Source: a virus | Taxonomy: Duplodnaviria; Caudoviricetes | DNA: 64,000 nucleotides | Reading direction: 5' to 3' (one strand) | IMG/VR virus record: IMGVR_UViG_3300046786_000293 | Location: 32,001 to 96,000 of that record | Shown here: positions 1 through 64,000 of the stretch, in pieces | Numbering within the stretch: position 1 is the stretch's first letter | Layout of the letters: each line of letters opens with the position of its first letter | The notes under the pieces: model-generated | What the model was told of the DNA's origin: nothing | Databases searched by the model: none | Seen by the model: the letters and a program-made list of their open reading frames with translations, nothing else | Position numbers and translations under genes: made by a program

Positions 1-2
1 CT

Positions 3-728
3 AAATTTTTTTAATTTGTCTATGAATTCTTGATCTAATATAGTTCCATTAGTTACAAAGCTGATACTAATACCAGTTCTGTTTGTATCAATTAAATAAT
101 CCACTAATTGCTTGAATCTTTTACTAAGCATAGGCTCACCGCCCATTAGATGCAATCTATTAATATTCGAATTATCTACACTAATTAAAAAGTTATTCCA
201 ACTTGTATCGTCATTGGTCCAATTTTTCCTACGTTCAAAAGGTAAGCCCCACGTAGTATACTTCGAGGCAATCTGACTACTGGCGTTAGGGTTGCACATT
301 TTACAACTTAGATTACATTCATTACCTAAATCAACATGCCAGTCAATTGGTGGAGATTGATCTCTATCTGGTGCTTCAAATTTATCAATCCATGGACTTT
401 GTATGTAACTTTTATCAAATGCCTGTTTTGTAAATATTACACTTTTAAAGTTTTCTTTAATGCGCCTACTTTCGTAGCCAATGGATTCTTCATAGTAACA
501 TCTTTTACATATAGATAATTCTTTGTCTCCAGTGATATTATTTCTAATCTCTTTCATAGGCTTAGAATTATACCATTCAATTACTGTCATTTTTGACAGA
601 TTATATTCGTCTTTAAGATCATCTCTGTAAGGTCTATGTTGCTCGCTACAACATGTTCCGAGACTTCCATCCCAATATATATGAGCATTAGTCCATGGGA
701 CATTACAGAAAATTTTTGAATTAGACAT
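3..728 (-). CDS. Radical SAM protein with N-terminal twitch/SPASM-like Cys cluster (partial, runs off window start)
   Basis: Manual translation: MSNSKIFCNVPW...GTCC...CKRCYYEE...HVDLGNECNLSCKMCNP (CxxxCxxC)...HLMGGEP...FVTNGT. Absent from the ORF track because there is no stop in the window. Confidence 0.9.
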   Translation of the reverse strand, partial: MSNSKIFCNVPWTNAHIYWDGSLGTCCSEQHRPYRDDLKDEYNLSKMTVIEWYNSKPMKEIRNNITGDKELSICKRCYYEESIGYESRRIKENFKSVIFTKQAFDKSYIQSPWIDKFEAPDRDQSPPIDWHVDLGNECNLSCKMCNPNASSQIASKYTTWGLPFERRKNWTNDDTSWNNFLISVDNSNINRLHLMGGEPMLSKRFKQLVDYLIDTNRTGISISFVTNGTILDQEFIDKLKKF

Positions 729-759
729 GAATTAAGTAAAACAAAATATCGATATTAAA

Positions 760-1482
760 TTAAGAATCGAAATTAATACTAATTACGTGCTCGTAGTTTT
801 TCTTAATAAGACTCTTGTACATTAAATTTTTATGCACTAAAAAGTTAGTAGCGCCAGCGTCCATACTAAATTTGGCTAGCTGTTTAAAAAATAAAGCACG
901 ACGATTAAAGATTCCGCCGCAAGTGGATTCTAAACCGCTTAATTTATATACTGCGGTTTGCCAAAGTGTTTTATCACGTTGATCCCAGTCATGAATTTCG
1001 GTAAACGCTGTTAGATTATTGTTTGCTTTAATAATAGCAGGTTGACTATATTCACGATCTTTAAAGTCTTGATTTTTATAATCCTTAACTGTGGTTATAA
1101 TAGTACCGGTACTCGAATTACATAAATGTTCAATTGCTCTCTGTTGATCTTGTTCATTACCAAAGAATGTCAGATACTCGTCGAACGCAATTACACAGTC
1201 AAATTTCTTTGTTTCGCTAGCAGAATATTGTTTAACATTTATACCTTGTTGGTGTATCCAATCAATGACTGGTGGGTTAACTTCGTCTATATAAATTTCT
1301 TTAGCACTAATGCTTAAGATTGCAGGATTAAATCCGATGAACAATACCGAGTCAGCCGAGGTATTGTAATATTCAAAAATTCTGTCAACAATTTCTTGTT
1401 TACGATCAATAATGTCTTTTCTTTTATTATGCAGACAAAACGCATTGAAAATAATGTCATTGTAATTAGCAAATTGAGTCAT
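760..1482 (-). CDS. Hypothetical protein, possibly a degenerate class I SAM-methyltransferase fold
   Basis: 240-aa ORF; weak motif-I-like SVLFIGFNP and motif-IV-like FDCVIAFDEY. Confidence 0.4.
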   Translation of the reverse strand: MTQFANYNDIIFNAFCLHNKRKDIIDRKQEIVDRIFEYYNTSADSVLFIGFNPAILSISAKEIYIDEVNPPVIDWIHQQGINVKQYSASETKKFDCVIAFDEYLTFFGNEQDQQRAIEHLCNSSTGTIITTVKDYKNQDFKDREYSQPAIIKANNNLTAFTEIHDWDQRDKTLWQTAVYKLSGLESTCGGIFNRRALFFKQLAKFSMDAGATNFLVHKNLMYKSLIKKNYEHVISINFDS

Positions 1483-1505
1483 ATTATTGTTTTTATACCA
1501 ATAAC

Positions 1506-2525
1506 TTATTTATTGGATTCTCTATATAAGTCCAAGGTCACACAATGAAACCCGCCGCCTAATGTGCGACTATGTCTTAGTTCCAAGGGAATTACTTCTA
1601 TACCAAATTTATCTAATGTATCCATTAATTTTGTTTGATTACGGTCAACAATTACAGTTTTGGGATCAACACTAAGCATATTAAGTGCAATCCACTTACT
1701 AGCATAGGGATATTGATAAAACGACTGTGCAACTACATCGTCAACCCAAATCTTTTCCCAATCGTCGAATAGCTTAGGACAATTATCGGAGTTAACTCTA
1801 CTGGCATTTAGTACTACAAGTCCGTCACGCAATACAGTTATTGTACTATCTATGTGGGCATAGGCGTATAGGTTATCGATAACATGGACTCGATATTTTT
1901 CACCTAAGACATTTTGTAACCATCTAGCACCCAGTCTATTCCCACTGTTGCTAACAAGGTACAAAATATCATTGTTATGTCTAAGTATATTAGCAGCATC
2001 AAATATAGGTTCTCTATCGCTTAAGACAATGTTATTATCTTGTATATAATTTTCCTGTAATAGCAACCTAGGACGGGGGGCCGCAATCCAGCGTACATCG
2101 TCTTGGTAAGCACTTTGCTTAATTTTCCAATAAGCATTAGCTTCCATTTGACGAGCACGATAAGCCATGGGAGCTTCGATTACCAAATCATCTACTACTA
2201 ATAATACATCACGGGGACAATAATTATACATGCCATCGGTTTCCCATTCATGTGTACGTACAATGTGGCCATGATCTAAGTCTTTAGGTCTATATACATC
2301 AACGCCAAAACTTTTTAAAGTATTGGCAAGATTGTCTAGATCTTCATTTGCTTCATCGATTATATGTTGTGGGAATCTTCCTTTTGGGTGCGGAGTTTCT
2401 TTCCATCCAGTTATTTCCCAATTATATGCAAATATTTCATCATACTCGGGAAACCGTGCCCCAGTGGCATCCCCCACAATGCAGGTTTTTAACGTATCAT
2501 ATTCATTGCAACTTTTAATCTTCAT
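1506..2525 (-). CDS. Amidinotransferase (glycine / inosamine-phosphate amidinotransferase family)
   Basis: Motifs YNYCPRD, FDAAN, HIDST (catalytic His/Asp) and GGGFHCVTLD (catalytic Cys). Confidence 0.9.
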   Translation of the reverse strand: MKIKSCNEYDTLKTCIVGDATGARFPEYDEIFAYNWEITGWKETPHPKGRFPQHIIDEANEDLDNLANTLKSFGVDVYRPKDLDHGHIVRTHEWETDGMYNYCPRDVLLVVDDLVIEAPMAYRARQMEANAYWKIKQSAYQDDVRWIAAPRPRLLLQENYIQDNNIVLSDREPIFDAANILRHNNDILYLVSNSGNRLGARWLQNVLGEKYRVHVIDNLYAYAHIDSTITVLRDGLVVLNASRVNSDNCPKLFDDWEKIWVDDVVAQSFYQYPYASKWIALNMLSVDPKTVIVDRNQTKLMDTLDKFGIEVIPLELRHSRTLGGGFHCVTLDLYRESNK

Positions 2526-3043
2526 TTATGTCCTGTGATTTGCAATGTATATCTTGGCAAATTTCCAAGATTAGCAGCCATATGCGGAGTATTATATCTC
2601 CAAATTAAACAATCACCTGCTCGCCAATTAACAAAAGGTTCCCCGTTAAGTTCTGTATAATGTCCCGATTGCCAATCTTCTAAGAAAACTATGGCTCTAT
2701 AGATCCAATGCTCACTGCCCTGTAGTTTAAAAAGATCTATGTATTTTTTATACAAGTCAGAATGATTAGGCAGAACCGTGCCAGCATCCATACGATAGTA
2801 ACTAGTCCCAATATCTTGCCAACCTTTAGCCTCAAAAAAATCAATAAATCTTTTATTCCAACTTGGTTGCGGTTCTCGCATGTCACACATATATCCAGTA
2901 AAGGGACCGCTAAATCCTTGACTTACCCAGTTGCTTATACTGTCGGGATCATTGAAAGGTTCACGAGTATAATTCAATGATGTATACTCGTCGTCCCAAA
3001 ACTTTTGTATATGTATTTTATTACTGACGTCTAGTGTTTCCAT
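2522..3043 (-). CDS. 2OG-Fe(II) oxygenase / cupin-fold hydroxylase
   Basis: HxD (HSD), distal His (PHMAAN) and Arg (RYTLQIT). Confidence 0.7.
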   Translation of the reverse strand: METLDVSNKIHIQKFWDDEYTSLNYTREPFNDPDSISNWVSQGFSGPFTGYMCDMREPQPSWNKRFIDFFEAKGWQDIGTSYYRMDAGTVLPNHSDLYKKYIDLFKLQGSEHWIYRAIVFLEDWQSGHYTELNGEPFVNWRAGDCLIWRYNTPHMAANLGNLPRYTLQITGHK

Positions 3044-4259
3044 AATGGATTACTTGAATAGTAGGAGTAGATTCTAGCTTGCGCCATGGATCAACAATTA
3101 CACTTCCATGTGCGATAAGGCAATAAGGTTGTGTTTTATCTTGTTCTCCCGTATATTCATACGTAATCTGACGATCATGTGCCCACAAATAAACCGCTGG
3201 GCCATGAACTTCCTTAACAACTTCAGTTGGATCGTCTGCTAACGGATCTACATAAACTACACTACGTCCTGCCGATTTAACATAATAACCCACCAATGTA
3301 CTATAACTTCCTATACAATATGGAACATCAGGTTTGTATGCTTTACCGTGAATCACGATAGGCAAATTAAATTTATTTGCTTGCTCGACTAGGAACAATG
3401 CTAAATTCTTTGCTTGTATTTCTCTGGCGTGCATGACGGTATCAAACAAGTCATATCCGATATCGTATTCTTGAGCAAGCCAGCGTAGAGCAATGTTATC
3501 ACGTGGATGACAAGCACCAGCATCGCCCATACCTGCTGTCATGTACTTAGGTCCCATAATACGCATGGTACTGCGAGCAAGAGCATTAGTAACAACATCA
3601 ACATTGATGTTACCAATCTTAAGTGCAAAGTCTTGAATCATGTTTACTAGTCCAACTTTAGCACTAATGAATGTATTGTAAAAAATTTTAATTGCTTCAC
3701 ATTCGTCCCATGTACCAATTTCATAACGAGGATTGTTTTGCATAACTGTGTCATACAATGCACGAAGTTCTCCAGCTAATGCGTTAGGATTCCCGTCCTC
3801 GGTACCGATCATGATCATTTCAGGATTAACCATGTCCCATTTTACTGAACCCATGGCAATCAAGTAAGGGTTATACAAGAATTGATGTTTTGCATCCAAT
3901 CTTGGAAAGAAATGTTTGCGAGTGGTGCCAGGCAAAACTGTGCTAATTAATACAATCTTTTTGCTAGTTTTAGCATATTTGTTGATATTATCAATAGCAC
4001 TAAGAACAGCGTCGTGTCCGAAATCTTTAGGAGTCATATGACTACTAGGTACGCTGCCGTCGTAACCTTCTGCATGTGGGGTTGGTACTGCAATAAAAAT
4101 CCATTCTGCATTATCGACTAGTTCTTCGATACCACAAACTTTTACAGTGTTACTGGTTCTTGGGTAAATATCATATCCCCAGACTTCATGTTTTTCGGCC
4201 ATAACCTCAGCACAGTCTAACCCTAGTTTACCGATTCCAATAAATCCAATTTTACTCAT
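3021..4259 (-). CDS. UDP-glucose/GDP-mannose dehydrogenase family
   Basis: MSKIGFIGIGKLG Rossmann motif, FIAVPTP, STVLPGT, YNPYLIA, GDAGACHPRD catalytic Cys. Start at 4259 with SD AAGGA, not the 4319 start in the track. Confidence 0.9.
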   Translation of the reverse strand: MSKIGFIGIGKLGLDCAEVMAEKHEVWGYDIYPRTSNTVKVCGIEELVDNAEWIFIAVPTPHAEGYDGSVPSSHMTPKDFGHDAVLSAIDNINKYAKTSKKIVLISTVLPGTTRKHFFPRLDAKHQFLYNPYLIAMGSVKWDMVNPEMIMIGTEDGNPNALAGELRALYDTVMQNNPRYEIGTWDECEAIKIFYNTFISAKVGLVNMIQDFALKIGNINVDVVTNALARSTMRIMGPKYMTAGMGDAGACHPRDNIALRWLAQEYDIGYDLFDTVMHAREIQAKNLALFLVEQANKFNLPIVIHGKAYKPDVPYCIGSYSTLVGYYVKSAGRSVVYVDPLADDPTEVVKEVHGPAVYLWAHDRQITYEYTGEQDKTQPYCLIAHGSVIVDPWRKLESTPTIQVIHYGNTRRQ

Positions 4260-4261
4260 TG

Positions 4262-5449
4262 ATGTTTTCCTTAGATAATTTCTATTACATATTATACGCA
4301 AATTTGTTAAAACCTGCAAACTTATACTCTTTATATTTCTATCCTTTTGGTAGCACTAGCAGTGAGAACATTTGCCAAGACTTTAGCAGTATTAGACCAA
4401 ATTGGGATAATAACATATTTCAGCACTGTTTGTATTACGATCAAGAACCATTGATAAAACAACATTTTGAAAAACTTAACTATCCCCAAAGATACCATTT
4501 GTTTTTTACAAACAAGTATTGTAAATTATTAGCCAATAGCGAACATTCACTTTTTAAGAAACAAATCTGCAAAGAAAACGGTTACATAGATTGGTACTAC
4601 TTTTTCCATGGATTTGCTGCACTTGATTGGTATAGAGATTTTCAGTATTTTCCGTCAGTCGAATATCAAATTACAAAGATATTTATATCACTAAATCGCC
4701 TGACAACAAAAGACAGAAGTTATAGACTTTTACTAGCAAGTCATTTAATAAATGAAAACTTATTAGAAAAAGGACATGTTAGTTTGAGTCTCGATGATGT
4801 GGGACTAGGAACATGGCAAGATGAATTAACTTACAAATATAGTAAATTGCCAGAGCATACTGTTCCGTTTGTAAAAGAGCAAATTAGTAAATTACCAGGG
4901 TCTTTAACTTTAGATCAAAAGAATCCGCAAGGAGATTTGAGTTCAAAGTTTGATCAACACAGTATAAGAATTAGTCAAGAAGCACTTTGGCATGTTGTTA
5001 CTGAAACTGTGTTTTATTATGATAAATTACATTTAACTGAAAAAATATTCAAACCAATAGTACATCGACGACCTTTTATTCTTGTGGCGGCGCCAGGCAA
5101 TTTAGCATATCTAAAAAGTTATGGATTTAAAACTTTTGATAGGTGGATCAACGAAAGTTACGACAACGAAAAAGATCCTGCTAAACGAATAGAGATGATT
5201 GTCTACGAACTTAAAAAACTTTGCCAACTCTCGATGCCAGAAATTAATTTAATGTACGAAGAAATGAAAGAAATACTAGAATACAATTTCAATCATTTCT
5301 ATGGCCAGTTTAAAACTCTTATAGCAAATGAATTAGTAGATAACTTCGATGGCTGTATAAGACAATGGAATAACGGACGAGTTGACGGCAGAACCGTGAA
5401 TATTAGTAATATAGACTTAGATAAAATTAAAAAATTATTGGGTCAATAA
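4262..5449 (+). CDS. Glycosyltransferase-like phage protein
   Basis: C-terminal VVTETV...LTEKIFKPI...PFIL...LKSYGFKTF...ESYD pattern, typical of GT-B-like proteins in large phage glycan clusters. Confidence 0.55.
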   Translation: MFSLDNFYYILYANLLKPANLYSLYFYPFGSTSSENICQDFSSIRPNWDNNIFQHCLYYDQEPLIKQHFEKLNYPQRYHLFFTNKYCKLLANSEHSLFKKQICKENGYIDWYYFFHGFAALDWYRDFQYFPSVEYQITKIFISLNRLTTKDRSYRLLLASHLINENLLEKGHVSLSLDDVGLGTWQDELTYKYSKLPEHTVPFVKEQISKLPGSLTLDQKNPQGDLSSKFDQHSIRISQEALWHVVTETVFYYDKLHLTEKIFKPIVHRRPFILVAAPGNLAYLKSYGFKTFDRWINESYDNEKDPAKRIEMIVYELKKLCQLSMPEINLMYEEMKEILEYNFNHFYGQFKTLIANELVDNFDGCIRQWNNGRVDGRTVNISNIDLDKIKKLLGQ

Positions 5450-5452
5450 ATA
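5447..5452 (+). promoter_or_regulatory. T4-like late promoter core (TAAATA) upstream of aceA
   Basis: AATAAATAC overlaps the upstream stop, 42 nt before the aceA ATG; the same hexamer recurs before many genes in the window. Confidence 0.65.
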
Positions 5453-5494
5453 CATTATCAATGAATTTTAAGATTTAACTTTAAGGAAACTGAA

Positions 5495-6703
5495 ATGAAA
5501 AAACGCAACTATACTGTCGACGACGTTCGTCGGCTCCAAGGTAGTGTTCAGATCGAACATACATTAGCAAAGCGTGGCGCCGCAAAGCTTCGCACATTGC
5601 TAGCTACAGAACCTTATATAAACACCTTAGGTGCCTATAACGGTCAGATGGCGGTACAACATGCTAAAGCCGGATTAAAAGCAATTTACCTAAGCGGATG
5701 GCAAGTAGCTGGCGCAAATAACACAGCTAATCAAACATACCCCGATCAGTCATTATATCCAGTTGACTCAGTACCACGTGTGGTGAAAGGCATTAACAAT
5801 GCTTTCCGTCGTGCTGACCAAATCGAAACATTAGAAGGCAGTGTTACTACAGATTATTTTCTTCCTATTGTTGCTGATGCAGAAGCAGGATTCGGCGGTG
5901 CATTAAACGCATACGAATTAATGGCTGCAATGATTGAAGCAGGTGCTGCTGGTGTTCACTTTGAAGATCAACTAGCCAGTGAAAAGAAATGTGGTCATTT
6001 AGGTGGTAAGGTTCTCGTACCAACAAGTCAGATGATTCGTACACTTAACGCCGCACGTTTAGCCGCAGATGTTGCTGGTGTAGACACAGTTATCATGGCA
6101 CGTACAGACGCAGAAAGTGCCACATTAATCACTAGCGATCATGACCCACTAGATAAGGATTTTATTATTAATGAGCGTACTGAAGAAGGCTTTTATAAAT
6201 TTAAAAATGGTATCGATGCTTGTATTAGCAGAGGTCTTGCTTATGCCCCTTACGCTGATCTCTTATGGTTCGAAACTAGTACGCCTGATATCGCACAGGC
6301 TAAGAAGTTTGCTGATGCCATCCACGCTAAGTATCCTGACCAAATGCTTGCTTATAACTGTAGTCCTAGTTTTAATTGGCGCAAGTTTTTAAGCGAAGAT
6401 GAATGCGAAACATTTCAGCGTGAACTGGGTGAATTAGGTTACAAGTTCCAATTCATTACTCTTGCTGGTTTCCACTCTGTGAACCTTGCTACCTTTGAAT
6501 TAGCCGAAGCCTATAAGGATCGTGGTATGGCTGGCTATAGTGAAATGCAACAACGTGAGTTTGCTGCACAGGAGCGCGGATTTACTACCGTTAAACACCA
6601 ACGTGAAGTTGGCGTTAGCTACTTTGATGCAATTAGCACAGCAGTAGGTGCTACTTCTACTGTTGCTAATAAAACATCAACAGAAGCGGATCAATTTCAT
6701 TAA
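5495..6703 (+). CDS. aceA: Isocitrate lyase
   Basis: [37 protein letters not shown] catalytic loop, [21 protein letters not shown]. Confidence 0.97.
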
Positions 6704-7404
6704 TGTCTGAATTAATATTCACTTTAATAGTAACACACATTACCATAGTGTGTGTTACATTATTTTTACATCGTGGGCAAGCGCATAAAGGAATAATCTT
6801 TCACCCAATACTAAGTCATTTTATGCGTTTTTGGTTATGGTTAACTACTGGTATGGTTACCAAGCAGTGGGTAGCTATACATCGCAAGCATCATCGATAC
6901 AGTGATGAGCCAGGAGATCCGCATAGTCCGCATGTTTTTGGTATATGGAACGTATTGTTTCGAGGAGCAGGTTTGTATCATGAAGCATCGAAAGATAAAG
7001 ATATGGTTAATACATATGGTGTTGGCACTCCTGATGATTGGGTGGAGCGCAACATATACACGCCTCACAGTAGACTTGGCATTGGCATTCTCCTTGTGCT
7101 CAACTGCTGGATTTGGGGTTGGGCTGGTGCCTTGATATGGCTAGTGCAAATGATTTGGATTCCATTTTGGGCGGCGGGTGTAATTAATGGCCTGGGCCAC
7201 TGGATAGGATATAGAAATGGAAGAACCCAAGATAAATCTAAAAATATTTCTCCAATTGGTATTATCATTGGTGGCGAGTGCCTTCACAATAACCACCATC
7301 TTGATCCTGCTAACCCGAAACTGAGCCGTCGTTGGTTTGAATTTGATATTGGTTGGATGTGGCTTAGTATATTTAGATTCTGCAGACTGGCTCGACTGCG
7401 TTAA
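6703..7404 (+). CDS. Membrane acyl-CoA / fatty acid desaturase
   Basis: Three His boxes (HRGQAH, HRKHH, HNNHH), FDIGW and TM segments; TAATG overlap with the aceA stop. Confidence 0.92.
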   Translation: MSELIFTLIVTHITIVCVTLFLHRGQAHKGIIFHPILSHFMRFWLWLTTGMVTKQWVAIHRKHHRYSDEPGDPHSPHVFGIWNVLFRGAGLYHEASKDKDMVNTYGVGTPDDWVERNIYTPHSRLGIGILLVLNCWIWGWAGALIWLVQMIWIPFWAAGVINGLGHWIGYRNGRTQDKSKNISPIGIIIGGECLHNNHHLDPANPKLSRRWFEFDIGWMWLSIFRFCRLARLR

Positions 7405-7604
7405 ACTTTACACATTGTAATATTAGAAATAATTTGTTTCCACTCATCTTCTTTGCCAGCAATAAACGAAGGGAAATAATATGTTTGTAACCATATATTC
7501 ATATAGTAATCGAACCAAATTCCCATTAACCCGTCTGTGTATTGAACAAACGGGTTAGTCATGAGAATGTTAGAATATTCTGCGATTAAAGAACGGTTAA
7601 ACAT
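7401..7604 (-). CDS. Hypothetical protein
   Basis: 67-aa ORF with TAAATA 4 nt upstream of ATG. Confidence 0.55.
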   Translation of the reverse strand: MFNRSLIAEYSNILMTNPFVQYTDGLMGIWFDYYMNIWLQTYYFPSFIAGKEDEWKQIISNITMCKV

Positions 7605-7619
7605 TACCTATTTACCGAT

Positions 7620-7775
7620 CTATTGTTCAATGTTTTTTGATAGTTTATTTGTTTCAATGGTTTTTGTTTCTATTCTTATTTCTACAGAAGTTGAATCGAC
7701 AGCTTTTTGAATCTTGCCAGCTGACCACCAACCAAATGAAGTAACAAACCCTATGATAAAATATGTTGTATACAT
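7620..7775 (-). CDS. Small membrane-anchored protein (51 aa, not in ORF track)
   Basis: MYTTYFIIGFVTSFGWWSAGKIQKAVD...; ATG overlaps the upstream TAA (TAATG). Confidence 0.55.
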   Translation of the reverse strand: MYTTYFIIGFVTSFGWWSAGKIQKAVDSTSVEIRIETKTIETNKLSKNIEQ

Positions 7776-8362
7776 TACTTGTTTGCTAAAGGATTATCGA
7801 TAGCTTTCTGAATTTTGTTGTCAACTTCTTTCTTTAATGTTTCTACTTCTCGAGAAATTTCTCTACGAGCATCGGCCATTTCTTTGCGGATTGCATTAAC
7901 TTCTGCACGAGCTTTGTCTAGGTCTTCTCGTACATCTTTACGTGCTTGACGCATTTCTTGTTCAGTTTCGCGCTGAGCTTGCTTGACACTACGCTCAACT
8001 TGTTCAGTTACAGTTTCGTTACGACGAATATCAGTCTTTAAGTCGTTCTTGATGTCGCGGGTGTAATCGCTAGTTTTTGTGCTAGTTTCCTCAATTACTG
8101 CTAGTCGCTTGTCGAATCCCGTCAAATCTGGTGCAGCATATTCGGCAATCTTTTTCTTCATACCTACGTAATCTTTATAAACCTCAAAAGCACCGTATAG
8201 TCCACCTAATGTACTACTTACAATAGTAAATGCTACCATTAGTTTTGCCGGTGTAAATTCATAACCGCCAATACTTATAACTGTATCTTTACTAGCGTAT
8301 TTTTTTGCCGCTGCTTCTAATTCGTCAACTTTTTTATTAACGTCTTTAATTTCTTCTCCCAT
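7775..8362 (-). CDS. Single-TM coiled-coil protein
   Basis: TM segment LMVAFTIVSSTLGGLYGAF followed by a long charged heptad region; SD GGAG. Confidence 0.75.
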   Translation of the reverse strand: MGEEIKDVNKKVDELEAAAKKYASKDTVISIGGYEFTPAKLMVAFTIVSSTLGGLYGAFEVYKDYVGMKKKIAEYAAPDLTGFDKRLAVIEETSTKTSDYTRDIKNDLKTDIRRNETVTEQVERSVKQAQRETEQEMRQARKDVREDLDKARAEVNAIRKEMADARREISREVETLKKEVDNKIQKAIDNPLANK

Positions 8363-8374
8363 TACTAGCTCCTT

Positions 8375-10225
8375 TTATTTGTTTTTATATTGTTCGTCAA
8401 CCATTTCTTGATGCACTCTGTCACTAGCGCCGGTTAGACCTCTCAGCAATCTTACATTATCTACAGTTTTTTGACCGCGATATAATTCTTCGGGTTTGTA
8501 AAAGTTTACGTCCTTTAGTGTCATGGATGTATAAAGATCATATCCCGGTGGCATTTTTGCAATAGATGCAATAGAAACTGATCCGGCTGCATCGTTGTCT
8601 TGTACTTTACTGTTTACAGTAGATGTGTTTACACTAGATTGCATTTCATTTAAGTTATGCTTAGTGTTTACATATCCAGCTATAAAGTCTGTAGGCGAAC
8701 TCATGTCTATATTACGATTACTGTCAGACTCATTTAACTTTGGTGCTTCAGTCATCGGTGATGGTGATACAAAAATAGATGTTGTAAGCGGCGTAGAATT
8801 TATTGCTATATTAAGTCCTTGAGCAGGGTTTTCATTCTGTGCTATCGGAGCGGGCGGCAATAATTCATAACTACTCACAGTTGGTGTAACTACGTTTGAC
8901 CCAACATTTGTATTCACTGCAGGTGCAGGTTGTATTACCGGAGTATTAGTTTGTTGTGTATCTGTTGTAGTTGTTTGAGTGTTTGGTGGAAGCAAGACTG
9001 ATACTACAGGTTGCATTGCGCTGTTAGATCCAGCTTGTGGCGATGAAGCTGTAGTGTTTACGCCTGGTGATGGAGCACTATTAGCATTTGACGCACCGGG
9101 TAAACGTTCTGAGTTAATAGCAGAACTAGCTTGGCTTTGACTCAAAGCAATAGCTTGAGATTGCTCTACGGCTGTATTGGCAGCAGCATTGGCCAACGAT
9201 AAAGATTCACTAACTGATTTATCTTGTAATGCTTTTTCATTTGCTGCATTTTTTGCTATGACAGACAATGCATATGACGCCAATGAAGATTTGTCGTTAA
9301 GGTTAGTTCCCGCAGTAATACTAGCAGCAGATGCAGTTTCTGTCGTTTTATTGCTTTCTAATACCTTTGATAATATATCCGCAGATACTGCACTGGGTGG
9401 CGGGCCAGAAACTGTTGTAGTTTGTGTAACAGGTTGACTTTCTGTCACAGTTTGAGTTATTGCAATAGGTGAAGATGTAGATGACGTAGAAGATGTTGCA
9501 GGACCACTTAGCTTATTAAGGGCGTCTAAGAAGCCAGAACATGTAGGGCTATACAATGGATCTTTGATACAAGGATCAACGCTATATTTCAAGCTAAAAT
9601 TTACACCCTGAAGTTCAGGACCATATGGTCCAGCCCATCCATTGTTATCTTTACCTATGAATCCGTATTGAACTTGTCCTATTGATGTTGCTGACAATGG
9701 TGATGTGAATGTTTCTGAATAGTTAAAAGTTGTCCAGTCATATTTGTATGATAGATTATATGAATTGCCATATAATAAATTACTTGTACCTCTACCGCCT
9801 GTAGTATCCCAAAAACGAACCAATGCAGTCAATTGGTCAGTCATGCCGTTGTCCCACCCATTACCGTTTTTAGCAGTAAAACTAAAATTATATCCATTAA
9901 CTTGCAAGCCAGTGGAAGATGGCAAAATAGTAGATACATTTTGTTGTTGATAGATGTAAGTAGAACCGTAACTAAAGTTAATATTGTTACCGGGGCGAAT
10001 AATAGCATTAGGACCGCAATAGCCAGGGTCGCCCCATTGCCAGCAGGTTAAGCTACTCTGATAAACACCATTAACCCACGTGGATCCGCTACTGGTTGTT
10101 GTCTGTTGAACAATATTTCCAGTATTATATATTTGCCCTGGTACTAGTTCTTGACTATTAATTGAACCACTTGTTAACCAGGATGCCAATAAGAGCACCG
10201 AGGCCAACCTTCTGATAAGTGTCAT
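8375..10225 (-). CDS. Exported Ser/Thr/Gln-rich protein with N-terminal Cys/aromatic globular domain
   Basis: Signal-peptide-like MTLIRRLASVLLLASWLT; CWQWGDPGYCG and DPCIKDPLYSPTCSG; low-complexity middle. Confidence 0.7.
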   Translation of the reverse strand: MTLIRRLASVLLLASWLTSGSINSQELVPGQIYNTGNIVQQTTTSSGSTWVNGVYQSSLTCWQWGDPGYCGPNAIIRPGNNINFSYGSTYIYQQQNVSTILPSSTGLQVNGYNFSFTAKNGNGWDNGMTDQLTALVRFWDTTGGRGTSNLLYGNSYNLSYKYDWTTFNYSETFTSPLSATSIGQVQYGFIGKDNNGWAGPYGPELQGVNFSLKYSVDPCIKDPLYSPTCSGFLDALNKLSGPATSSTSSTSSPIAITQTVTESQPVTQTTTVSGPPPSAVSADILSKVLESNKTTETASAASITAGTNLNDKSSLASYALSVIAKNAANEKALQDKSVSESLSLANAAANTAVEQSQAIALSQSQASSAINSERLPGASNANSAPSPGVNTTASSPQAGSNSAMQPVVSVLLPPNTQTTTTDTQQTNTPVIQPAPAVNTNVGSNVVTPTVSSYELLPPAPIAQNENPAQGLNIAINSTPLTTSIFVSPSPMTEAPKLNESDSNRNIDMSSPTDFIAGYVNTKHNLNEMQSSVNTSTVNSKVQDNDAAGSVSIASIAKMPPGYDLYTSMTLKDVNFYKPEELYRGQKTVDNVRLLRGLTGASDRVHQEMVDEQYKNK

Positions 10226-11441
10226 CTTTCACTTCCTTTTCTGGTTCAGGTATCTTGCTTGGATTTGCTGCCCACGCAACTTTAGCTTGTTCTCCTATCT
10301 TACCTTCATACGGGCATGGTGTACCTGCTGCCATCATAGCATCCCATACACGCTTGTCTTGACACATTGTTGCAACCGCTGCCACTTTCATTCCCATATC
10401 AAATAGTGTCTTAGATAATTTTAATCGTTCACAATTTAAGTCACGTACTGTTCCGCCAGTCGAAACACCAAAAATTTGAGTTTGTACTGCACTAGAGGTA
10501 CCAGTTGTACATAAGTCTTGGTTTCCGCCACTCATCATCATTGGAGCGATAGCAGTCGGTGGTGGCTGAATAATCTTTTGTGTAATATTAGTGTCGTTTA
10601 TATTACGATTAGTCATGTCACCAGTTTGTACGTTTTGGTTAACATTGTTATTCGAATTTGTGCTGGTACTAGTTGAAGTGTTGTTATTGTTATTTGTGTT
10701 TGTACTTGTAGAAGTATTTGTATTGTTGTTTGTGTTGGTTGCAGTACTAGTATTAGTGTTCACATTGTTGCTAGTGCTTGTATTGGTATTATTGTTTGTA
10801 TTTGTACTTGTGCTGGTATTAGTATTGTTGTTTGTGTTGGTAGATGTGTTTGTATTATTGTTGGTGTTTGTAGCAGTACTTGTATTTGTATTGTTGTAAT
10901 TCATAGTACCATTGTTAATATTTGTATTGGTACTATTAATAGTATTGTTGTTTGTATTCGTACTAGTAGATGTGTTATTATTTGTATTGGTGTTGGTACT
11001 AGTAGAAGTATTAGTATTGTTGTTTGTGTTGGTTGCTGTAGAGGTATTTGTGTTGGTATTGTTGTAGTTTACTGTACCGCTATTGACGTTATTATACGTA
11101 ACCTCGCCGGATGCAACGTTATTGTTGGTGTAAGTCACAGAACCACTGTTTACATTATTATTGGTATAAGTTACAGAACCACTGTTTACGTTGTTATTAG
11201 TGTTCACGTTTGTGGATGTAACAGTGCTAGTTGCTGTGCTATTAGTAGTGGCTGTACTGGTATTTGTAGTATTAACTGTGCTAGTAGAATTAGATGTACT
11301 GTTAGTATCTACTAAACTGGCAGAACCGTAGCCGGCTGAAATAGAACTTTGATTAATCAGAGTTTGAGCATGTGTGCTTGCGGAAGCCATGAAAATGGCC
11401 AACATTACCGCAGTGAATTTTTTTATCATTTTTATCATCAC
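10158..11441 (-). CDS. Exported protein with Thr/Asn repeat region and Cys-containing C-terminal domain
   Basis: Signal peptide ending in STHA; about 220 aa of T/N/S repeats; C-terminal DLC...LNCERLKLSKTLFDMGMKVAAVATMCQD...TPCP. Exact start (11441/11438/11429) uncertain. Confidence 0.75.
   Translation of the reverse strand: MMIKMIKKFTAVMLAIFMASASTHAQTLINQSSISAGYGSASLVDTNSTSNSTSTVNTTNTSTATTNSTATSTVTSTNVNTNNNVNSGSVTYTNNNVNSGSVTYTNNNVASGEVTYNNVNSGTVNYNNTNTNTSTATNTNNNTNTSTSTNTNTNNNTSTSTNTNNNTINSTNTNINNGTMNYNNTNTSTATNTNNNTNTSTNTNNNTNTSTSTNTNNNTNTSTSNNVNTNTSTATNTNNNTNTSTSTNTNNNNNTSTSTSTNSNNNVNQNVQTGDMTNRNINDTNITQKIIQPPPTAIAPMMMSGGNQDLCTTGTSSAVQTQIFGVSTGGTVRDLNCERLKLSKTLFDMGMKVAAVATMCQDKRVWDAMMAAGTPCPYEGKIGEQAKVAWAANPSKIPEPEKEVKDDTYQKVGLGALIGILVNKWFN
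10630..11310 (-). repeat. Coding tandem repeats, units such as TNTSTATNTNNN (about 36 nt) and SG(S/E/T)V(T/N)Y(T/N)N
   Basis: Read directly from the translation; boundaries approximate. Confidence 0.85.
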
Positions 11442-11518
11442 CTTAGTATAAAGACCACTAGGGCCCCATATACTTATACTAAATTGATAAAATAATTTTA
11501 TTGGGCTATAACCTATAG

Positions 11519-11674
11519 CTAAATACCAGACTTTTTATCTAACTTTTCTGGTCTTGTAGGTTTGGTGGATTCTTTGGTTTCTTTAAGCAGCCGTTCTGTT
11601 ACAGAACTCGTGCGATGATGTGGTAGGTGTTTAGGCGGTTCTTTGACTCGGGGTCTTCGTTTAAACCAACTCAT
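11519..11674 (-). CDS. Small basic protein (51 aa, not in ORF track)
   Basis: MSWFKRRPRVKEPPKHLPHHR...; SD AAGGAG and TAAATA (11691-11696) upstream. Confidence 0.65.
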   Translation of the reverse strand: MSWFKRRPRVKEPPKHLPHHRTSSVTERLLKETKESTKPTRPEKLDKKSGI

Positions 11675-11711
11675 ATTGACTCCTTGTAACTATTTACAAA
11701 GAGTCCGAATA

Positions 11712-12020
11712 TTATTTTATTGTGCTATTAATTCTGTCTAAGATAATTTCGTAAAAACTATCTAATTCCCCGTTAAACTTTCCCATGAGACCTTGGGCAA
11801 TAACTACGCAATTATTGAAATTTCCTTGGTTATATTCTTTTATAAATTCTGCGTGTGTTCTTTTGCTACGTTCCAAGGTAGGCAATTCAGAAACTGGCAC
11901 TTCATTTACTACGCAAAATGCAGTTACTAGATTATCACCATTGCCGAATGTTTCTAGCTCTAGTACAGTATAGTTTGATCTAAGTTGATCTGCAACTTCA
12001 TGTCCCATAACAATGTGCAT
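11712..12020 (-). CDS. Hypothetical protein
   Basis: 102-aa ORF in operon context. Confidence 0.65.
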   Translation of the reverse strand: MHIVMGHEVADQLRSNYTVLELETFGNGDNLVTAFCVVNEVPVSELPTLERSKRTHAEFIKEYNQGNFNNCVVIAQGLMGKFNGELDSFYEIILDRINSTIK

Positions 12021-12429
12021 CTACATCCTCCAATGCTTGTTCTATTTGCGCTAAATTAACTCCGTGTTCTAAGTATCCTTCTGTGACCATATTTAGATAG
12101 TATTCACTAGGATATCCAGCACCAGTATGATCTGTCATGAAATATATCATAGCCCGGATTTGGCGACCGTTGTATTGAACAGTAACTTCCTTTTTGCCAT
12201 AAAAATCTGGATAACCTTCTAGTAGATCCAGTGCATATTCGCATTCGGGTGTGATGTCCCATAAGACACAATCCATAGAACTGTCATGATTTATTACAGC
12301 ATCACAAAATTGTTTAAATGCTAATTTGTGACCTAAAAGTTTCACCGCTCCAAGACTACGGGCTTTGGGGCAGCGTCTGCCCATTTGTTTTTTATTTGTG
12401 TTCATGCCATAGGCAAGGTAATAACTCAT
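11998..12429 (-). CDS. Gamma-glutamylcyclotransferase (AIG2-like) family
   Basis: YLAYGMNTN, LDLLEGYP, Y...V.V, A.IY.M and PSEYYL motifs. Confidence 0.85.
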   Translation of the reverse strand: MSYYLAYGMNTNKKQMGRRCPKARSLGAVKLLGHKLAFKQFCDAVINHDSSMDCVLWDITPECEYALDLLEGYPDFYGKKEVTVQYNGRQIRAMIYFMTDHTGAGYPSEYYLNMVTEGYLEHGVNLAQIEQALEDVDAHCYGT

Positions 12430-12971
12430 AATTCTGTTAAATTGTATCTACTAACTGCGTCTTGAATTGCTTCTGCTTGGCTTACGCAATCAGCCAATGC
12501 ATTGTGTAATAGTGATCCGGGGCGACGTGTATCACCTAATGCTTTTAGTAATGTGCGACTATCACGAATAGAATAATAAGGCCACGGAGCAGGTTTACCC
12601 AACTGTCTATATAGGTTTTCTAGAATAACAATATCAAACACCGGTCCTTGTGCCCAAATACGATTTGCTCCTAGTACAAATTTATTTAGAGACTTAGTGA
12701 AAGTTTCTAAATCAACTCTACCTTCTTCACCCAAAGCTTCTTCTCTAACTTCTTCACTTTGTGTGCCCCACCAAGCAACGGTGCCTTCATCGACTTTACG
12801 GCCTAATGTAATCTGTTCATCTACATTAATCCTAAAATATAGGCCTTGATCCATGTCAGTATCCCTATCAAAAGGATTAAATTTTATGGCACCTATAGTT
12901 AAAATCACACTATCCGGGCTTGTGGCTAGTGTTTCTAAGTCGAGCATTACGTCCATTATTTTCCTAAACAA
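12426..12971 (-). CDS. DEDDh 3'-5' exonuclease (phage ExoVIII/RNase T-like)
   Basis: MLDLETL, WAQGPVFD, RDSRTL, HNALAD. Confidence 0.85.
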   Translation of the reverse strand: MFRKIMDVMLDLETLATSPDSVILTIGAIKFNPFDRDTDMDQGLYFRINVDEQITLGRKVDEGTVAWWGTQSEEVREEALGEEGRVDLETFTKSLNKFVLGANRIWAQGPVFDIVILENLYRQLGKPAPWPYYSIRDSRTLLKALGDTRRPGSLLHNALADCVSQAEAIQDAVSRYNLTEL

Positions 12972-14083
12972 TAACTATCTGTAAAAATTCCAATAGTATC
13001 TTCAAAAAGTGTTCCGTTATGTTTCCACTTTGCGGGTAACAGTTTATCCAATTGATTCATACCATTTTGCCAATTCCTTACATGAGCGCTGTTTTCGTCT
13101 TTAAAGAAAAATTTATCCCAAGGTTGGACTACACTCCTGTCAGCTTTGGCTGGACTAAAGAACATTGGCAATGTTCTATTATATACGATATTGCCTATAA
13201 AGTCATGTTTTGTTCTACCAGTTAGATTATTCAAAATGCTAGGATTTATTCCACGCTCTTTAAGATAGCTTTTGATAACATGCCCTTGTTTTATTAACAT
13301 CAATCCTGTAGACTCTGCCCAGTAAAACGGCTCCACATACAAAGGATTCTGGCTTCCGGTTCCACGAAATGGAACTACCAAATTAATAAATTTATCCAAA
13401 AATTTTAGATAGAACTGTCCATTTCTGTAATCGACTATTGGCTTATCCACACCAATTAAATGGGCAACTGTTTTGCCCATGTCTGTAATTCTTCTAAATT
13501 CGGTATTCACTAAATCAAAATCTGCACGCCAAGCAATACCTGGAGTGAAGCTATTTAAAGGGTTACTGTCGAAGTTAAACCAGTCTGGATTATTTTTAAA
13601 ATAGTTTATTGTGTAATCGCATGTATCAACTACTGTAATTTTTAAATCAGGCAAGTACGTATTTTTAACATATTCTGCTAAAGGATATGATTGAAAAAAG
13701 ACTTCTGCATAGTTATTTTCAGGTCGGTTATTTGCAATAGACTTATCAACGACGCCAATAGGTCCCCTGATAAAAATTTCATCCAATTTAATATTGTTTC
13801 GAATGAATGTTTCAAGGATGTTAGTGCTGTCTGCACCCCCGCTAAAGTGCAAGACTAAGTAGTCATATCGGTTTCTAAGTTCCCAGGCCCGAGCTGAATA
13901 TAACTGATCTAAAGTTTGTGTTGGCTCGAGTTCCCAATTTAATTTTTTATAAATGTCGTCATATAAAACAAACTTCACCGGCTGTTGTTTACGTTCCGAT
14001 TCTAGTATAGCTTTTATTTTACTTAAATACTTCTCATGGCCTACTTCATAGTGACCGTAATAAGTCCCATCGTAAGATAACAT
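12956..14083 (-). CDS. PP-loop (adenine nucleotide alpha-hydrolase) protein of unknown function
   Basis: LHFSGGADSTNIL (SGGxDS) motif. Confidence 0.6.
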   Translation of the reverse strand: MLSYDGTYYGHYEVGHEKYLSKIKAILESERKQQPVKFVLYDDIYKKLNWELEPTQTLDQLYSARAWELRNRYDYLVLHFSGGADSTNILETFIRNNIKLDEIFIRGPIGVVDKSIANNRPENNYAEVFFQSYPLAEYVKNTYLPDLKITVVDTCDYTINYFKNNPDWFNFDSNPLNSFTPGIAWRADFDLVNTEFRRITDMGKTVAHLIGVDKPIVDYRNGQFYLKFLDKFINLVVPFRGTGSQNPLYVEPFYWAESTGLMLIKQGHVIKSYLKERGINPSILNNLTGRTKHDFIGNIVYNRTLPMFFSPAKADRSVVQPWDKFFFKDENSAHVRNWQNGMNQLDKLLPAKWKHNGTLFEDTIGIFTDSYCLGK

Positions 14084-15012
14084 TAATTAGTAACTTTCTC
14101 AAGACCTAAGCGACGCCTCATATCTTCGAATCTATTGTATTGGAAATCTAAGAACTTTTGACTATCGGCAGGTGGTTTAATAATTTCATATTCTAATAGT
14201 TTAAGACTAGAAATCAGATTATTATCTTTAAACGCTGTTTGAGATAAGGAAAACACCCGAGTATCAACTTGATGTCCTTTGACTGCGGATATACCAAACC
14301 AGTAATAAAAATCGAAATCTTCAATGGTTTGTTTTATTATTGGCAACTGCGAAAACTCCTGATGTTTACCTTGACTTGCAATGGCAATAATTTTAATTTT
14401 ATTATCTCTATGAGAATTAGCTAACGTAGACAATGGATCTATTGCACAATCTATACTGCCGCCTATTAGGTTCGCCGTAACATCGCTTGCACCTTTAAAA
14501 GGAATTATTTCAGTCTGACTCAAGCCTAAATGTTTAACTATAAACCTGCCAGCAAACGCTGAGCCAGAATTGCTTACTCCACAATTTAATTTTCTCTTTT
14601 TAGATTGTTCTAAAAATTCATTCCATGATGTAATACCGCTCTGATTACTAACGGCTACTACTAATGGAGTTCTAGCCAACGGCACTACCATATCAAATTG
14701 AGAATAATCGTAGCCATTATTTGAATATAGGACTTTATTAAACAATACAGGACCCGTGGCTGCAATCATGAATGTATTAGAGTCTAACGGCTTATTTAGA
14801 ATATAGGCAACACCTATTTTACCGTCTGCTCCAGGTTTATTTACGATAACCGAGGGAACATTAGAGTTAATTAAGTATTTTTGAAAATTGCGAGCAAACG
14901 TATCTACTGCACCACCTGGAGGATACGGCACAACTAATTCAACTGGTTGAGTTGCATGAGCTATGCTAAAAAATATAAAAAACGCAAAAATAAATTTTGA
15001 TAAATGTTTCAC
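14083..15012 (-). CDS. Bug/TctC tripartite tricarboxylate transporter substrate-binding protein
   Basis: Signal peptide; VPYPPGGAVDTFAR, VNKPGADGKIG, IPFKGASDVTANLIGG, YWFGI. Confidence 0.88.
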   Translation of the reverse strand: MKHLSKFIFAFFIFFSIAHATQPVELVVPYPPGGAVDTFARNFQKYLINSNVPSVIVNKPGADGKIGVAYILNKPLDSNTFMIAATGPVLFNKVLYSNNGYDYSQFDMVVPLARTPLVVAVSNQSGITSWNEFLEQSKKRKLNCGVSNSGSAFAGRFIVKHLGLSQTEIIPFKGASDVTANLIGGSIDCAIDPLSTLANSHRDNKIKIIAIASQGKHQEFSQLPIIKQTIEDFDFYYWFGISAVKGHQVDTRVFSLSQTAFKDNNLISSLKLLEYEIIKPPADSQKFLDFQYNRFEDMRRRLGLEKVTN

Positions 15013-15013
15013 T

Positions 15014-15325
15014 TTATTCTTCAGGTTCTAATTTAACTACAAGAGGATATCCGTTGTTACGTGCAAGTTGTGTAACTTCAAATCCCTTTTGTTCAGCCAT
15101 CTCGTGTGGTAAAGTAGCAACTACACCCGATCCATCTGTATGGATCTTAATGGTCATTTCTTCTGCGGCCATGCGATCATAATTGAATATAATGACCAAA
15201 GTTTCGGCAACAAACTCTTGTGTGGTAACTTCATCGTTGATGAAAATTACATTATATCTTAAAGGTTTTGGAATGTCGGTTCTGGGTTTAATTTTTGTAA
15301 CAACGTTTGGATCTGCTGTAGTCAT
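15014..15325 (-). CDS. clpS: ATP-dependent Clp protease adaptor ClpS
   Basis: YNVIFINDEVTTQEFV, IH.DGSGVV, ARNNGYPL. Confidence 0.9.
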   Translation of the reverse strand: MTTADPNVVTKIKPRTDIPKPLRYNVIFINDEVTTQEFVAETLVIIFNYDRMAAEEMTIKIHTDGSGVVATLPHEMAEQKGFEVTQLARNNGYPLVVKLEPEE

Positions 15326-15342
15326 AATAATTGAAAGTTAGA

Positions 15343-15361
15343 AGGGGGAAGTTATCCCCCT
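15343..15361 (-). terminator. Putative intrinsic terminator after hsp20
   Basis: 7-bp stem AGGGGGA/TCCCCCT; U-tract is weak. Confidence 0.45.
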
Positions 15362-15371
15362 GTTTATTATA

Positions 15372-15815
15372 TTACTTCTTGTAAGTAATAGCAATCTTCT
15401 TTGGCTTTTCTTCCTCGGGAATTACTAATTCCAAAGCGACTGCGAGAATACCGTTTTGAACGGTTGCTCCACGTACTTCTACGTTGTCTGCTAACGGGAA
15501 AGTGCGAGTAAAGTTTCGAGCACTGATGCCCTTGTGTAGATATTCTACTTTTGGCGCATCTTCTGCTTTGACTTTTTCACCTTTAACAGTTAGCAAGTTG
15601 TCCTTTAATTCTACATCGATTTCGTCTTCAGCAAAGCCAGCCACAGCTACTTCAATAATGAAATGTGTATCGTCCAATTGGGCGATATTGTGTGGGGGAT
15701 AGTTGTCTTTGCTATTAGCAAAAGTACGATTTAGTTCCTCAAACATACGGTCAAAGCCAATGGCATGACGATGTAGTGCAGGTAAATCAAAGGTACGAAG
15801 TGTGAATTGTGTCAT
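15372..15815 (-). CDS. Small heat shock protein (IbpA/Hsp20)
   Basis: IGFDRMF, NYPPHNI, IEVAVAGF, YLHKGISARNFTRTFPLA, GATVQNGIL. Start at 15815 with SD AAGGAG. Confidence 0.95.
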   Translation of the reverse strand: MTQFTLRTFDLPALHRHAIGFDRMFEELNRTFANSKDNYPPHNIAQLDDTHFIIEVAVAGFAEDEIDVELKDNLLTVKGEKVKAEDAPKVEYLHKGISARNFTRTFPLADNVEVRGATVQNGILAVALELVIPEEEKPKKIAITYKK

Positions 15816-15877
15816 TTTATTTCTCCTTATAAAGCAAGTTATGACATTTAAATGTAGACCCCACCCGGGCATCTACA
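15810..15877 (-). promoter_or_regulatory. ROSE-like RNA thermometer in hsp20 5' UTR
   Basis: 5' hairpin UGUAGAUGCCC..GGGGUCUACA; 3' hairpin CUUGCUU-UAU-AAGGAG with the bulged-G UUGCU opposite the SD, plus UGUCAU pairing with AUGACA (start codon). Confidence 0.7.
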
Positions 15878-15881
15878 CAAA

Positions 15882-15887
15882 TATTTA
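15882..15887 (-). promoter_or_regulatory. Late promoter core TAAATA for hsp20
   Basis: Lies directly 5' of the structured leader. Confidence 0.65.
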
Positions 15888-15898
15888 TTATATAGAAA

Positions 15899-16159
15899 TC
15901 AATCTTGTTTGTCAATTGAGTTGGGCGTAGACATTGGTTCAACGAAATACCATCGTCTTTGGCTTTCAAAAGTTAACGCAAAAAAATTGTAAGTTTCTGC
16001 AGATTCTAAGATAACCCTAAGAGTATATTTTACAATTTTTATTTTGTACGGGAGTTGGTACTTATTACTCCAGTCAAACAGTTGCTTTTTTATTTCGTAA
16101 GCCGCATGTTGTGCTCCTAATCCTCCGGCACCTGTGGGCAATACGAACTCGATGTACAT
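15899..16159 (-). CDS. Hypothetical protein
   Basis: 86-aa ORF coupled to the bS21 stop. Confidence 0.6.
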   Translation of the reverse strand: MYIEFVLPTGAGGLGAQHAAYEIKKQLFDWSNKYQLPYKIKIVKYTLRVILESAETYNFFALTFESQRRWYFVEPMSTPNSIDKQD

Positions 16160-16371
16160 TAGTACAACTTCTTGGGCAACGCCTGATCTGCTAGTCGCTT
16201 ACGCCAACGATTTCGTGCCGCAGAGGCTGCTTTTTTACGTGTTGTGGTGGGTTTTTCGTAAAATTCTTTGTCACGAAGATTCTGAAGTAAGCCGCTTTCG
16301 GCAACTTTTTTCTTGAATTTACGTAGAGCACGATCTACGTTGTCATCTTTAACAAATATTTTACAAGCCAT
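16159..16371 (-). CDS. rpsU: Ribosomal protein bS21
   Basis: ALRKFKKK..ESGLL..LRDKEFYEKPT..RK...ARNRWRKR...LPKKLY. Confidence 0.95.
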   Translation of the reverse strand: MACKIFVKDDNVDRALRKFKKKVAESGLLQNLRDKEFYEKPTTTRKKAASAARNRWRKRLADQALPKKLY

Positions 16372-16374
16372 ACT

Positions 16375-17085
16375 TTATTTACGCCTAAACGTGTCAATTC
16401 GGCCGATCCAGTCCTTAAGATCACGTTGGCGATCTGGATGACTGTAATCGTCGGGATTTGTGGGATCTTGTCCGTCTGCGGCGTAACTACGCTCTTGGAA
16501 TGTAGAATCGTTGTTATTGCCTGTTACATCTGCACGGTCATGGTATACTTCTACCGCAATATTTTTCATTGCGGCCGCAGGTACTGTTACATTGTAGATC
16601 CACCAATCACTATGTGCTACAGGACTAATACACCCAAATAATTCAATCCAGCCGCTTGGAATAATTGGGAATAAAGCAAAGGGGTGATTCATACTTACGC
16701 AAGGCATACGCAGTAGACCGAAGTATCCGTCTTGTTCTACGATCTTATCGTCCCAGCCTTCGGTGAGCATGAGTGCATCATCGTTCCAGAACATTAGCCA
16801 ATCTCCCGTAGCTTGTTCGCCCAAGAAATTAACATAACGATTTAGTTTCATGTAACCAAATCGTTCGGTTTCAAAAATCTTACTAGTGGCATCACATTGT
16901 CCGATGTAGTCTGCCCAAGTGTTGGCAAAGAAATCTCTGCTTTCGTCGTCGTCGTTATCGTAGGCAATTAGAACTTCAATACGGCTAGTATCCGATGCTG
17001 TAGCCAAAAGACTATTAAGACTTTTGACTAGCATTTCGGTACGTTTGCGAGTGGGTAAAAGAATACTGATTTTAGGTTTTGTCAT
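16375..17085 (-). CDS. Glycosyltransferase family 2 (GT-A fold)
   Basis: ISILLPTRKR, AYDNDD, WLMFWNDDA (DxD-like). Confidence 0.85.
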   Translation of the reverse strand: MTKPKISILLPTRKRTEMLVKSLNSLLATASDTSRIEVLIAYDNDDDESRDFFANTWADYIGQCDATSKIFETERFGYMKLNRYVNFLGEQATGDWLMFWNDDALMLTEGWDDKIVEQDGYFGLLRMPCVSMNHPFALFPIIPSGWIELFGCISPVAHSDWWIYNVTVPAAAMKNIAVEVYHDRADVTGNNNDSTFQERSYAADGQDPTNPDDYSHPDRQRDLKDWIGRIDTFRRK

Positions 17086-18679
17086 TTGTAATTTGCTTGA
17101 GTTTTTCTGCTACTAGTTCTTGTTCACTAGCACTTAATTGATCCAGGTCATATTCACCTGACTGCAATTTTTCTATTAAGAATTGTATATATTGTTCGTC
17201 GTAACTGTATGTGTCGGTCTTGGATTTATCTACTTGAATCCATTTTGTTCCGTTATACTTGTACAAACGATTTGGTAGATAATCTACACGTAGGTACATT
17301 TCTCCTTTGTTTGCATTATCTGGGAACGATATACCAAAACTGCTTTTTGCAGGAGTTGCACCTACATTGTCTGCTACCAATTGTGATTTTCTGATATTCG
17401 CAGTTTCGGGAGGAGGTGGAGGGGGAGGTGCTTTATAGGCACGGCGTGCTTCAAGCGGTCCTTCGGTTACCCGTTCTTCTACGTAGTCTCCGGGACGCTC
17501 AGGACTAGATACTTCTGCCACGGGCTCTACTACAGGCTTTTTACGTCTTGGTGCTCTAGGTTTTTTAACTTCAACTGGTTCAGTCTCAGCTTGAGCTACC
17601 AACGGTCCTACGCTGACCCAACCTTCGGGCTTTTTCCAAAAGTCTTTGCTGTTTTTCAAATAAGAAAGTTCTCTGACTGTGTTATTTTCAACAACAGGCT
17701 CCGTATGTTTGTTCACCTCGTCAGGTGTGTGTTCCTCTCTCTTATCGAACATCCATCCAGGCGGATGCGGATCAACGCTTTCGATTTCAGCAAGTTCTTC
17801 AGCAGTAGGTTTTTCTCCCACATCTGCTACCCACGGATCCGGTGCCTTATCAAATGTGTCTAAAAGTTCGTCTGTACGTTCTTGCCAATTTGTTTCGGTG
17901 TCATTGACTGCAATCTCTTTGTCATCCCGGGCCCAACGTAAACTTTGCTGTGCGGCAAGAATTAATACAAGAGCCAAGGGATCAAATACTGCAACGATAA
18001 GAATGATAACCCAACGTACTGCACTTTCTAACAAGTTTGCATCTGGATTATCACCATAGATCATCGCGGCGATATACTTAATAGGGCCGACTTCTGCTTC
18101 GACCTTTCGTACTTCGGCGGCAATAGGCGCACGGGCATCGTTAAGTTCTTGGATAGACTTCTGCGACTGAAGTATTTCATTTTGAAGTCTAGCACGTTCT
18201 TTCTGCTGGGAGCGACGCAGAGCCACAGCCTTGTCGGCACCTTTTTCATCTGTTGAGCGGCCCAATACTTGGTCCACTCCTTCATCCATTTGTTTAAGTG
18301 CCTTACGGTTTGCTTCAATATTTTCTTTTTCGGTTTTGATCTTTTCATCATATATTGCAATCTTACTGGTAACGTTTCCACTTACTAGACTTTGGTCACT
18401 GTGTGCTTTACTTAGGAATCCAAAGATACCCATGGATGTTAGCACCATTAAAAATGCTACTGCGGGCACAAGATACATCTTGTAAGTCCACCTGGCACGA
18501 CTCCAATTTATTTTTAGCCATACTGCGGCTGTGACTTTGCCAACTTCTAATGCCGCACCCATAATGATAATAGGAATAACTGCGGCGGAGAAAATGGCAG
18601 TAAGGCCGACGATACTATAGTATGCGGCCACTGCACTGATTATTAATGCAACAAATAAAGTAAAAAATCCAAATATCAT
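17072..18679 (-). CDS. Multi-TM coiled-coil membrane protein with Pro-rich linker and C-terminal FPxNxxKG...LYKYNG.KW domain
   Basis: Three N-terminal TMs, coiled coil, a fourth TM (IVAVFDPLA); TAAATA 7 nt upstream. Confidence 0.75.
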   Translation of the reverse strand: MIFGFFTLFVALIISAVAAYYSIVGLTAIFSAAVIPIIIMGAALEVGKVTAAVWLKINWSRARWTYKMYLVPAVAFLMVLTSMGIFGFLSKAHSDQSLVSGNVTSKIAIYDEKIKTEKENIEANRKALKQMDEGVDQVLGRSTDEKGADKAVALRRSQQKERARLQNEILQSQKSIQELNDARAPIAAEVRKVEAEVGPIKYIAAMIYGDNPDANLLESAVRWVIILIVAVFDPLALVLILAAQQSLRWARDDKEIAVNDTETNWQERTDELLDTFDKAPDPWVADVGEKPTAEELAEIESVDPHPPGWMFDKREEHTPDEVNKHTEPVVENNTVRELSYLKNSKDFWKKPEGWVSVGPLVAQAETEPVEVKKPRAPRRKKPVVEPVAEVSSPERPGDYVEERVTEGPLEARRAYKAPPPPPPPETANIRKSQLVADNVGATPAKSSFGISFPDNANKGEMYLRVDYLPNRLYKYNGTKWIQVDKSKTDTYSYDEQYIQFLIEKLQSGEYDLDQLSASEQELVAEKLKQITNDKT

Positions 18680-18707
18680 AAGTTAGTATTTATCGGCTAT
18701 TCTCCTG

Positions 18708-19061
18708 CTAGCGTATCTTAATTTTATCTACCTTGACTCTATCACTGTACAATTGTCGACCACGTTCACGAATTAGGTCAGCCATATATTGCGGATCTTC
18801 ATCAAATTGTCGACGAAGGTCTTGGGCTGTAATTGTGTCGTCAGTGTCAACAGCGTAAATTTCGTAATGACGCTGAGTGTTAAACCTAGCCCTAAGTACA
18901 AGCATATTCAAAATACTATTAACCGTGTTAGGGCGACCTTTGTTCGAGTTTTCCGATGTGTCTTTGAGTGCGGCCCACATATTTTCCTTGTCAATATCCG
19001 AAATATTAACAACGGCTTCGAGACCTTCACAATCCCAACTAAGAACATAAGTGTGCGTCAT
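18708..19061 (-). CDS. Hypothetical protein
   Basis: 117-aa ORF in the early-gene block. Confidence 0.65.
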   Translation of the reverse strand: MTHTYVLSWDCEGLEAVVNISDIDKENMWAALKDTSENSNKGRPNTVNSILNMLVLRARFNTQRHYEIYAVDTDDTITAQDLRRQFDEDPQYMADLIRERGRQLYSDRVKVDKIKIR

Positions 19062-19303
19062 TGTAGTAGTGCTCTGCCAACACCCATAAGATAAATTACT
19101 AGCAGTCCTGCATTCACTACTATAAGCGCATTGTCACGAATTCGCAAGGCCCAGATCAACCAAATAAGTGTGCCCACGTTCATAACGTAGATGTTAAGTG
19201 GATCTACAGCAAGGCTGGTCAGCACTGCACCAATTAGGATTAGTATAGTAGCAGACCATTTCAAAATGCTGTCTACTTGTCGATACGTTAAAGTTTTAAC
19301 CAT
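19058..19303 (-). CDS. Small three-TM membrane protein
   Basis: Three hydrophobic segments; start MVKT with SD AAGGA. Confidence 0.6.
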   Translation of the reverse strand: MVKTLTYRQVDSILKWSATILILIGAVLTSLAVDPLNIYVMNVGTLIWLIWALRIRDNALIVVNAGLLVIYLMGVGRALLQ

Positions 19304-19304
19304 A

Positions 19305-19568
19305 TTATTTCCTTGATAAAATATCCCAATCCAATCCATGCCATGGTCGGAAACCTATTTCGCCCAGCCAAGTTTTTTGCTTGACAATCTCTGCCCACTC
19401 GCCTTCACTGTCTTGATAGACTACACGGCAAGAGCCAAATATATTCCGACACTCTTCAAAAACCAAGTCGGCATCGTTTGTGACACTGCGTCCGCCAAGG
19501 TCAAGGTCTCGGATAAACACAATGTCGCCTTCTTTTCTAACGAATTCCCAGCGGCTTCTTGACATCAT
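19305..19568 (-). CDS. Hypothetical protein
   Basis: 87-aa ORF with overlapping stop/start. Confidence 0.6.
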   Translation of the reverse strand: MMSRSRWEFVRKEGDIVFIRDLDLGGRSVTNDADLVFEECRNIFGSCRVVYQDSEGEWAEIVKQKTWLGEIGFRPWHGLDWDILSRK

Positions 19569-19801
19569 TCAACTCCGAAATGTTCTTTAATCCTGTCTTT
19601 AATAACTTGGGAAATATTGCCATTGATACCATCTTCACGACTATACCAAACCTGCTCCATACATTCTTCTACAATCAACTCGGCGAACTTTTTCATTTCT
19701 TCTTCACAGGTTTGATTATGGTATTCCAAATACCAGATATCTTTGTAATCTTCATAAAAAAATCCTGCTTGTATAGCAAGTTCTTTAATTCGTTCGTTCA
19801 T
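19565..19801 (-). CDS. Small phage protein, MNERIK family (paralog 1)
   Basis: MNERIKELA.QAG...KFAELIVEEC...IKEHFGVE. Confidence 0.7.
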   Translation of the reverse strand: MNERIKELAIQAGFFYEDYKDIWYLEYHNQTCEEEMKKFAELIVEECMEQVWYSREDGINGNISQVIKDRIKEHFGVE

Positions 19802-19802
19802 T

Positions 19803-19886
19803 TTAAAATCCATCTTTGACGATGACGGCCAGGCCCATGATAATGATAGGCAAGAGTACGATAATCAAATTGGTGATTGCAGTCAT
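19803..19886 (-). CDS. 27-aa hydrophobic peptide (not in ORF track)
   Basis: MTAITNLIIVLLPIIIMGLAVIVKDGF; SD GGAG; fills the gap between neighbours exactly. Confidence 0.5.
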   Translation of the reverse strand: MTAITNLIIVLLPIIIMGLAVIVKDGF

Positions 19887-20119
19887 TTAGTTTCTCCGTA
19901 AGCCAGTGCAAACATCATAAACTTTTTTTCGTCTTTGATAATACCATGATTCCAATAATTTTGACGGTTCTTGGTAAGCCCAATGCCAAATTCATTAAGT
20001 GCAATTTTTTGCATCAATCCTTGGTATCCACGAGCATTCGGGTAGCGTACCCAAGCCAACTGATATGAGACATTAAGAATGTTATTTCTAATAGAGGTGC
20101 TAACCCTGTTCATCGCCAT
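19883..20119 (-). CDS. Hypothetical protein
   Basis: 78-aa ORF. Confidence 0.55.
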   Translation of the reverse strand: MAMNRVSTSIRNNILNVSYQLAWVRYPNARGYQGLMQKIALNEFGIGLTKNRQNYWNHGIIKDEKKFMMFALAYGETK

Positions 20120-20397
20120 TCGCTCCCACGGTTAATTTCTTCCTCTGTGAATTGTCCACCCATACGATCCGGATTCTCTTTCCAGGAATCGTATGAGGCC
20201 TTTTCCATGCACTTCTCCACATCGGCCAGGATAGCACGGAGTTCATCGATGTTGATCTTCAGGAGTTCTTGCACGGAATGGAGAGCAATGTCTTCTCTAC
20301 AGTCGGCGATGCACCGGGCGGCACGAACCTCGGCAAGATACTTTTCCTTGCCGGCAATGGTATTTTTTAAGTTATCGCGGACGGTTTGGATGTTCAT
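20110..20397 (-). CDS. Hypothetical coiled-coil protein
   Basis: 95-aa ORF, visibly higher GC than its flanks. Confidence 0.65.
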   Translation of the reverse strand: MNIQTVRDNLKNTIAGKEKYLAEVRAARCIADCREDIALHSVQELLKINIDELRAILADVEKCMEKASYDSWKENPDRMGGQFTEEEINRGSEWR

Positions 20398-20627
20398 TCT
20401 TCAACTCCGAAATGTTTCTTAATCGTAGCCGCATATTGATGAGGTCCTGGATTTACATAGGCCATTGCTAAACATCTATCAGCACATTCTTTCACAATCA
20501 ACTCAGCGAACTTTTGTTGCTGTTCCAACCAACCTTCACAATACACACGGCCAAAGTATTCGGGATCGGTGCTGTTGAAAAAGTCTATACCAGCCTGTTC
20601 AGCCAGTTTTTTAATTCGTTCGTTCAT
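20394..20627 (-). CDS. Small phage protein, MNERIK family (paralog 2)
   Basis: MNERIKKLAEQAG...KFAELIVKEC...IKKHFGVEE. Confidence 0.7.
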   Translation of the reverse strand: MNERIKKLAEQAGIDFFNSTDPEYFGRVYCEGWLEQQQKFAELIVKECADRCLAMAYVNPGPHQYAATIKKHFGVEE

Positions 20628-20628
20628 A

Positions 20629-20793
20629 TCAATCCCTATCATAGCATCGTTTGTGGCTGATCAAGTCGCTATGAGTTTGGACCACAGCATTGTGAATACC
20701 AATCTTGGTTGAGCGATACAGGCTCTTGCTCAGGTGAATAACAAATAGCAAGGGCAGGAGCAGGTAGCCTGCATAGTATTCAACGGTCTTCAT
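20629..20793 (-). CDS. Small protein with N-terminal TM
   Basis: MKTVEYYAGYLLLPLLFVIHL...; SD AAGGAG, so the true start is 20793. Confidence 0.55.
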   Translation of the reverse strand: MKTVEYYAGYLLLPLLFVIHLSKSLYRSTKIGIHNAVVQTHSDLISHKRCYDRD

Positions 20794-20803
20794 GTTAGGC
20801 TCC

Positions 20804-21034
20804 TTAGAGTGCAAACTGTTTGCCGAACTTCTTGGTGAAGTCAGTCTTTGAAATGCTTTCGATTGACACTTTGATCTCGTCAAAAATCTCAATGGTCCGG
20901 GCCACATCAAACACATCCAAAGAACCAAAGTCCCAGAAGCGATCCATATACATACCGTCCATGTCAATCATAACCATGATTGCACGATGATAACCGGTTT
21001 TGTAATCAACTACGCGGTACAGTGTGTGTTTCAT
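20804..21034 (-). CDS. Hypothetical protein
   Basis: MKHTLYRVVDY...; SD AAGGAG. Confidence 0.6.
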   Translation of the reverse strand: MKHTLYRVVDYKTGYHRAIMVMIDMDGMYMDRFWDFGSLDVFDVARTIEIFDEIKVSIESISKTDFTKKFGKQFAL

Positions 21035-21064
21035 GATCAACTCCTTTTTGCTTTCTATGTATGT

Positions 21065-21093
21065 ATTATAGCAAAATTGGTAATTTCGAGCAA
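21065..21093 (-). promoter_or_regulatory. Sigma70-type early promoter, repeat copy A
   Basis: TTGCTC-N17-TATAAT. Confidence 0.8.
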
Positions 21094-21109
21094 CCAAAAA
21101 ATGTAATAC

Positions 21110-21424
21110 TTAATACTGATTCAATTGGGGTTGCAGTTCTGCAATGGTGCTACGCTCAAAAGCGTGGGCATCTTTGCGGCCACGTACAACGGCCAAAACA
21201 TCCAGTTCAAATGCATCAGCACCGTGTTCGCGGATGCTGGCACACAGGGCCCAATCCTTGTTTTCCGTCAGCGCACGACGAACGTGCTTTTGCCAACGAA
21301 CTTTAAGGGCTTTCTTGAGTTGCTGGCCGCAAACAGTAATACCTACGTAGTACTCCATAGTGTTGGTGTTCACTAACATATAGACAGCGTGTTTACGGTC
21401 GTTACGGGCTTTGCGTTTCATCAT
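21110..21424 (-). CDS. GIY-YIG family nuclease-like protein
   Basis: AVYMLVN...YYVGIT...RWQKH...SIREHGADAF...AHAFER. Confidence 0.75.
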   Translation of the reverse strand: MMKRKARNDRKHAVYMLVNTNTMEYYVGITVCGQQLKKALKVRWQKHVRRALTENKDWALCASIREHGADAFELDVLAVVRGRKDAHAFERSTIAELQPQLNQY

Positions 21425-21430
21425 ACAAGT

Positions 21431-21459
21431 ATTATAGCAAAAAACACATTTTCGAGCAA
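21431..21459 (-). promoter_or_regulatory. Sigma70-type early promoter, repeat copy B
   Basis: TTGCTC-N17-TATAAT; flanks TTTTGG-TTGCTC-GAAA and TTTTGC-TATAAT-AC are shared with copy A. Confidence 0.8.
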
Positions 21460-21489
21460 CCAAAATTAGTACTAGAAAAGTACTACTTT

Positions 21490-21624
21490 TTACACAGTTT
21501 CTGCTTCAAAAATCTGTTGCGTAATAACAACACCCCCATACAACGATTGATAAAGTTCTGCTACAGACTTGACAAAAAATTGCATGATTCGTCCATCTTT
21601 TGTAAGGAGTGTGTATTGCATCAT
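21490..21624 (-). CDS. 44-aa hypothetical protein (not in ORF track)
   Basis: MMQYTLLTKDGRIMQFFVKS...; ATG 6 nt below a -10 box. Confidence 0.55.
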   Translation of the reverse strand: MMQYTLLTKDGRIMQFFVKSVAELYQSLYGGVVITQQIFEAETV

Positions 21625-21630
21625 GTCTTA

Positions 21631-21659
21631 ATTATAGCATCGTTTTGGTATAAAAGCAA
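21631..21659 (-). promoter_or_regulatory. Sigma70-type early promoter C
   Basis: TTGCTT-N17-TATAAT. Confidence 0.75.
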
Positions 21660-21681
21660 AAACCCTCCATTGCGGAGGGTT
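21657..21681 (-). terminator. Intrinsic terminator
   Basis: 8-bp stem AACCCTCC/GGAGGGTT followed by a T-run on the minus strand. Confidence 0.75.
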
Positions 21682-21688
21682 ATGTAAG

Positions 21689-21877
21689 TTAGCAACGACT
21701 GACTTCGCCTACGTAGTAATCCTCAGAATCGCTATAGTCGCAAACGGCTTTTGCCCGGGCTTTTGCTTCTACTTCATTATCGTAGTACTCAACCCAAATA
21801 ATGCGCTGACCATAGCCCCTTTCACGTTCCACGAGCTGAACTTTCCAGAGACCTTCTTTGATGTTGACCTTTGCCAT
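21689..21877 (-). CDS. Hypothetical protein
   Basis: 62-aa ORF with SD AAAGGAG, own promoter and terminator. Confidence 0.7.
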   Translation of the reverse strand: MAKVNIKEGLWKVQLVERERGYGQRIIWVEYYDNEVEAKARAKAVCDYSDSEDYYVGEVSRC

Positions 21878-21902
21878 TTAGGACTCCTTTCTTTAGGCTT
21901 TT

Positions 21903-21931
21903 ATAATAACATAAAGTGGAGTTTTGGTCAA
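21903..21931 (-). promoter_or_regulatory. Sigma70-type early promoter D
   Basis: TTGACC-N17-TATTAT. Confidence 0.65.
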
Positions 21932-21934
21932 CCG

Positions 21935-22168
21935 TTATCGAATGCGTACTTTGGTTTTAACTTTCTTAAACTCAATATTCATGTAATGACGAACTAACTT
22001 GTCGTTAATACTGTTTGGTAAGTCCAAAAACGGTTCTTCTAGTACAAACTGAAATTTGCAGTTAGCCCATGTTCCTGTTTTCAAATAGTTTTGATATTCA
22101 CGCCTATGTTCAACGTTGGTGGCATCAAAAATAGCATAAGGTCGTGACAGTAAGAATGACTTTAGCAT
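21935..22168 (-). CDS. Hypothetical protein
   Basis: 77-aa ORF. Confidence 0.65.
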   Translation of the reverse strand: MLKSFLLSRPYAIFDATNVEHRREYQNYLKTGTWANCKFQFVLEEPFLDLPNSINDKLVRHYMNIEFKKVKTKVRIR

Positions 22169-22170
22169 GG

Positions 22171-22389
22171 TTAATGTAGGGTGTGTGATTGAAAATTGGC
22201 TATATCGAAAATTTGCATTACCTTTTTTACATTGTCTGGCATTTCTACCATTTCAAACTCTTCAGGTAACAATACAGTTTTAAGAGTGCCATCTTGATTA
22301 ACGATAAAAACAAAATCGTGTTCTCCAATGCAATCAAAGAATTCATCTTCTGTAACTTCTTCTAGTTGGCTATTAAAAGGTTGTGGCAT
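22171..22389 (-). CDS. Acidic hypothetical protein
   Basis: 72-aa ORF. Confidence 0.6.
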   Translation of the reverse strand: MPQPFNSQLEEVTEDEFFDCIGEHDFVFIVNQDGTLKTVLLPEEFEMVEMPDNVKKVMQIFDIANFQSHTLH

Positions 22390-23038
22390 GATATTGTTGC
22401 TCCAGTTTTTTATAATACCGGTTAGTTAGTCGTACAAATTTTTCAACTACCGGATCTCGCTTGTTAAAAAACTTGGTATAAGTTTTATACAAACGAAGAT
22501 TTTCTAATTTTGGTTTTTTTGTTTTTATCGGAGTGAACGTTTCTATAGCCAATTCTGCGGCCGCAGTAAATGCATATGCATCTATTTCGTCAGAATCGCC
22601 GTAGTATTCCTGTGCTTCTTTAATAGTAATCACTTTGTGATTGCTTTTGTAGGCTCTGCACCAATTAAAATTTCTACGTCTAAATTGTTGTAGATGTACA
22701 AATTCATGTCCCAACAGTCCAGCAAGGTCAATGCACAATTCCGACCAATGATTTCTGGACAGATCTGCTTCGTCGAAATAGTAAAAACTTTTGCCTTTAG
22801 GCATGGCAATTTCAACTTCGATTGGTTGCATTCCTTCCTCGTCCATTTCAGGCATGTACGCTCCCGAAACATTGAATCTGTTTGTAGTCACACTCAAAGT
22901 CTTATTGCCAATAATTTTAACTTCTTCGAATGGCACAGCTCGTCGAATTTGTTTTAGTAAGTATGCAGAATTAACTATACGACCTTCTAGTCTATCGTAG
23001 ACGTCGTACAGGCTTTTTACCAATTGAAAAAAGTTCAT
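22373..23038 (-). CDS. Putative zincin-like metalloprotein
   Basis: GHEFVH (HExxH) and downstream DEIDAYA. Confidence 0.55.
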   Translation of the reverse strand: MNFFQLVKSLYDVYDRLEGRIVNSAYLLKQIRRAVPFEEVKIIGNKTLSVTTNRFNVSGAYMPEMDEEGMQPIEVEIAMPKGKSFYYFDEADLSRNHWSELCIDLAGLLGHEFVHLQQFRRRNFNWCRAYKSNHKVITIKEAQEYYGDSDEIDAYAFTAAAELAIETFTPIKTKKPKLENLRLYKTYTKFFNKRDPVVEKFVRLTNRYYKKLEQQYHATTF

Positions 23039-23039
23039 T

Positions 23040-23363
23040 TTATTTAAAAAGAATAAATGCCATCACAATAGCTTGGGCCATAAAACCTACACCAATTGTA
23101 ATGATGTTGAGCACATCTTTTAGCAGTATAGCACGAGCAAACAATAAAATCAAGCCCGCCCAAATAAACAGTACAATGTCAACGCTGGGCAGTCTGTCGT
23201 TTAGTCCTGCTAGCAGGGCCAGCATACTGGGAATGGTAGCACAATGTAGCACGATTGCGGCCATCCAACCCAATGTGTCTGCGGTGAGTTTTTTCAAATG
23301 ATCCAAGAAAAATTTACGGATCAAAACCCAAAGTCCCAAAAGGCTAAAACTTTTAATTCCCAC
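23040..23363 (-). CDS. Three-TM membrane protein
   Basis: Hydrophobic segments; lies next to the hydrolase gene. Confidence 0.65.
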   Translation of the reverse strand: MGIKSFSLLGLWVLIRKFFLDHLKKLTADTLGWMAAIVLHCATIPSMLALLAGLNDRLPSVDIVLFIWAGLILLFARAILLKDVLNIITIGVGFMAQAIVMAFILFK

Positions 23364-23365
23364 AA

Positions 23366-23941
23366 TTATTCCTTATAAAAAATATGTTGACCAATTTGTG
23401 CAATCTTTTCTTTCTTCCACCCAGGGCGTACATAGGTAGCATGATAGTAAAGTGCATTATTTAAACTAGGTAGTCTAAATTTTTCAAAGTAAACCTTCTT
23501 GGCTACTTCTTCGCTTTCTGCATAATGTTTTGGATATATAGGTTTGATCTTGTGATTACTTTCACATACCCACGAAAATTGGCAAATCATTTTTTCGTAA
23601 ATAACATTTTTTTGGTAAACAACCGCACAAACATCCTTACCAAAGCGCCCCGACTCTACGCGGTTTAGTGTGACTTGGGCAACAGCAACTTTGCCTTCAA
23701 AAGGCTCGTTAGCGGCTTCCCAATAGATATTTTTAGACAAACATTCTAATTGTCTGAATTGTTCGTTAATTGACACTTGGGTTGCATCAGTTTGAGCAAT
23801 ACGTGCTCTTAGACTGTCTAGTTTAGATTTGGTTACTGTAACTAATACTGTTGCAACAATTAATAATCCTATTATAAGTAAAGAGTTGCGTGTAACCGAA
23901 ATCACTCTGTCATAGTAACGATTTGATATAGCAGATGCCAT
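23366..23941 (-). CDS. Cell wall hydrolase, SleB/Hydrolase_2 family, with N-terminal TM anchor
   Basis: CLSKNIYWEAANEP..GKVAVAQVTLNRV, QFSW, ALYYHATYV.P.W, IGQHIFY. Confidence 0.9.
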   Translation of the reverse strand: MASAISNRYYDRVISVTRNSLLIIGLLIVATVLVTVTKSKLDSLRARIAQTDATQVSINEQFRQLECLSKNIYWEAANEPFEGKVAVAQVTLNRVESGRFGKDVCAVVYQKNVIYEKMICQFSWVCESNHKIKPIYPKHYAESEEVAKKVYFEKFRLPSLNNALYYHATYVRPGWKKEKIAQIGQHIFYKE

Positions 23942-24019
23942 ATGTCTTCTCCTTTCTTCAAGAGTGTAGTTTTATATACCAACAAAAAATCGGTAATAAA
24001 TGCTAGTTTAACGTGTTAA

Positions 24020-24056
24020 CTGGTACTATTATACCAGGTTTTTTGATTATTTTCAA
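24020..24056 (-). promoter_or_regulatory. Sigma70 promoter with an inverted repeat over the -10 box
   Basis: TTGAAA-N17-TATAAT; CTGGTA-N6-TACCAG at 24020-24037. Confidence 0.65.
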
Positions 24057-24067
24057 GTTTTTTGGTG

Positions 24068-25894
24068 TCAAAGGACGCCCAAAACTCGCACATTGACATT
24101 GGATAGTATGACTGCATTTTTAGCTTGTTCCAAAATTACTTTAGCCAAATCACCAGCATCGTTATTTTGAACCATGCCGTAGAGTGTTAAATCTGTCCCT
24201 AGATTTTCTCTGTCAGCACCAAAACCTGGCAGGCTACTCACAAAACTAAAAAATATGCTGTTGTCACCGTAATCGCTGATTTGTAAATTTGCCTTCATCC
24301 AATTTTGATATTCTAAACTTGTTTGACTGCATACAATATCATAATTGTCGTTGATTTGTTTAACAATGGATCTAATTCCATTGTCTGGATCAGCTACAAT
24401 ATTGGCTAATATATTGTAGTACTCTGTTTGGTATTGTTCGCTTTTAACTTGATAATAATCGGGCCCCGGTGCCTGAATGGTAAAAGTATTACCTTCTTCA
24501 TCGGTGCTGTATACACCAGGCGGCACCGGTGTATAACTGTTTGCAGCAGCAGCCTCTGCACTATCTGCAGGAATTTTTGCATCGTAACGACTAATCGTAG
24601 ATAACGTAGTAGAAATTTGGGAACCGTAATCTGTTGCTGCCAAGGCTGCTAGTCCTTCGTTCACTAATTGTATGTAATCAGTTAAGTAACCTGATGCCAT
24701 ACCTACTACATTAACTATGCTGATGGGCTGATTGTTTGCACTAATAGGCAAATAAGATCTTAGACTATCAATGATGTCCGGTCTCAGCATACTAGTCTGT
24801 GTGGCAATGTTGTCAACACTAGGTGGTACAGTATACTGTAAATTAGATAAGAAATTATAAATTTGTGTGCCAGTTGTAAATGTACTAATAGGTCCTCGTT
24901 TGTAAAGAACTGTGCCTATGTTAGCCATACTTGTATACGTACTGTCATTTGCAATGCCACTAGATTTTTCTATACTTACATAGTCCAATGCACTAGCGAT
25001 GTTAGGTATAGAACTGTTTATTACATATTGTATAGTATCTAGATCTGACGTACTAGTAATGTTTGCTAATGTTTCACTAATAACTGCTGTGTAATTATTA
25101 CTTGCAATATTTTGTAGAGTAACACCGTTCTGTAACAATGTCGTGCTGAGATTATTAATGGTCCCCAATCCAGCTTCTATTAGTGTTTGTGCTACGGCAT
25201 TAGGTGTCCCAAAGTTACCATTAACAATGGATTGAACCATTGTGCCTTGATTTTTTAATGCAAGTTTTACAGCATTACTCTTGGCCAGTACATCAAACCC
25301 TGTAGTTATTAACTGTGCAGTGTCGTGGGCACCATGATACGCAAGATTAGTATTTTGAGCATTGTTAAGACTAGAGATATAGCCGTTTGATGTTACAACC
25401 CAGCCTAATGCTTGATTGAATGCATTGATGAAATATTTAGAATTAAATGTATTACTGCCAGTTAGTCTGGTCATCTGTATGTCCATGTAATACAATAAAT
25501 TACCAGGCGTAGCAGAATACTTTGTTGGCATGACGCCTGTAATTGCAGGTATTGCACTGTTGGCGCCAAATATACATTGTCTAGGATCTTTTGTATACTG
25601 CCTAAAATATCCAGTCAGGTAAGGCCTGATTACTACGTTAGTAGCTTCTCCCGTGGCAGGATCAGTGGCTACAACAACGTAATTAAGACTCCCATTATTA
25701 AGTTGCATAGCAACCATATTACCTTGACTACTAAGACTTCCCGAATAGACACCGCTATACCCAGCGGCTTCTAAGTCTGCTGCGGAATAGGGTATTAATT
25801 GATTTGTGTCTATAAATGCGCCTGAGTTAAACTCTGCAGGAACTGCACCGATAGCAGAGCCAAATCCGATATAAGGTCCGTAATATGCTGGCAT
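24068..25894 (-). CDS. Hypothetical virion (baseplate-region) protein
   Basis: 608-aa A/N/S/T-rich ORF co-transcribed with PAAR; function inferred from context only. Confidence 0.55.
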   Translation of the reverse strand: MPAYYGPYIGFGSAIGAVPAEFNSGAFIDTNQLIPYSAADLEAAGYSGVYSGSLSSQGNMVAMQLNNGSLNYVVVATDPATGEATNVVIRPYLTGYFRQYTKDPRQCIFGANSAIPAITGVMPTKYSATPGNLLYYMDIQMTRLTGSNTFNSKYFINAFNQALGWVVTSNGYISSLNNAQNTNLAYHGAHDTAQLITTGFDVLAKSNAVKLALKNQGTMVQSIVNGNFGTPNAVAQTLIEAGLGTINNLSTTLLQNGVTLQNIASNNYTAVISETLANITSTSDLDTIQYVINSSIPNIASALDYVSIEKSSGIANDSTYTSMANIGTVLYKRGPISTFTTGTQIYNFLSNLQYTVPPSVDNIATQTSMLRPDIIDSLRSYLPISANNQPISIVNVVGMASGYLTDYIQLVNEGLAALAATDYGSQISTTLSTISRYDAKIPADSAEAAAANSYTPVPPGVYSTDEEGNTFTIQAPGPDYYQVKSEQYQTEYYNILANIVADPDNGIRSIVKQINDNYDIVCSQTSLEYQNWMKANLQISDYGDNSIFFSFVSSLPGFGADRENLGTDLTLYGMVQNNDAGDLAKVILEQAKNAVILSNVNVRVLGVL

Positions 25895-26472
25895 TAGTAA
25901 AATCCTGTTTCTCCAGTACCGCTTGCCGCACTACCATTGGGTTGTGCTTCCCCGTAGTATTGCCAAGTTCGTATGGCAACATTAGCTAAATTTTCAATTG
26001 CAACTTTTTCATATCTATCAACTTCATTGGGTCCGCAGTCTTGTGCTCGTCTAACAATATGAATCATTTCACCTATCACTATATACGAAGTACCAGCAAG
26101 TCCCGGAGCAAATGGGGGCTGTATTCTTTGTCCGGTTTTGGGATCAATGGTGGCAGGAGTTAACAGTTTACTAGATGCAAATGTGTTCATAGCCGCAATA
26201 AAATTTGGATTTACTCCGAACGGAGGTGTAGTGCCCTTAACTAACTGGTCTGCTAACGCCAACTGATAAGAAGTTAAACTTGCAGGGGGAAGATTAGGAG
26301 TGGTTCCTTGAAACGGAACTGGGGTTATAGGACCAAATTGTATAGGTTTATCTGCTTTAAACTGATCACTTGCAGAAATAACCCCAGTAGTTGTAAAAGT
26401 TAGCGGCCCATTATTCACCGGAGTGTCGGATTTAAATTGATCGAATACTGCCATTTTATAATGCCTTGGCAA
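25894..26472 (-). CDS. Hypothetical Pro-rich protein
   Basis: 192-aa ORF downstream of PAAR. Confidence 0.6.
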   Translation of the reverse strand: MPRHYKMAVFDQFKSDTPVNNGPLTFTTTGVISASDQFKADKPIQFGPITPVPFQGTTPNLPPASLTSYQLALADQLVKGTTPPFGVNPNFIAAMNTFASSKLLTPATIDPKTGQRIQPPFAPGLAGTSYIVIGEMIHIVRRAQDCGPNEVDRYEKVAIENLANVAIRTWQYYGEAQPNGSAASGTGETGFY

Positions 26473-26791
26473 CTAAGCCTGTAAACATACCAAATCCGCT
26501 TCCGGAAATAATAACATCAAAACTAGCACTACTCACTTTATGCCCGCATAGGCCTATACTACCTTTAACAATAGGTGGAAGACCATTTACATAAACACCC
26601 TCGGGTATAGAAAATGTTGGCCCAAAGCAATGAGTAGGAGGGCAACCTTTGACGCCACAACAAGGATGAGAAGTGTATACACACCCTTCTAATGCTACCG
26701 GGCGGCCGTTAACAAAAACATCAGGACTAAACGGTGCGGTTAACACACCGCCGGGTCCTAATATATCACCTACTCTTGCTATACCTGGCAT
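26456..26791 (-). CDS. PAAR-repeat spike tip protein (T4 gp5.4-like)
   Basis: PGIARVGD, SPDVFVNGRPVA, H.C, VYVNGLP...GSIGLCGH. Confidence 0.85.
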   Translation of the reverse strand: MPGIARVGDILGPGGVLTAPFSPDVFVNGRPVALEGCVYTSHPCCGVKGCPPTHCFGPTFSIPEGVYVNGLPPIVKGSIGLCGHKVSSASFDVIISGSGFGMFTGLVAKAL

Positions 26792-26800
26792 TAACAATCC

Positions 26801-27112
26801 TTATACTACGATAGGACCTTTGCTTACAGTTTGAATACCAGTGGTAGTCTGAATGTAGTGGTCCTCGAGCTGTTTGATAACAGGTGCATGTAACATTACA
26901 TGTTCCTTTTTAATCTCTATATCCTTATTTATATCCGCAGAAAACAGGCTTTGCATCAACGCCAATCCTTGCGGGCTAGGCACTACAGTACACGGACGAC
27001 TTACAGTCCAACCAGTGAGATGAGATTCTACAATTTTAGCAACGATCTCGTCACCATTGACCATTTTAAAACAAGCGATTTCGCCTGCTTCATATCCTTT
27101 ATTCATTAACAC
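26801..27112 (-). CDS. Small beta-rich (Sm-like) hypothetical protein
   Basis: FKMVNGDEIVAKI...RPC.V...HVML pattern. Confidence 0.55.
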   Translation of the reverse strand: MLMNKGYEAGEIACFKMVNGDEIVAKIVESHLTGWTVSRPCTVVPSPQGLALMQSLFSADINKDIEIKKEHVMLHAPVIKQLEDHYIQTTTGIQTVSKGPIVV

Positions 27113-27353
27113 TTAGTTTTTCCTTTAGTTGATCTTCAGTTAATTTTGACAGGCCTTGAAATCCGCCTTGTACAAATAGTTTGCCATCTTTGTAAATTTG
27201 TGGAACAGTTCTATGTCCTTCATTTACAATGAATGTGCGAGCATCTGGTTGCTCTTCGATATTGATTTCTTCAAATGCAATATTTTTTAATTTTAATAAA
27301 TTTTTTGCCTGTACACAGAATGGGCAATTGTTTTTTGAATATACTGTTAACAT
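27099..27353 (-). CDS. Glutaredoxin
   Basis: CPFC, RTVPQI, GGF; adjacent to nrdB. Confidence 0.93.
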   Translation of the reverse strand: MLTVYSKNNCPFCVQAKNLLKLKNIAFEEINIEEQPDARTFIVNEGHRTVPQIYKDGKLFVQGGFQGLSKLTEDQLKEKLSVNE

Positions 27354-27370
27354 TTTATTCCCCTAACGTA

Positions 27371-28474
27371 TTATATAGCCGGCAATTCGTCGTAGTCTAA
27401 AGAATCACTCATTACACCGATTACATAATTAGTTGACTCATTTTCTTGTAGTGCTGTTTGTTTTTTACTTGTATCGCTATGCTTATTAAACCAAGGAATA
27501 GGTGTTGTCTTGGGTGCAGTAGCCCAATACTTAATACCAATATCTTTAAGCGCACCAACTGCTGTATAGTCTACAAAGTCTTTAAGAATATTTGCATTAA
27601 GACCAATAACAGGACCTTTCTTGAACAAATAGTCAGCCCATGCTTTTTCTTCGGCAATAACATCACGGTAAATTTGCATAACTTCTTCATGACACTCTTG
27701 TGCCACTCGAGCAAAGCGTGGATCTTCTTTGACTACTTGATTGATTAAGAAAGCAGTCCACCCTTTGTGTAGTAGTTCGTCTTGTAAGATAAGACTAATA
27801 ATGTTGCCGTTACCAATGAAGATTTTGTTCTCAACCATTGCCAGACTTGTAGCAAAGCTAACCATAAAGCGGAAGGCTTCCAAGGCATAACTTGCGTGTA
27901 GAGCCAAATAGATTGCTTTGATGTGTGCTTCTTCGCCTGCCATGTTAGGATCAATTTCTTTATAGCAATTGATCTTGTGTAGGTTGTCATAATGCTTGCC
28001 TACACTACTTGCCATATCAACAATCTCTTTGGTGTCATGAATTGTATTAAACACTTCTTTAGGCACGTTGTAGATGTTGCGAATAATATGACTGTAACTG
28101 CGACTATGAATGTTTGTCTCAAAGAATGTCCAGTTGTAGACCAGGGCTTCTAGTTCTGGCAAACTTACCACTGGTGTAAAAATTTGGCTTGGGCCTCGAC
28201 CTTGCAAACTGTCCAACGCTGTTTGACGTAGTAAGTTTGAAGTAAAAATATGTTTAACCGCATCCGACGCTTCTTTAAAGTCGCCTGCATCTTTTGTTAA
28301 ACTGATTTCTTCAGGTACCCAAAAGAATCCGCGAGCAGTCTTTTCAAAGTCTGCAATTTTATTATATTTTACTTCTTCAAAACGCTGGATAGTAACCGGA
28401 CCTGCAGGATCCAGAAACATTTTACGTGATAAGTAATCTGTTTTAGTGGTTAAGTTATATTGTTCTTTACTCAT
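27371..28474 (-). CDS. nrdB: Ribonucleotide reductase class Ia beta subunit
   Basis: FFWVPEEISL, LDSLQGR, ETNIHSRSYSHI, LEAFRFMVSF, QDELLH, QENESTNY. Confidence 0.95.
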   Translation of the reverse strand: MSKEQYNLTTKTDYLSRKMFLDPAGPVTIQRFEEVKYNKIADFEKTARGFFWVPEEISLTKDAGDFKEASDAVKHIFTSNLLRQTALDSLQGRGPSQIFTPVVSLPELEALVYNWTFFETNIHSRSYSHIIRNIYNVPKEVFNTIHDTKEIVDMASSVGKHYDNLHKINCYKEIDPNMAGEEAHIKAIYLALHASYALEAFRFMVSFATSLAMVENKIFIGNGNIISLILQDELLHKGWTAFLINQVVKEDPRFARVAQECHEEVMQIYRDVIAEEKAWADYLFKKGPVIGLNANILKDFVDYTAVGALKDIGIKYWATAPKTTPIPWFNKHSDTSKKQTALQENESTNYVIGVMSDSLDYDELPAI

Positions 28475-28475
28475 A

Positions 28476-29075
28476 TTATTTCATTTGTATAGGTTTAACT
28501 GGTTTATCAAACGGATCGGGAGCGGCTACAGGATGTCTACCACATGCTCTCTTATTCCCTTGTCCTGCTTCTGTTAAAAACTCTGTGCCTTTGGCAATTT
28601 GACCGATAGGACAGCTACACGTAGCAGTCACAGTTCCATTTGTAGGATCTTTGTCGTATTTACACATCATACCCCAACAATTAGTAGATCCTTCTGCCAA
28701 AGCACCCGGGCAACTTTGAATTTGTGCTTTTGTTGCACTGGGGGGTCGTCTTGCAAAACCGTTTGCTTCTTGCGGGTAGTGAAATCCTTCTACCAATCGA
28801 GGTGCGAATAAACTCCATACTTGTGTGCTAGGATCATCCACGCTACAACTGCCTTTCATAACACCTGCACTTAGATCAGCAATACTAGGCCCTTCGAGTA
28901 CAGGACATTTACACACTACCTCAGGATAAGTAACACCGTTATTGGTAGTAATAGTTTTACCAGTCTTAGTACAAGTACTTGCGGCACATAGTGCAAATTT
29001 ACCTTGACAAATTGTTAATTCGCCGGCAAAAACAGATGAAGATAAGAACGCTAATAATAAAAATATTTTTTTCAT
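28476..29075 (-). CDS. Secreted cysteine-rich protein
   Basis: Signal peptide MKKIFLLLAFLSSSVFA; 12 Cys in the mature part. Confidence 0.75.
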   Translation of the reverse strand: MKKIFLLLAFLSSSVFAGELTICQGKFALCAASTCTKTGKTITTNNGVTYPEVVCKCPVLEGPSIADLSAGVMKGSCSVDDPSTQVWSLFAPRLVEGFHYPQEANGFARRPPSATKAQIQSCPGALAEGSTNCWGMMCKYDKDPTNGTVTATCSCPIGQIAKGTEFLTEAGQGNKRACGRHPVAAPDPFDKPVKPIQMK

Positions 29076-29083
29076 GTTATTCC

Positions 29084-31429
29084 TTAAAGTTTACACGATT
29101 CACAATCTTCAACATCATCATAGTCGTCAATGATAGGTGTTTTGATTGTATCCCACATCTTTTGTTCTTCAGTTCTGTTGTCTTGTGATTTGGAACCTTG
29201 CTTGTTGATTAGACTATAATAGAAAGTCTTAATACCCCACATCTGTGCCTGCATTAAATTCTTGGCAATCAATGTAGTGGGTACTTTACGACCTTCAAAA
29301 TGTGCAGGATTGTAGAAAGTATTTGTAGATATACTTTGATCAATGTAGGCCTGTAACACTGCGGCCGTTTTTAGATAACCAACGCAATCAGTTTGATCCC
29401 ACATTAATTGATATTTGTTCTTTAACTTTTGATATTCGGGCACAACTTGAGTAAAACTTCCTGCCTTACTTTCTTTTGTGCTGATTAAACTCATTGGCAT
29501 TTCTATACCGTTGGTGCTGTTAATTACTACGCTCGAGCTTTCAACTGGTGCAACTGCCATAAGGGTAGCGTTGCGAACACCATGCGTTTGCATTTTGACT
29601 CGTAGACCTTCCCAGTCCAGTTCTGGAGCAAAGGATGTGAGTTCATCCACTCCTTTAGATCTGCGTTCCCAAGGAAACACACCTCTACCATACCATGTAC
29701 GGTCACTATCCTTACAGCGACCGCGTTCGGCGGCAAGTTCCACAGTCGCTTCAGTAAGATAGTACGCTTGATGTTCCATCCAGGATTTAACTTCTGCCAA
29801 AGCGTCTGAATTGCCGTATTGGAGTCCACGTTTGGCATGCCAGTAAGCAAGGTTTGTAACACCGATACCCAAGGGTTGAATTTCATCGTTGGATAGTTTG
29901 CTTTGGATCGAAAGGAAGTCTTGGTAGTCAAGGATATTACATAAGGATCTCTGAAGAATGCGACAAGCACGGCGCATATCCTCAGGATTGCGGAACGCTC
30001 CCCAATTAATGGAGCCCAGTGTACAAAGTGCGATGCGACCTTGATCGTCGTCCAGGCGTTTGAAAGGTTTTGTGGGAAGTAGAATTTCACAGCAAAGGTT
30101 ACTCTGGTAGATAGTGTGATACTCAGGATCAAATGGTCCTTGATTCATCACGTTGTCAATAAACACTAGATAAATGCGACCAGTGTCTGTTCGCTCCTTA
30201 AGTATTCCAGATTTGAATACTTCCTCGGCACTCATTACTTTCTTGCGTAGGTCAGTGCGTTTTTCACACTTAACATATAGTTCTTCGAACAACGCTGTAT
30301 TAGAGTAGAAGGCTTCGTATAGGTCTGGTACTTCATTAGGGTCAAAGAAGGTAATATTCTCTTTATTCCTGAAGCGTCTCCAAAAGAATGCAGAAAGCAC
30401 AACACCGTAATCCATGTGTCGTACTCGGGTTTCGTCTGTACCTTGATTGTTCTTGAGCACAATGAGATCATCGAATTGATGATGCCATATGGGATAGAAA
30501 ACCGTAGCACTAGCATTGCGAATACCTCCTTGTGAACAACTACGCAAGTCACCAAACCACTTCTTCAAAAATGGAATCATACCAGTATGCATGATCTCGC
30601 CGCCTCGAATGGGTGATCCCAAAGGACGTAGACGTCCGATCTCTAAGCCAATGCCAGCACGTTTACTGGCATACTTGGCCATCATTTCGCCGCTAGCGAA
30701 TATACTATCCAAATCATCATCACTCCTAATAAGAACGCAACTAGAAAATTGTTTCGTCGGAGTGCCAAGGCCAGCAAGGACAGGAGTAGCAAGAGTAAAA
30801 AGACCATCACTAGCAGCATTATAATATTCCTTAATGTAACGCATACGAGCCGAATTAGGCTCTTCATTGTGGAAAACAGTAGCAGCCGCAATCATATAAC
30901 GTATCTGCGGCGTTTCATAAATTTCTTTAGTAGCACGATTGCGAACTAGATACTTTTCAATAAGTTGTTCAATTGCGGCATAACTGTAGTGCTCGTCTTT
31001 GGTATGATCGAGCAAGTCATTCATTCGATTCCAATCTTCTTGGCTATACCATTCAAGTAATTCCGGAGTATATAAACCAACAGCTACATTCTTTTTTACA
31101 ATATCATAAATGTGTGGAACATCATATGATCCGTAAACGTCTTTTCGCAACATTGATAGACGTTGTTTACCTGCTACATATTGATAATTAATATTACCAA
31201 CATCGGGATTAGATTCTACGTCAATGAGATCGACACAGGCTCTTAGTGTAATTTCGTCGATTTCTTTTGTAGTGATACCATCATAGAAATGTGGTTGCGC
31301 TTTAATTTCAATCATCGATTGACTAACATCTGCAATGCCACCGCATATTTTTGTTATTTGCGCTTGCCACTTCTCGATTGTCAACGGTTCTTTTTTTCCG
31401 GATCTTTTTGTAACTTGAATTATTGTCAT
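29084..31429 (-). CDS. nrdA: Ribonucleotide reductase class Ia alpha subunit with ATP-cone
   Basis: VTKRSG ATP-cone, TPVLAG, QFSSC, SNLCCEI, CTLGSIN, APVESSS, KTFYY, C-terminal CESCKL; uninterrupted. Confidence 0.97.
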   Translation of the reverse strand: MTIIQVTKRSGKKEPLTIEKWQAQITKICGGIADVSQSMIEIKAQPHFYDGITTKEIDEITLRACVDLIDVESNPDVGNINYQYVAGKQRLSMLRKDVYGSYDVPHIYDIVKKNVAVGLYTPELLEWYSQEDWNRMNDLLDHTKDEHYSYAAIEQLIEKYLVRNRATKEIYETPQIRYMIAAATVFHNEEPNSARMRYIKEYYNAASDGLFTLATPVLAGLGTPTKQFSSCVLIRSDDDLDSIFASGEMMAKYASKRAGIGLEIGRLRPLGSPIRGGEIMHTGMIPFLKKWFGDLRSCSQGGIRNASATVFYPIWHHQFDDLIVLKNNQGTDETRVRHMDYGVVLSAFFWRRFRNKENITFFDPNEVPDLYEAFYSNTALFEELYVKCEKRTDLRKKVMSAEEVFKSGILKERTDTGRIYLVFIDNVMNQGPFDPEYHTIYQSNLCCEILLPTKPFKRLDDDQGRIALCTLGSINWGAFRNPEDMRRACRILQRSLCNILDYQDFLSIQSKLSNDEIQPLGIGVTNLAYWHAKRGLQYGNSDALAEVKSWMEHQAYYLTEATVELAAERGRCKDSDRTWYGRGVFPWERRSKGVDELTSFAPELDWEGLRVKMQTHGVRNATLMAVAPVESSSVVINSTNGIEMPMSLISTKESKAGSFTQVVPEYQKLKNKYQLMWDQTDCVGYLKTAAVLQAYIDQSISTNTFYNPAHFEGRKVPTTLIAKNLMQAQMWGIKTFYYSLINKQGSKSQDNRTEEQKMWDTIKTPIIDDYDDVEDCESCKL

Positions 31430-31442
31430 TGATATTATTCTC

Positions 31443-31889
31443 TTATTGTAATTTGTCAAGACCTAGATCTTGAACAGTCAGGGTCTTTATTAACTTTAAA
31501 TTTTTGGAAACGTGTGCTTTATTTACAACCTCATCATGAACCAAATTAAGAACATATTTTCCTTTGTCAACAAATACTAAATTATACTGTTCCTTGGTCG
31601 AAGGTTCATTATATACTCTTATTTCAACATCCGGTTGATGGCTACTAAGATATAAAGTATACACTATTCCCAATGCTTTTGCAAGATCACAATAATAGTT
31701 TTCGTATATCAATTCCCATGGCCCGGGCCATTCTTCGATATGATCTGTAGTTAAGTAATGTGCCACGTATGGAGCATAACTCCAAAGATGTGTTGTTTCT
31801 TTAAGTGCTTGCTCAAGTTCTTGTTCGCTGATTTTTTTTCGAAAGTCATGCCAAAAGCGAAGGCGTTCGCTCGGTAGGTGATTCCACAT
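31443..31889 (-). CDS. Hypothetical protein
   Basis: 148-aa ORF with TAAATA 4 nt upstream. Confidence 0.65.
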   Translation of the reverse strand: MWNHLPSERLRFWHDFRKKISEQELEQALKETTHLWSYAPYVAHYLTTDHIEEWPGPWELIYENYYCDLAKALGIVYTLYLSSHQPDVEIRVYNEPSTKEQYNLVFVDKGKYVLNLVHDEVVNKAHVSKNLKLIKTLTVQDLGLDKLQ

Positions 31890-31909
31890 AAGATATTTAA
31901 AAATACTGA

Positions 31910-32416
31910 TTAAAAAGTTAAAGTGCTAAAATTATATTTAATATTAGCATTGGCACCTGTATTAGTTGCGACATACCCTATTTGTGTAAAGGTTGCACTA
32001 ATATTAGATGCTTGAGTAAAAGTTAAAGTTACACCTATATTAGCTGTTTCTGTATAGGTATCATTAAATGATACAGTTGATGTGTTTTGTGCAATTAGAA
32101 TAGTTCCTTGTCTGTAATCACTTGCTCTTTGAATAGCATAGTTCATTGTAATACAAGGATTTAATGTTGAAAAAACTAAACCAGAAATATTTCCTGTAGT
32201 ATTGTCAGTTAATACAGCGGAGTTTGAGTATGGAAGATCATTTTCGGTCAAAACTCTAGTATTACCAACTTCGGGCGCACCTTCATCTAAGGTACCATTA
32301 CCGATAAACAATTCTTGAGTATCAACACTCCAGCCAAACTCTGCGCTAGATAATTGAGGTAGGTCTTCTGCTAGTCCCCTACGATTTTTAATTTGACTAA
32401 TTTGAACTATGGCCAT
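31910..32416 (-). CDS. Virion fibre-associated protein with Mtd/hyaluronidase-like N-terminus
   Basis: QIKNRRG...LPQLSSAEFGWSVDTQELFIGNG. Confidence 0.6.
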   Translation of the reverse strand: MAIVQISQIKNRRGLAEDLPQLSSAEFGWSVDTQELFIGNGTLDEGAPEVGNTRVLTENDLPYSNSAVLTDNTTGNISGLVFSTLNPCITMNYAIQRASDYRQGTILIAQNTSTVSFNDTYTETANIGVTLTFTQASNISATFTQIGYVATNTGANANIKYNFSTLTF

Positions 32417-32437
32417 ATTACAATCCTAATATTGTAT

Positions 32438-33121
32438 TTAGTTTGTAAGATAATACAACTCCACTCGTTTAAGCCACTCATTGGACCAATGCTCGAATTC
32501 GTCTTCTAAAATCTCAAACTCTTGGTATTCATTGTTAGCACTACACATTAAAATAACACCGCTTTTAATGCCGGTTCCGTGTGTATTATTGTGAGCCATG
32601 GCATAGGCCGCTAGTTGTATAAAATAGTCGTCAATCCACTCTCTTTTCTTGGGTTTATTAGTCTGTTTGAAGTCTAAAATAGCAGGTTTACCCTTCCAAA
32701 TGCCCACACAATCTGTAGTGCCCGCATACAGTCCGCTATAGTAAACAGGAACTTCTACACCCCAAAATTCAGTAACATTTTTTCCTAACCCCTCAAATAT
32801 AATAACATTGGCCATAGCGTGACTTTGCTGGCTATAAGGATTAGTGCCTGGCAAGTTTATTTGCCCGTTCTTAACATAGTCCTCTAACCACTTGTGCATA
32901 CGTGTGCCTCGACTCGCTGCTTCGGTGGTAATTTGTTGGGCTTGTTGTTCACCTACCCTGCGTTTCCAATTGGCCAGTGCTTGGCGTTTTTCTTCAGGTT
33001 TTGTTTTATCTAATATTGTGGTAACACTAGGTACTTTGCTACCGTCGGGTAAAGCGTAATGGCGTTTGCCTTCTATTGTGGTTCTACTAATGGATGTGTA
33101 ATTAAATTTATTGACTAACAT
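32438..33121 (-). CDS. PD-(D/E)xK exonuclease (Cas4/MGME1-like phage exonuclease)
   Basis: PSVTTIL, RGTRMH, E, AGTTD, ILDFKQ, QLAAYA. Confidence 0.85.
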   Translation of the reverse strand: MLVNKFNYTSISRTTIEGKRHYALPDGSKVPSVTTILDKTKPEEKRQALANWKRRVGEQQAQQITTEAASRGTRMHKWLEDYVKNGQINLPGTNPYSQQSHAMANVIIFEGLGKNVTEFWGVEVPVYYSGLYAGTTDCVGIWKGKPAILDFKQTNKPKKREWIDDYFIQLAAYAMAHNNTHGTGIKSGVILMCSANNEYQEFEILEDEFEHWSNEWLKRVELYYLTN

Positions 33122-33442
33122 TTATACTCTAAAACTTTCTCCGCAACCACAACGGTCACGTTCATTGGGATTCCGAAATTCAAATCCCTCATTTAATCCG
33201 TTTCTTACATAGTCTATTTCTAACCCTGCCAGATAAGGGCAACTTTTTGGATCTACAAATACTTTACAACCATTACAATCAATACATTGATCTTCGGGGC
33301 CGGGATTGTCTACGTATTCTAGCACATAAGCTAAACCACTGCAACCAGTTGTTTTTACCCCCACTCGAAGTCCAACACCAGAACCGCGTTTAGCAAGTTG
33401 CTGTTGAATCTTTTTAGACGCTGTGTTTGTTACGGTAATCAT
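33122..33442 (-). CDS. iscA: Fe-S cluster assembly A-type carrier IscA
   Basis: TTGCSGLAY, DYVRNGLNEGFEF.NPN...CGCGESF. Confidence 0.95.
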   Translation of the reverse strand: MITVTNTASKKIQQQLAKRGSGVGLRVGVKTTGCSGLAYVLEYVDNPGPEDQCIDCNGCKVFVDPKSCPYLAGLEIDYVRNGLNEGFEFRNPNERDRCGCGESFRV

Positions 33443-33809
33443 TAACTGCGGCCTTGATAGCATCTTCGGCAAGAATAGAGCAATGTATCTTCACAGGCGG
33501 AAGGGCTAGTTCTTCTGCGATTTCTGAGTTTTTAATTGAGCTAGCTTGGTCAAGAGTCTTTCCTTTGACCCATTCAGTAACGAGGCTACTGGACGCGATT
33601 GCCGATCCGCAGCCATACGTTTTAAATTTCGCATCTGTAATAATACCTGTAACATTGTCTACCTTTATTTGTAATTTCATCACATCGCCTATCTAACCAC
33701 ACGCTGGGGCGCCAACCATGCCAGTCCCAACGTGCGTGTCCTCCTTATCAAATGATCCCACATTTCTGGGATTTTCGTAATGATCAATTACTTTATTACT
33801 GTATGCCAT
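33414..33809 (-). CDS. iscU: Fe-S scaffold IscU interrupted by a 9-nt in-frame insertion containing TAG (recoded or pseudogene)
   Basis: Manual translation from ATG 33809: MAYSNKVIDHYENPRNVGSF...GMVGAPACG*IGDVMKLQIKV...FKTYGCGSAIASSS...LPPVKIHCSILAEDA. Removing 9 nt gives canonical APACGDVMKL and a 128-aa protein. Confidence 0.9.
33687..33698 (-). other. Candidate translational bypass (stop-hop) element GGU-UAG-AUA-GGC
   Basis: Gly take-off codon, amber stop, one spacer codon, Gly landing codon; both Gly codons are readable by tRNA-Gly(GCC). Confidence 0.55.
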
Positions 33810-34398
33810 AGTGTTCTCCCGTTATAGCAAAAATGATCGAATCGGGTTGATACGAATGCCATTTTAATCTATTGTCCTCTCCCTTTAAAAATTGTATATT
33901 CTTTTTACTTCCAAGTAAAGATGCAGGTATACCTAATTCAAAACCTTGTTTAATTGGAATTATGTGATCTATTTGAAGACTAAATTTATGTTTTCCGAAT
34001 CTTGGAATAAAATTTCCGGCGGCTTTTAATTCTTTTATAGACCTATATGTAAATTTCCTAACTTCACTTTTGTATAAAATGTATTCGTTATTGATTTCTT
34101 TCTTAGGTCTTAAATTGTTAAGTTTTCCATCTGCATTAGGGTTATTTTTAATCCACCGCTGGCGTTGCAACTCATTAGGTTTTCCTTTATTCCAGCCATG
34201 GCCTTTTTTCAATCCTTCAAGGTTTAATAATGATTTTTGTTCGTCAGTTAGTTTTAAGCCTTTATTCCATGCAACATTGCCCGGACGATTAATTGGATTT
34301 TTACACGAAGTTGAGCAATACATCAAAAATCTAGGCTTTGTTACAAATTGTTTTTTGCAGTGGAGGCAAATATTTTCTAGACCATATTTGTTTTTCAT
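33796..34398 (-). mobile_element. Free-standing HNH homing endonuclease gene
   Basis: N-terminal CxxC..CxxxC, two WNKG (NUMOD3-like) repeats, C-terminal QIDHIIP...KNIQFL...NRLK; overlaps the iscU start by 14 nt; TAAATA 5 nt upstream. Confidence 0.8.
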
Positions 34399-34432
34399 AC
34401 AAATATTTATCTAGGTGCGCTTGCTTGTGGGT

Positions 34433-34807
34433 TTACTTTTGTCTACGCTTCATGGCGCTCTTAGCCATGTTAGAGACTGTTTGTGCTGGATTGTCAACTG
34501 TTCCAAAATCATCATCTGGATTAGTAACAGTAGAATAACTATCAGTTTTGAATACTATCTCGTCGCCGGCCATTTGTTTAACGATATTTTTCATAGCAGG
34601 AATTTCTTCGTTGGCGGCTTTTAGATCCTCTAATCCAAAACTAACTAGCCCAGTATTTTGGATTAGACGTACAATAAATTGTGCGGGCAATTTCGATTGC
34701 AGTTCGCCTTGGTCAATTTTACTCTTGACGAGACTTAACACGGTGACAATCTTTGAATGAATCTCACCGGTTTCCGAATCTTCAAGAATAAAATCACTTG
34801 CTCGCAT
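34433..34807 (-). CDS. Hypothetical protein
   Basis: 124-aa ORF in a late-gene block. Confidence 0.65.
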   Translation of the reverse strand: MRASDFILEDSETGEIHSKIVTVLSLVKSKIDQGELQSKLPAQFIVRLIQNTGLVSFGLEDLKAANEEIPAMKNIVKQMAGDEIVFKTDSYSTVTNPDDDFGTVDNPAQTVSNMAKSAMKRRQK

Positions 34808-35481
34808 TAACGACGCTCTCTGCCTAGGTCTTCTTCTCCGCCAGCGGCTGCGTCGGCTGCACCAAATCCATTGTCTTGATCTAAATCATTTAGCTCAGGA
34901 CTGGGCAACTCTCCGCCCATGTCGTCTATAGGAGCGCCGCCCATGGCCATTGGCTCAGCAACTTGCTCTCCTGCTAATGCTCGGCTTCCTTGATCTAGAC
35001 TGTCGCGGGCACCATTTAGTGCATCCATCAGCCCTTGTAGTGCGGCTGTAGCAGTTTGTTTAAATTGGTCGGCTTGTGCAGCACCTAATTGATCGCGGAT
35101 TGTATCTAGCAATGGAGGAAGTTCTTCGTTCATCATCTTGCTAGCATCAGTAATCATATCCTGAATGCTGTCTACCATGTCTTTAGCGGCTAGTACTGCT
35201 TCTGCAGTTTCTAATTCGCCTTCCATCAATGGATTGTGCTGATCTAACCATGCATTTAGGCCTTCGCGAACCATAAGCATTTCCATATACTTAGGATTCT
35301 TTTCTGCTGTGTGGGCACCGTAACTTTTACGGATAGCATTTAGGTTTTCGCCAAGAGCAATATTTAAACGCTGTGCTTTTGCATAGGTTAAATTATCATA
35401 GTTAATAGCAAAACCAAAGCGGCTTTCCATTACTTTGTTTAGACGCTTTGTGGTCTGTGGTGCTAGTTCTTTTAGGTTCAT
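34807..35481 (-). CDS. Acidic helical protein, possible prohead core/scaffold
   Basis: Ala/Asp/Glu-rich with a G/D-rich tail; TAAATA upstream; function is inference. Confidence 0.5.
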   Translation of the reverse strand: MNLKELAPQTTKRLNKVMESRFGFAINYDNLTYAKAQRLNIALGENLNAIRKSYGAHTAEKNPKYMEMLMVREGLNAWLDQHNPLMEGELETAEAVLAAKDMVDSIQDMITDASKMMNEELPPLLDTIRDQLGAAQADQFKQTATAALQGLMDALNGARDSLDQGSRALAGEQVAEPMAMGGAPIDDMGGELPSPELNDLDQDNGFGAADAAAGGEEDLGRERR

Positions 35482-36002
35482 AATATTCTATCCCAGATTT
35501 TATTATATTTAGCAGATAACAATCTTTTTTCTAATTCTTGACGCGCCAAATTAAACTTAGACTTAGATTCTAAGTATCTACTACGCCATAATTGTGCTTT
35601 AAATTCATCTGTTTTTTTATTAATTTTAGATATTTTATCTGTAAAAAAATCAAAATCAGTACTGGCAAATACCAAATTTTTGTCTGCTGTTAGCAATATA
35701 TCTGCGCTGTTATACAGTTTCATTCGTTCAAATACTGCATAGTACATTGCAGCTTGTTTACTGTAAAAATTATGCACAAATCTATCTTCATTGAACAGGG
35801 ACCAACAATGGGTCCCTTTATTTTTAATAGTAAAATTTCCAATGATCCAAGATTTATTTGTTATTTGTAGACAAACAGGAAACTGTTGGTCGTACCTTAA
35901 ATTTGTAAATTCTTTTGCTGCCCAAGTATCAATTTTACGAATTGCTAATTCGATTAAAAATTTACCTAGGTCGCTTTTTATAGATGATTCGGCCGTCTTC
36001 AT
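35478..36002 (-). CDS. Hypothetical protein
   Basis: 174-aa ORF. Confidence 0.65.
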   Translation of the reverse strand: MKTAESSIKSDLGKFLIELAIRKIDTWAAKEFTNLRYDQQFPVCLQITNKSWIIGNFTIKNKGTHCWSLFNEDRFVHNFYSKQAAMYYAVFERMKLYNSADILLTADKNLVFASTDFDFFTDKISKINKKTDEFKAQLWRSRYLESKSKFNLARQELEKRLLSAKYNKIWDRIL

Positions 36003-36174
36003 TTTTTCTTAATAATAGATTTTTGTTTACTAATTGATTTGCCAAATATTGCTGTCGTTCGTTTAATTCACCTTTGGCTATAACAGGTGTATCTTCGTCA
36101 AATTGAAGTAGCACATCTGCTTCTTCATTTGTGATAGCCATTTTCAATTGCTTTGTAACTTCTACGATTTTCAT
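35962..36174 (-). CDS. Small hypothetical (winged-helix-like) protein
   Basis: ITNEEADVLL...ERQQYLANQLVNKNLL.RK pattern. Confidence 0.55.
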   Translation of the reverse strand: MKIVEVTKQLKMAITNEEADVLLQFDEDTPVIAKGELNERQQYLANQLVNKNLLLRKNEDGRIIYKKRPR

Positions 36175-36434
36175 TTTGATGCTAAGTGAATAAGTAGGCT
36201 AATAATAGCAGTAAACATTACACCTACAATAGTGGTCCCAATCGCAATCATTTGTTTGTTTATGCCACCTGTTTTGTTAGTGATTGATTCTTTAATTTCC
36301 ACAATGTGACCTTCAATCACATTCATCCTGCTGTCTAAATTAGATAATTTATGATCCAAGTTTTTATACCTTTCAGCGCAAAGTTCTACGTGCGCCTCTA
36401 GGTTTTTCTTCTCAATATCGGTGGTGGTGCTCAT
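36171..36434 (-). CDS. Coiled-coil protein with C-terminal TM (XhlA/holin-like architecture)
   Basis: LSNLDSRMNVIEGHIVEIKE heptads followed by IAIGTTIVGVMFTAIISLLI. Confidence 0.6.
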   Translation of the reverse strand: MSTTTDIEKKNLEAHVELCAERYKNLDHKLSNLDSRMNVIEGHIVEIKESITNKTGGINKQMIAIGTTIVGVMFTAIISLLIHLASK

Positions 36435-36445
36435 ATTCGCCTTTT

Positions 36446-36517
36446 TTAGCGATGCATTAATAGTGTGCCTAAATGTGCCGTAAAGAGAAGCCTTAATGGT
36501 GCCGTAGCATCAACTAA
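36446..36517 (-). promoter_or_regulatory. Structured 5' leader with three GGCAC repeats
   Basis: TAAATA at 36518-36523; GAUGC/GCAUC closing stem around UACGGCAC x2 and AGGCAC. Confidence 0.5.
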
Positions 36518-36932
36518 TATTTAGCTCGTCTGCAGGAAAGAAATGTATGTTTTTTAAGACACCATAACTGTGAAATATGGGCAACATGAAACGTGCGGTT
36601 TCGTCTAGTCCCGACACTACAGGTACTTGCTCAAAATCTTCATACAAATTATCTAAAGTATAGATGTCATCGGACTCGCTGGTAAACTTAAACCCCCATA
36701 TGCAAGTTGCGTTTTTGTAGAATTCTCCAAAATAGTTTTCTTCTATCCAAAAGTCATCTATTACCAGACGTTCAATTTTTTCGGGTTGTAATAGAATAAT
36801 AGGTTGTGTCTTTAATCCCAATACTTGTAGTACAGTTTCCCAATTTCGTTGTTGGTTTCGTTCTTTACTATCGCCTCTGGTGATTCCAGTTGCGGTAATA
36901 TCTACTAACGTTAAACAAATCCAAGACTTCAT
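36510..36932 (-). CDS. Hypothetical protein
   Basis: Start MKSWIC at 36932, TAAATA 5 nt upstream. Confidence 0.65.
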   Translation of the reverse strand: MKSWICLTLVDITATGITRGDSKERNQQRNWETVLQVLGLKTQPIILLQPEKIERLVIDDFWIEENYFGEFYKNATCIWGFKFTSESDDIYTLDNLYEDFEQVPVVSGLDETARFMLPIFHSYGVLKNIHFFPADELNIS

Positions 36933-36950
36933 GTAGGTATTTATAGCCAA

Positions 36951-36980
36951 CAAAAAAGGCAGAACGAATCTGCCTTTTTG
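36951..36980. terminator. Bidirectional intrinsic terminator
   Basis: CAAAAAAGGCAGA-loop-TCTGCCTTTTTG inverted repeat. Confidence 0.8.
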
Positions 36981-37006
36981 TTCTCTTTTTAAACTAACTG
37001 CGAGAA

Positions 37007-37396
37007 TTAAGAAGTAGCTAGCTTTAGTCCAACGTTAGTAACAGTTGTAGACCAGTTGAATCCACCTGCTTGTAGAGCGGCGTCAATGTTGGCCTTAAGA
37101 TCTGTTGTATTCCATGCGCTTTCTTCAACTACAACGCTCATTAGAGTAGCGTCAACTTGATAAGCTAATAGAGTAGCGTTTAGACCAACAGCACGTAGGG
37201 TGATTTCAGCGGCTTCGCCTGTACCTGTGTTTGTGTTGTATGTGCTTGTGTTAGCTGTGATACCAAAACACTGGATTGGCTTGCCAATACCTGTGCTAAC
37301 TGGAACGCCGACTGTTGCGGCTTCTGTGCTTAGAGCAATGTTACCAACGCTAACTACGTTTTGTGCATTACCATTTGTACGTGTAAATACTGCCAT
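37007..37396 (-). CDS. Probable abundant small virion protein
   Basis: Own TAAATA, strong SD AAAGGA, own terminator, A/T/G/V-rich with GCT/GTT codon bias. Confidence 0.6.
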   Translation of the reverse strand: MAVFTRTNGNAQNVVSVGNIALSTEAATVGVPVSTGIGKPIQCFGITANTSTYNTNTGTGEAAEITLRAVGLNATLLAYQVDATLMSVVVEESAWNTTDLKANIDAALQAGGFNWSTTVTNVGLKLATS

Positions 37397-37451
37397 TTTA
37401 TTTTTCCTTTAAAATTCTGCGACTTAACGCATGTAAATATTTATGCCTTGC

Positions 37452-38762
37452 TTATTTTTTCCACTGTTTAGGGGCGGTAAAATTAGCTTTACTGAATTCA
37501 ATTCTATCGACTAATTTAACTGCACCACCGTCATGCCCAATAGCTACAAAGCCTTCTGGAGCAGTTACACGGTAACCGTCATCAGTCTTTAAAAACGTAC
37601 CAATATTTTCAATCTGTTGCATCTTTTGTAGCAGCATGACCTTTGCTTCAATGATACGTTTATAGATAGCCAATATGCCCAATAATATGTTACTATTATC
37701 AGCCATAAACTTTTCTTTTTCTTGAATCTTCTGTATGCGAGCCTGTGCAGCAGGGCTTTCTGCTCCACCTTTTAGTTTAGCAATTTCTGCTTCCATTTTA
37801 CCTTTGTAATAGGTTAAAAAGTTTTTCAAGAAAGTTGTAGGGTCTCCTACTTGTGAACCGCCTCTAACCATACTATTAATGAACGGCTTAATGAATGTAG
37901 CGAATTCTGTGTACTCTTCATCCCCACTTTTTGTAGTGCGCCCAGTAAAGATAATACGATTAAAATCTTTTTCTGTTATTTTTTTAAAGGTTTGTGCAGC
38001 AGCTACAAGAGTATTTTTAATTTTAGCATCTTCTTGTGGAGTTAAACTAGCACGGCCTGTAAAATCTTTGTATGTAGCATCGTCAAACCAAACTGCATTG
38101 TTTGGAGTCAACCCCGCCACACTAGCGCCGAAACTAGCTTGCATTTCTGGTAAACTAGGACCTTCGTAGGCTGTATGGAATATAATTCCCATTTTAGCTT
38201 TTTCAATTCTTCTACCAAGGTCGCTATTAACTGGCACAGCATAGGTAATAGTATTTGGTGTGAATATATAACAATCTTCAGTGGTACCTGTTCCGGTAGG
38301 CAATTGTGCTGTTTGAATGTCTCCAGGAGTAAACATTAAGTCGCCTTGTAAGACATTAGCTATGCCAATTTTGCTAAGGTACTTTAGTGCTATCTTTAAC
38401 TTTTCTGCCAAGCCTTCCGCTGCACCGTAAAACTTTGTAATATCTTTTGTGCTTTTACAAAGTTTAGGTTCTGTTTTAGCAAATACCGATTTTGTACCAA
38501 CAAAGAATTTCCCATCAGCAGGATCAACACCACAAATAATAGCAGGGGCGCCGTCCCACTTTACTGTAACCTTAACTGGTTCCCCTTCGCCTTGTGCAAA
38601 CATTTTGCGAAGGCTTTCCATGTAATTAAGAGCCTTTTGTGCTCCTAAATAACCTTCATTGTACACTAAATCTTCTACATGTTCTAGGTGAACGTTCTTG
38701 CCTTCTGCGGCTTCACATAGTAACCAAGATGTAGGTGTTTCTTTTATTTCGAATAATTTCAT
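37452..38762 (-). CDS. Conserved T4-like phage protein (DUF6267-like) with ligase-like KxDG motif
   Basis: KNVHLEHVED, TVKWDGAPA, LQGDLMF, PEGFV, VKLVDR. Confidence 0.6.
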   Translation of the reverse strand: MKLFEIKETPTSWLLCEAAEGKNVHLEHVEDLVYNEGYLGAQKALNYMESLRKMFAQGEGEPVKVTVKWDGAPAIICGVDPADGKFFVGTKSVFAKTEPKLCKSTKDITKFYGAAEGLAEKLKIALKYLSKIGIANVLQGDLMFTPGDIQTAQLPTGTGTTEDCYIFTPNTITYAVPVNSDLGRRIEKAKMGIIFHTAYEGPSLPEMQASFGASVAGLTPNNAVWFDDATYKDFTGRASLTPQEDAKIKNTLVAAAQTFKKITEKDFNRIIFTGRTTKSGDEEYTEFATFIKPFINSMVRGGSQVGDPTTFLKNFLTYYKGKMEAEIAKLKGGAESPAAQARIQKIQEKEKFMADNSNILLGILAIYKRIIEAKVMLLQKMQQIENIGTFLKTDDGYRVTAPEGFVAIGHDGGAVKLVDRIEFSKANFTAPKQWKK

Positions 38763-39736
38763 GCTCTACTTGCCCTTGTTCTTGCTATAGCTTGATCTAA
38801 TGTTTCCCCGGGACGAACTTGTATCTTGGGTTTTAATTGACGTTGTATTTGTTGTGTTGCAGCCGCTTGTTTTTGTTGTCTAACTTGTTCAGGTGTTGGC
38901 GCCGCTTTTGCCGCTGGAGTTGCCGGGGCTGTCCTATTAGGTTTAACCACTGGAGCAGGAGTACTTGCAGGCGTCTGAACTATCTGTCTTTGCGGTTCGA
39001 CTAACTCTGCCTGCTGGTCGAAGAATCTCTGCCATGCATCGTCGACAGGATTTCTGTTATTCATTTCGTGCCACATGCCGTCATCTGCAATATAATAATC
39101 TTTTTTGCCATAACGAAGTATAACAGGATCTACGCTTACTGCGGTTACACCAGGCGCTAGCTGTGGACCAGCTGCTTGTTTTTCGGCCGCGGCCTTTTCT
39201 TTTTCTGCTTGTGCTTTACGTTCTTGATCTTGTTGAGCTTGTAACTTAGCTGCTTGCTGTTCTCTTGCTTGTGCTAATTTATATGATAACATATTGTTAT
39301 TAACATCAACATAAACCTCGCCAGTTTTATTTAGATAATCTCTAATAGCTCCAGGGTTCAGTGTTGTAGGCACTGGTATTTTGTTTAGTTCTTGTTGTAT
39401 GACTGGGCCTGTTGTATAATCTGATCCATAGTAATGAACTGCAAATGCCTGTAACATATCTTTCATTGATTGATTATATGTTCTGGGATCGTTTAGTTTT
39501 ACGCCCTGCGGTGCAAGAGTTTGTGCAAATTGATCGTATGCTTTTGTAACTGCAACTCGATTCGCCTTTTCTGTGGCAGCTTGTTGACGTGCGGCAATTT
39601 GTGACTTAGTTCCAACATTGCCCGATCCACCACCAATGATATCTAATGCCCTAATAGGAGCAATTGCTGCTGCGCCTAACCCACGCCCAATCTTCCCTAG
39701 TAGCCCAGCTTCAGTGATAACTTCATTTATTTTCAT
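38759..39736 (-). CDS. Hypothetical Ala/Gln/Pro-rich protein
   Basis: 325-aa ORF; MKINEVITE start typical of T4-like head proteins. Confidence 0.6.
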   Translation of the reverse strand: MKINEVITEAGLLGKIGRGLGAAAIAPIRALDIIGGGSGNVGTKSQIAARQQAATEKANRVAVTKAYDQFAQTLAPQGVKLNDPRTYNQSMKDMLQAFAVHYYGSDYTTGPVIQQELNKIPVPTTLNPGAIRDYLNKTGEVYVDVNNNMLSYKLAQAREQQAAKLQAQQDQERKAQAEKEKAAAEKQAAGPQLAPGVTAVSVDPVILRYGKKDYYIADDGMWHEMNNRNPVDDAWQRFFDQQAELVEPQRQIVQTPASTPAPVVKPNRTAPATPAAKAAPTPEQVRQQKQAAATQQIQRQLKPKIQVRPGETLDQAIARTRASRA

Positions 39737-39974
39737 TTGTTATCCTTTTAACACCTCGGCTAAACTTTGAAGTATCTTGACTTCTAATGCTATTAATGAG
39801 TCTACGTTCTAATTCTTCTGCTTGTTCTTTATTGTAGTTTTCACGAATAAAGTTAATAAGATTAATAGCACCTGAAATTACATGATTGGCACGACTTTCA
39901 ACAAGATTCTCTTTATCTTTATGTAATCGTAACGAATCTAGTTCTTCTAATAGACTACGAGTTTTCTTCTGCAA
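39723..39974 (-). CDS. Hypothetical helical protein
   Basis: 83-aa ORF; TAAATA upstream. Confidence 0.6.
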   Translation of the reverse strand: MQKKTRSLLEELDSLRLHKDKENLVESRANHVISGAINLINFIRENYNKEQAEELERRLINSIRSQDTSKFSRGVKRITNENK

Positions 39975-40006
39975 AATATAACTCCGAATTAAGTATATTT
40001 ATTAAA

Positions 40007-41446
40007 TTAATCTACTTTTTTCAACCCTGCCAACATTTGTTTAAGTTTAGCACTTTGTGCTTCTCCGCCACCTGCAGGTTGTTCCCACACCGGTGTTCCT
40101 TTAGGACGTTCGTATCCACCAAGGGGAGCATTTTCATCTGCACTAGTAGACCTGGCCTTGATACTATTCATAATACTGCCAACCTGTGGCTTTACGGTAC
40201 CAGGTGTTCCCTGTGCTTCTTCACCCGGATCTGTAATACGTAATGTGTCTAAATCATAGTCTAAATCGACTTTCATACCTACACCACTACTACTACGAGT
40301 TTTCATCAACTGAATTTGATAACGTCCACGCTCTCGCATTGCTCGACTTGTAAAGATACCAAATACATTATCTGCTGTGTTAATTTTACTAATACCGCCC
40401 GAGATATGACTGTGATCAAACTCAATTTCTTCAACAGCACTACGATTTAATTGCGATGCAGTAATCATTAAAATGTTGAATTCTCTTGCCAAATTACGCA
40501 ATTCTTCTGACACATACTTGTCTTTGACAAATAAGTCATTGGGACTAACTTTTGCACTCACTGGCATAACCAAGTCCAGGTAGTCAACCATAATAAAGTC
40601 TGCCTTCTTACCTGTCTGTACTTCTAATTCTTTAAGATATGCTCGAATCTGATTAACGTTACTTTGTGCCGGCATATACTTAATACGTAGACTACCAGAT
40701 TTTTTACCTAGCATACCAATCTTAAGTTCGACTGTGTCAAGTTCTTTAAACACATCTCTGGTGCTAACATTTGCAGCCATACTGTCGATTCGCATAGCGC
40801 ACAGTTCTTCACTAAGTTCCAGAGACAAATAAACACCGTTAAGTCCTGCGATGATCCAGTTTAACGAAATATTCTGCATAAACAACGATTTACCCGAACC
40901 CGACCCTCCTGCAAAAATGTTTAGTTCGCCGCGGTTCATACCACCGAACAGTCGTTTGTCCATAGTAGGCCAACCTGTACTAACTTGCCCGTTATTACTT
41001 TTGATTTTCATTAGTCGAGCACGAGGGTCAGCAAAGTAATCTGTGCCCATGTCTTTAGTTAGACTAATTTGTACGGCATCTTTAATGATCTTTTCAATTG
41101 GATCAAAGTCACCTTTTTCAATCATATCTGCGGCTTTAAGTACTGCACGTTCTAGTTCATACTTTTTGGTAAATCCTTCAAACTCGCCCATAAACCAATC
41201 ATAATGATTTTCGCCTAAATCAGGCACAGGTTTAACTTCGACTGTGCTAACTGCTTTAATCTGTTCTGCTGTGGGTACAGACTTATACTGGTCCACATGT
41301 TCCTTAATAAACTTTGCAGCACCACGTAGACTGCGATCAAAATTTTCTGGATTATAAATGTTTTGGACCCGTACATAACTTTCTGGGTTTTGTACCATCA
41401 TCTCCAAAAACAATTTTTGTAAATCAACACTATATTCTTTACTCAT
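40007..41446 (-). CDS. DnaB-like replicative helicase (T4 gp41-like)
   Basis: Walker A GGSGSGKS, SLELSE, IMVDYLD, TASQLNR, SGGISK, KTR. Confidence 0.95.
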   Translation of the reverse strand: MSKEYSVDLQKLFLEMMVQNPESYVRVQNIYNPENFDRSLRGAAKFIKEHVDQYKSVPTAEQIKAVSTVEVKPVPDLGENHYDWFMGEFEGFTKKYELERAVLKAADMIEKGDFDPIEKIIKDAVQISLTKDMGTDYFADPRARLMKIKSNNGQVSTGWPTMDKRLFGGMNRGELNIFAGGSGSGKSLFMQNISLNWIIAGLNGVYLSLELSEELCAMRIDSMAANVSTRDVFKELDTVELKIGMLGKKSGSLRIKYMPAQSNVNQIRAYLKELEVQTGKKADFIMVDYLDLVMPVSAKVSPNDLFVKDKYVSEELRNLAREFNILMITASQLNRSAVEEIEFDHSHISGGISKINTADNVFGIFTSRAMRERGRYQIQLMKTRSSSGVGMKVDLDYDLDTLRITDPGEEAQGTPGTVKPQVGSIMNSIKARSTSADENAPLGGYERPKGTPVWEQPAGGGEAQSAKLKQMLAGLKKVD

Positions 41447-41449
41447 AAT

Positions 41450-42490
41450 TTATTTTAGCAATTTTATCTTAAGACTATTAGATTCTGCACCTTCTAAGAT
41501 GGCTTTTAAAACAAACAATTTTCCATATTTCATTATGGCTTCATTTATATCTTTACAAGTTTCTCTCCAAACAGGAAAACTAACTGACCAACCATATTCA
41601 ATAGCACGATTAATAGTTACTTCCCCGGGCCAAACTTCTCGACCTTGTTTATTAATATGCTTATCAAAATCTGGCACAACAATTACACGTTTGCCTAATG
41701 CTTCTATTAATTCTGCTTGTTGTTCACTTATATCATTTGTCTGTGTACTTACACCGTCTATACTCATAGCATCAAAAGGACCTTCGCAGACAATAACAAA
41801 TTTACTATCATAGCGTTGATTATTTAAGTTAAAAACAAAGTGGGGAGGATGATTGCTATGATATTTTGGTTTAATACCATCCACCAATGATCTAGCAGTA
41901 TAGCCCACTAGTTCATTTTTATAAATGAAAGGAACAATTACTCTGTGATTTAACTTGTGTTCAACTTCGGGAGTCCAATAAAAATCATACTTTTTACAGT
42001 CAATATGCCTACCGGTAATATATTTGACTGCTTCCATAAATTGAACTGGAGTGTTATTATAGTCTGCTAGTTTGTAAAATTCTGCCAATGCCCAAAAACT
42101 TTTTGCTTGCTCTGGCAGAGTTCGACTTTCGAATACAATTTCTTCTTGAGGTTCTTTCACATCCTCGGGACGAATTAAATCTTTAACACGCAATGCTTCT
42201 ACAACTAAACGTTGAATTTCGTTTGTATCTGCACCCATCCATTTTAATAGTTTTCGAAACTTGAAACTAAGCGGTCGACCTGGTTGATAACTAGCTTTAA
42301 ACTTACAGTTAAAACAACTATAACTGATCCCGCCGTCGGGATTAGTAATTATACCCCCACGCCCACGAGTGTCTGCTGTCTCACCGTTATGATGACAACA
42401 AACTGCATTAAAGCTAGTCCAGCCGCTTTGGCCGCGACGCCGTTTAGGCGGCAATAGACTAAGGGTATAATCCTGTATTGAGTTGAACAT
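41450..42490 (-). CDS. DNA primase (T4 gp61-like)
   Basis: Zn-binding CC.H...CFNC; TOPRIM VCEGPFDA and PDFD; KDINE. Confidence 0.9.
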   Translation of the reverse strand: MFNSIQDYTLSLLPPKRRRGQSGWTSFNAVCCHHNGETADTRGRGGIITNPDGGISYSCFNCKFKASYQPGRPLSFKFRKLLKWMGADTNEIQRLVVEALRVKDLIRPEDVKEPQEEIVFESRTLPEQAKSFWALAEFYKLADYNNTPVQFMEAVKYITGRHIDCKKYDFYWTPEVEHKLNHRVIVPFIYKNELVGYTARSLVDGIKPKYHSNHPPHFVFNLNNQRYDSKFVIVCEGPFDAMSIDGVSTQTNDISEQQAELIEALGKRVIVVPDFDKHINKQGREVWPGEVTINRAIEYGWSVSFPVWRETCKDINEAIMKYGKLFVLKAILEGAESNSLKIKLLK

Positions 42491-42497
42491 CAGTGTT

Positions 42498-42526
42498 AGT
42501 ATATACTAATTTTTGAGACTTGTCAA
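42498..42526 (-). promoter_or_regulatory. Sigma70 promoter for primase-helicase
   Basis: TTGACA-N17-TATACT, 7 nt above the ATG. Confidence 0.8.
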
Positions 42527-42529
42527 AAA

Positions 42530-44266
42530 TTAATTTGTCGGGCGTTGCACTCGTGGATAAGCCAATGTTCCTGTTCGTCTAAAACCAAAATTGGCTTTAG
42601 GAAAAGTTATCCCTCGTTTGGTTAGACCATATAATACATCTGCTTTTGGTGATCCTAATCCTGTACAAGCGTCCCATCCAGATGTGGCTTGGAAACCAGT
42701 TGAAGTGGTAGTGTTTGTATTATCGCCCGATGTTATGTCATTGAAACAAGTTGCAGCATTTCCATACCAACTAGTCATAGGATAACCAGAGAAAGACTGT
42801 TTTAACTGGTTGATTCTAACCATCATAGCTGCCATTATTGGAGCTGTTGCACTAGTTCCACCGACACTCGAAACATAATAGGCTGCATTACCTAAATAAA
42901 AAGTATATCCTGAATTACCGTCAGCATTACCGCCAATGTCAGGAACACCCCGCCTTGGCAATGATGTAACTGTACCCGAAGGATATGCTTTATAAGAAAA
43001 ACCCGTTTGATAAGAAGGAGTAGGAACATATGCAGATACACCGCCACCTGTGGACCCGCTATTAGAACTGCCTCCCCAAACAACTTCAGAAAGAATAGAA
43101 TTGTTAGAGTTAAGTTCTAGTAGAGTTCCGCCGCAACTTACACAATTGATATCTGCTGCTGGGTAGCAAACAGTTCCGATAGAAGCACCTGGTGCTCCTC
43201 TGTTCCCCCAATCGCCCGACGCACAAAATACTGTAATCCCTAACAAAGTACATGTTGCTATCGCAACTGCCACTGATGTATAAAAACCTGCAAAGTTAAA
43301 TCCTTGCTCAGTAGACACCCAACTGAAAGAAATAGCAGATGGACAATTTGTTGTATCGGCTGCGGCCGTATTCAAAACGTTCACAAAGTTTGCGAATGAG
43401 TTTCCTGCAAAATATACAGCTAATTTGGCCTTTGGTGCAGCAAGACCTGCACAATAAATATCTAACATTACTTCAACAGAGTTATTAAGATTTGCAGAGT
43501 CTGCAAAGTCAGTATTATTAATACCCCCATTGACGCTAACATCAACTACGGTGTTTGTAACTCCATTTGCGATTAAATCATTTGCAGTATACCCGCCGCC
43601 AAATTCTGGTATGCAGATGCATTGCCCGTTGCCATTACTTGTGCCAGGAAACCTATAGGCCGTTGCAACTTGTTGTGGGGTTAAACCTGTAATAGTGGCA
43701 GGTACTACTCCATTACTTAAGGTTGGTAGTCCGTGAACATTTGCTGGGTCCACTGCATACATTCCGCCTTGGTCACCAAAACTATATACAGAATTTAATT
43801 GTCCCGATGTATCTAAATCCAGTACTGTTAAGATTATACCATCTAATTCTTCGGGTACAGTTAATTCACCTTCATAGCTAATATGAACCCGTTCATTGGT
43901 ATCTACCTCATTTATTACAGTATCAAATGCTTGGTTAAATTGAGCTATAGTTCCCGAACATTGAACGGATGCTGTCATAGTACTAGATGATAGAACCGTA
44001 ATGCCATTACTTTGCAAAAATTGCAATACCAAATCCATATCAGAATCTTCGGCACCAAACATTTGGTCCAATTCCTCGCGAGATAAGAACTTGGTAATTG
44101 TTCCTTCTGCAATTTTTTGTGAATACTCAATAATAGTCATTCCCTCGTAAGTAGAACGACGTAATATTATTAACACTGTGATTATTTCATCTAGTGGAGC
44201 AGGGACTGCACTAACAGCATTAGCTGGTAATTCATTGTAACTATGCTGTATAACTACTCTAGTCAT
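42530..44266 (-). CDS. Sedolisin/kumamolisin-type S53 serine-carboxyl protease with prodomain
   Basis: EVMLD (Glu-Asp), ASGDWG (oxyanion Asp), RGVPDIG, GGTSATAP (Ser), GWDACTGLGSP (Ca site). Confidence 0.92.
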   Translation of the reverse strand: MTRVVIQHSYNELPANAVSAVPAPLDEIITVLIILRRSTYEGMTIIEYSQKIAEGTITKFLSREELDQMFGAEDSDMDLVLQFLQSNGITVLSSSTMTASVQCSGTIAQFNQAFDTVINEVDTNERVHISYEGELTVPEELDGIILTVLDLDTSGQLNSVYSFGDQGGMYAVDPANVHGLPTLSNGVVPATITGLTPQQVATAYRFPGTSNGNGQCICIPEFGGGYTANDLIANGVTNTVVDVSVNGGINNTDFADSANLNNSVEVMLDIYCAGLAAPKAKLAVYFAGNSFANFVNVLNTAAADTTNCPSAISFSWVSTEQGFNFAGFYTSVAVAIATCTLLGITVFCASGDWGNRGAPGASIGTVCYPAADINCVSCGGTLLELNSNNSILSEVVWGGSSNSGSTGGGVSAYVPTPSYQTGFSYKAYPSGTVTSLPRRGVPDIGGNADGNSGYTFYLGNAAYYVSSVGGTSATAPIMAAMMVRINQLKQSFSGYPMTSWYGNAATCFNDITSGDNTNTTTSTGFQATSGWDACTGLGSPKADVLYGLTKRGITFPKANFGFRRTGTLAYPRVQRPTN

Positions 44267-44267
44267 G

Positions 44268-46499
44268 TTATTGCTCCAACTGTGTTAATGTCATTGTTAC
44301 TGAAATATTTCTAGTAGTAGAATCTTGGTTAGTAATGAGCATATACATGTTAGTACTTGGTGTTGCATCATTATTAAAACCAATTACGCTTGGTGTAACT
44401 AAACTGGTTAAGTTACCACTGGTAGTAATAGCTTCAAGTATAACACCAGTTCCAGGTGTTGGGTCAGTATAAATTGCTCTGCTAGCATCAGCGGTTCTGC
44501 TGGCTGTATCGCAATAAATTCTAATCCAAGCAGGATAGTCTGTTACAATCTTATGAATAGCCCAAGTTTTAAATGCTGTTGCAGTAATACTAGCATTTGC
44601 ACCTGCACTAATAGATCCTGAAGTAGTAGTAACGTTTGATCTTGTATAGTTACCTGCTCCGCCCGGTCCTTGCGGACCTTGTGCTCCGCTTGGTCCGCTT
44701 GGTCCTGTTGGCCCTTGTGGCCCTATTGGCCCTTGTGGTCCAGACGGACCAGATGGACCAGATGGTCCTTGCGGACCTTGTGGACCCTGTGGACCTGACC
44801 CCGGTCCTTGCGGACCTTGCGGACCTCCTGGCCCTCCTCCAGATGTTACAGCAGCATAACCTGCAACACTAGATCCAAATGTTAATGTTGCTGAATTGTT
44901 ATTAGTAAATGCTACATTAGGATAATCATATCTTCCGTTATACGAATTTCCAGAATTGTCGATTACTTCAATATTAACATATTGGTAACCTAAATTATGG
45001 TTAATAGTCCAAGTTGATGATGCGCTAGATTGTGTATGAATATACGAACCGGTAGTACCGGCAGGTCCTTGTGGTCCTTGTGGTCCTGCTCCACCCTGTG
45101 GACCTTGTGGTCCTTGTGTACCTACACCTTGCGGTCCTTGTGGTCCTTGTGGACCGGTGCCACCTTGCGGTCCTTGTGGTCCTGTACCGCCGCTTGGGCC
45201 TTGCGGTCCCTGTGGTCCTGTTCCGCCCTGTGGCCCAGTTGGTCCTTGTGATCCTTGTGGACCTCGCGGCCCTTGTGGTCCTGTTCCACCTTGTGGTCCA
45301 GTGGGCCCTTGTACCCCTTGTGGTCCAGTTGGTCCTTGTGGTCCTACTCCTTGCGGTCCTTGTGGTCCTTGCGGGCCTGTTCCACCCTGTGGTCCAGTTG
45401 GTCCTTGTGTGCCCACACCTTGTGGTCCTTGCGGTCCTTGCGGACCGGTGCCACCTTGCGGTCCCTGTGGTCCTTGTGGACCGGTGCCACCTTGCGGTCC
45501 AGTGGGCCCTTGTACCCCTTGTGGGCCTTGTGGGCCTTGTGGACCTGTTCCGCCTGGTCCTTGCGGTCCTTGTGGACCTCGCGGTCCTTGTGATCCCGAG
45601 TCTCCTTGTGGTCCTTGCGGCCCTTGTGGTCCTTGTGGCCCTGTTCCGCCTGCAGGCCCTTGTGGGCCTTGTGGACCGGTGCCACCTTGTGGTCCTTGCG
45701 GTCCTTGTGGACCTGTTCCACCTGGTCCCTGTGGTCCCTGTGGTCCTTGTGTTCCTACGCCTTGTGGTCCTTGTGGTCCAGTTGGCCCTTGTGGTCCGCC
45801 TGCGGGTCCTTGTGGTCCAGTTGGTCCTTGTGGTCCTTGTGGCCCTGACCCTGAACCTTGTGGTCCAGATGGCCCTTGTGGTCCTGTATTCCCTATAGGT
45901 CCTTGTGGTCCTTGTGGTCCTGTATTCCCTATAGGTCCTTGTGGTCCTTGTGGGCCTTGAATACCTTGAGGTCCTGTATTGCCAATTGGCCCAATTGGGC
46001 CTTGTGGTCCTTGTGGACCTGCATTTCCTATAGGTCCTTGTGGTCCCTGCGGACCGATTGGTCCTTGTGGGCCTTGTACGCCGGTATTACCTATAGGTCC
46101 TTGTGGACCTTGTGGTCCTTGTGGACCTGTTCCGCCTTGAGGTCCTTGCGGTCCTTGCGGACCCGATCCAGCACCACCCGGACCCTGTGGACCTTGTGGT
46201 CCTTGTGCGCCAGCTCCACTAGGACCTTGTGGACCCTGTGGTCCTTGTGCTCCGCGTGGCCCTTGTGGTCCTTGTGACCCCGATCCACCGCCTCCTACAA
46301 ATGGAGTTCCGTTAGCATAATAAAATGCATTTGCAAATATACTAACATTACTCAAAGAATTAGCAGCAGATGCGGTATTTGATATTACTTGATTTAGTAC
46401 CGCAAAATTATTATTAAGTTTTATAAAACCTGTTCTAATAGGATCGCCCTGCTTATCGTTGGGTGTAGTTCCTACATTAACATTGGAAAATATAGTCAT
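44268..46499 (-). CDS. Collagen-like virion fibre protein
   Basis: N-terminal [23 protein letters not shown] (T4 gp9/gp10-type motif), long G-P-Q tracts, WTINHNLG domain, C-terminal globular domain. Confidence 0.88.
44640..46290 (-). repeat. Gly-X-Y collagen repeats (GPQ, 9-nt unit GGACCACAA and variants)
   Basis: Seen directly; boundaries approximate and interrupted by the HNLG domain. Confidence 0.95.
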
Positions 46500-46562
46500 A
46501 GTTCAGTTAACCGTGTTTATACGTTATTTATTGGTTTTGAACTATTTAGATAAGACTAGAAA

Positions 46563-48194
46563 TTAAGTTATTTCTTGCCATTCGATACTAGCGTAAACAT
46601 CTTGGTTAGTACCAGTAGTAGCTGCCATAATTAAATATTCATACGCAACTCCAGTAAATGGTTGTCTTTCTAGTTGATATGTAAATGTAAAAGGCACTTG
46701 AGAAGGAGAACTACTACTTTGATTGGTAGAGTTCAAAAATGTTTGTTCTACGATATCGCCGCTTACCAATGATGTGGGTGATAAGTTATATTCAACTGAA
46801 CTATCAGCAGCTGAACTTACCCAACTACCTCCCGATGTTACTGCTTTTTTATATATACGGTATTGGAATATGCTTCCCGAAACTGGAATTAATGAATAAT
46901 TTATAGGCACAACCACCGCGTTTAGGTTAGTGCTTTTTAATCTAATAGAGATGACAGGTTTGAAACTTTGATCGTTTGGCAATTTGACTGGCGAACCTAA
47001 TAAATGCGATGCTGCTCGAGGATTTCCTGAACCTGATAACTGGAATCCACCTTCACTGATAACGCTACTACAAATTTGTGTCATCATGCTATTGCCAGTA
47101 GTAATACCAGTATTCGTTATTTCATAACGTATAGGCAAAGTAGCAGTAGTCATGTAGACCTTAGTGTTACCTGGTTGATTGGCATGATGGAATATATGAC
47201 AAATTGTATAGGCTCCATCGATTACAAAACCTACACGCACCGATCCTACACCTAGCCATTCAACATCAGCAAACAGAATCTGTGTGCGATCTGGGTAAAG
47301 GCCAGGCAGCGTGTTTACATTCCAATTGTCTTGTCTTACTCGCTCTTCAACTCCGGTTGATCCTGAACGTATTACAAAATAATTGTAAGTGCCATCGTTT
47401 TCAAAAAATACACCGTCGTTAGCATCAAACAAACCCACACGTTGACGTAGATTGGTCTTTGGTGTATTCATGCAGAAGGTGTTTAATGTAAGTTGGCTCT
47501 TACCAGGTTGATAGGGGAAAGGCTTCAATGTTTCTCTAATTACGCTGTCGCCCGATGCAGATCCTACATTAAGTTGATAGCTACTTTGATTTTGTACATA
47601 TACAACATTAGCTGTTCCTGTAATATTGTTTGCGAACTGACCATGGTCAAAATATCGAGCCTGTGTATCAAATAATGTGTATGGTTCTGATACTCTTAAA
47701 CGACCAAATGCATCCGATGTGGGGCCTGAAAACCCTGAAATAACAACATTTGCATCACCAGCTAGTACTACATTGCCAGAAATGGCCCAAGGAGTTGTGC
47801 CTTGAGTAACCGTGACATTGCCAACAATACCAACATTACCGCTAATCGGATTAACATTTACATTACTAGTAATAGAACTAACGGTGACACTATTTAAAAT
47901 AGTTGCATTAATATTGGGCAAGCTAGTAATTATAATGTTTCCACCAGTAACTATAACATTGCCATCTATAGGCATATAAGGAACTTGTAAATTGCCCGAA
48001 GTGCCAACTTCACTTACATGAACATGTACTGGGTTTTCTGGACTACTAGCTACATTTACTGTAGTGGGTACAGAAATATTTCCTATAATATTAATATTAG
48101 CACTACCCAAAGTTACGGGTAATGGGTTTACTTCTGTAATAGCACTACCATTACTTTGAAATATAGAACTTGTGTTACTAAACAGATATGTCAT
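46563..48194 (-). CDS. Virion structural protein
   Basis: V/N/S/T-rich repeat N-terminus, DAFGRLRVS, YQPGKSQ; in the fibre module. Confidence 0.65.
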   Translation of the reverse strand: MTYLFSNTSSIFQSNGSAITEVNPLPVTLGSANINIIGNISVPTTVNVASSPENPVHVHVSEVGTSGNLQVPYMPIDGNVIVTGGNIIITSLPNINATILNSVTVSSITSNVNVNPISGNVGIVGNVTVTQGTTPWAISGNVVLAGDANVVISGFSGPTSDAFGRLRVSEPYTLFDTQARYFDHGQFANNITGTANVVYVQNQSSYQLNVGSASGDSVIRETLKPFPYQPGKSQLTLNTFCMNTPKTNLRQRVGLFDANDGVFFENDGTYNYFVIRSGSTGVEERVRQDNWNVNTLPGLYPDRTQILFADVEWLGVGSVRVGFVIDGAYTICHIFHHANQPGNTKVYMTTATLPIRYEITNTGITTGNSMMTQICSSVISEGGFQLSGSGNPRAASHLLGSPVKLPNDQSFKPVISIRLKSTNLNAVVVPINYSLIPVSGSIFQYRIYKKAVTSGGSWVSSAADSSVEYNLSPTSLVSGDIVEQTFLNSTNQSSSSPSQVPFTFTYQLERQPFTGVAYEYLIMAATTGTNQDVYASIEWQEIT

Positions 48195-48652
48195 ATTATT
48201 CTCCAGCCGCCATTTGTGAATATCATATCTACCGCGGCGTTGTTTAATGCTAATATGACAGAATTTTGATTATCGATAGTATCTGTTCCTTGAGTAGTTA
48301 TAGTTAAGTTATGAATACTACAATTGCTACTTTGATCTTTTACTACGCAAATACGACCTTCCTGGCCAGGGGGTAAAGTTATTGTAATTGCAGTATTAGA
48401 TTCTACTCCTACGTAATAATCTGAATTAACAAAAGTATAGTCTGTAGTTACAGTTCTTACATTGTAATTAAAAGTACCTGTGCCATTGCCGCCAAAGCCA
48501 ACTATTCGACCACCAGGATTACCGTCACCTATTCGAATTGTGTTTGTAATAGGGTCATACCAAAGACGATCCATTTGCCCTATGCGTGTGTTTCCATCAC
48601 CATAGTTTCGTCTATCTGTAAAAAAATCTTGGGTATAAACGTTGCCTGACAC
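48191..48652 (-). CDS. Small fibre-associated protein
   Basis: LWYDPITNTIRIGDG, then DYYVGV...TITLP...G...VKD. Confidence 0.65.
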   Translation of the reverse strand: MSGNVYTQDFFTDRRNYGDGNTRIGQMDRLWYDPITNTIRIGDGNPGGRIVGFGGNGTGTFNYNVRTVTTDYTFVNSDYYVGVESNTAITITLPPGQEGRICVVKDQSSNCSIHNLTITTQGTDTIDNQNSVILALNNAAVDMIFTNGGWRII

Positions 48653-48661
48653 AGCGACTCC

Positions 48662-48991
48662 TTATGAGTCTAACGGCTCGTCGTCGCCTGCATCAAATAC
48701 CGAAGCAGTAGGTACTCCGGCAATTTTAAGAATACGGTCTAGTTCGTCTTCGCCGTCGTTTACATCGTACATATTTTCAACGCCTACTGCTCGTTTTAAC
48801 AATTCCAATTTTTGTTGTAAAGGAGCCACCATTGTTTCGACGCTGGTATGATCTTCGTGCTCGGGTTCTACTTCGTGTACATCGGGACGATTTTGAATTT
48901 CTATACCGCTGCCACCGATAACGGGCTCTTCGGCCTGTTTAGGTTCGCCAAAAATATTAACAAAATCTCCTATTAGGTCCGTAATTTTCAT
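48662..48991 (-). CDS. Acidic hypothetical protein
   Basis: 109-aa ORF. Confidence 0.6.
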   Translation of the reverse strand: MKITDLIGDFVNIFGEPKQAEEPVIGGSGIEIQNRPDVHEVEPEHEDHTSVETMVAPLQQKLELLKRAVGVENMYDVNDGEDELDRILKIAGVPTASVFDAGDDEPLDS

Positions 48992-48995
48992 AATA

Positions 48996-49301
48996 TTATG
49001 GATTTAAGAAAGTTGTGCTGTTTTGATTCATTGCACTTTGATATACTGTGCCGCACTCGGTGGCTGTGATTGTTGTACTTGCACCTGCCACTGGCAATAC
49101 ACTTAGCTTATTACCAATCCCGCCCATATTAATATATGTTGGGAAGTTTGCTGGAATCATTGGTCCAACGTTAGAAGTTAATGTTGCTGCGGCGTTAATT
49201 GCGTAGACACAAGCTGCATTTGCTACAACTTTGACTTTGGTGGTATTAATAACGCTTGAAACGTTTGCGGCTGTTGATGTTACGACTGTATAAGATGCCA
49301 T
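48996..49301 (-). CDS. Small virion protein
   Basis: A/V/T-rich; TAAATA and SD upstream. Confidence 0.6.
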   Translation of the reverse strand: MASYTVVTSTAANVSSVINTTKVKVVANAACVYAINAAATLTSNVGPMIPANFPTYINMGGIGNKLSVLPVAGASTTITATECGTVYQSAMNQNSTTFLNP

Positions 49302-49338
49302 ATCTAAAATCCTGTTTTTATTATTTAGCCGTTTTTGT

Positions 49339-50040
49339 TTATAGCCCGTAAACAGATTTAGTGGAGTTATAGTTTTGTAAAACTTCTAACGCGGTAAGTT
49401 CAGTATTATAACAAAATACATGCCCGACTCGCCCGTTTAACAAATTTGATCCAGAAAAATTAGCTATTCCTACGCTACCATCCCCAGGTCTTGGGTTCAA
49501 ATTATATGTGCTAGTACCATCGAGCACACCGTTTATATACATTTTCATACCTACTGCTGTGTTAAATGTAACAGCAATATAGTACCAAGTATTTAAACTA
49601 AATGTGGATGTAGATGAAAATGCGTTATAGCTAGCCCAATCGCTGTGTCCGCTGAATGCTTTATTTTGTCCTGAGAAAAAAGTAAAGTGGCCGCCGGGGT
49701 CACTACTTACAATATTGTTATTAAAACCGTAATCGGCTAGTTGAAACCACATAGACTTAGTATATGTATTGGCACCTAAAACCCCAGCTGTAGTTCCTGA
49801 ACCATATTGACTGGTGCCGTTGAAGGAAAAATAAGACGGTGTGCCCGAAGTATATGTGGGAGAACTAACTAGATTTATGTCAGCTCCGTAACCAGATAAA
49901 TCATACCAAGTAGTTCCTGACCCTGGATAACTTGCAGAATTATTAGGATCTAATTGCATTCGTAGGCCCGCAGTAACTACCGGTTGAGATGCTGGTGATA
50001 TCACCATTCCTCCCGAAAATTGTGCGCCTGTAATAATCAT
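49339..50040 (-). CDS. LamG / concanavalin A-like domain protein
   Basis: LDPNNSASYPGSGTTWYDLS, FSFNGTSQY, WYYIAVTF, YINGVL, YN.ELT..EV.QNY. Confidence 0.85.
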   Translation of the reverse strand: MIITGAQFSGGMVISPASQPVVTAGLRMQLDPNNSASYPGSGTTWYDLSGYGADINLVSSPTYTSGTPSYFSFNGTSQYGSGTTAGVLGANTYTKSMWFQLADYGFNNNIVSSDPGGHFTFFSGQNKAFSGHSDWASYNAFSSTSTFSLNTWYYIAVTFNTAVGMKMYINGVLDGTSTYNLNPRPGDGSVGIANFSGSNLLNGRVGHVFCYNTELTALEVLQNYNSTKSVYGL

Positions 50041-50080
50041 TTTATTAATCTCTAAACTATTTAATCACCTGATACAAAAT

Positions 50081-50869
50081 TTATTTAATATAGACTGCGT
50101 AAGAATTTAATGCTGTTGATAAACTATTGGTGACAGCCGATACATCTGCCATGCCATATAAATTATTTGATGAAGGGTTAGTCCAAGATCCTGTGCCTTG
50201 TGCATTGCCCGATCTTCCTTGTGCTTGCAATTCGGTGCTGGGTCCACAAACAGTCCACCAATTACTAGCTTGATATATCCAATCTCCCGGGGCATTTATT
50301 GCCAAACTGGTACTCATGGCAGTATGCCCTTTTACAGGATACCAAGTGCCGGTCATAGGTGTGTTATTAACAAAGGCAGGATAATTAGATACAGAACTTA
50401 GCAATAAGTTACTAGGGTTAGCGTAGACTACACGGTTAGATATAGTCATATTGGCTAATAACGGAGTTTGACTCGCAGTAGTATTGGCCATTTTTAATAC
50501 TTGACTACACTGTGCAGATCCGTTATTGAACCACAAATCCATAGTGCTGGCACGTAATTTGTTTAATGTGCCTTCTCCATTTTCCCATGTGTTAGGGTAT
50601 CCCAAGCCGGCAGATATCCCGCCAACACTGGTACCAGTAAAACCAGGAGTGTAGGCTATTAACATCCACCCGCCACTCTCATCCGTCATGTTACAATAAA
50701 CACGTCGAGCTGACGCCATTGTCGATGTTTTAATGTAATACCAGCCCGACGTCGTTTGTCCAGAATTGTATATAGCCTGGGCCGAAACACCAGGATTGCC
50801 CAATGTGCCTAAGGCAGTGTCAACATCTTTTATGACACTATTACTAATTTGTATTCCGGATATAATCAT
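50081..50869 (-). CDS. Fibrinogen-C-like domain virion protein
   Basis: SGWYYIK...VYCNMTDESGGWMLI. Confidence 0.7.
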   Translation of the reverse strand: MIISGIQISNSVIKDVDTALGTLGNPGVSAQAIYNSGQTTSGWYYIKTSTMASARRVYCNMTDESGGWMLIAYTPGFTGTSVGGISAGLGYPNTWENGEGTLNKLRASTMDLWFNNGSAQCSQVLKMANTTASQTPLLANMTISNRVVYANPSNLLLSSVSNYPAFVNNTPMTGTWYPVKGHTAMSTSLAINAPGDWIYQASNWWTVCGPSTELQAQGRSGNAQGTGSWTNPSSNNLYGMADVSAVTNSLSTALNSYAVYIK

Positions 50870-50870
50870 A

Positions 50871-51410
50871 TTAACCTAGTCGTTCGATGCTGATGAAGTT
50901 TTTCAAATAGGCAGCGCCAATCATCAATGTAACTCTGTAAAAACGCTGGTTAGTGTAGTCATTGACTAGATATGTTGAGCCGTCGCCTGCGTTGGGGAAA
51001 CTCCAACCAAACCACGATCCGCTAGGAGTTGTGTTATAGGTAACCCCCGGATAAGCAGTTGCGCCACCATTGGCTCCTCCGCAGAGTGCGTAGTTGGCAG
51101 AAATACTAAGAGTCGCTGTACCAGATACTGTAGCACAACACAGCCCCCTTGCACCACCTGTTGTTACGCTAAACTTAAGATTGTCTAAAGTAACAAACTG
51201 TCCGGCATCTACGTAACCCGATGCGAATCCTTTAATACCAGTGGCAGCGCCACCTGCGCTAGTAGAACCGATTTTAGTTTCTAGTAGCCCAGTTGGGTCC
51301 GGCAGTAATATACTGTTTGCGACATCATCAAAAAATATTTCTGTGTATTCTTTAGCAATATCTGCCCTATTTTCTGTTACATTATTTGAGTGAATCTTTC
51401 GAATTGTCAT
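50871..51410 (-). CDS. Fibre-associated hypothetical protein
   Basis: 179-aa G/S/T-rich ORF. Confidence 0.6.
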   Translation of the reverse strand: MTIRKIHSNNVTENRADIAKEYTEIFFDDVANSILLPDPTGLLETKIGSTSAGGAATGIKGFASGYVDAGQFVTLDNLKFSVTTGGARGLCCATVSGTATLSISANYALCGGANGGATAYPGVTYNTTPSGSWFGWSFPNAGDGSTYLVNDYTNQRFYRVTLMIGAAYLKNFISIERLG

Positions 51411-51413
51411 TGC

Positions 51414-54400
51414 TTATCCTATATATGTTACACCCCAACTGTCGTTAGTATCAAAATTAACGTTACCGGATAATACTTGCAATCTGATAGTATCTCCTAC
51501 AACACATCGAGCATATCCAGTCATTGAGAAATGCACAGCAGTGCCTGTGTTTGTATCGGTTTCCCAGAATGCAATTACATTGGCACCGGAAGTGCTACTA
51601 TTCTTTTGAATAACCACTTGATTTAGTCCATTATTTGTAGCAACACGTACAGTGGCATAGCAATGATACAAACCTGCCACCGGTGCAGTAAATAAACCAG
51701 TAGAGTTAGTGTAATAACTACCTTGATTATAATCGATAGCCTGATTAGTTATTGTGCCTGATGCAAAGACAGTGCTAGTATTACCATAGACTCTAAATGC
51801 TGGTCGATTCGGTGCGTAGAACGCAGATGTTCCACTAGCAGTTACGTTACCTGTTACAGTAACATTTGGTACAGTTACCATGCCTGCATTGTCAAAAGTC
51901 GAAGTATAATTTCCAGCTACTAATTGAACGTTTGGTGTAGATCCAGTAATATTGCCTGTAACAGAAATGTTACCAGTAACCGCAACTCCGGTGTTACTTA
52001 CTGTTGCAATAATAGAACTAGCATTTGCGCCGCCTGCAAAAATCTTTACAGTTTTACCAGTAGTAGTTGTACCAATTGCTAAATTACCACCGCTTTGACT
52101 TGTTGCACTAGCATTGCCTTGAGCATACAAATAAGTATCAGCTGCATAAACAATATTACCTAAACTATTTGTAGGTGTAGCATTATCATAACCGCTATTA
52201 ATGATACCAAAGTCGCTATAGTTGACAGTATCACTACCATTATCAGCAGTCAATATGTAGTCAGCAGTAGCGTCGGCTCCTGTGTTCTTGTTTTGAAATG
52301 TGACTTGTGTGTAACTGTTAACATTACCTGTGAATCCTGCCACAGTGTTAGACAACAATGTATTTGTGACACCAGAAACCAAAGCACCGACACCTGTTGT
52401 GGCATTTCCGCCTACATAGATGTTGCCGCCAACACCTACACCGCCTGTGACCACCAAAGCACCGCTAGTAGTCGATGTGGCGGTTGTGGCCGCTGTTACT
52501 TTAGTAGTTACTTGGAAAGTAACATCAGCGGAATTGAATATCTGAAATACGCCACCATTTGGGGCCAATAGTCGTCCTGCACCACCGATAACTACACCAG
52601 GAAAAGTTCCCGTAGCTGCTGGGCTTAATACTATACTACCTTCTCTGCTAATGCCTGCTCCATTAGCACTAATATAAGCCCCAGTGTTGAATAGTATAGT
52701 ACTATTGTTGTTACTAAATGTAATATTGCCGCTAGTTGAAACATTACCAGCAGTAATGTTACCTGTTGTTACAATAGTGTTGCTTCCGTAACTTCCTAAG
52801 TAACTTGCTACATTGGTATTTCCATAGTTGCCTGCTCCTGCAGAAATCCCTGTTAATAATGCACCGTTACCAATAAAGTAATTTGCTGATACATTTCCTG
52901 ATGCTGAAAAATCACCAGTTGAAGTTAAGCTGGCTTTAGTAGAACCTGGTTGATAGAATCTTAGAGTTCCACCGTCGTTGTCTATTTCAAATGTTTGTTG
53001 TGTATTACCTGTACCAAAGAGTACTCGAGGAGTACCGCCTGCGTATCCCAGTACTACACCTTGATTAGAACCAATAGATTCGTCAAAAGTCCCAGCAAAT
53101 TTCCCGTAACCGCTTATCAACAGATTTGCTGTGGCAACAATATTCGCACCAGTTATATTGCCAGTTGTTGTTATAGTATTTGAACCAAAAGACGCCAATA
53201 ATGTAACTACATTAGAATTACCGTAATTACTGCTACCCGAACCACCGTATGGACTACCATTGGCATAGTTAATGCTTGCCGAATTTGTAGGTAATGTTAA
53301 GTTACCATCTGTACCAAACGTCCACTGTGCCGTGTTACCTGTATTGTCGTTACTGTTGACTACAACGTCGCCAGTACTAGACAACTTAACATATAGATTG
53401 TCGCTACCCAAGAACAATTCAGTTTGATACAAGTTACCACTTGTCAAATGAATGTGATCACCGTCACCTGCTGTTGGATAAACTAATAGTCTTTGATCGG
53501 TAATAGTACCCGACCCTGCTGGTTGAAGAGTGATGGTATTGCCAGGAGCACCACTTGGTGTGTATGGATTACCATAGATAATACCACCGCCCGGTAATCC
53601 TAAGTTACCTGTGCTGTCAAATGTCCAACTTGATGTGCTACCTGCATTAGCAGCGTTAGCAGTCAATACAAGACTGGTATCACCTAAAATACTACCATCA
53701 TCGGCATATATTTGAACTGCGCTTCCACTGTAACCACTAAATCTTGCATAGTTACTTACAATAGAAAGATTAGCAGGACCCATTAAACTTGCATCCGACG
53801 ACACAATGCTTGGATTTGTACCGCCGTTTATAGATAAGATAGGATCAGTATTAGCAACTGCATCACGTGGGAAGGTTAAACCACCGGTGTAATCAAAGTT
53901 CCAAGTATTGGATCCAGCGTTGATAGTAACATTGCCAGCGTGACCTGCTGGGTCATAACTATCTCCCGCAGTGATATTAACACTGCCGCCCGGACCACCG
54001 CCACCACCATCGTTGCTAGCGCCCAGGCCAGCATTTAAGTTGATATTGCCACCAGCTCCTGTACCGTAAGCACTTGTATCCGCTGGGCCACCAAAAAGGA
54101 ACAAATTATAGCCAGCATTGCCAGTACCAGTGGCTCCCGGCGCTGCACCAATTTCTGCGTCACCAGAATCATTTGTAAAGGATAACCAAGCAGGATCAGA
54201 ACCATGTTCTAAATACAAGCCGCCATTGGTTCCAACTCGTAGACCTTTGTTAATGTTACCCGTTGTGTCGTAAGACTGTAAGATAATCGTATCATCAATT
54301 GATCTAATAACACCCTCACCAGGCACAGTTAGTCGACCAGTGTTGTCAAATGTCCAAGTGCTTGCACCAGAATTGACGTACACATTACCGTACTCAGGAA

Positions 54401-57400
54401 GACCATTGCTAGATGTTCCGCCAGTAATGTTAACATCTCCGCCAGGGCCTGCTGTACCAGTGCCAGCCGTTAGAGTTATATCGCCTCCGCTGATACCTTG
54501 ACCGCCAGTAATTTCAACATATCCACCGCCGCTAGTTTGTCCGACGCCGCCAGTAATTTCAACATAACCTGCTTGTCCGCCGCCACTAGCACCATCACCA
54601 GCTTCCATGCGAATGTAACCACCTGCACCGTCAGTACCGCCGCCTTGACCGCCTCGTATCTTGATGTCACCGCCAGAACCGCCCGACACAGCATTTGCAA
54701 AATCGCCCGAGCCGCCGCGGCCTGCCCATAGATAAATGTCACCACCTTCACCTGCAGTATTATCGGCACCTTTACCTGGATTAATAACTAGTCGTTGACT
54801 GCTTTGACCACCTGCTGGATCACCGTCTGGTGTTGTAATAATAGCTTCGTCTGATCCGTCACCGATTTTTATTGTTGTGCCAGTTAGGTTACCACTTGTA
54901 GTATCACCACGTGGAACACTCAACGTTGGGAATATTGTAGAACCGTCTGCAGTAAATACCCATGTATGAGTAGTACCATTATTAGTACTGATTGATACTC
55001 TACCGTTACCGTTAGGGCCTGCAAATGTTCCAATATCAATATTACCGGCTATACCTACCGGGGATTCGGTTTGGCCACCGTTAATATAAACACTACCGCC
55101 TGAACTAGCACCTGAACCCATGCCACCATTGATGTTTACACTACCGCCGTTATTACCTAAACTGTCTATATTGTCGCTACCACCCGCATCACCACCGTTA
55201 ACATTTACACTACCACCGTTACCTGCCTGAGCATTGATTTCTCGTTGACCTGGGCTACCAGCGGATGCGTTGATGTTAATATTCGGGCCTCCAATGCCGA
55301 TGCTACGTTGATTGACGGCAGTTTGTATGAACATATCATTATAACTCTGTACATACAAGTTCTGCTGGCTTTCTAAGTACCAATCTTCTGAACTACCAAA
55401 ATGATACCTGTTAGTAGCATTGTTATAGTAAGCATAGAATTTATCTAGATCGATGCCTGCAGAATCCAAGGTCATATTGTAGGTGACACCATTAGCAATG
55501 GTTAGGGTGCCGTCTAAATATTCACTATCAAAGTAAGCATATTGTGCAGAATTGTTTGCTGTAATAGCTTGGGTGCTTCTTAAACCAGTCCAACGTATTA
55601 GACCAGCACCGTCACTGCCTAAGTTACCTGAGTAGAATAAGTCACTGATATTACTACCAGTAGCTATCATACAGAAGATGCTTTGATTATACATTACACA
55701 ATAGTCGCCGCCACCAAATGCCGCAGATTCTATTTGTGTGTCTCCGTTACCATATGAAATTTCAGCCGCTAAGTTTGTGTTGATATAGTTACCACTATCA
55801 TATTGGTCGTCGCTACCATCACTGATATAGTTTGATGGCCAAGGATAAACACCGTCACCATTCAAATAACTAATTTGTGTGATAACACCGTCACCATCAA
55901 CTGAATCAATTAGTATTGTTAAATCATTAGCAGGAGTTGCACCACCTAAATCTGTACCAAGAACTGTAAGGGTCTCGCCTCCTATATAACCACTTCCTGG
56001 ATTGGCAGTGCCTAGTACTGTATAAGTGTTGTTAGCATTTACTCTAATACGTACTGTAGCATCTATACCACTACCGTTGGTAGTTGTTGGTGCGGTACCA
56101 AAGTAATCAGCATTACTAGATTGAGTAAATCTAAAGTATTGATAATAGTCCTGAGTAGGAATCTGATCTCTGAAATTACCAGTATTGTTATAGAACTGGG
56201 TTTTCATATCACCTGGATCAGTTCTTAATGTCGCACCATCATATAATACATTATCTACAAACGATGTAAACAAACTCCACAAATAACTTGGATCAATTGG
56301 TCGATATTGACTGCTACCATATACATTCAACATCACATGTGTATTACCAGTCGCTAAGTTAGTAGCGTGGAACACATCATCTTCTAATAAGAAGTCAGTG
56401 TTGTAGAACTTGGGTGCTGTAGCGTTTGTAATAATTAACTGATTGATACTGCAATCATCGCCCCAAATCTGATTTAAGCCTGCACTGAATCCGCGATATA
56501 CTTCTGGTTCAAAATATAATCCACCATTGCTAATATTGAATGTTGCTTGATCAACACCGTTGTTAAGGCTCAGTGTACCACGATATGAGTTAGTGGTCCA
56601 TTGTTGTAATACCGTTCCTAAATTTTGTTCATTGAGTGCTGCTTCATTGATAAACAGTTTTTGAGCAGTTGTAGGATCGCTATTAGCGCCTTCAAAGTTA
56701 GCGAACTGTATTTCTCCGAAACCAGGAGCCACATTAGCTTCAAACGTGCCCACTTCATATTGAACTGTGTATCCGCCGCTACCCGATATAATATTACCGT
56801 TAACAGTTAAATCACCGTTTGAGTCTACACTTAGAGCCGATCCGCCTAAGTAAATTGTGTTATTGCTTACCCACAAGTCCCGCCATTGATTTGTTACGCT
56901 ACCCAAACTGTAGGTTACATTGGCCGCAGGTATAAATCCTTCGGGGGAAATTTCTGCAATAACGTTAGCATCTTCTGGTGCGCCACTGAAGAATTTAATT
57001 TTACCAGTGGTAGAACCTAAAATTAAGTTTCCGCCATCGCTGGCGCCCGGACCAGTAATATTTTCGCCCACTGCCAACAAGTATGCATCGTGTGGTTTGA
57101 TAACTCCATACCCGGGATAGTTATAACTATTGCTGGCAATCCCTAAGTCAACGAAGAATGTACTATCGGTACCATCATTTGAAGTTAGCACAAGATCTGT
57201 ACTAGCCAAAGGACCGTCATAGATGTTTTGATGTACGATTTGACTATAACTATTAATGTTTCCGTAGACCTGTACATATGCATTTGGAAAATCACCGAAA
57301 GAAGTAAAATCGGGGCTTATAACTAAGTTGCCGTACAAGTCAGTGGTTCTGTTACTTAAAAATACAATTTGCGGCACTGCATTATGTTTAATAAAAATTG

Positions 57401-57932
57401 CACTAACATTTGGATCACTACTAGTTTGTTCCAAATGAAACATACCGGTAATTCCGCTTAGATTTATATTAGCGGTGGCTGCAAAATTATATCCATAAAC
57501 TCCGCTATTTCCTAAAGAAATAAAAGAATTTGCATTAACTAAACCGTTACCAAAACTAGCGCTCGATGTACTAGTCAAAATTGAGTCAAGTTGAATTTGA
57601 CCAAGGCCGGAAGCAGATAATATGATATTTTGATCAGGTGTTAATCCTGATATAGTCTGATCCACAATTTCTATATTGCCAAGATTAGCAGATCCTGAAG
57701 TAATTCCAGTTAGATAAAAACCGTTTCCTAAAAAAAAGTTTGCTGTAATATTACCATCGATTGTAAGATCCCCGGGCGCGATGTTGGCTTGTACTAAATG
57801 ACCTCCTTGAGTTGTCCCGTCGTGTACATACATCGACCATGTGTCGGTATTAACAACTATTTCGCCTTCTGGGCCTGTATATGTGCTGGTTGCGGTTGTG
57901 TTACCGCGTTTCCATTGGACTATTTTGCTCAT
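51414..57932 (-). CDS. Giant modular tail fibre / adhesin (2172 aa)
   Basis: Mtd-like N-terminus QWKRGNT..GEI, repeated W.F...G.L..P and GGD(I/V).I.AG motifs, C1q-like C-terminus (RPAF, FTAPVAGLY). Confidence 0.85.
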   Translation of the reverse strand: MSKIVQWKRGNTTATSTYTGPEGEIVVNTDTWSMYVHDGTTQGGHLVQANIAPGDLTIDGNITANFFLGNGFYLTGITSGSANLGNIEIVDQTISGLTPDQNIILSASGLGQIQLDSILTSTSSASFGNGLVNANSFISLGNSGVYGYNFAATANINLSGITGMFHLEQTSSDPNVSAIFIKHNAVPQIVFLSNRTTDLYGNLVISPDFTSFGDFPNAYVQVYGNINSYSQIVHQNIYDGPLASTDLVLTSNDGTDSTFFVDLGIASNSYNYPGYGVIKPHDAYLLAVGENITGPGASDGGNLILGSTTGKIKFFSGAPEDANVIAEISPEGFIPAANVTYSLGSVTNQWRDLWVSNNTIYLGGSALSVDSNGDLTVNGNIISGSGGYTVQYEVGTFEANVAPGFGEIQFANFEGANSDPTTAQKLFINEAALNEQNLGTVLQQWTTNSYRGTLSLNNGVDQATFNISNGGLYFEPEVYRGFSAGLNQIWGDDCSINQLIITNATAPKFYNTDFLLEDDVFHATNLATGNTHVMLNVYGSSQYRPIDPSYLWSLFTSFVDNVLYDGATLRTDPGDMKTQFYNNTGNFRDQIPTQDYYQYFRFTQSSNADYFGTAPTTTNGSGIDATVRIRVNANNTYTVLGTANPGSGYIGGETLTVLGTDLGGATPANDLTILIDSVDGDGVITQISYLNGDGVYPWPSNYISDGSDDQYDSGNYINTNLAAEISYGNGDTQIESAAFGGGDYCVMYNQSIFCMIATGSNISDLFYSGNLGSDGAGLIRWTGLRSTQAITANNSAQYAYFDSEYLDGTLTIANGVTYNMTLDSAGIDLDKFYAYYNNATNRYHFGSSEDWYLESQQNLYVQSYNDMFIQTAVNQRSIGIGGPNININASAGSPGQREINAQAGNGGSVNVNGGDAGGSDNIDSLGNNGGSVNINGGMGSGASSGGSVYINGGQTESPVGIAGNIDIGTFAGPNGNGRVSISTNNGTTHTWVFTADGSTIFPTLSVPRGDTTSGNLTGTTIKIGDGSDEAIITTPDGDPAGGQSSQRLVINPGKGADNTAGEGGDIYLWAGRGGSGDFANAVSGGSGGDIKIRGGQGGGTDGAGGYIRMEAGDGASGGGQAGYVEITGGVGQTSGGGYVEITGGQGISGGDITLTAGTGTAGPGGDVNITGGTSSNGLPEYGNVYVNSGASTWTFDNTGRLTVPGEGVIRSIDDTIILQSYDTTGNINKGLRVGTNGGLYLEHGSDPAWLSFTNDSGDAEIGAAPGATGTGNAGYNLFLFGGPADTSAYGTGAGGNINLNAGLGASNDGGGGGPGGSVNITAGDSYDPAGHAGNVTINAGSNTWNFDYTGGLTFPRDAVANTDPILSINGGTNPSIVSSDASLMGPANLSIVSNYARFSGYSGSAVQIYADDGSILGDTSLVLTANAANAGSTSSWTFDSTGNLGLPGGGIIYGNPYTPSGAPGNTITLQPAGSGTITDQRLLVYPTAGDGDHIHLTSGNLYQTELFLGSDNLYVKLSSTGDVVVNSNDNTGNTAQWTFGTDGNLTLPTNSASINYANGSPYGGSGSSNYGNSNVVTLLASFGSNTITTTGNITGANIVATANLLISGYGKFAGTFDESIGSNQGVVLGYAGGTPRVLFGTGNTQQTFEIDNDGGTLRFYQPGSTKASLTSTGDFSASGNVSANYFIGNGALLTGISAGAGNYGNTNVASYLGSYGSNTIVTTGNITAGNVSTSGNITFSNNNSTILFNTGAYISANGAGISREGSIVLSPAATGTFPGVVIGGAGRLLAPNGGVFQIFNSADVTFQVTTKVTAATTATSTTSGALVVTGGVGVGGNIYVGGNATTGVGALVSGVTNTLLSNTVAGFTGNVNSYTQVTFQNKNTGADATADYILTADNGSDTVNYSDFGIINSGYDNATPTNSLGNIVYAADTYLYAQGNASATSQSGGNLAIGTTTTGKTVKIFAGGANASSIIATVSNTGVAVTGNISVTGNITGSTPNVQLVAGNYTSTFDNAGMVTVPNVTVTGNVTASGTSAFYAPNRPAFRVYGNTSTVFASGTITNQAIDYNQGSYYTNSTGLFTAPVAGLYHCYATVRVATNNGLNQVVIQKNSSTSGANVIAFWETDTNTGTAVHFSMTGYARCVVGDTIRLQVLSGNVNFDTNDSWGVTYIG

Positions 57933-57981
57933 TTATCTGTTCCAAACGTTTATATATACATTACTTATCAAAATCTTAATC

Positions 57982-58728
57982 TTACTTCTTGTTTAGAATT
58001 AAACTTATATTATCAACAAAATCGGGATTATAACTTCCACCCAAAAAGAAATTAATATCTAATACAGATACTATGGACCCATTCGGTGCTGCAGATAGAC
58101 TGCCTGTTTTCCAGCATATAGCAGTCGGCAAAGGCAATCCAGGTACAGACGATACTGCGATAGTTGTCCCGCTCCCGTAACTATTAAACGCACCCGGAGC
58201 GTTAAATGTTACACTATTATTTGTGTTTGCCAGTAAAAATTCTGGTTGAACAATACACGGAATAACGTCATAATATGAGCTATCTGTTGTTTGTGATACT
58301 GTGCCGCTACCCAAGCCCATGACAAAATCATCTATAGTTGTATCTCTAGTTTGAAAGTATATGTTTTCTCCCAACATAAACATAGCACCGCCCTGTTTAA
58401 TATAATTAGACAATTGAGTTGTGGGATTGTTTGGATTAGTAGCATAGGGTGTTGCATATCCAATATCCCACAGGTGTGCGTATTCATTTAAGTTTAATGC
58501 AGCTAATGCAGAAAAACTGGTGCACAATTCGGGTTGGAATCCCAAAGCAATTTCTCTGTTTGCTATTACCGGATATACGTCAAGTGGGTTTACATCCCCC
58601 GAATTATAGTAGTTGGGGTTGCCGAATACGTTAGTTAATGGATCATAAAATACTAATACTTTTTTAGATTTCAATCCTCTGTCTACTGGTCTGAACCAAA
58701 AACCTAATCTACTTCCTCCAAAATTCAT
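57982..58728 (-). CDS. Fibre-associated hypothetical protein
   Basis: 248-aa ORF coupled to the upstream collagen gene. Confidence 0.6.
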   Translation of the reverse strand: MNFGGSRLGFWFRPVDRGLKSKKVLVFYDPLTNVFGNPNYYNSGDVNPLDVYPVIANREIALGFQPELCTSFSALAALNLNEYAHLWDIGYATPYATNPNNPTTQLSNYIKQGGAMFMLGENIYFQTRDTTIDDFVMGLGSGTVSQTTDSSYYDVIPCIVQPEFLLANTNNSVTFNAPGAFNSYGSGTTIAVSSVPGLPLPTAICWKTGSLSAAPNGSIVSVLDINFFLGGSYNPDFVDNISLILNKK

Positions 58729-61226
58729 TACACATACCCCGCAGTTAATGTACAGAATATTGTAGTACCATCGTAGAACATATTAATCATGTCTATAGAA
58801 CCAACAGTTGTACTTAAAGTTTTATAATTACTTGCAAACTTATATGCAGCATCATATGTTGCCACACAGTTCCCTGCTCCGCCTTGTTCAACAATTAATG
58901 TTAAACTTTGACCCATAGTGAAGTTTGAAGGAACAGTTAATGCAATATTGCCAATTGCTGTGGCACGTTGAATACTTGCAGTATCTCTATTTAACGTAAC
59001 CGAGCCATATATAGATCCAATACTAGCATAAGTGTCGTTATATGCTGGCCCAGTTTGACCTTGCGGTCCTTGTGGTCCGGTTGGTCCTTGTACGCCTGCC
59101 CCGGTCGGACCTTGGGGTCCTTGTACACCCTGTGGGCCTTGTGGTCCTTGTACACCTTGTGGTCCAGATGGTCCAGATGGTCCTTGTACACCTTGCGGGC
59201 CTTCTGGACCAGATGGGCCCGACGGACCTTGTGGTCCTTGTGGTCCAGGTACGTCACTGACCCCACTTGGACCTTGTGGACCTTGTGCTCCACGTGGACC
59301 TGATGGTCCTTGTGGACCCGACACACCTTGCGGTCCTTGTGGTCCTTGTGGTCCTTGTGACCCTTGTGGTCCGCGTGGACCTTGTGGACCTTGTGCTCCA
59401 GTTAGTTTAGATATAGTAACAGTTACATTGGATCCGGTTACATTAGCTATAACGCCATTTCCAACAAAGTTGATACTGCTTACTGCATTAGTTAAGGTTG
59501 TACCTTCATCTAATATTTGTACATTAGATCCGCCACCAGTTCCGCCTGAGCCGCTCCATGCAGTATATTGATATGAACCGTCTGGAAATATTATACCAGC
59601 ACCATAATCAACTCCTACATTACCTATAACTGCGCTACCTGCTTGAATCCTAACATTGCCATTACTATTAAAGGTTGATGTTAAATTTGCATTGTTAATA
59701 GATACACGATTTCTAACATCCCATGTTAATGCAATGTTGCCAGGCACACGCTCGTAGGCTTCTAGTCCTTCTGGAGGGAAGTTTTCTATTAGACGTGTAG
59801 ATGGTTTGCTACCTAAGCTAAATGTAGGAATAGGTTTTTCTACATTTGGCTCAATTAATTTATAAGGATTGGCGCTAAATTGTCCGATCCAACACGACCC
59901 ATCACCGGAGTTTATGCCAGGTAATACTATATATGTCAGGCCATCAGTATTCGGTGTTTCGCCGCCTTCTAAGTCTTGGAAGAATTCAATTGCGCCGCGA
60001 CCAATGTACAGTCCGTGAGTGCCCGGATTTCCGTCTGTGCTATTAACTCCTGTTTTAGTATTATTAACTCCGTTGTCACTTTGTCTCCAAACTCCAAGGG
60101 CTTCACTGCCAAGAAAGGATCCATCGTTATAATTGTACCACGGTGTAACCACTACCCCGGCTCCGCCAAATGTTCCTTGTTTGTAACGAATAGATGCAGA
60201 TCGTTGTGTAGGCACAACGTTTGCGTCTGTAGTAGGATCAACAAAGTATAATACACTTTGGTATGTTTCATTACCGAATCCCAAATCATAACGAGAAGCG
60301 TGTAAATGAATAGATTTGCCTTCATTATCATCATAGTCAGGGGTAACAGTAATTAAAGAATTTGTTGTAAAAGTTCCGTTCCCGCCAATATAGACCATGC
60401 GCCACGCTTGATCTTGTAAGTTGCCACTAATACCTGTGCCAGGTATAGTTACGCTCACGGTGTTAGGGCCTGTTGCTGTAGCAACCACGCCATTGCCTAT
60501 AAAATTAATAGAATTGGCTGTACTAACAACTACAGTACCTTCATCGTAGATTGATATCGTTGGTCCTTGAGGTCCTTGAGGTCCTTGCGGTCCTTGTGGT
60601 CCGCCAGCTGGACCTGTATTACCAATTGGGCCAATTGGCCCAGCTGGGCCTTCGGGACCTCGTGGTCCTTGTGGTCCTTGCGGACCGCCTGCAGGTCCTT
60701 GTGGTCCTTGTGCCCCACGTGGGCCCGATGGTCCGATTGGACCTGGGGGACCGCTTGGGCCGCTTGGACCTTCAGGTCCAATTGGACCTATAAATCCGCT
60801 TGGACCAATTGGCCCGATTGGACCTTGTGGACCTGCTAATCCTCTGGGACCCGATGCACCGCTTGGTCCTTGTGGTCCTTGTGGTCCTTGTGGACCGCTT
60901 GGGCCGCTTGGACCGCTTGGGCCTCCTGCCGGACCGATTGGGCCCGACGGGCCTTGCGGACCTTGTGCTCCGCTTGGGCCTTGTGGACCTTGTGGTCCCG
61001 ATCCTGGTCCTTGTGGCCCCTGTGGACCTTGTACACCTTGTTCTCCTGCTCCGCTGGGACCCTGGGGTCCTTGGGGGCCTTGCACACCTTGTGACCCTTG
61101 CGGTCCTTGAGTACCACGCGGACCTGTTGGTCCTTGTGTACCTGCTGTTCCTTGTGGACCTTGCGGTCCTCGTGGACCTTGTGGTCCCTGTGGCCCTTCA
61201 GGGCAGTCTAGTCCTAGAATTGTCAT
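58728..61226 (-). CDS. Second collagen-like fibre protein
   Basis: Two G-X-Y tracts, duplicated I.DEG......SINF.GNGV.A motif, C-terminal TL..EQGGAG...D...FYDGT domain. Confidence 0.88.
60560..61200 (-). repeat. Gly-X-Y collagen repeats (a second tract lies at about 59050-59400)
   Basis: GPQ/GPS/GPI triplets; boundaries approximate. Confidence 0.9.
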
Positions 61227-61750
61227 TATATTGTCCCAAAGTCAAAAATTGCACTATCGATGCCGTCCCCAGCTGGACCTAAGTCTAGTGCTGCAGGTTG
61301 TATTACCGGATAGGCTGAATTACTTACAAATAGTTGTCCGGCTGCACCATAATTATCGTCCACATACGTCGCTATATTGCCCCAGCAAGTATCGTTAATA
61401 AGAATATTGTATGTATACTGCTCACGGTCGAGTTGTACTAAATCATAGTCAGATACAACTGTGCATCCGTACCCTAAGGCAGCGTTGGTAATTGTCACGT
61501 TAGTAGATAAAACTGTAGTAGCATTGGAAAAAACATAGTCATCAACTATATTAAATGTCAAAGTATAACCAGTTAAATTAACAGGTTTTTGGTCAGAATT
61601 TTTTAGTTCTATCTTAAGAAGGTTATTAACGCCTTTGTATATTTTTACAGGTGCTGCGTACACAATGTTATTCCTTTGGATAATTGATGGGTCGTCATCC
61701 CACTGAACAGAGATTACGTTATCGTAGTAGTAATTCGTGATGGTTTGCAT
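61226..61750 (-). CDS. Fibre/baseplate adaptor-like protein
   Basis: [25 protein letters not shown] Ig-like pattern; TAAATA 5 nt upstream. Confidence 0.6.
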
Positions 61751-61755
61751 TTACA

Positions 61756-61808
61756 TATTTAGCGTGAATACCATATTCGAAGATTTGGATTCTAATCGAT
61801 TATAAATA
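61756..61808. promoter_or_regulatory. Back-to-back late promoters (TAAATA on both strands)
   Basis: Minus 61756-61761 and plus 61803-61808, each 5 nt from its start codon. Confidence 0.7.
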
Positions 61809-61813
61809 TTCAC

Positions 61814-62188
61814 GTGGAAATAGAATACCAAAAGTTACTTGATCAATACCCTTTCTTAAGTTTCCTTACCTATGGCGGTAACGAATACATAGGAATCATT
61901 CAGAACATTGACGATATTATAACCAGCATATATGATTTCGGTGTAATCAAAACATCCGAGCATAGACTACGCTACCTAGAATTAGCAGAAACGTGGTGGT
62001 GGGAAAGTAATAGGATGATCCCTATTAATATCTTTTTAAAACAGGATTGGGTACAATTTAGACCCACTCTAAAAACTTTCAACAGTAAAGATGTTGAATT
62101 GAAGTATGGGCCGGCACTTAGTCTTAAAGAAAGTGCTCAAAAGCGCAGTAAGCGCCGTAGTATAACTCTAGTTCGTAGAGTTATTTAA
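61814..62188 (+). CDS. Hypothetical protein
   Basis: 124-aa ORF with GTG start; 3' end overlaps the convergent gene by 21 nt. Confidence 0.7.
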   Translation: MEIEYQKLLDQYPFLSFLTYGGNEYIGIIQNIDDIITSIYDFGVIKTSEHRLRYLELAETWWWESNRMIPINIFLKQDWVQFRPTLKTFNSKDVELKYGPALSLKESAQKRSKRRSITLVRRVI

Positions 62189-62746
62189 ATTCATATTAAC
62201 AACAACTAATGTTGCGTAGGCCACAGCGTGGCTTTTCTTAAAATAATAACTGTCATCTGAGGGCTTGTCCCAAACAGTTTTTGCAACATCGGCCCACTTC
62301 TGTCCTATTAGATGACGCTTGGCAGGACGAATAACACTTAAAAACATAGCCATTCTAGGTATGCTGTTAACTGCTTCGGGCATCTTAATCAGTGTATCAT
62401 AATGATTGCCAATGTGAATTAACTGCTCACAGAACTCACGCTCGTATAACTTTTCCCACGCAGGTTCGGTGTTCATTAATTCTATTAGATGTGCTTCATT
62501 CTTGACTCGGGAATATAAGTTAACATTAAGAAAGTCTAGCTTTAGATACCCCCTGTCTTCGGCGATTTGATAATCTAAACTTGCACTACCCGAAAACGGG
62601 TCTACTGGAATATTAGTAAAATATACTCCGGTATTGTGTTTGCTCAACTTATCATCTTTGATAATGCTAGCAGATGTATGATTGAGCAAACCAAGAATCT
62701 GATCCCTATTGCTAAAATCGATATCAATATCTGACTTAAATTTCAT
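62168..62746 (-). CDS. Miniature DnaE-like (family C DNA polymerase) core, 192 aa
   Basis: SDIDIDF, HNTGVY, KLDFLNV, FKKSHAVAYA. Confidence 0.8.
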   Translation of the reverse strand: MKFKSDIDIDFSNRDQILGLLNHTSASIIKDDKLSKHNTGVYFTNIPVDPFSGSASLDYQIAEDRGYLKLDFLNVNLYSRVKNEAHLIELMNTEPAWEKLYEREFCEQLIHIGNHYDTLIKMPEAVNSIPRMAMFLSVIRPAKRHLIGQKWADVAKTVWDKPSDDSYYFKKSHAVAYATLVVVNMNLNNSTN

Positions 62747-62970
62747 AGGTATTGTCCATTTCTTAAACTGAACCAAGTAGCCAATTGTTCGTCATAGAAT
62801 CTAAAAATTGTATATCTAACATAAGCAGATTCTCCTGAAAAATCATTATGATTACTGGCGTGATATTCAAAATCAAACTGATCATGAATTTTGAACCCGT
62901 TATTCTTCAAATCGTCTACCATGGTCAATATGTCCGAAGGAGAAAGAGTTTTAATTACTAACTCAATCAC
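62743..62970 (-). CDS. Hypothetical protein
   Basis: 75-aa ORF coupled to its neighbours. Confidence 0.55.
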   Translation of the reverse strand: MIELVIKTLSPSDILTMVDDLKNNGFKIHDQFDFEYHASNHNDFSGESAYVRYTIFRFYDEQLATWFSLRNGQYL

Positions 62971-63650
62971 AACCCAGCCTTTATGAGGATGTCTTTAACC
63001 CATTCAGTATCTGCCGCATAATCTTTAAATTTACGCTGCCAATAGTCAGGATCAATCCATGGCATTATAATTGAAATTTGTTCTTGAGATAATGTTTCTA
63101 AGAACTCTACTCCGCTGGCGCAGTTAAAAATAATCCAACTACTAATACGTCCGTTTGCAATGTGATGACATATTCTATTAGCATTGCCACGGCGAAAATA
63201 GTCGTTAAAACCATTTTCGAGGTTAGAGTTGGTGTCTGCATAATCCTGCATTTCCTTTAATGCTCGTTCTAAAGCATCTTGTACTGCTTCTTTTTTTACG
63301 TACTCGGACAACCATTCCAAGTACAATACTTCTTTACACCAATGGTCAAGTTTTTTATTATTTTTAAGTAGCCAGTCAACAAAATTAGCTACGTTTACAC
63401 ATCGTATGCCAGTTACATACCAACCAAATTTAACAAATGCAGTATAGTATTGGCTGCTGGCAAAATCATCGTAGGTTTTTAATTTTGCACTACCCTGAGA
63501 TATTTCATAAAATCGCAAGTATGCTTTAAACCCTATCTGTACAGGCTGTTCATTCTGTTGTTGGAAACGTCGCTTCTGTTCACACAAATGTGCAGTCAGT
63601 GTACTTTCTTTAAGATAAGATTTATTGCAGTAACGGCAAGTATAACTCAA
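62967..63650 (-). CDS. Zinc-finger-containing phage protein
   Basis: YTCRYCNKSY..E..L..HLC at the N-terminus. Confidence 0.7.
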   Translation of the reverse strand: MSYTCRYCNKSYLKESTLTAHLCEQKRRFQQQNEQPVQIGFKAYLRFYEISQGSAKLKTYDDFASSQYYTAFVKFGWYVTGIRCVNVANFVDWLLKNNKKLDHWCKEVLYLEWLSEYVKKEAVQDALERALKEMQDYADTNSNLENGFNDYFRRGNANRICHHIANGRISSWIIFNCASGVEFLETLSQEQISIIMPWIDPDYWQRKFKDYAADTEWVKDILIKAGL

Positions 63651-64000
63651 CCTAAATCCTTTTTAATGTCCTGATCACTGAGACCCATTTCTTTAGCCCA
63701 TGCCCGTATTTCTTTGTCTGTATTAAGACTAGCTAACAATTCTATTTCGTCTTGTTTCATCCAAGGGAAATGTTTAGTGATAAACTTAACTACTTTGGTA
63801 TTGGATGCGCCTTCTTTCTTTTTACTGCCTTGCCAGTAATGTCTTTGTCGACCCATGCCAGGACTTACACTAGTACACAACATCCATTGTAACTTTGGAT
63901 GTCTGCTTAAATCAAAGAAATGTTGATTGACACGTTCGTTGGTAGCACGTAGATACCATTCTTGGAAATCTGCAGATCCTTCTACACTGGCAGCATATCT
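63647..64000 (-). CDS. Clamp-loader small subunit (T4 gp62-like), partial at window end
   Basis: Open frame to 64000: ...YLRATNERVNQHFFDLSRHPKLQWML...RQRHYW...KHFPWMKQDEIELL; resemblance to gp62 by eye only. Confidence 0.55.
   Translation of the reverse strand, partial: RYAASVEGSADFQEWYLRATNERVNQHFFDLSRHPKLQWMLCTSVSPGMGRQRHYWQGSKKKEGASNTKVVKFITKHFPWMKQDEIELLASLNTDKEIRAWAKEMGLSDQDIKKDLG

Follow-up and report, generated by a model that had tools for sequence, protein, structure and literature searches.

A ROSE-like leader with a start-codon helix ahead of the hsp20 gene of a giant freshwater phage

The hsp20 locus, its leader and its promoter

The window (the whole stretch of 64,000 nucleotides analysed here, positions 32,001 to 96,000 of IMG/VR record IMGVR_UViG_3300046786_000293) is part of a 338.5-kb phage record that is 97% complete and comes from a giant freshwater phage. 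Positions 15372–15815 of its minus strand encode a 147-aa Hsp20 of the IbpA type, which matches PF00011 (E 1e-18), is also assigned to phrog_432 and shares about 48–50% identity with enterobacterial IbpA. It keeps the equivalents of IbpA Y34, R93 and R97 and has Thr at position 98. The gene is flanked by rpS21 (16159–16371, minus strand) and an 86-aa ORF on one side and by clpS on the other; phage rpS21 is known to have Hsp20 and Clp genes near it (PMC9723584). A G/C-rich hairpin (15343–15361) lies immediately past the hsp20 stop codon and overlaps a second sigma-70-like promoter (15394–15366) located ahead of clpS. Host-type genes in the window include rpS21, a TctC receptor gene (14083–15012, minus strand) and a gene at 5495–6703 (plus strand), which, judging by eye, we take to encode an isocitrate-lyase-like protein. 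The identity of the latter to Burkholderiales (59–66%) and to Alphaproteobacteria (62–69%) proved uninformative for host assignment, and the homologues of rpS21 came without taxonomy. A Polynucleobacter metagenome bin contains short contigs of phage-like character that carry three IbpA-type hsp20 genes and a phasin-like gene, either through an artefact of binning or as a pointer to the host; among 150 other genomes sampled from the same order, only 6 encode an IbpA-type small heat shock protein.

The minus-strand leader of hsp20 folds into a 5′ hairpin (hairpin I), followed by a second domain in which both the Shine–Dalgarno sequence (SD) and the AUG are paired. Hairpin I, at 15852–15878, has 8 bp, a bulged G (G15870), 3 bp and a 4-nt loop, the bulge lying between a U·G and a C-G pair; minimum free energy folding thus recovers the stable 5′ hairpin that the preliminary description had proposed. 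In the second domain, the ROSE anti-SD motif CUUGCUU (15832–15838) pairs with the SD AAGGAG (15823–15828), which is conserved in the alignment of relatives, and leaves G15835 bulged (hairpin II). Around it, UGUCAU (15841–15846) and AUGACA (15810–15815, the start codon and codon 2) form the 5′ and 3′ arms of an outer start-codon helix. ViennaRNA favours a slightly different register, CUUU with GGAG, that covers the SD likewise. ROSE-like elements comprise two to four hairpins, and the features that define them are found here: two hairpins with a stable 5′ one, a U(U/C)GCU motif that pairs with the SD within the 3′ hairpin and leaves its G unpaired, and a position in the 5′ UTR of an IbpA-type gene, the transcript start being taken from promoter motifs. 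A metatranscriptome contig identical to 15486–15865 spans the anti-SD arm, SD and AUG, which is weak evidence of transcription because it is strandless and may derive from DNA; the RNA runs examined consist of contigs that carry neither strand, start nor expression level.

Upstream of the leader lies a sigma-70 promoter that matches the consensus at 12 of 12 positions, with a −35 TTGACA (15910–15915, minus strand) inside the last codons of the 86-aa ORF, a 17-nt spacer and a −10 TATAAT (15887–15892). Overlapping the −10 hexamer is a T4-type late box, TAAATA (15882–15887), invariant in an alignment whose rows were selected and anchored on it. The −35 hexamer is present at 5/6 positions or better in 20 of 49 relatives (mean of 2 and maximum of 6 in shuffles), and a strict sigma-32 pattern in none of the 49. 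Across the whole genome, 93 of 373 ORFs have TAAATA upstream, compared with 51 in shuffled sequence and 21 in the antisense direction, and presumably these 93 include the capsid, portal and sheath genes, which were recognised by eye. Given this enrichment and a gp55 homologue encoded in the phage genome (E 5e-10), TAAATA is a late motif of the phage. The late-promoter transcription originally suggested is therefore correct as far as the box goes and incomplete in overlooking the perfect, conserved sigma-70 promoter. Because the two overlap and no sigma-32 site was found, hsp20 is probably transcribed early as well as late, and not upon heat induction. Sigma-32-like sites are visible ahead of several bacterial ibpA leaders, and the P. 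putida ibpA leader has a proven sigma-32 promoter (PMC3669281). Elsewhere in the genome, a GC-rich multi-hairpin stretch (G000:C1:299780-299860, minus strand) was observed immediately past another TAAATA box.

We infer that the sigma-70 and late promoters would both start just 5′ of hairpin I, and therefore early and late mRNAs should contain the entire leader. This bears on a timing device of the kind known from T4 genes e and soc, in which the ribosome-binding site is masked in early transcripts and freed by a late promoter within the hairpin. Between rpS21 and hsp20, the minus strand showed no terminator-like site, which makes long early transcripts formed by read-through likely, and a late box is present. 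However, the TAAATA box precedes the anti-SD arm by about 45 nt and stands ahead of hairpin I in every relative aligned, which means that no pairing arm is lost from late transcripts; nor is there a conserved second late box within the leader. On the position of the box we reject late unmasking, and we regard such a device as extremely improbable.

Conservation, classification and predicted stability

The window's leader was aligned with 47 distinct leaders drawn from 80 related viral loci. Over these 48 phage leaders, 95% of cells were paired, a level that none of 500 shuffles reached, and slid controls were 44–52% paired. Ten pairs were altered on both sides, and in hairpin I this applied to 8 of the 11 pairs, covariation counts that are inflated by relatedness. 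Hairpin II was paired in 99.6% of cells, and two rows, related to each other, show a double change from UU/AA to AA/UU. The pairing of CUUGCUU with the SD around a bulged G, and the covariation sought in related phage hsp20 leaders, are thus borne out. The folding energy of the leader did not exceed that of shuffled sequences (z −1.35), and its ROSE character therefore rests on comparison.

As a test independent of the protein, viral contigs were scanned for the bare motif CTTGCTT-N-AGGAGA-N-ATG. Among the matches listed, 110 were usable, and the gene behind the motif was hsp20 in 90, dnaK in 5, a second gene family (described below) in 2, groES in 1 and unrelated in 12. A covariance model built from the phage leaders detected the hsp20 leaders of the cultured phages Melnitz (55 bits), Mosig (39), HTVC115P (27) and C48C1 (27), those of S-PM2, P-SSM4 and Atu_ph07 at about 24, 23 and 23 bits, and the leader of P. 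aeruginosa ibpA (22 bits). Two contigs (L252 and L322) that also carry hsp20 have a second ROSE-like motif, with CUCGCU opposite AGGAG and an upstream GCC hairpin, ahead of a rubredoxin-like ORF of 47–49 aa, for which the model scores only 17–19 bits.

No Rfam model matched anywhere in the window at gathering level. At a relaxed threshold, ROSE_3 (RF02523) aligned over its full length (model 1–69 at 15810–15878; E 0.014) with 23.2 bits, 20 bits short of the gathering threshold of 43. The Rfam scan proposed for this leader thus gave the alignment and failed the cut-off; together with the conservation in relatives, the alignment upholds the ROSE-like architecture with SD masking. The resemblance is closest to the Pseudomonas ibpA ROSE element (ROSE_3, PMC3669281), which likewise has a leader of about 62–66 nt with two hairpins, an IbpA-type gene behind it, a GAUGCC..GGGUC core in hairpin I and U(U/C)GCU opposite the SD. 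Unlike that element, the leader described here is phage-encoded, A/U-rich, driven by a sigma-70 plus gp55-type promoter instead of sigma-32, and present on a non-sHsp gene as well; its AUG is paired in an extra helix, whereas the Pseudomonas AUG is unpaired (PMC3669281). The upper pairs of its SD/anti-SD core are U-A, so that the G-C clamp of the short Pseudomonas ROSE is missing. Since the leader scores below the Rfam threshold, lacks the G-C clamp and a sigma-32 promoter, and has a temperature function that is predicted only, it is, judged by these comparisons, ROSE-like and not a member of ROSE_3.

In P. putida, the upper G-C clamp is required for repression (PMC3669281), and since it is missing here, the outer helix may replace it. 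At 25 and 37 °C, respectively, the predicted energies are −0.8 and +0.7 kcal/mol for the ROSE hairpin alone, −4.7 and −3.0 for the outer start-codon helix, and −5.1 and −2.1 for both together, so the start-codon helix supplies most of the predicted stability of the SD/AUG domain; the P. aeruginosa hairpin II region is predicted at −11.1 kcal/mol (25 °C). Opening the ribosome footprint at 25 °C would cost 8.3 kcal/mol, compared with 7.7 for the validated P. aeruginosa leader, falling to about 4 with either helix broken and rising to 10.9 with the bulged G deleted. About 35% of the genome's ORF starts, which were crudely called, have a predicted occlusion as high or higher, and predicted opening of the leader varies smoothly with temperature. 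These figures, from nearest-neighbour energies that leave out the non-canonical ROSE pairs, speak to plausibility and not to function.

The start-codon helix and the second gene family

The pairing of UGUCAU with AUGACA, which had been put forward as hiding the start codon, is present in this leader and in 37 of 38 close relatives, with a mean of 5.5 Watson–Crick pairs versus 3.9 when the arm is shuffled; 6 pairs are reached by 6.7% of the genome's ORFs. As a general ROSE feature it did not hold: among the matches listed, only 7 of 90 viral hsp20 leaders have the outer helix and 83 lack it. Given these two counts, the helix is, on comparison of sequences, a clade feature. Over the 48 hsp20 leaders it is 87.6% paired with no double change, and among the matches listed, 64 of the 65 hsp20 leaders bearing GUCAU start with AUGAC and one with AUGGC, largely within one clade. 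We also tried, and rejected, start-codon pairing as general to viral hsp20 (90 leaders) or to dnaK leaders: cognate duplex energies were no better than permuted ones in either set of matches listed.

A second copy of the leader lies in the phage genome at G000 29389–29465 (34 bits, E 4e-4), with its anti-SD shifted (UUGUCU). The gene behind it (G000:C1:29155-29465, minus strand), 2.5 kb outside the window, encodes a phasin-like protein of 80 aa that is entirely helical and belongs to a large family in phages, with 435 homologues. An imperfect palindrome, ATGTTGCA-G-TGCCACAT, lies just 5′ of the TATAAT of this gene (minus strand, L087:1990-1968, G000 about 29489–29467) and is conserved in relatives. 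Searches gave no firm support for a phasin identity: there is no Pfam or PHROG match above noise for the product, Phasin_2 matches 4 of 26 family members (best E 0.008), Atlas assigns the protein with 0.88 to a cluster with 13% Phasin_2, and a fold comparison gave no significant match. Among 150 sampled Burkholderiales genomes, no homologue was detected except on a short contig in the bin that holds the phage contigs.

In this second family, the 5′ arm tracks the start region, as in GUAAAC/GUUUAC, UUAAAC/GUUUAA and AAUCAUA/UAUGAUU. Cognate arms and starts score 6.15 versus 5.32 ± 0.12 when permuted (0 of 200 permutations reaching the observed value), reflecting perhaps 3–4 independent changes. 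This apparent covariation is independent support for the start-codon helix, of a kind that the hsp20 family does not show. The closest members of the family have a complete two-hairpin ROSE leader with a covarying hairpin I; more distant ones have kept the start-codon helix and lost the ROSE motif. In one subfamily of the phasin-like gene (L185–L209), CA repeats (ACACACAC) replace the ROSE motif before AGGAG and the covarying start-codon helix is kept.

The bulged-G module and control of the leader

Hairpin I repeats the local motif of hairpin II: a Y-G pair (mostly U·G), a bulged G and then a C-G pair. Across the 48 rows its bulged G and C never vary, while the surrounding stem covaries. Among the matches listed, the hairpin I module is present in 81 of 90 viral hsp20 leaders (mean of 1.0 and maximum of 3 in shuffles), in 4 of 5 dnaK leaders and in none of the 12 unrelated matches. 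It also occurs in 13 of 14 bacterial ibpA leaders, where about 4 would be expected; in the Salmonella ibpA leader, both upstream stems have it. The Pseudomonas hairpin I does not melt, and its role has been called not fully understood (PMC3669281). Because melting does not explain the conserved bulged-G module, the pattern of conservation suggests that the bulge in this stable hairpin is a candidate binding site for a protein, which may be Hsp20. In E. coli, IbpA attaches to the 5′ UTR of its own mRNA and represses it via R93, with all three stem-loops being important (PMC10474464; bioRxiv 2020.04.20.050740). The E. coli and Salmonella ibpA leader (ROSE_2) also has an SD hairpin with a bulged G, the upstream stem-loops of Salmonella being bulged too, and Y34, R93 and R97 are retained in the phage protein; unlike there, the phage leader has two stem-loops instead of three and no ROSE_2 match, its Hsp20 has Thr in place of K98, and binding is putative. 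By analogy with E. coli, a contribution of chaperone binding to control of the leader is possible, although we would not count on it.

Carried further, this analogy would make the leader mainly a protein operator: oligomers of phage Hsp20 or host IbpA would occupy both bulged-G hairpins and keep translation repressed until titrated by unfolded or aggregating proteins during infection, temperature being secondary. The E. coli precedent is joined here by the residues of close relatives (Y34 in 39/39, R93 in 39/39, R97 in 38/39), by the invariance of the bulged G in a hairpin that in Pseudomonas does not melt, and by the predicted weakness of the SD hairpin alone; sharing of the leader by dnaK, groES and the second gene family is as expected of a one-repressor regulon. 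Self-repression by IbpA requires an aromatic residue at 34, Arg93 and positive charge at 97 and 98, and Lys93 is inactive in E. coli (PMC10474464), whereas the phage protein has Thr at 98 and a marine group with Lys at 93 (10/10) has kept the leader. Moreover, Pseudomonas hairpin II alone regulates by temperature (PMC3669281). We consider a predominantly protein-based switch unlikely. Less likely still is a fixed damper, in which hairpin I would shield the mRNA at its 5′ end and hairpin II would merely slow translation of a protein harmful in excess, without regulated switching at the temperatures of a lake. Transcripts can be stabilised by a 5′ stem (PMC3669281), the promoter is strong and looks constitutive, and the smooth opening predicted above would fit; but such a damper needs neither an invariant bulged G in both hairpins nor the exact U(U/C)GCU motif, and among the matches listed the leader is nearly restricted to chaperone genes.

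The reading that we favour, with reservations, is that the leader acts as a translational gate of the ROSE type: the mRNA would be made without heat induction, warming would open the gate, and Hsp20 may help to keep it closed. That the leader structure is conserved and repressing we regard as very probable; measurable temperature gating appears likely. A short two-hairpin ROSE-type leader would have been acquired together with the IbpA-type gene and retained in phages. Host sigma-70 and phage gp55 late promoters, whose motifs are in place, would together start transcripts immediately ahead of hairpin I, and these would probably be made through most of infection without heat-shock induction. 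Comparison and folding show hairpin II hiding the SD via the U(U/C)GCU motif and, in this clade, the added outer helix hiding the AUG too, where it may take the place of the Pseudomonas G-C clamps. Because the domain is predicted to be marginally stable (about −5 kcal/mol at 25 °C and −2 at 37 °C), warming would open it gradually and allow Hsp20 translation, probably at a set point lower than in Pseudomonas; two-hairpin ROSE elements gave 3- to 8-fold heat induction in reporters (PMC3669281). With less assurance, the bulged-G module would let an IbpA-type chaperone hold the leader shut until titrated by unfolded protein, as at E. coli ibpA.

A wider proposal, which we put forward tentatively and hold to be somewhat unlikely, is that the bulged-G module, in every ROSE hairpin including the non-melting one, is a recognition site for IbpA-type proteins, and that phages would thereby run their own translational proteostasis regulon (hsp20, dnaK, groES and the small helical protein) from constitutive promoters, independently of sigma-32, with a set point tuned by the start-codon helix. 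In the present phage genome (record 97% complete), dnaK and groES were not found, so it lacks these two members of such a regulon.

Among other known systems, the phage lambda cIII thermometer (PMC4166951), the phage thermometer treated in that work, likewise makes translation depend on temperature through the structure of a phage mRNA, as the hsp20 leader putatively does; unlike it, cIII has an unrelated fold with two alternative conformations, represses at high temperature and has no ROSE motif. ROSE motifs outside sHsp genes are shared with the ROSE-like and ROSE-G elements on ABC transporter genes (PMC11342760, PMC12857270), but those elements are bacterial, and the phage motif is the classic UUGCU instead of CUGCU with a double bulge; the ROSE-G paper of this pair mentions neither phage nor virus. 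A literature search, with thin coverage of subscription journals, found no relevant paper on ROSE elements or hsp20 thermometers in phages or cyanophages. The type of element is known.

ROSE elements have been described as bacterial and, on the ibpA genes considered, as driven by sigma-32. A ROSE-like leader is the usual leader of phage hsp20, including in cultured cyanophages and in SAR11 and OM43 phages. Since no sigma-32 site was found, stress control, if any, must be translational, and phage leaders are clean, minimal test cases for it. The repeated bulged-G module offers a concrete hypothesis for the role of the 5′ hairpins of ROSE elements and for the mRNA target of IbpA, and A/U-rich variants with a low set point could serve as thermometers in cool conditions.

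Follow-up and report, generated by a model that had tools for sequence, protein, structure and literature searches.

In a 64,000-nucleotide stretch of phage DNA (the window), an iscU gene is interrupted near its 5′ end by nine nucleotides that include an in-frame stop codon, and a nuclease-like gene overlaps its start. The locus raises two questions: how such an iscU could be translated, and whether the nuclease gene is connected with the interruption. The initial annotation proposed that nuclease gene and insertion form a mobile cassette like T4 mobA/gene 60, in which the insert is a self-immunity mark tolerated through recoding. The features at issue are listed here.

34404..34409, minus strand: TAAATA motif, promoter-like in sequence, 5 nt upstream of the HNH ATG; putative promoter
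33796..34398, minus strand: free-standing HNH-like nuclease gene; 200-aa ORF whose N-terminal end carries a Cys4 zinc ribbon and whose C-terminal end carries DH...N...N, with WNKG (NUMOD3-like) occurring twice between them
33816..33820, minus strand: iscU Shine-Dalgarno (SD) sequence GGGAG, within the 3′ end of the HNH ORF
33696..33809, minus strand: iscU segment 1, codons 1-38, ending Ala-Pro-Ala-Cys37-Gly38
33740..33746, minus strand: internal SD-like AAGGAGG, 3 nt 5′ of the hairpin
33698..33736, minus strand: hairpin of 11 bp (5′ arm 33736-33726, 3′ arm 33708-33698)
33696..33698, minus strand: proposed take-off codon GGT (Gly38)
33687..33695, minus strand: 9-nt insert, made up of TAG (33695-33693), spacer ATA (33692-33690) and proposed landing codon GGC (33689-33687)
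33414..33686, minus strand: iscU segment 2, Asp39 to stop, with Cys63 and His105-Cys106 inside
33122..33433, minus strand: iscA (Fe-S_biosyn, Pfam PF01521, E 1e-18), its start overlapping the iscU end

The interrupted iscU and its family of inserts

Read through the insert, iscU encodes a NifU_N protein (PF01592, E 1.3e-52). The insert had been placed about 100 nt downstream of the ATG; it lies at 114 nt and continues in frame after Cys37-Gly38 as GGT-TAG-ATA-GGC, the whole junction reading GCG TGT GGT TAG ATA GGC GAT GTG ATG. After a conceptual hop, the IscU ligand motifs CGD, YGCG and HCS are intact, with Cys37, Asp39, Cys63, His105 and Cys106 all in place. From the published IscU literature, we take Cys37 and Asp39 to be Fe-S cluster ligands. 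The neighboring iscA gene provides operon context and lies outside the proposed cassette.

The same insert is present, unchanged, in contigs of three other studies (X3, covering 33651-33946; X9, covering 33630-33791; and X4, covering the whole stretch), and we therefore reject an assembly artefact. An RNA-library contig (X15, 33566-33716) also contains it. One flank of this contig is only 21 nt long and DNA carry-over is possible, so it says little about removal of the insert at the RNA level.

Related phages, represented by metagenomic contigs and counted as unique alleles (66 insert-bearing and 70 insert-less), carry inserts of 6, 7, 8, 9 or 10 nt at the same position. The order GGN, stop, 0-4 nt, GGN and then Asp39-Val40 is found in 62 of the 66 insert alleles. 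Asp39-Val40 after the landing codon is invariant (66/66), and GGN stands directly before it in all but one allele. The inserts use all three stop codons, with TGA and TAA seen in 7-, 8- and 10-nt inserts, and the spacer codon is variable (ATA, TTA, AAA, CCT, CTG or CTT). Between sister HNH lineages, insert length changes in ways that shift the frame (8 vs 6, 7 vs 8, 9 vs 8 and 9 vs 7 nt). In four alleles (types TGT-T-GGA and TGT-T-GAC) the take-off codon is not followed by a stop. Apart from L098, which has a second, stop-containing insertion of 6 nt, every allele that is not truncated by the end of its contig encodes, after conceptual hopping, an intact IscU (124-133 aa) that retains its ligands. 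A search of one genome each from 185,579 bacterial and archaeal species gave no match to the insert pattern.

Take-off and landing codons are identical in 29 of the 66 alleles and compatible under standard wobble in ~43, while in ~23, such as those that go from GGT to GGA, the two codons would call for different Gly isoacceptors. The window belongs to the compatible group: tRNA-Gly(GCC) reads GGT as well as GGC, and TAG follows the take-off codon, as expected of hop codons.

The inserts are accompanied by a conserved upstream module. AGGAG occurs at the position of the internal SD-like motif in 63/66 insert alleles vs 1/70 insert-less alleles. The hairpin that follows it (10-12 bp across the family; MFE −24.4 kcal/mol in the window) ends on the first G of the take-off codon; its 10 core pairs are formed in 66/66 insert alleles, compared with a mean of 5.8/10 in the 70 insert-less alleles. 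Its arms covary: one pair occurs as CG (14), AU (11), UA (3) and GC (1), another as UA (12), CG (8), UG (5) and GC (3), and compensatory changes even swap His for Gln. Overall, 91.7% of hairpin cells are paired, vs 32-51% when the partner is slid. Hairpin and AGGAG follow the insert and not the HNH gene: none of the 6-7 HNH-positive insert-less alleles has them, whereas insert-only alleles do. These patterns suggest that the functional unit is larger than the 9 nt and spans ~75 nt: AGGAG, hairpin, take-off codon, stop and landing codon.

Only a Gly-to-Gly codon hop restores IscU in all three frames. The related phages' 6- to 10-base inserts and the conserved hairpin indicate that ribosomes most likely hop over the insert. 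Three findings favor the original suggestion that recoding makes the insert tolerable: insert lengths of 6-10 nt that cover all three frames, intact ORFs and a covarying hairpin. The spread over three frames and the variable spacer also lead us to reject +1 frameshifting or readthrough as a general mechanism.

The hop would begin at a ribosome that pauses while its peptidyl-tRNA-Gly is paired with GGU and its A site holds UAG, a slowly decoded codon. This tRNA would unpair, and the mRNA would slip ahead by 9 nt (in relatives, by 6-10 nt) until the tRNA could pair again, now with GGC. Translation would resume at GAU, producing a normal IscU (...APACG-DVMK...). The likely forward driver is refolding of the hairpin behind the ribosome, perhaps together with pairing of AGGAG to 16S rRNA. 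When the P site holds the take-off codon, the hairpin's 3′ arm would lie within the ribosome, so the role given to the hairpin is a model, not an observation.

The HNH-like gene and its linkage to the insert

The 200-aa ORF between TAAATA and iscU is present in the sequence with the motifs first attributed to it. Its CxxC...CxxxC motif comprises C11, C14, C28 and C32, WNKG occurs at 44-47 and 69-72, and the C-terminal motif reads QIDHIIP...N167...N176. The four cysteines and the WNKG and QIDHIIP...N...N motifs are invariant across 20 homologues (49-68% identity); D144, H145, N167 and N176 follow the HNH-superfamily pattern of a conserved catalytic His with Asp before it and two Asn/His residues downstream.

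Profile and fold libraries support the HNH assignment weakly, below curated thresholds. The Pfam HNH model matches the protein at E 0.021 and 15.4 bits (cut-off 21.4) and matches 12/20 homologues, the best at E 0.0014, also below the cut-off. The PHROG HNH match is weak, and a profile search of the PDB gave no match. Of the solved structures, two HNH nickases, 4h9d (Z 4.5) and 5h0o (Z 3.6), rank highest as VIA fold matches, both of them weak. Foldseek matches are likewise weak and are mostly HNH domains.

The gene is interlocked with iscU as initially described: its 3′ end, with the stop codon at 33798-33796, overlaps the iscU ATG (33809-33807) by 14 nt and contains the iscU SD sequence GGGAG (33820-33816). 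The TAAATA motif at 34409-34404 had been called a late promoter. In this genome, 20% of ORFs of at least 100 aa have TAAATA in the 60 nt before their start, vs 2.1% of random 60-mers, a ~10-fold enrichment that is consistent with a promoter. Its distance from the HNH ATG is atypical (5 nt vs the 10-30 nt usual in this genome), and we keep the motif as a putative promoter. In aligned relatives without the HNH gene, TAAATA lies ~30 nt upstream of the iscU ATG.

HNH gene and insert occur together far more often than apart. Among unique alleles, 48 have both, 63 have neither, 6 have the insert only and 6 have the HNH gene only (raw odds ratio 84), a strong co-occurrence of the kind that the cassette proposal called for. 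Depending on the count, 6 or 8 unique alleles have the insert without the HNH gene, and in 6 the insert stands beside an HNH fragment only. Uninterrupted iscU next to an HNH gene is found in 6-7 unique alleles, about a tenth of nuclease-positive alleles, and their protein sequence is divergent at the site. Both patterns that had been named as contrary to the proposal, HNH-positive alleles with uninterrupted iscU (6-7) and insert-positive alleles without HNH (8), thus occur as minorities beside a concordant majority. With 6-7 HNH-positive alleles lacking it, the insert cannot be the sole route to coexistence with the nuclease. Phylogenetically controlled pairs gave 3-4 concordant and 0 discordant among 8 independent comparisons (p ~0.125-0.25), a result that is not significant in an underpowered test.

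Several observations implicate mobility. First, in 80 loci retrieved with the HNH protein itself, the gene was found only next to iscU. Second, its presence varies between the same neighbors in close relatives, as is characteristic of free-standing homing endonucleases: within one clade, L022, L044 and L074 lack both HNH gene and insert, the insert stands alone in L118 and L091, and the two are found together in L109 and the window. The insertion point is clean; the upstream gene ends 39 nt before iscU in L022, L044, L074 and L118 and the window and L109 hold a 0.6-kb ORF there. Third, carriers are scattered in a tree of the iscU 3′ part, which forces at least 8-12 changes. A cycle of decay would account for the HNH fragments and for the alleles with the insert alone.

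The flanking sequence is mosaic in the way that co-conversion would leave it. Codons 17-38 of the window are 98% identical to those of L118; the flanks are 69% and 76% identical and closest to insert-less alleles. In strain X4, 31 of 32 differences from the window fall just 3′ of the insert, in a patch of 88% identity, and the module and HNH stretch (33658-34400) has one. The expected co-conversion-like tracts are therefore seen, with identity breaks beside the insert; nucleotide constraint on the hairpin, at the RNA level, may contribute to this signal and could mimic part of it.

The proposal of a mobile cassette is partly supported, by linkage, clean presence and absence and mosaic tracts, and falls short of significance in the phylogenetic pairs test. 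Weighing these sequence comparisons, we put at roughly 0.6 the probability that freshwater jumbo phages carry a single selfish cassette, ~0.7 kb long, that comprises the HNH-like gene together with the interrupted 5′ portion of iscU and combines a ribosomal hop with immunity. The nuclease would nick or cut insert-less iscU at or near the conserved Cys-Gly-Asp codons and spread by recombinational repair. The insert would break that DNA site without changing the protein, leaving the carrier immune. The logic would be that of T4 MobA and gene 60, arisen separately.

Other readings of the insert

The alternative that survives best, which we nevertheless consider unlikely, accepts the bypass and denies the immunity. 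The module would throttle or regulate IscU, and its link to the HNH gene would reflect proximity, with a gene hitch-hiking 115 nt away. It fits the alleles that keep the module although the HNH gene is absent (8 unique alleles) or reduced to a fragment (6), as well as the existence of HNH-positive insert-less alleles, and the authors of the T4 study themselves doubt that immunity is the sole function of bypassing. A regulatory element has no reason, however, to occupy the most conserved codons, which are the target of homing endonucleases, and no HNH-less lineage of the naive type seems to have gained the module alone. The absence of the hairpin from insert-less alleles, their AGGAG in just 1/70 and the raw odds ratio of 84 also count against this reading.

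We regard amber suppression as quite improbable. The phage encodes a tRNA-CUA (genome positions 183606-183679, intergenic, 36.1 bits against the Rfam tRNA model) and the 9-nt insert is in frame, so that reading TAG would lengthen IscU by three residues (Gly-X-Ile-Gly) without any hop; given this tRNA, some amber readthrough is possible. The 7-, 8- and 10-nt inserts of relatives, with TGA or TAA, are beyond the reach of any suppressor, and the extra residues would separate Cys37 from Asp39. The variable spacer codon is what would be expected of untranslated bases. The tRNA-CUA was sought at the DNA level in five related complete genomes and found in none, and tRNA scans of two of them found no CUA anticodon; G001 and G002, complete genomes with TAG-type 9-nt inserts, show no tRNA-CUA. 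The absence from relatives argues against suppression as a shared mechanism, though it may still act in this phage. In-frame TAG is not in excess genome-wide. TAG is a rare stop in this genome, ending 19 of 299 long ORFs, and we reject genome-wide TAG recoding on the count of in-frame stops that join reading frames on the coding strand (4 TAG vs 36 TAA and 5 TGA).

A split gene appears very unlikely. Here translation would stop at the insert and start again at GTG40 or ATG41, the hairpin bringing AGGAG near this second start, and the two pieces would assemble. Like the hop, this would work in any frame, and in 59/66 alleles codon 40 or 41 is ATG or GTG. Split ribosome-binding sites occur in T4, and AGGAG with the hairpin resembles them; T4 topoisomerase also functions as split subunits. 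Seven alleles, however, have no in-frame start at codons 39-42, and the landing GGN and Asp39-Val40 are kept even though they would be untranslated. Asp39 would be lost and Cys37 left on a 38-aa peptide.

That the insert is a repair scar of nuclease damage in a dead gene, as an in-frame stop in the catalytic loop and the second insertion of L098 might suggest, is highly improbable: both halves are open and conserved across 66 diverged alleles with many synonymous changes, the insert architecture is strict and the hairpin covaries. Frequent additional frameshifts or stops were not found in the 66 insert-bearing alleles, and we reject a pseudogene on this ORF integrity.

Relation to known bypassing and recoding systems

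The closest precedent for the proposed selfish cassette is T4 MobA/gene 60, in which an HNH homing endonuclease is paired with a 50-nt translational bypass in a mobile cassette (Bonocora et al. 2011, cited in PMC5009743; Manning and Atkins, bioRxiv 10.1101/2022.08.31.505936). The two systems resemble each other in several respects. In both, a free-standing HNH-type gene adjoins a gene interrupted in a conserved region. In both, a Gly take-off codon is followed by a stop, a Gly landing codon stands just before the resume codon, the take-off codon lies within a helix and the module contains an SD-like element. The bypass is found in most nuclease-bearing genomes and in some that have lost the nuclease, and both systems display nuclease decay and several insertions into diverged backgrounds.

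The two systems also differ. The iscU-linked protein is 195-205 aa long vs 269-279 aa for MobA, and a tblastn search of 50,697 phage records gave one weak match, to a hypothetical protein of Aeromonas phage AS-zj (two accessions of the same genome). The cassette shows neither detectable homology to MobA nor an insertion in a topoisomerase large subunit; its host gene is iscU. Whereas gene 60 belongs to a topoisomerase split into two ORFs with added tails, iscU is not split in this manner. The gap is 6-10 nt rather than 50 nt, and the module lacks the 3′ take-off stem-loop after GGA. Unlike gene 60, which conserves that stem-loop and not a 5′ one, the iscU family conserves a covarying hairpin 5′ of the take-off codon. 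Its SD-like motif lies upstream of the hairpin, whereas the gene 60 SD lies 6 nt before the landing site. The HNH-positive alleles without an insert are a further departure from gene 60. The independent origin suggested at the outset agrees with the lack of detectable similarity to Mob proteins of cultured phages, the different host gene and the different gap.

The hop itself is closer to the synthetic 'stop-hops' of Escherichia coli, where, in the account of them given by a 2016 review, matched codons flank a stop (Weiss et al. 1987 in PMC5009743). Both have matched or nearly matched codons around a stop and a short hop, with 9 nt used for one amino acid. The synthetic sites are described there as engineered and inefficient, whereas the iscU inserts would be a natural family with dedicated stimulatory elements. 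According to the same review, short natural counterparts had long been expected and no natural in-frame stop-hop was known (PMC5009743). Our literature search found no report of bypassing in phage iscU/NifU or of a homing endonuclease paired with a short natural stop-hop. We lean, by slightly better than even odds, toward regarding the inserts as the first such family: natural stop-hops of 6-10 nt, driven by a hairpin and an SD-like motif, independent of T4 and serving as the immunity half of a homing cassette.

Two other systems share single features. The 'byps' of Magnusiomyces capitatus mitochondria are, like the iscU inserts, short inserts in conserved genes that hopping renders harmless, and they exist in many variants (PMC5009743). 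They differ in being mitochondrial and in having no adjoining nuclease gene. Their length is 27-55 nt. The +1 site of RF2 (prfB; CUU UGA C) likewise has a stop in the A site and an SD-like sequence upstream, and the 7-nt class of inserts reads GGN-TGA-C. A +1 shift, however, cannot decode the 6-, 8- and 9-nt classes and would add variable residues (Asp, Asn, Glu or Arg, then Gly), and the SD-like motif of iscU is ~41 nt away in linear sequence.

Programmed bypassing has for decades rested on a single bacterial-virus case, T4 gene 60 and its homologues. The iscU locus would add dozens of natural variants of a minimal hop, with five gap lengths, three stops, matched and unmatched Gly codons and a covarying hairpin; the signals are short enough to be dissected with simple reporters. 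If the cassette reading is correct, this is a second, independent pairing of endonuclease and bypass, which would support the view that bypass elements arise to disrupt a nuclease's DNA target where the protein cannot change. Insertion in DNA and skipping in translation would then be a recurrent answer to endonuclease attack on unchangeable codons. Such iscU genes are at risk of being annotated as pseudogenes or split ORFs.

The iscU locus and its insert family

The source phage record spans 338.5 kb (G+C 39%) with 41 predicted tRNA or tmRNA genes; the window corresponds to its positions 32001-96000, and the stretch analyzed here is found in freshwater and estuary metagenome runs from at least eight studies. 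ARAGORN also calls a tmRNA-like gene of permuted type, tag peptide included, at genome position 5387-6021 (outside the window), a call that may be false. A complete related record (G002, 524,565 bp, containing locus L105) carries two tRNA clusters (115-126 kb and 417-427 kb) that lie on opposite strands and share one gene order, an arrangement that points to an inverted duplication or joined assembly more than to a single genome.

The initial annotation described a free-standing HNH-like nuclease gene, a TAAATA motif and a GGGAG upstream of an insert in the iron-sulfur scaffold gene iscU; our sequence check confirmed the coordinates and motifs of all four.

Features of the locus (window coordinates unless a genome position is stated)
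34409-34404, minus: TAAATA motif
34398-33796, minus: 200-aa HNH-like ORF, overlapping the iscU start by 14 nt
33820-33816, minus: GGGAG of iscU, inside the HNH-like ORF
33809 (ATG), minus: iscU (NifU_N E 1.3e-52 on read-through)
33736-33726 and 33708-33698, minus: arms of the hairpin, from pairing
33698-33696, minus: GGT, proposed take-off codon (Gly38), preceded by Ala-Pro-Ala-Cys37
33695-33693, minus: TAG stop directly after the Gly38 GGT, followed by ATA
33689-33687, minus: GGC after the ATA spacer, before Asp39-Val-Met-Lys
33433-33122, minus: iscA, downstream of iscU
Last in order, after iscA, minus: PD-(D/E)XK exonuclease gene
Genome position 183606-183679 (L217:1007-1077), plus, outside the window: tRNA-CUA (amber suppressor type)

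Genome-wide, the 60 nt upstream of long ORFs are approximately 10-fold enriched in TAAATA, which mostly sits 10-30 nt from the start codon. Here it lies just 5 nt from the HNH ATG, a spacing that may leave the HNH message almost without a leader and poorly translated.

Of the 80 viral contigs closest in iscU sequence, just 3 contain an insert (all GGT-TAG-TTA-GGT), and only these 3 have an HNH homologue upstream of iscU. A pattern scan that tolerated 1-30 additional bases of any sequence following the Gly38 codon yielded 56 further loci, while a search from the HNH protein retrieved 80 loci, all of which adjoin iscU. Removal of duplicates left 66 unique insert-bearing alleles.

Insert lengths among the 66 unique alleles
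6 nt: 2
7 nt: 38
8 nt: 11
9 nt: 14
10 nt: 1

A TGA, TAG or TAA stop directly follows the take-off GGN in 62 of the 66 alleles; 0-4 bases and a second GGN come next, and Asp39-Val40 follows the second GGN in all 66. The stop is absent in the remaining 4 alleles. Stop-less 7-nt inserts (GGT-TGT-T-GGA in L083, L096, L102, L106, L136 and L216; GGT-TGT-T-GAC in L126) retain an intact hairpin and AGGAG, and may have a slowly decoded A-site codon or be decaying. A scan of 185,579 bacterial and archaeal species, at one genome per species, gave no match to the insert pattern. One phage locus, L098, contains a second 6-nt insertion with a stop (CCG-TAA-CTA-GTT) approximately 180 nt past the landing codon, just 5' of a conserved Val-Lys-Ile-His-Cys; this insertion lacks matching take-off and landing codons and could be damage or another recoding site.

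Decoding of the inserts and the associated RNA module

The inserts cover all three frames, so neither stop-codon readthrough nor a +1 shift can be the sole means of decoding the whole family. Termination followed by reinitiation is also disfavored as a general mechanism, since seven alleles lack an in-frame start at codons 39-42. A conceptual hop between the two Gly codons, by contrast, gives the canonical ...APACG-DV... in every insert allele and an intact IscU of 124-133 aa in all alleles untruncated by contig ends, with the exception of L098. Sister lineages in the HNH tree have unequal insert lengths (8 versus 6, 7 versus 8, 9 versus 8 and 9 versus 7), implying that frame is evolutionarily irrelevant. 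Only 29 of the 66 alleles have the same codon at take-off and landing, and approximately 23 would require different isoacceptors under standard wobble.

Some readthrough of the in-frame TAG is possible in this phage, because it encodes a credible tRNA-CUA (36.1 bits against the Rfam tRNA model, intergenic) that was detected in no other phage checked. This tRNA is solitary, far from the main tRNA cluster (111-126 kb) and on the other strand. Two complete relatives with TAG-type inserts show no tRNA-CUA, and a genome-wide search of the window's phage found no TAG recoding.

All insert alleles share a helix in which codons approximately 10 residues upstream pair with a 3' arm made up of the Ala36 and Cys37 codons plus the initial G of the take-off codon. 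Ten core pairs are never broken across 29 distinct sequences. One pair occurs in all four Watson-Crick combinations (CG 14, AU 11, UA 3, GC 1) and another as UA 12, CG 8, UG 5, GC 3 and GU 1. Overall, 91.7% of cells are paired, versus 32-51% after shifting the partner by 1-3 columns, and His/Gln switches caused by 5' arm changes follow synonymous Ala codons of the 3' arm. The helix is complete in 66 of 66 insert alleles versus 4-9 of 10 pairs (mean 5.8) in 70 insert-less alleles, with mean MFEs of -25 and -11 kcal/mol, respectively. A short distance 5' of the helix, AGGAG is present in 63 of 66 insert alleles versus 1 of 70 insert-less alleles. Insert-only alleles retain both elements and 6-7 HNH-positive insert-less alleles have neither AGGAG nor a complete helix, indicating that both belong to the insert and not to the nuclease. 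This is the distribution that recoding signals would show. Inserts in all three frames, an intact IscU after the hop, and a helix and AGGAG that track the insert support the recoding proposed in the initial annotation. A separate observation concerns HNH-positive, insert-less L164, which forms 9 of 10 hairpin pairs without an AGGAG and could be a remnant of precise insert loss.

By analogy with work on T4 gene 60, the stop would stall the ribosome and the peptidyl-tRNA-Gly would unpair. Refolding of the helix at the mRNA exit could then pull the message forward by approximately the needed length, and the tRNA would re-pair at the next GGN. As long as the P site is occupied by the take-off codon, the ribosome encloses the 3' arm, so any action of the helix would come only during or after take-off.

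An HNH-like nuclease distinct from T4 MobA

The 200-aa protein is probably an HNH-type nuclease, with weak library matches. A Cys4 zinc ribbon, two WNKG motifs and D144-H145...N167...N176 are invariant across 20 homologues (49-68% identity). The Pfam HNH match is below the cut-off (E 0.021 in the window protein; best 0.0014 across 12 of 20 members), PHROG matches comprise one unnamed family and ‘HNH endonuclease’, and a PDB profile search gave no match. An AlphaFold model (mean pLDDT 73; C-terminal domain 86-93) best matches two HNH nicking enzymes among solved structures (Z 4.5 and 3.6) and, among viral structures, uncharacterised T4-like phage proteins, with annotated HNH endonucleases ranking next. 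The family comprises 429 metagenomic clusters, nearly all unannotated. In L135 (1953-2702), the ORF upstream of iscU is a chimera of an N-terminal HNH-family half and a C-terminal DUF559 half (E 2.2e-5; Vsr-like nuclease fold).

Cultured phages yielded no significant relative (one weak match, Aeromonas phage AS-zj); the nuclease is thus not a detectable T4 MobA homologue. The iscU-HNH cassette follows the same logic as T4 MobA/gene 60 but departs from it on every defining feature tested, and membership in that element is rejected. The nuclease is unrelated to MobA at the sequence level, the host gene differs and is not split into two ORFs, the coding gap is 6-10 nt versus 50 in gene 60, and the conserved structure is on the 5' side of the take-off codon, not the 3' side. 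The absence of detectable MobA relation, the different host gene and the different gap length agree with the independent origin that had been suggested. The iscU site resembles synthetic ‘stop-hops’ made in E. coli. A standard review knows of no natural in-frame stop-hopping (PMC5009743), and our full-text literature searches turned up no description of bypassing in iscU or NifU of phages.

Association and mobility of nuclease and insert

Co-occurrence of HNH and insert (unique alleles with known upstream sequence; six HNH-fragment alleles left out)
HNH present: insert 48, no insert 6
HNH absent: insert 6, no insert 63

The raw association is strong (odds ratio 84, Fisher p 1e-20), with related sequences sharing labels; an underpowered comparison of 8 independent pairs gave 3-4 concordant and 0 discordant (p ~0.125-0.25). 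The co-occurrence expected by the initial annotation stands in the raw counts (48 both, 63 neither). The two configurations it had held against such linkage are both present as minorities, at 6-7 HNH-only and 6 insert-only unique alleles.

Within the window's own clade, defined via flanking genes, L022, L044 and L074 have neither HNH nor insert, and their upstream gene stops 39 nt short of the iscU ATG. The identical 9-nt insert and module occur without HNH in L118 and L091, and both elements are present in L109 and the window. Codons 17-38 of the window share 98% identity with L118 and 88-89% with the L002, L004 and L027 group, whereas the flanks reach only 69% and 73-78% against these loci. 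The flanks are nearest to insert-less L013, L001 and L005 (85% and 83-86%). In an independent strain (X4), 31 of 32 differences over 1 kb lie within 214 nt directly 3' of the insert, and one lies in the 743 nt spanning the module and HNH gene. In a tree built on the iscU 3' part, carriers are interspersed with non-carriers, and well-supported branches force a minimum of 8-12 changes. Identity that breaks beside the insert, presence and absence in one clade, and scattered carriers support the proposed mobility and fit co-conversion. Overall, the analysis supports the earlier interpretation as to co-occurrence, mobility, recoding and independent origin.

Both the HNH fragments (L085, L088, L122 and L135) and the insert-only alleles are consistent with the decay typical of homing endonucleases. 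The insert may provide immunity against the nuclease. All 6-7 unique HNH-positive alleles with uninterrupted iscU deviate at the site (GLTGSPACGD, CGDLMK, PSCGDVLQLS), where the protein sequence is elsewhere invariant (GMVGAPACGDVMK). Target-site divergence as a second route to coexistence would fit these alleles, which could equally mean nucleases aiming elsewhere.

Some iscU genes (L138-L142, L182 and L184; for example L142:2090-3490) contain an intein-like in-frame insertion of approximately 1 kb that directly follows the Cys63 codon and weakly matches a Hint module (E 7.9e-5). L182 and L184 combine it with an 8-nt hop insert, implying that iscU is a hotspot for selfish elements.
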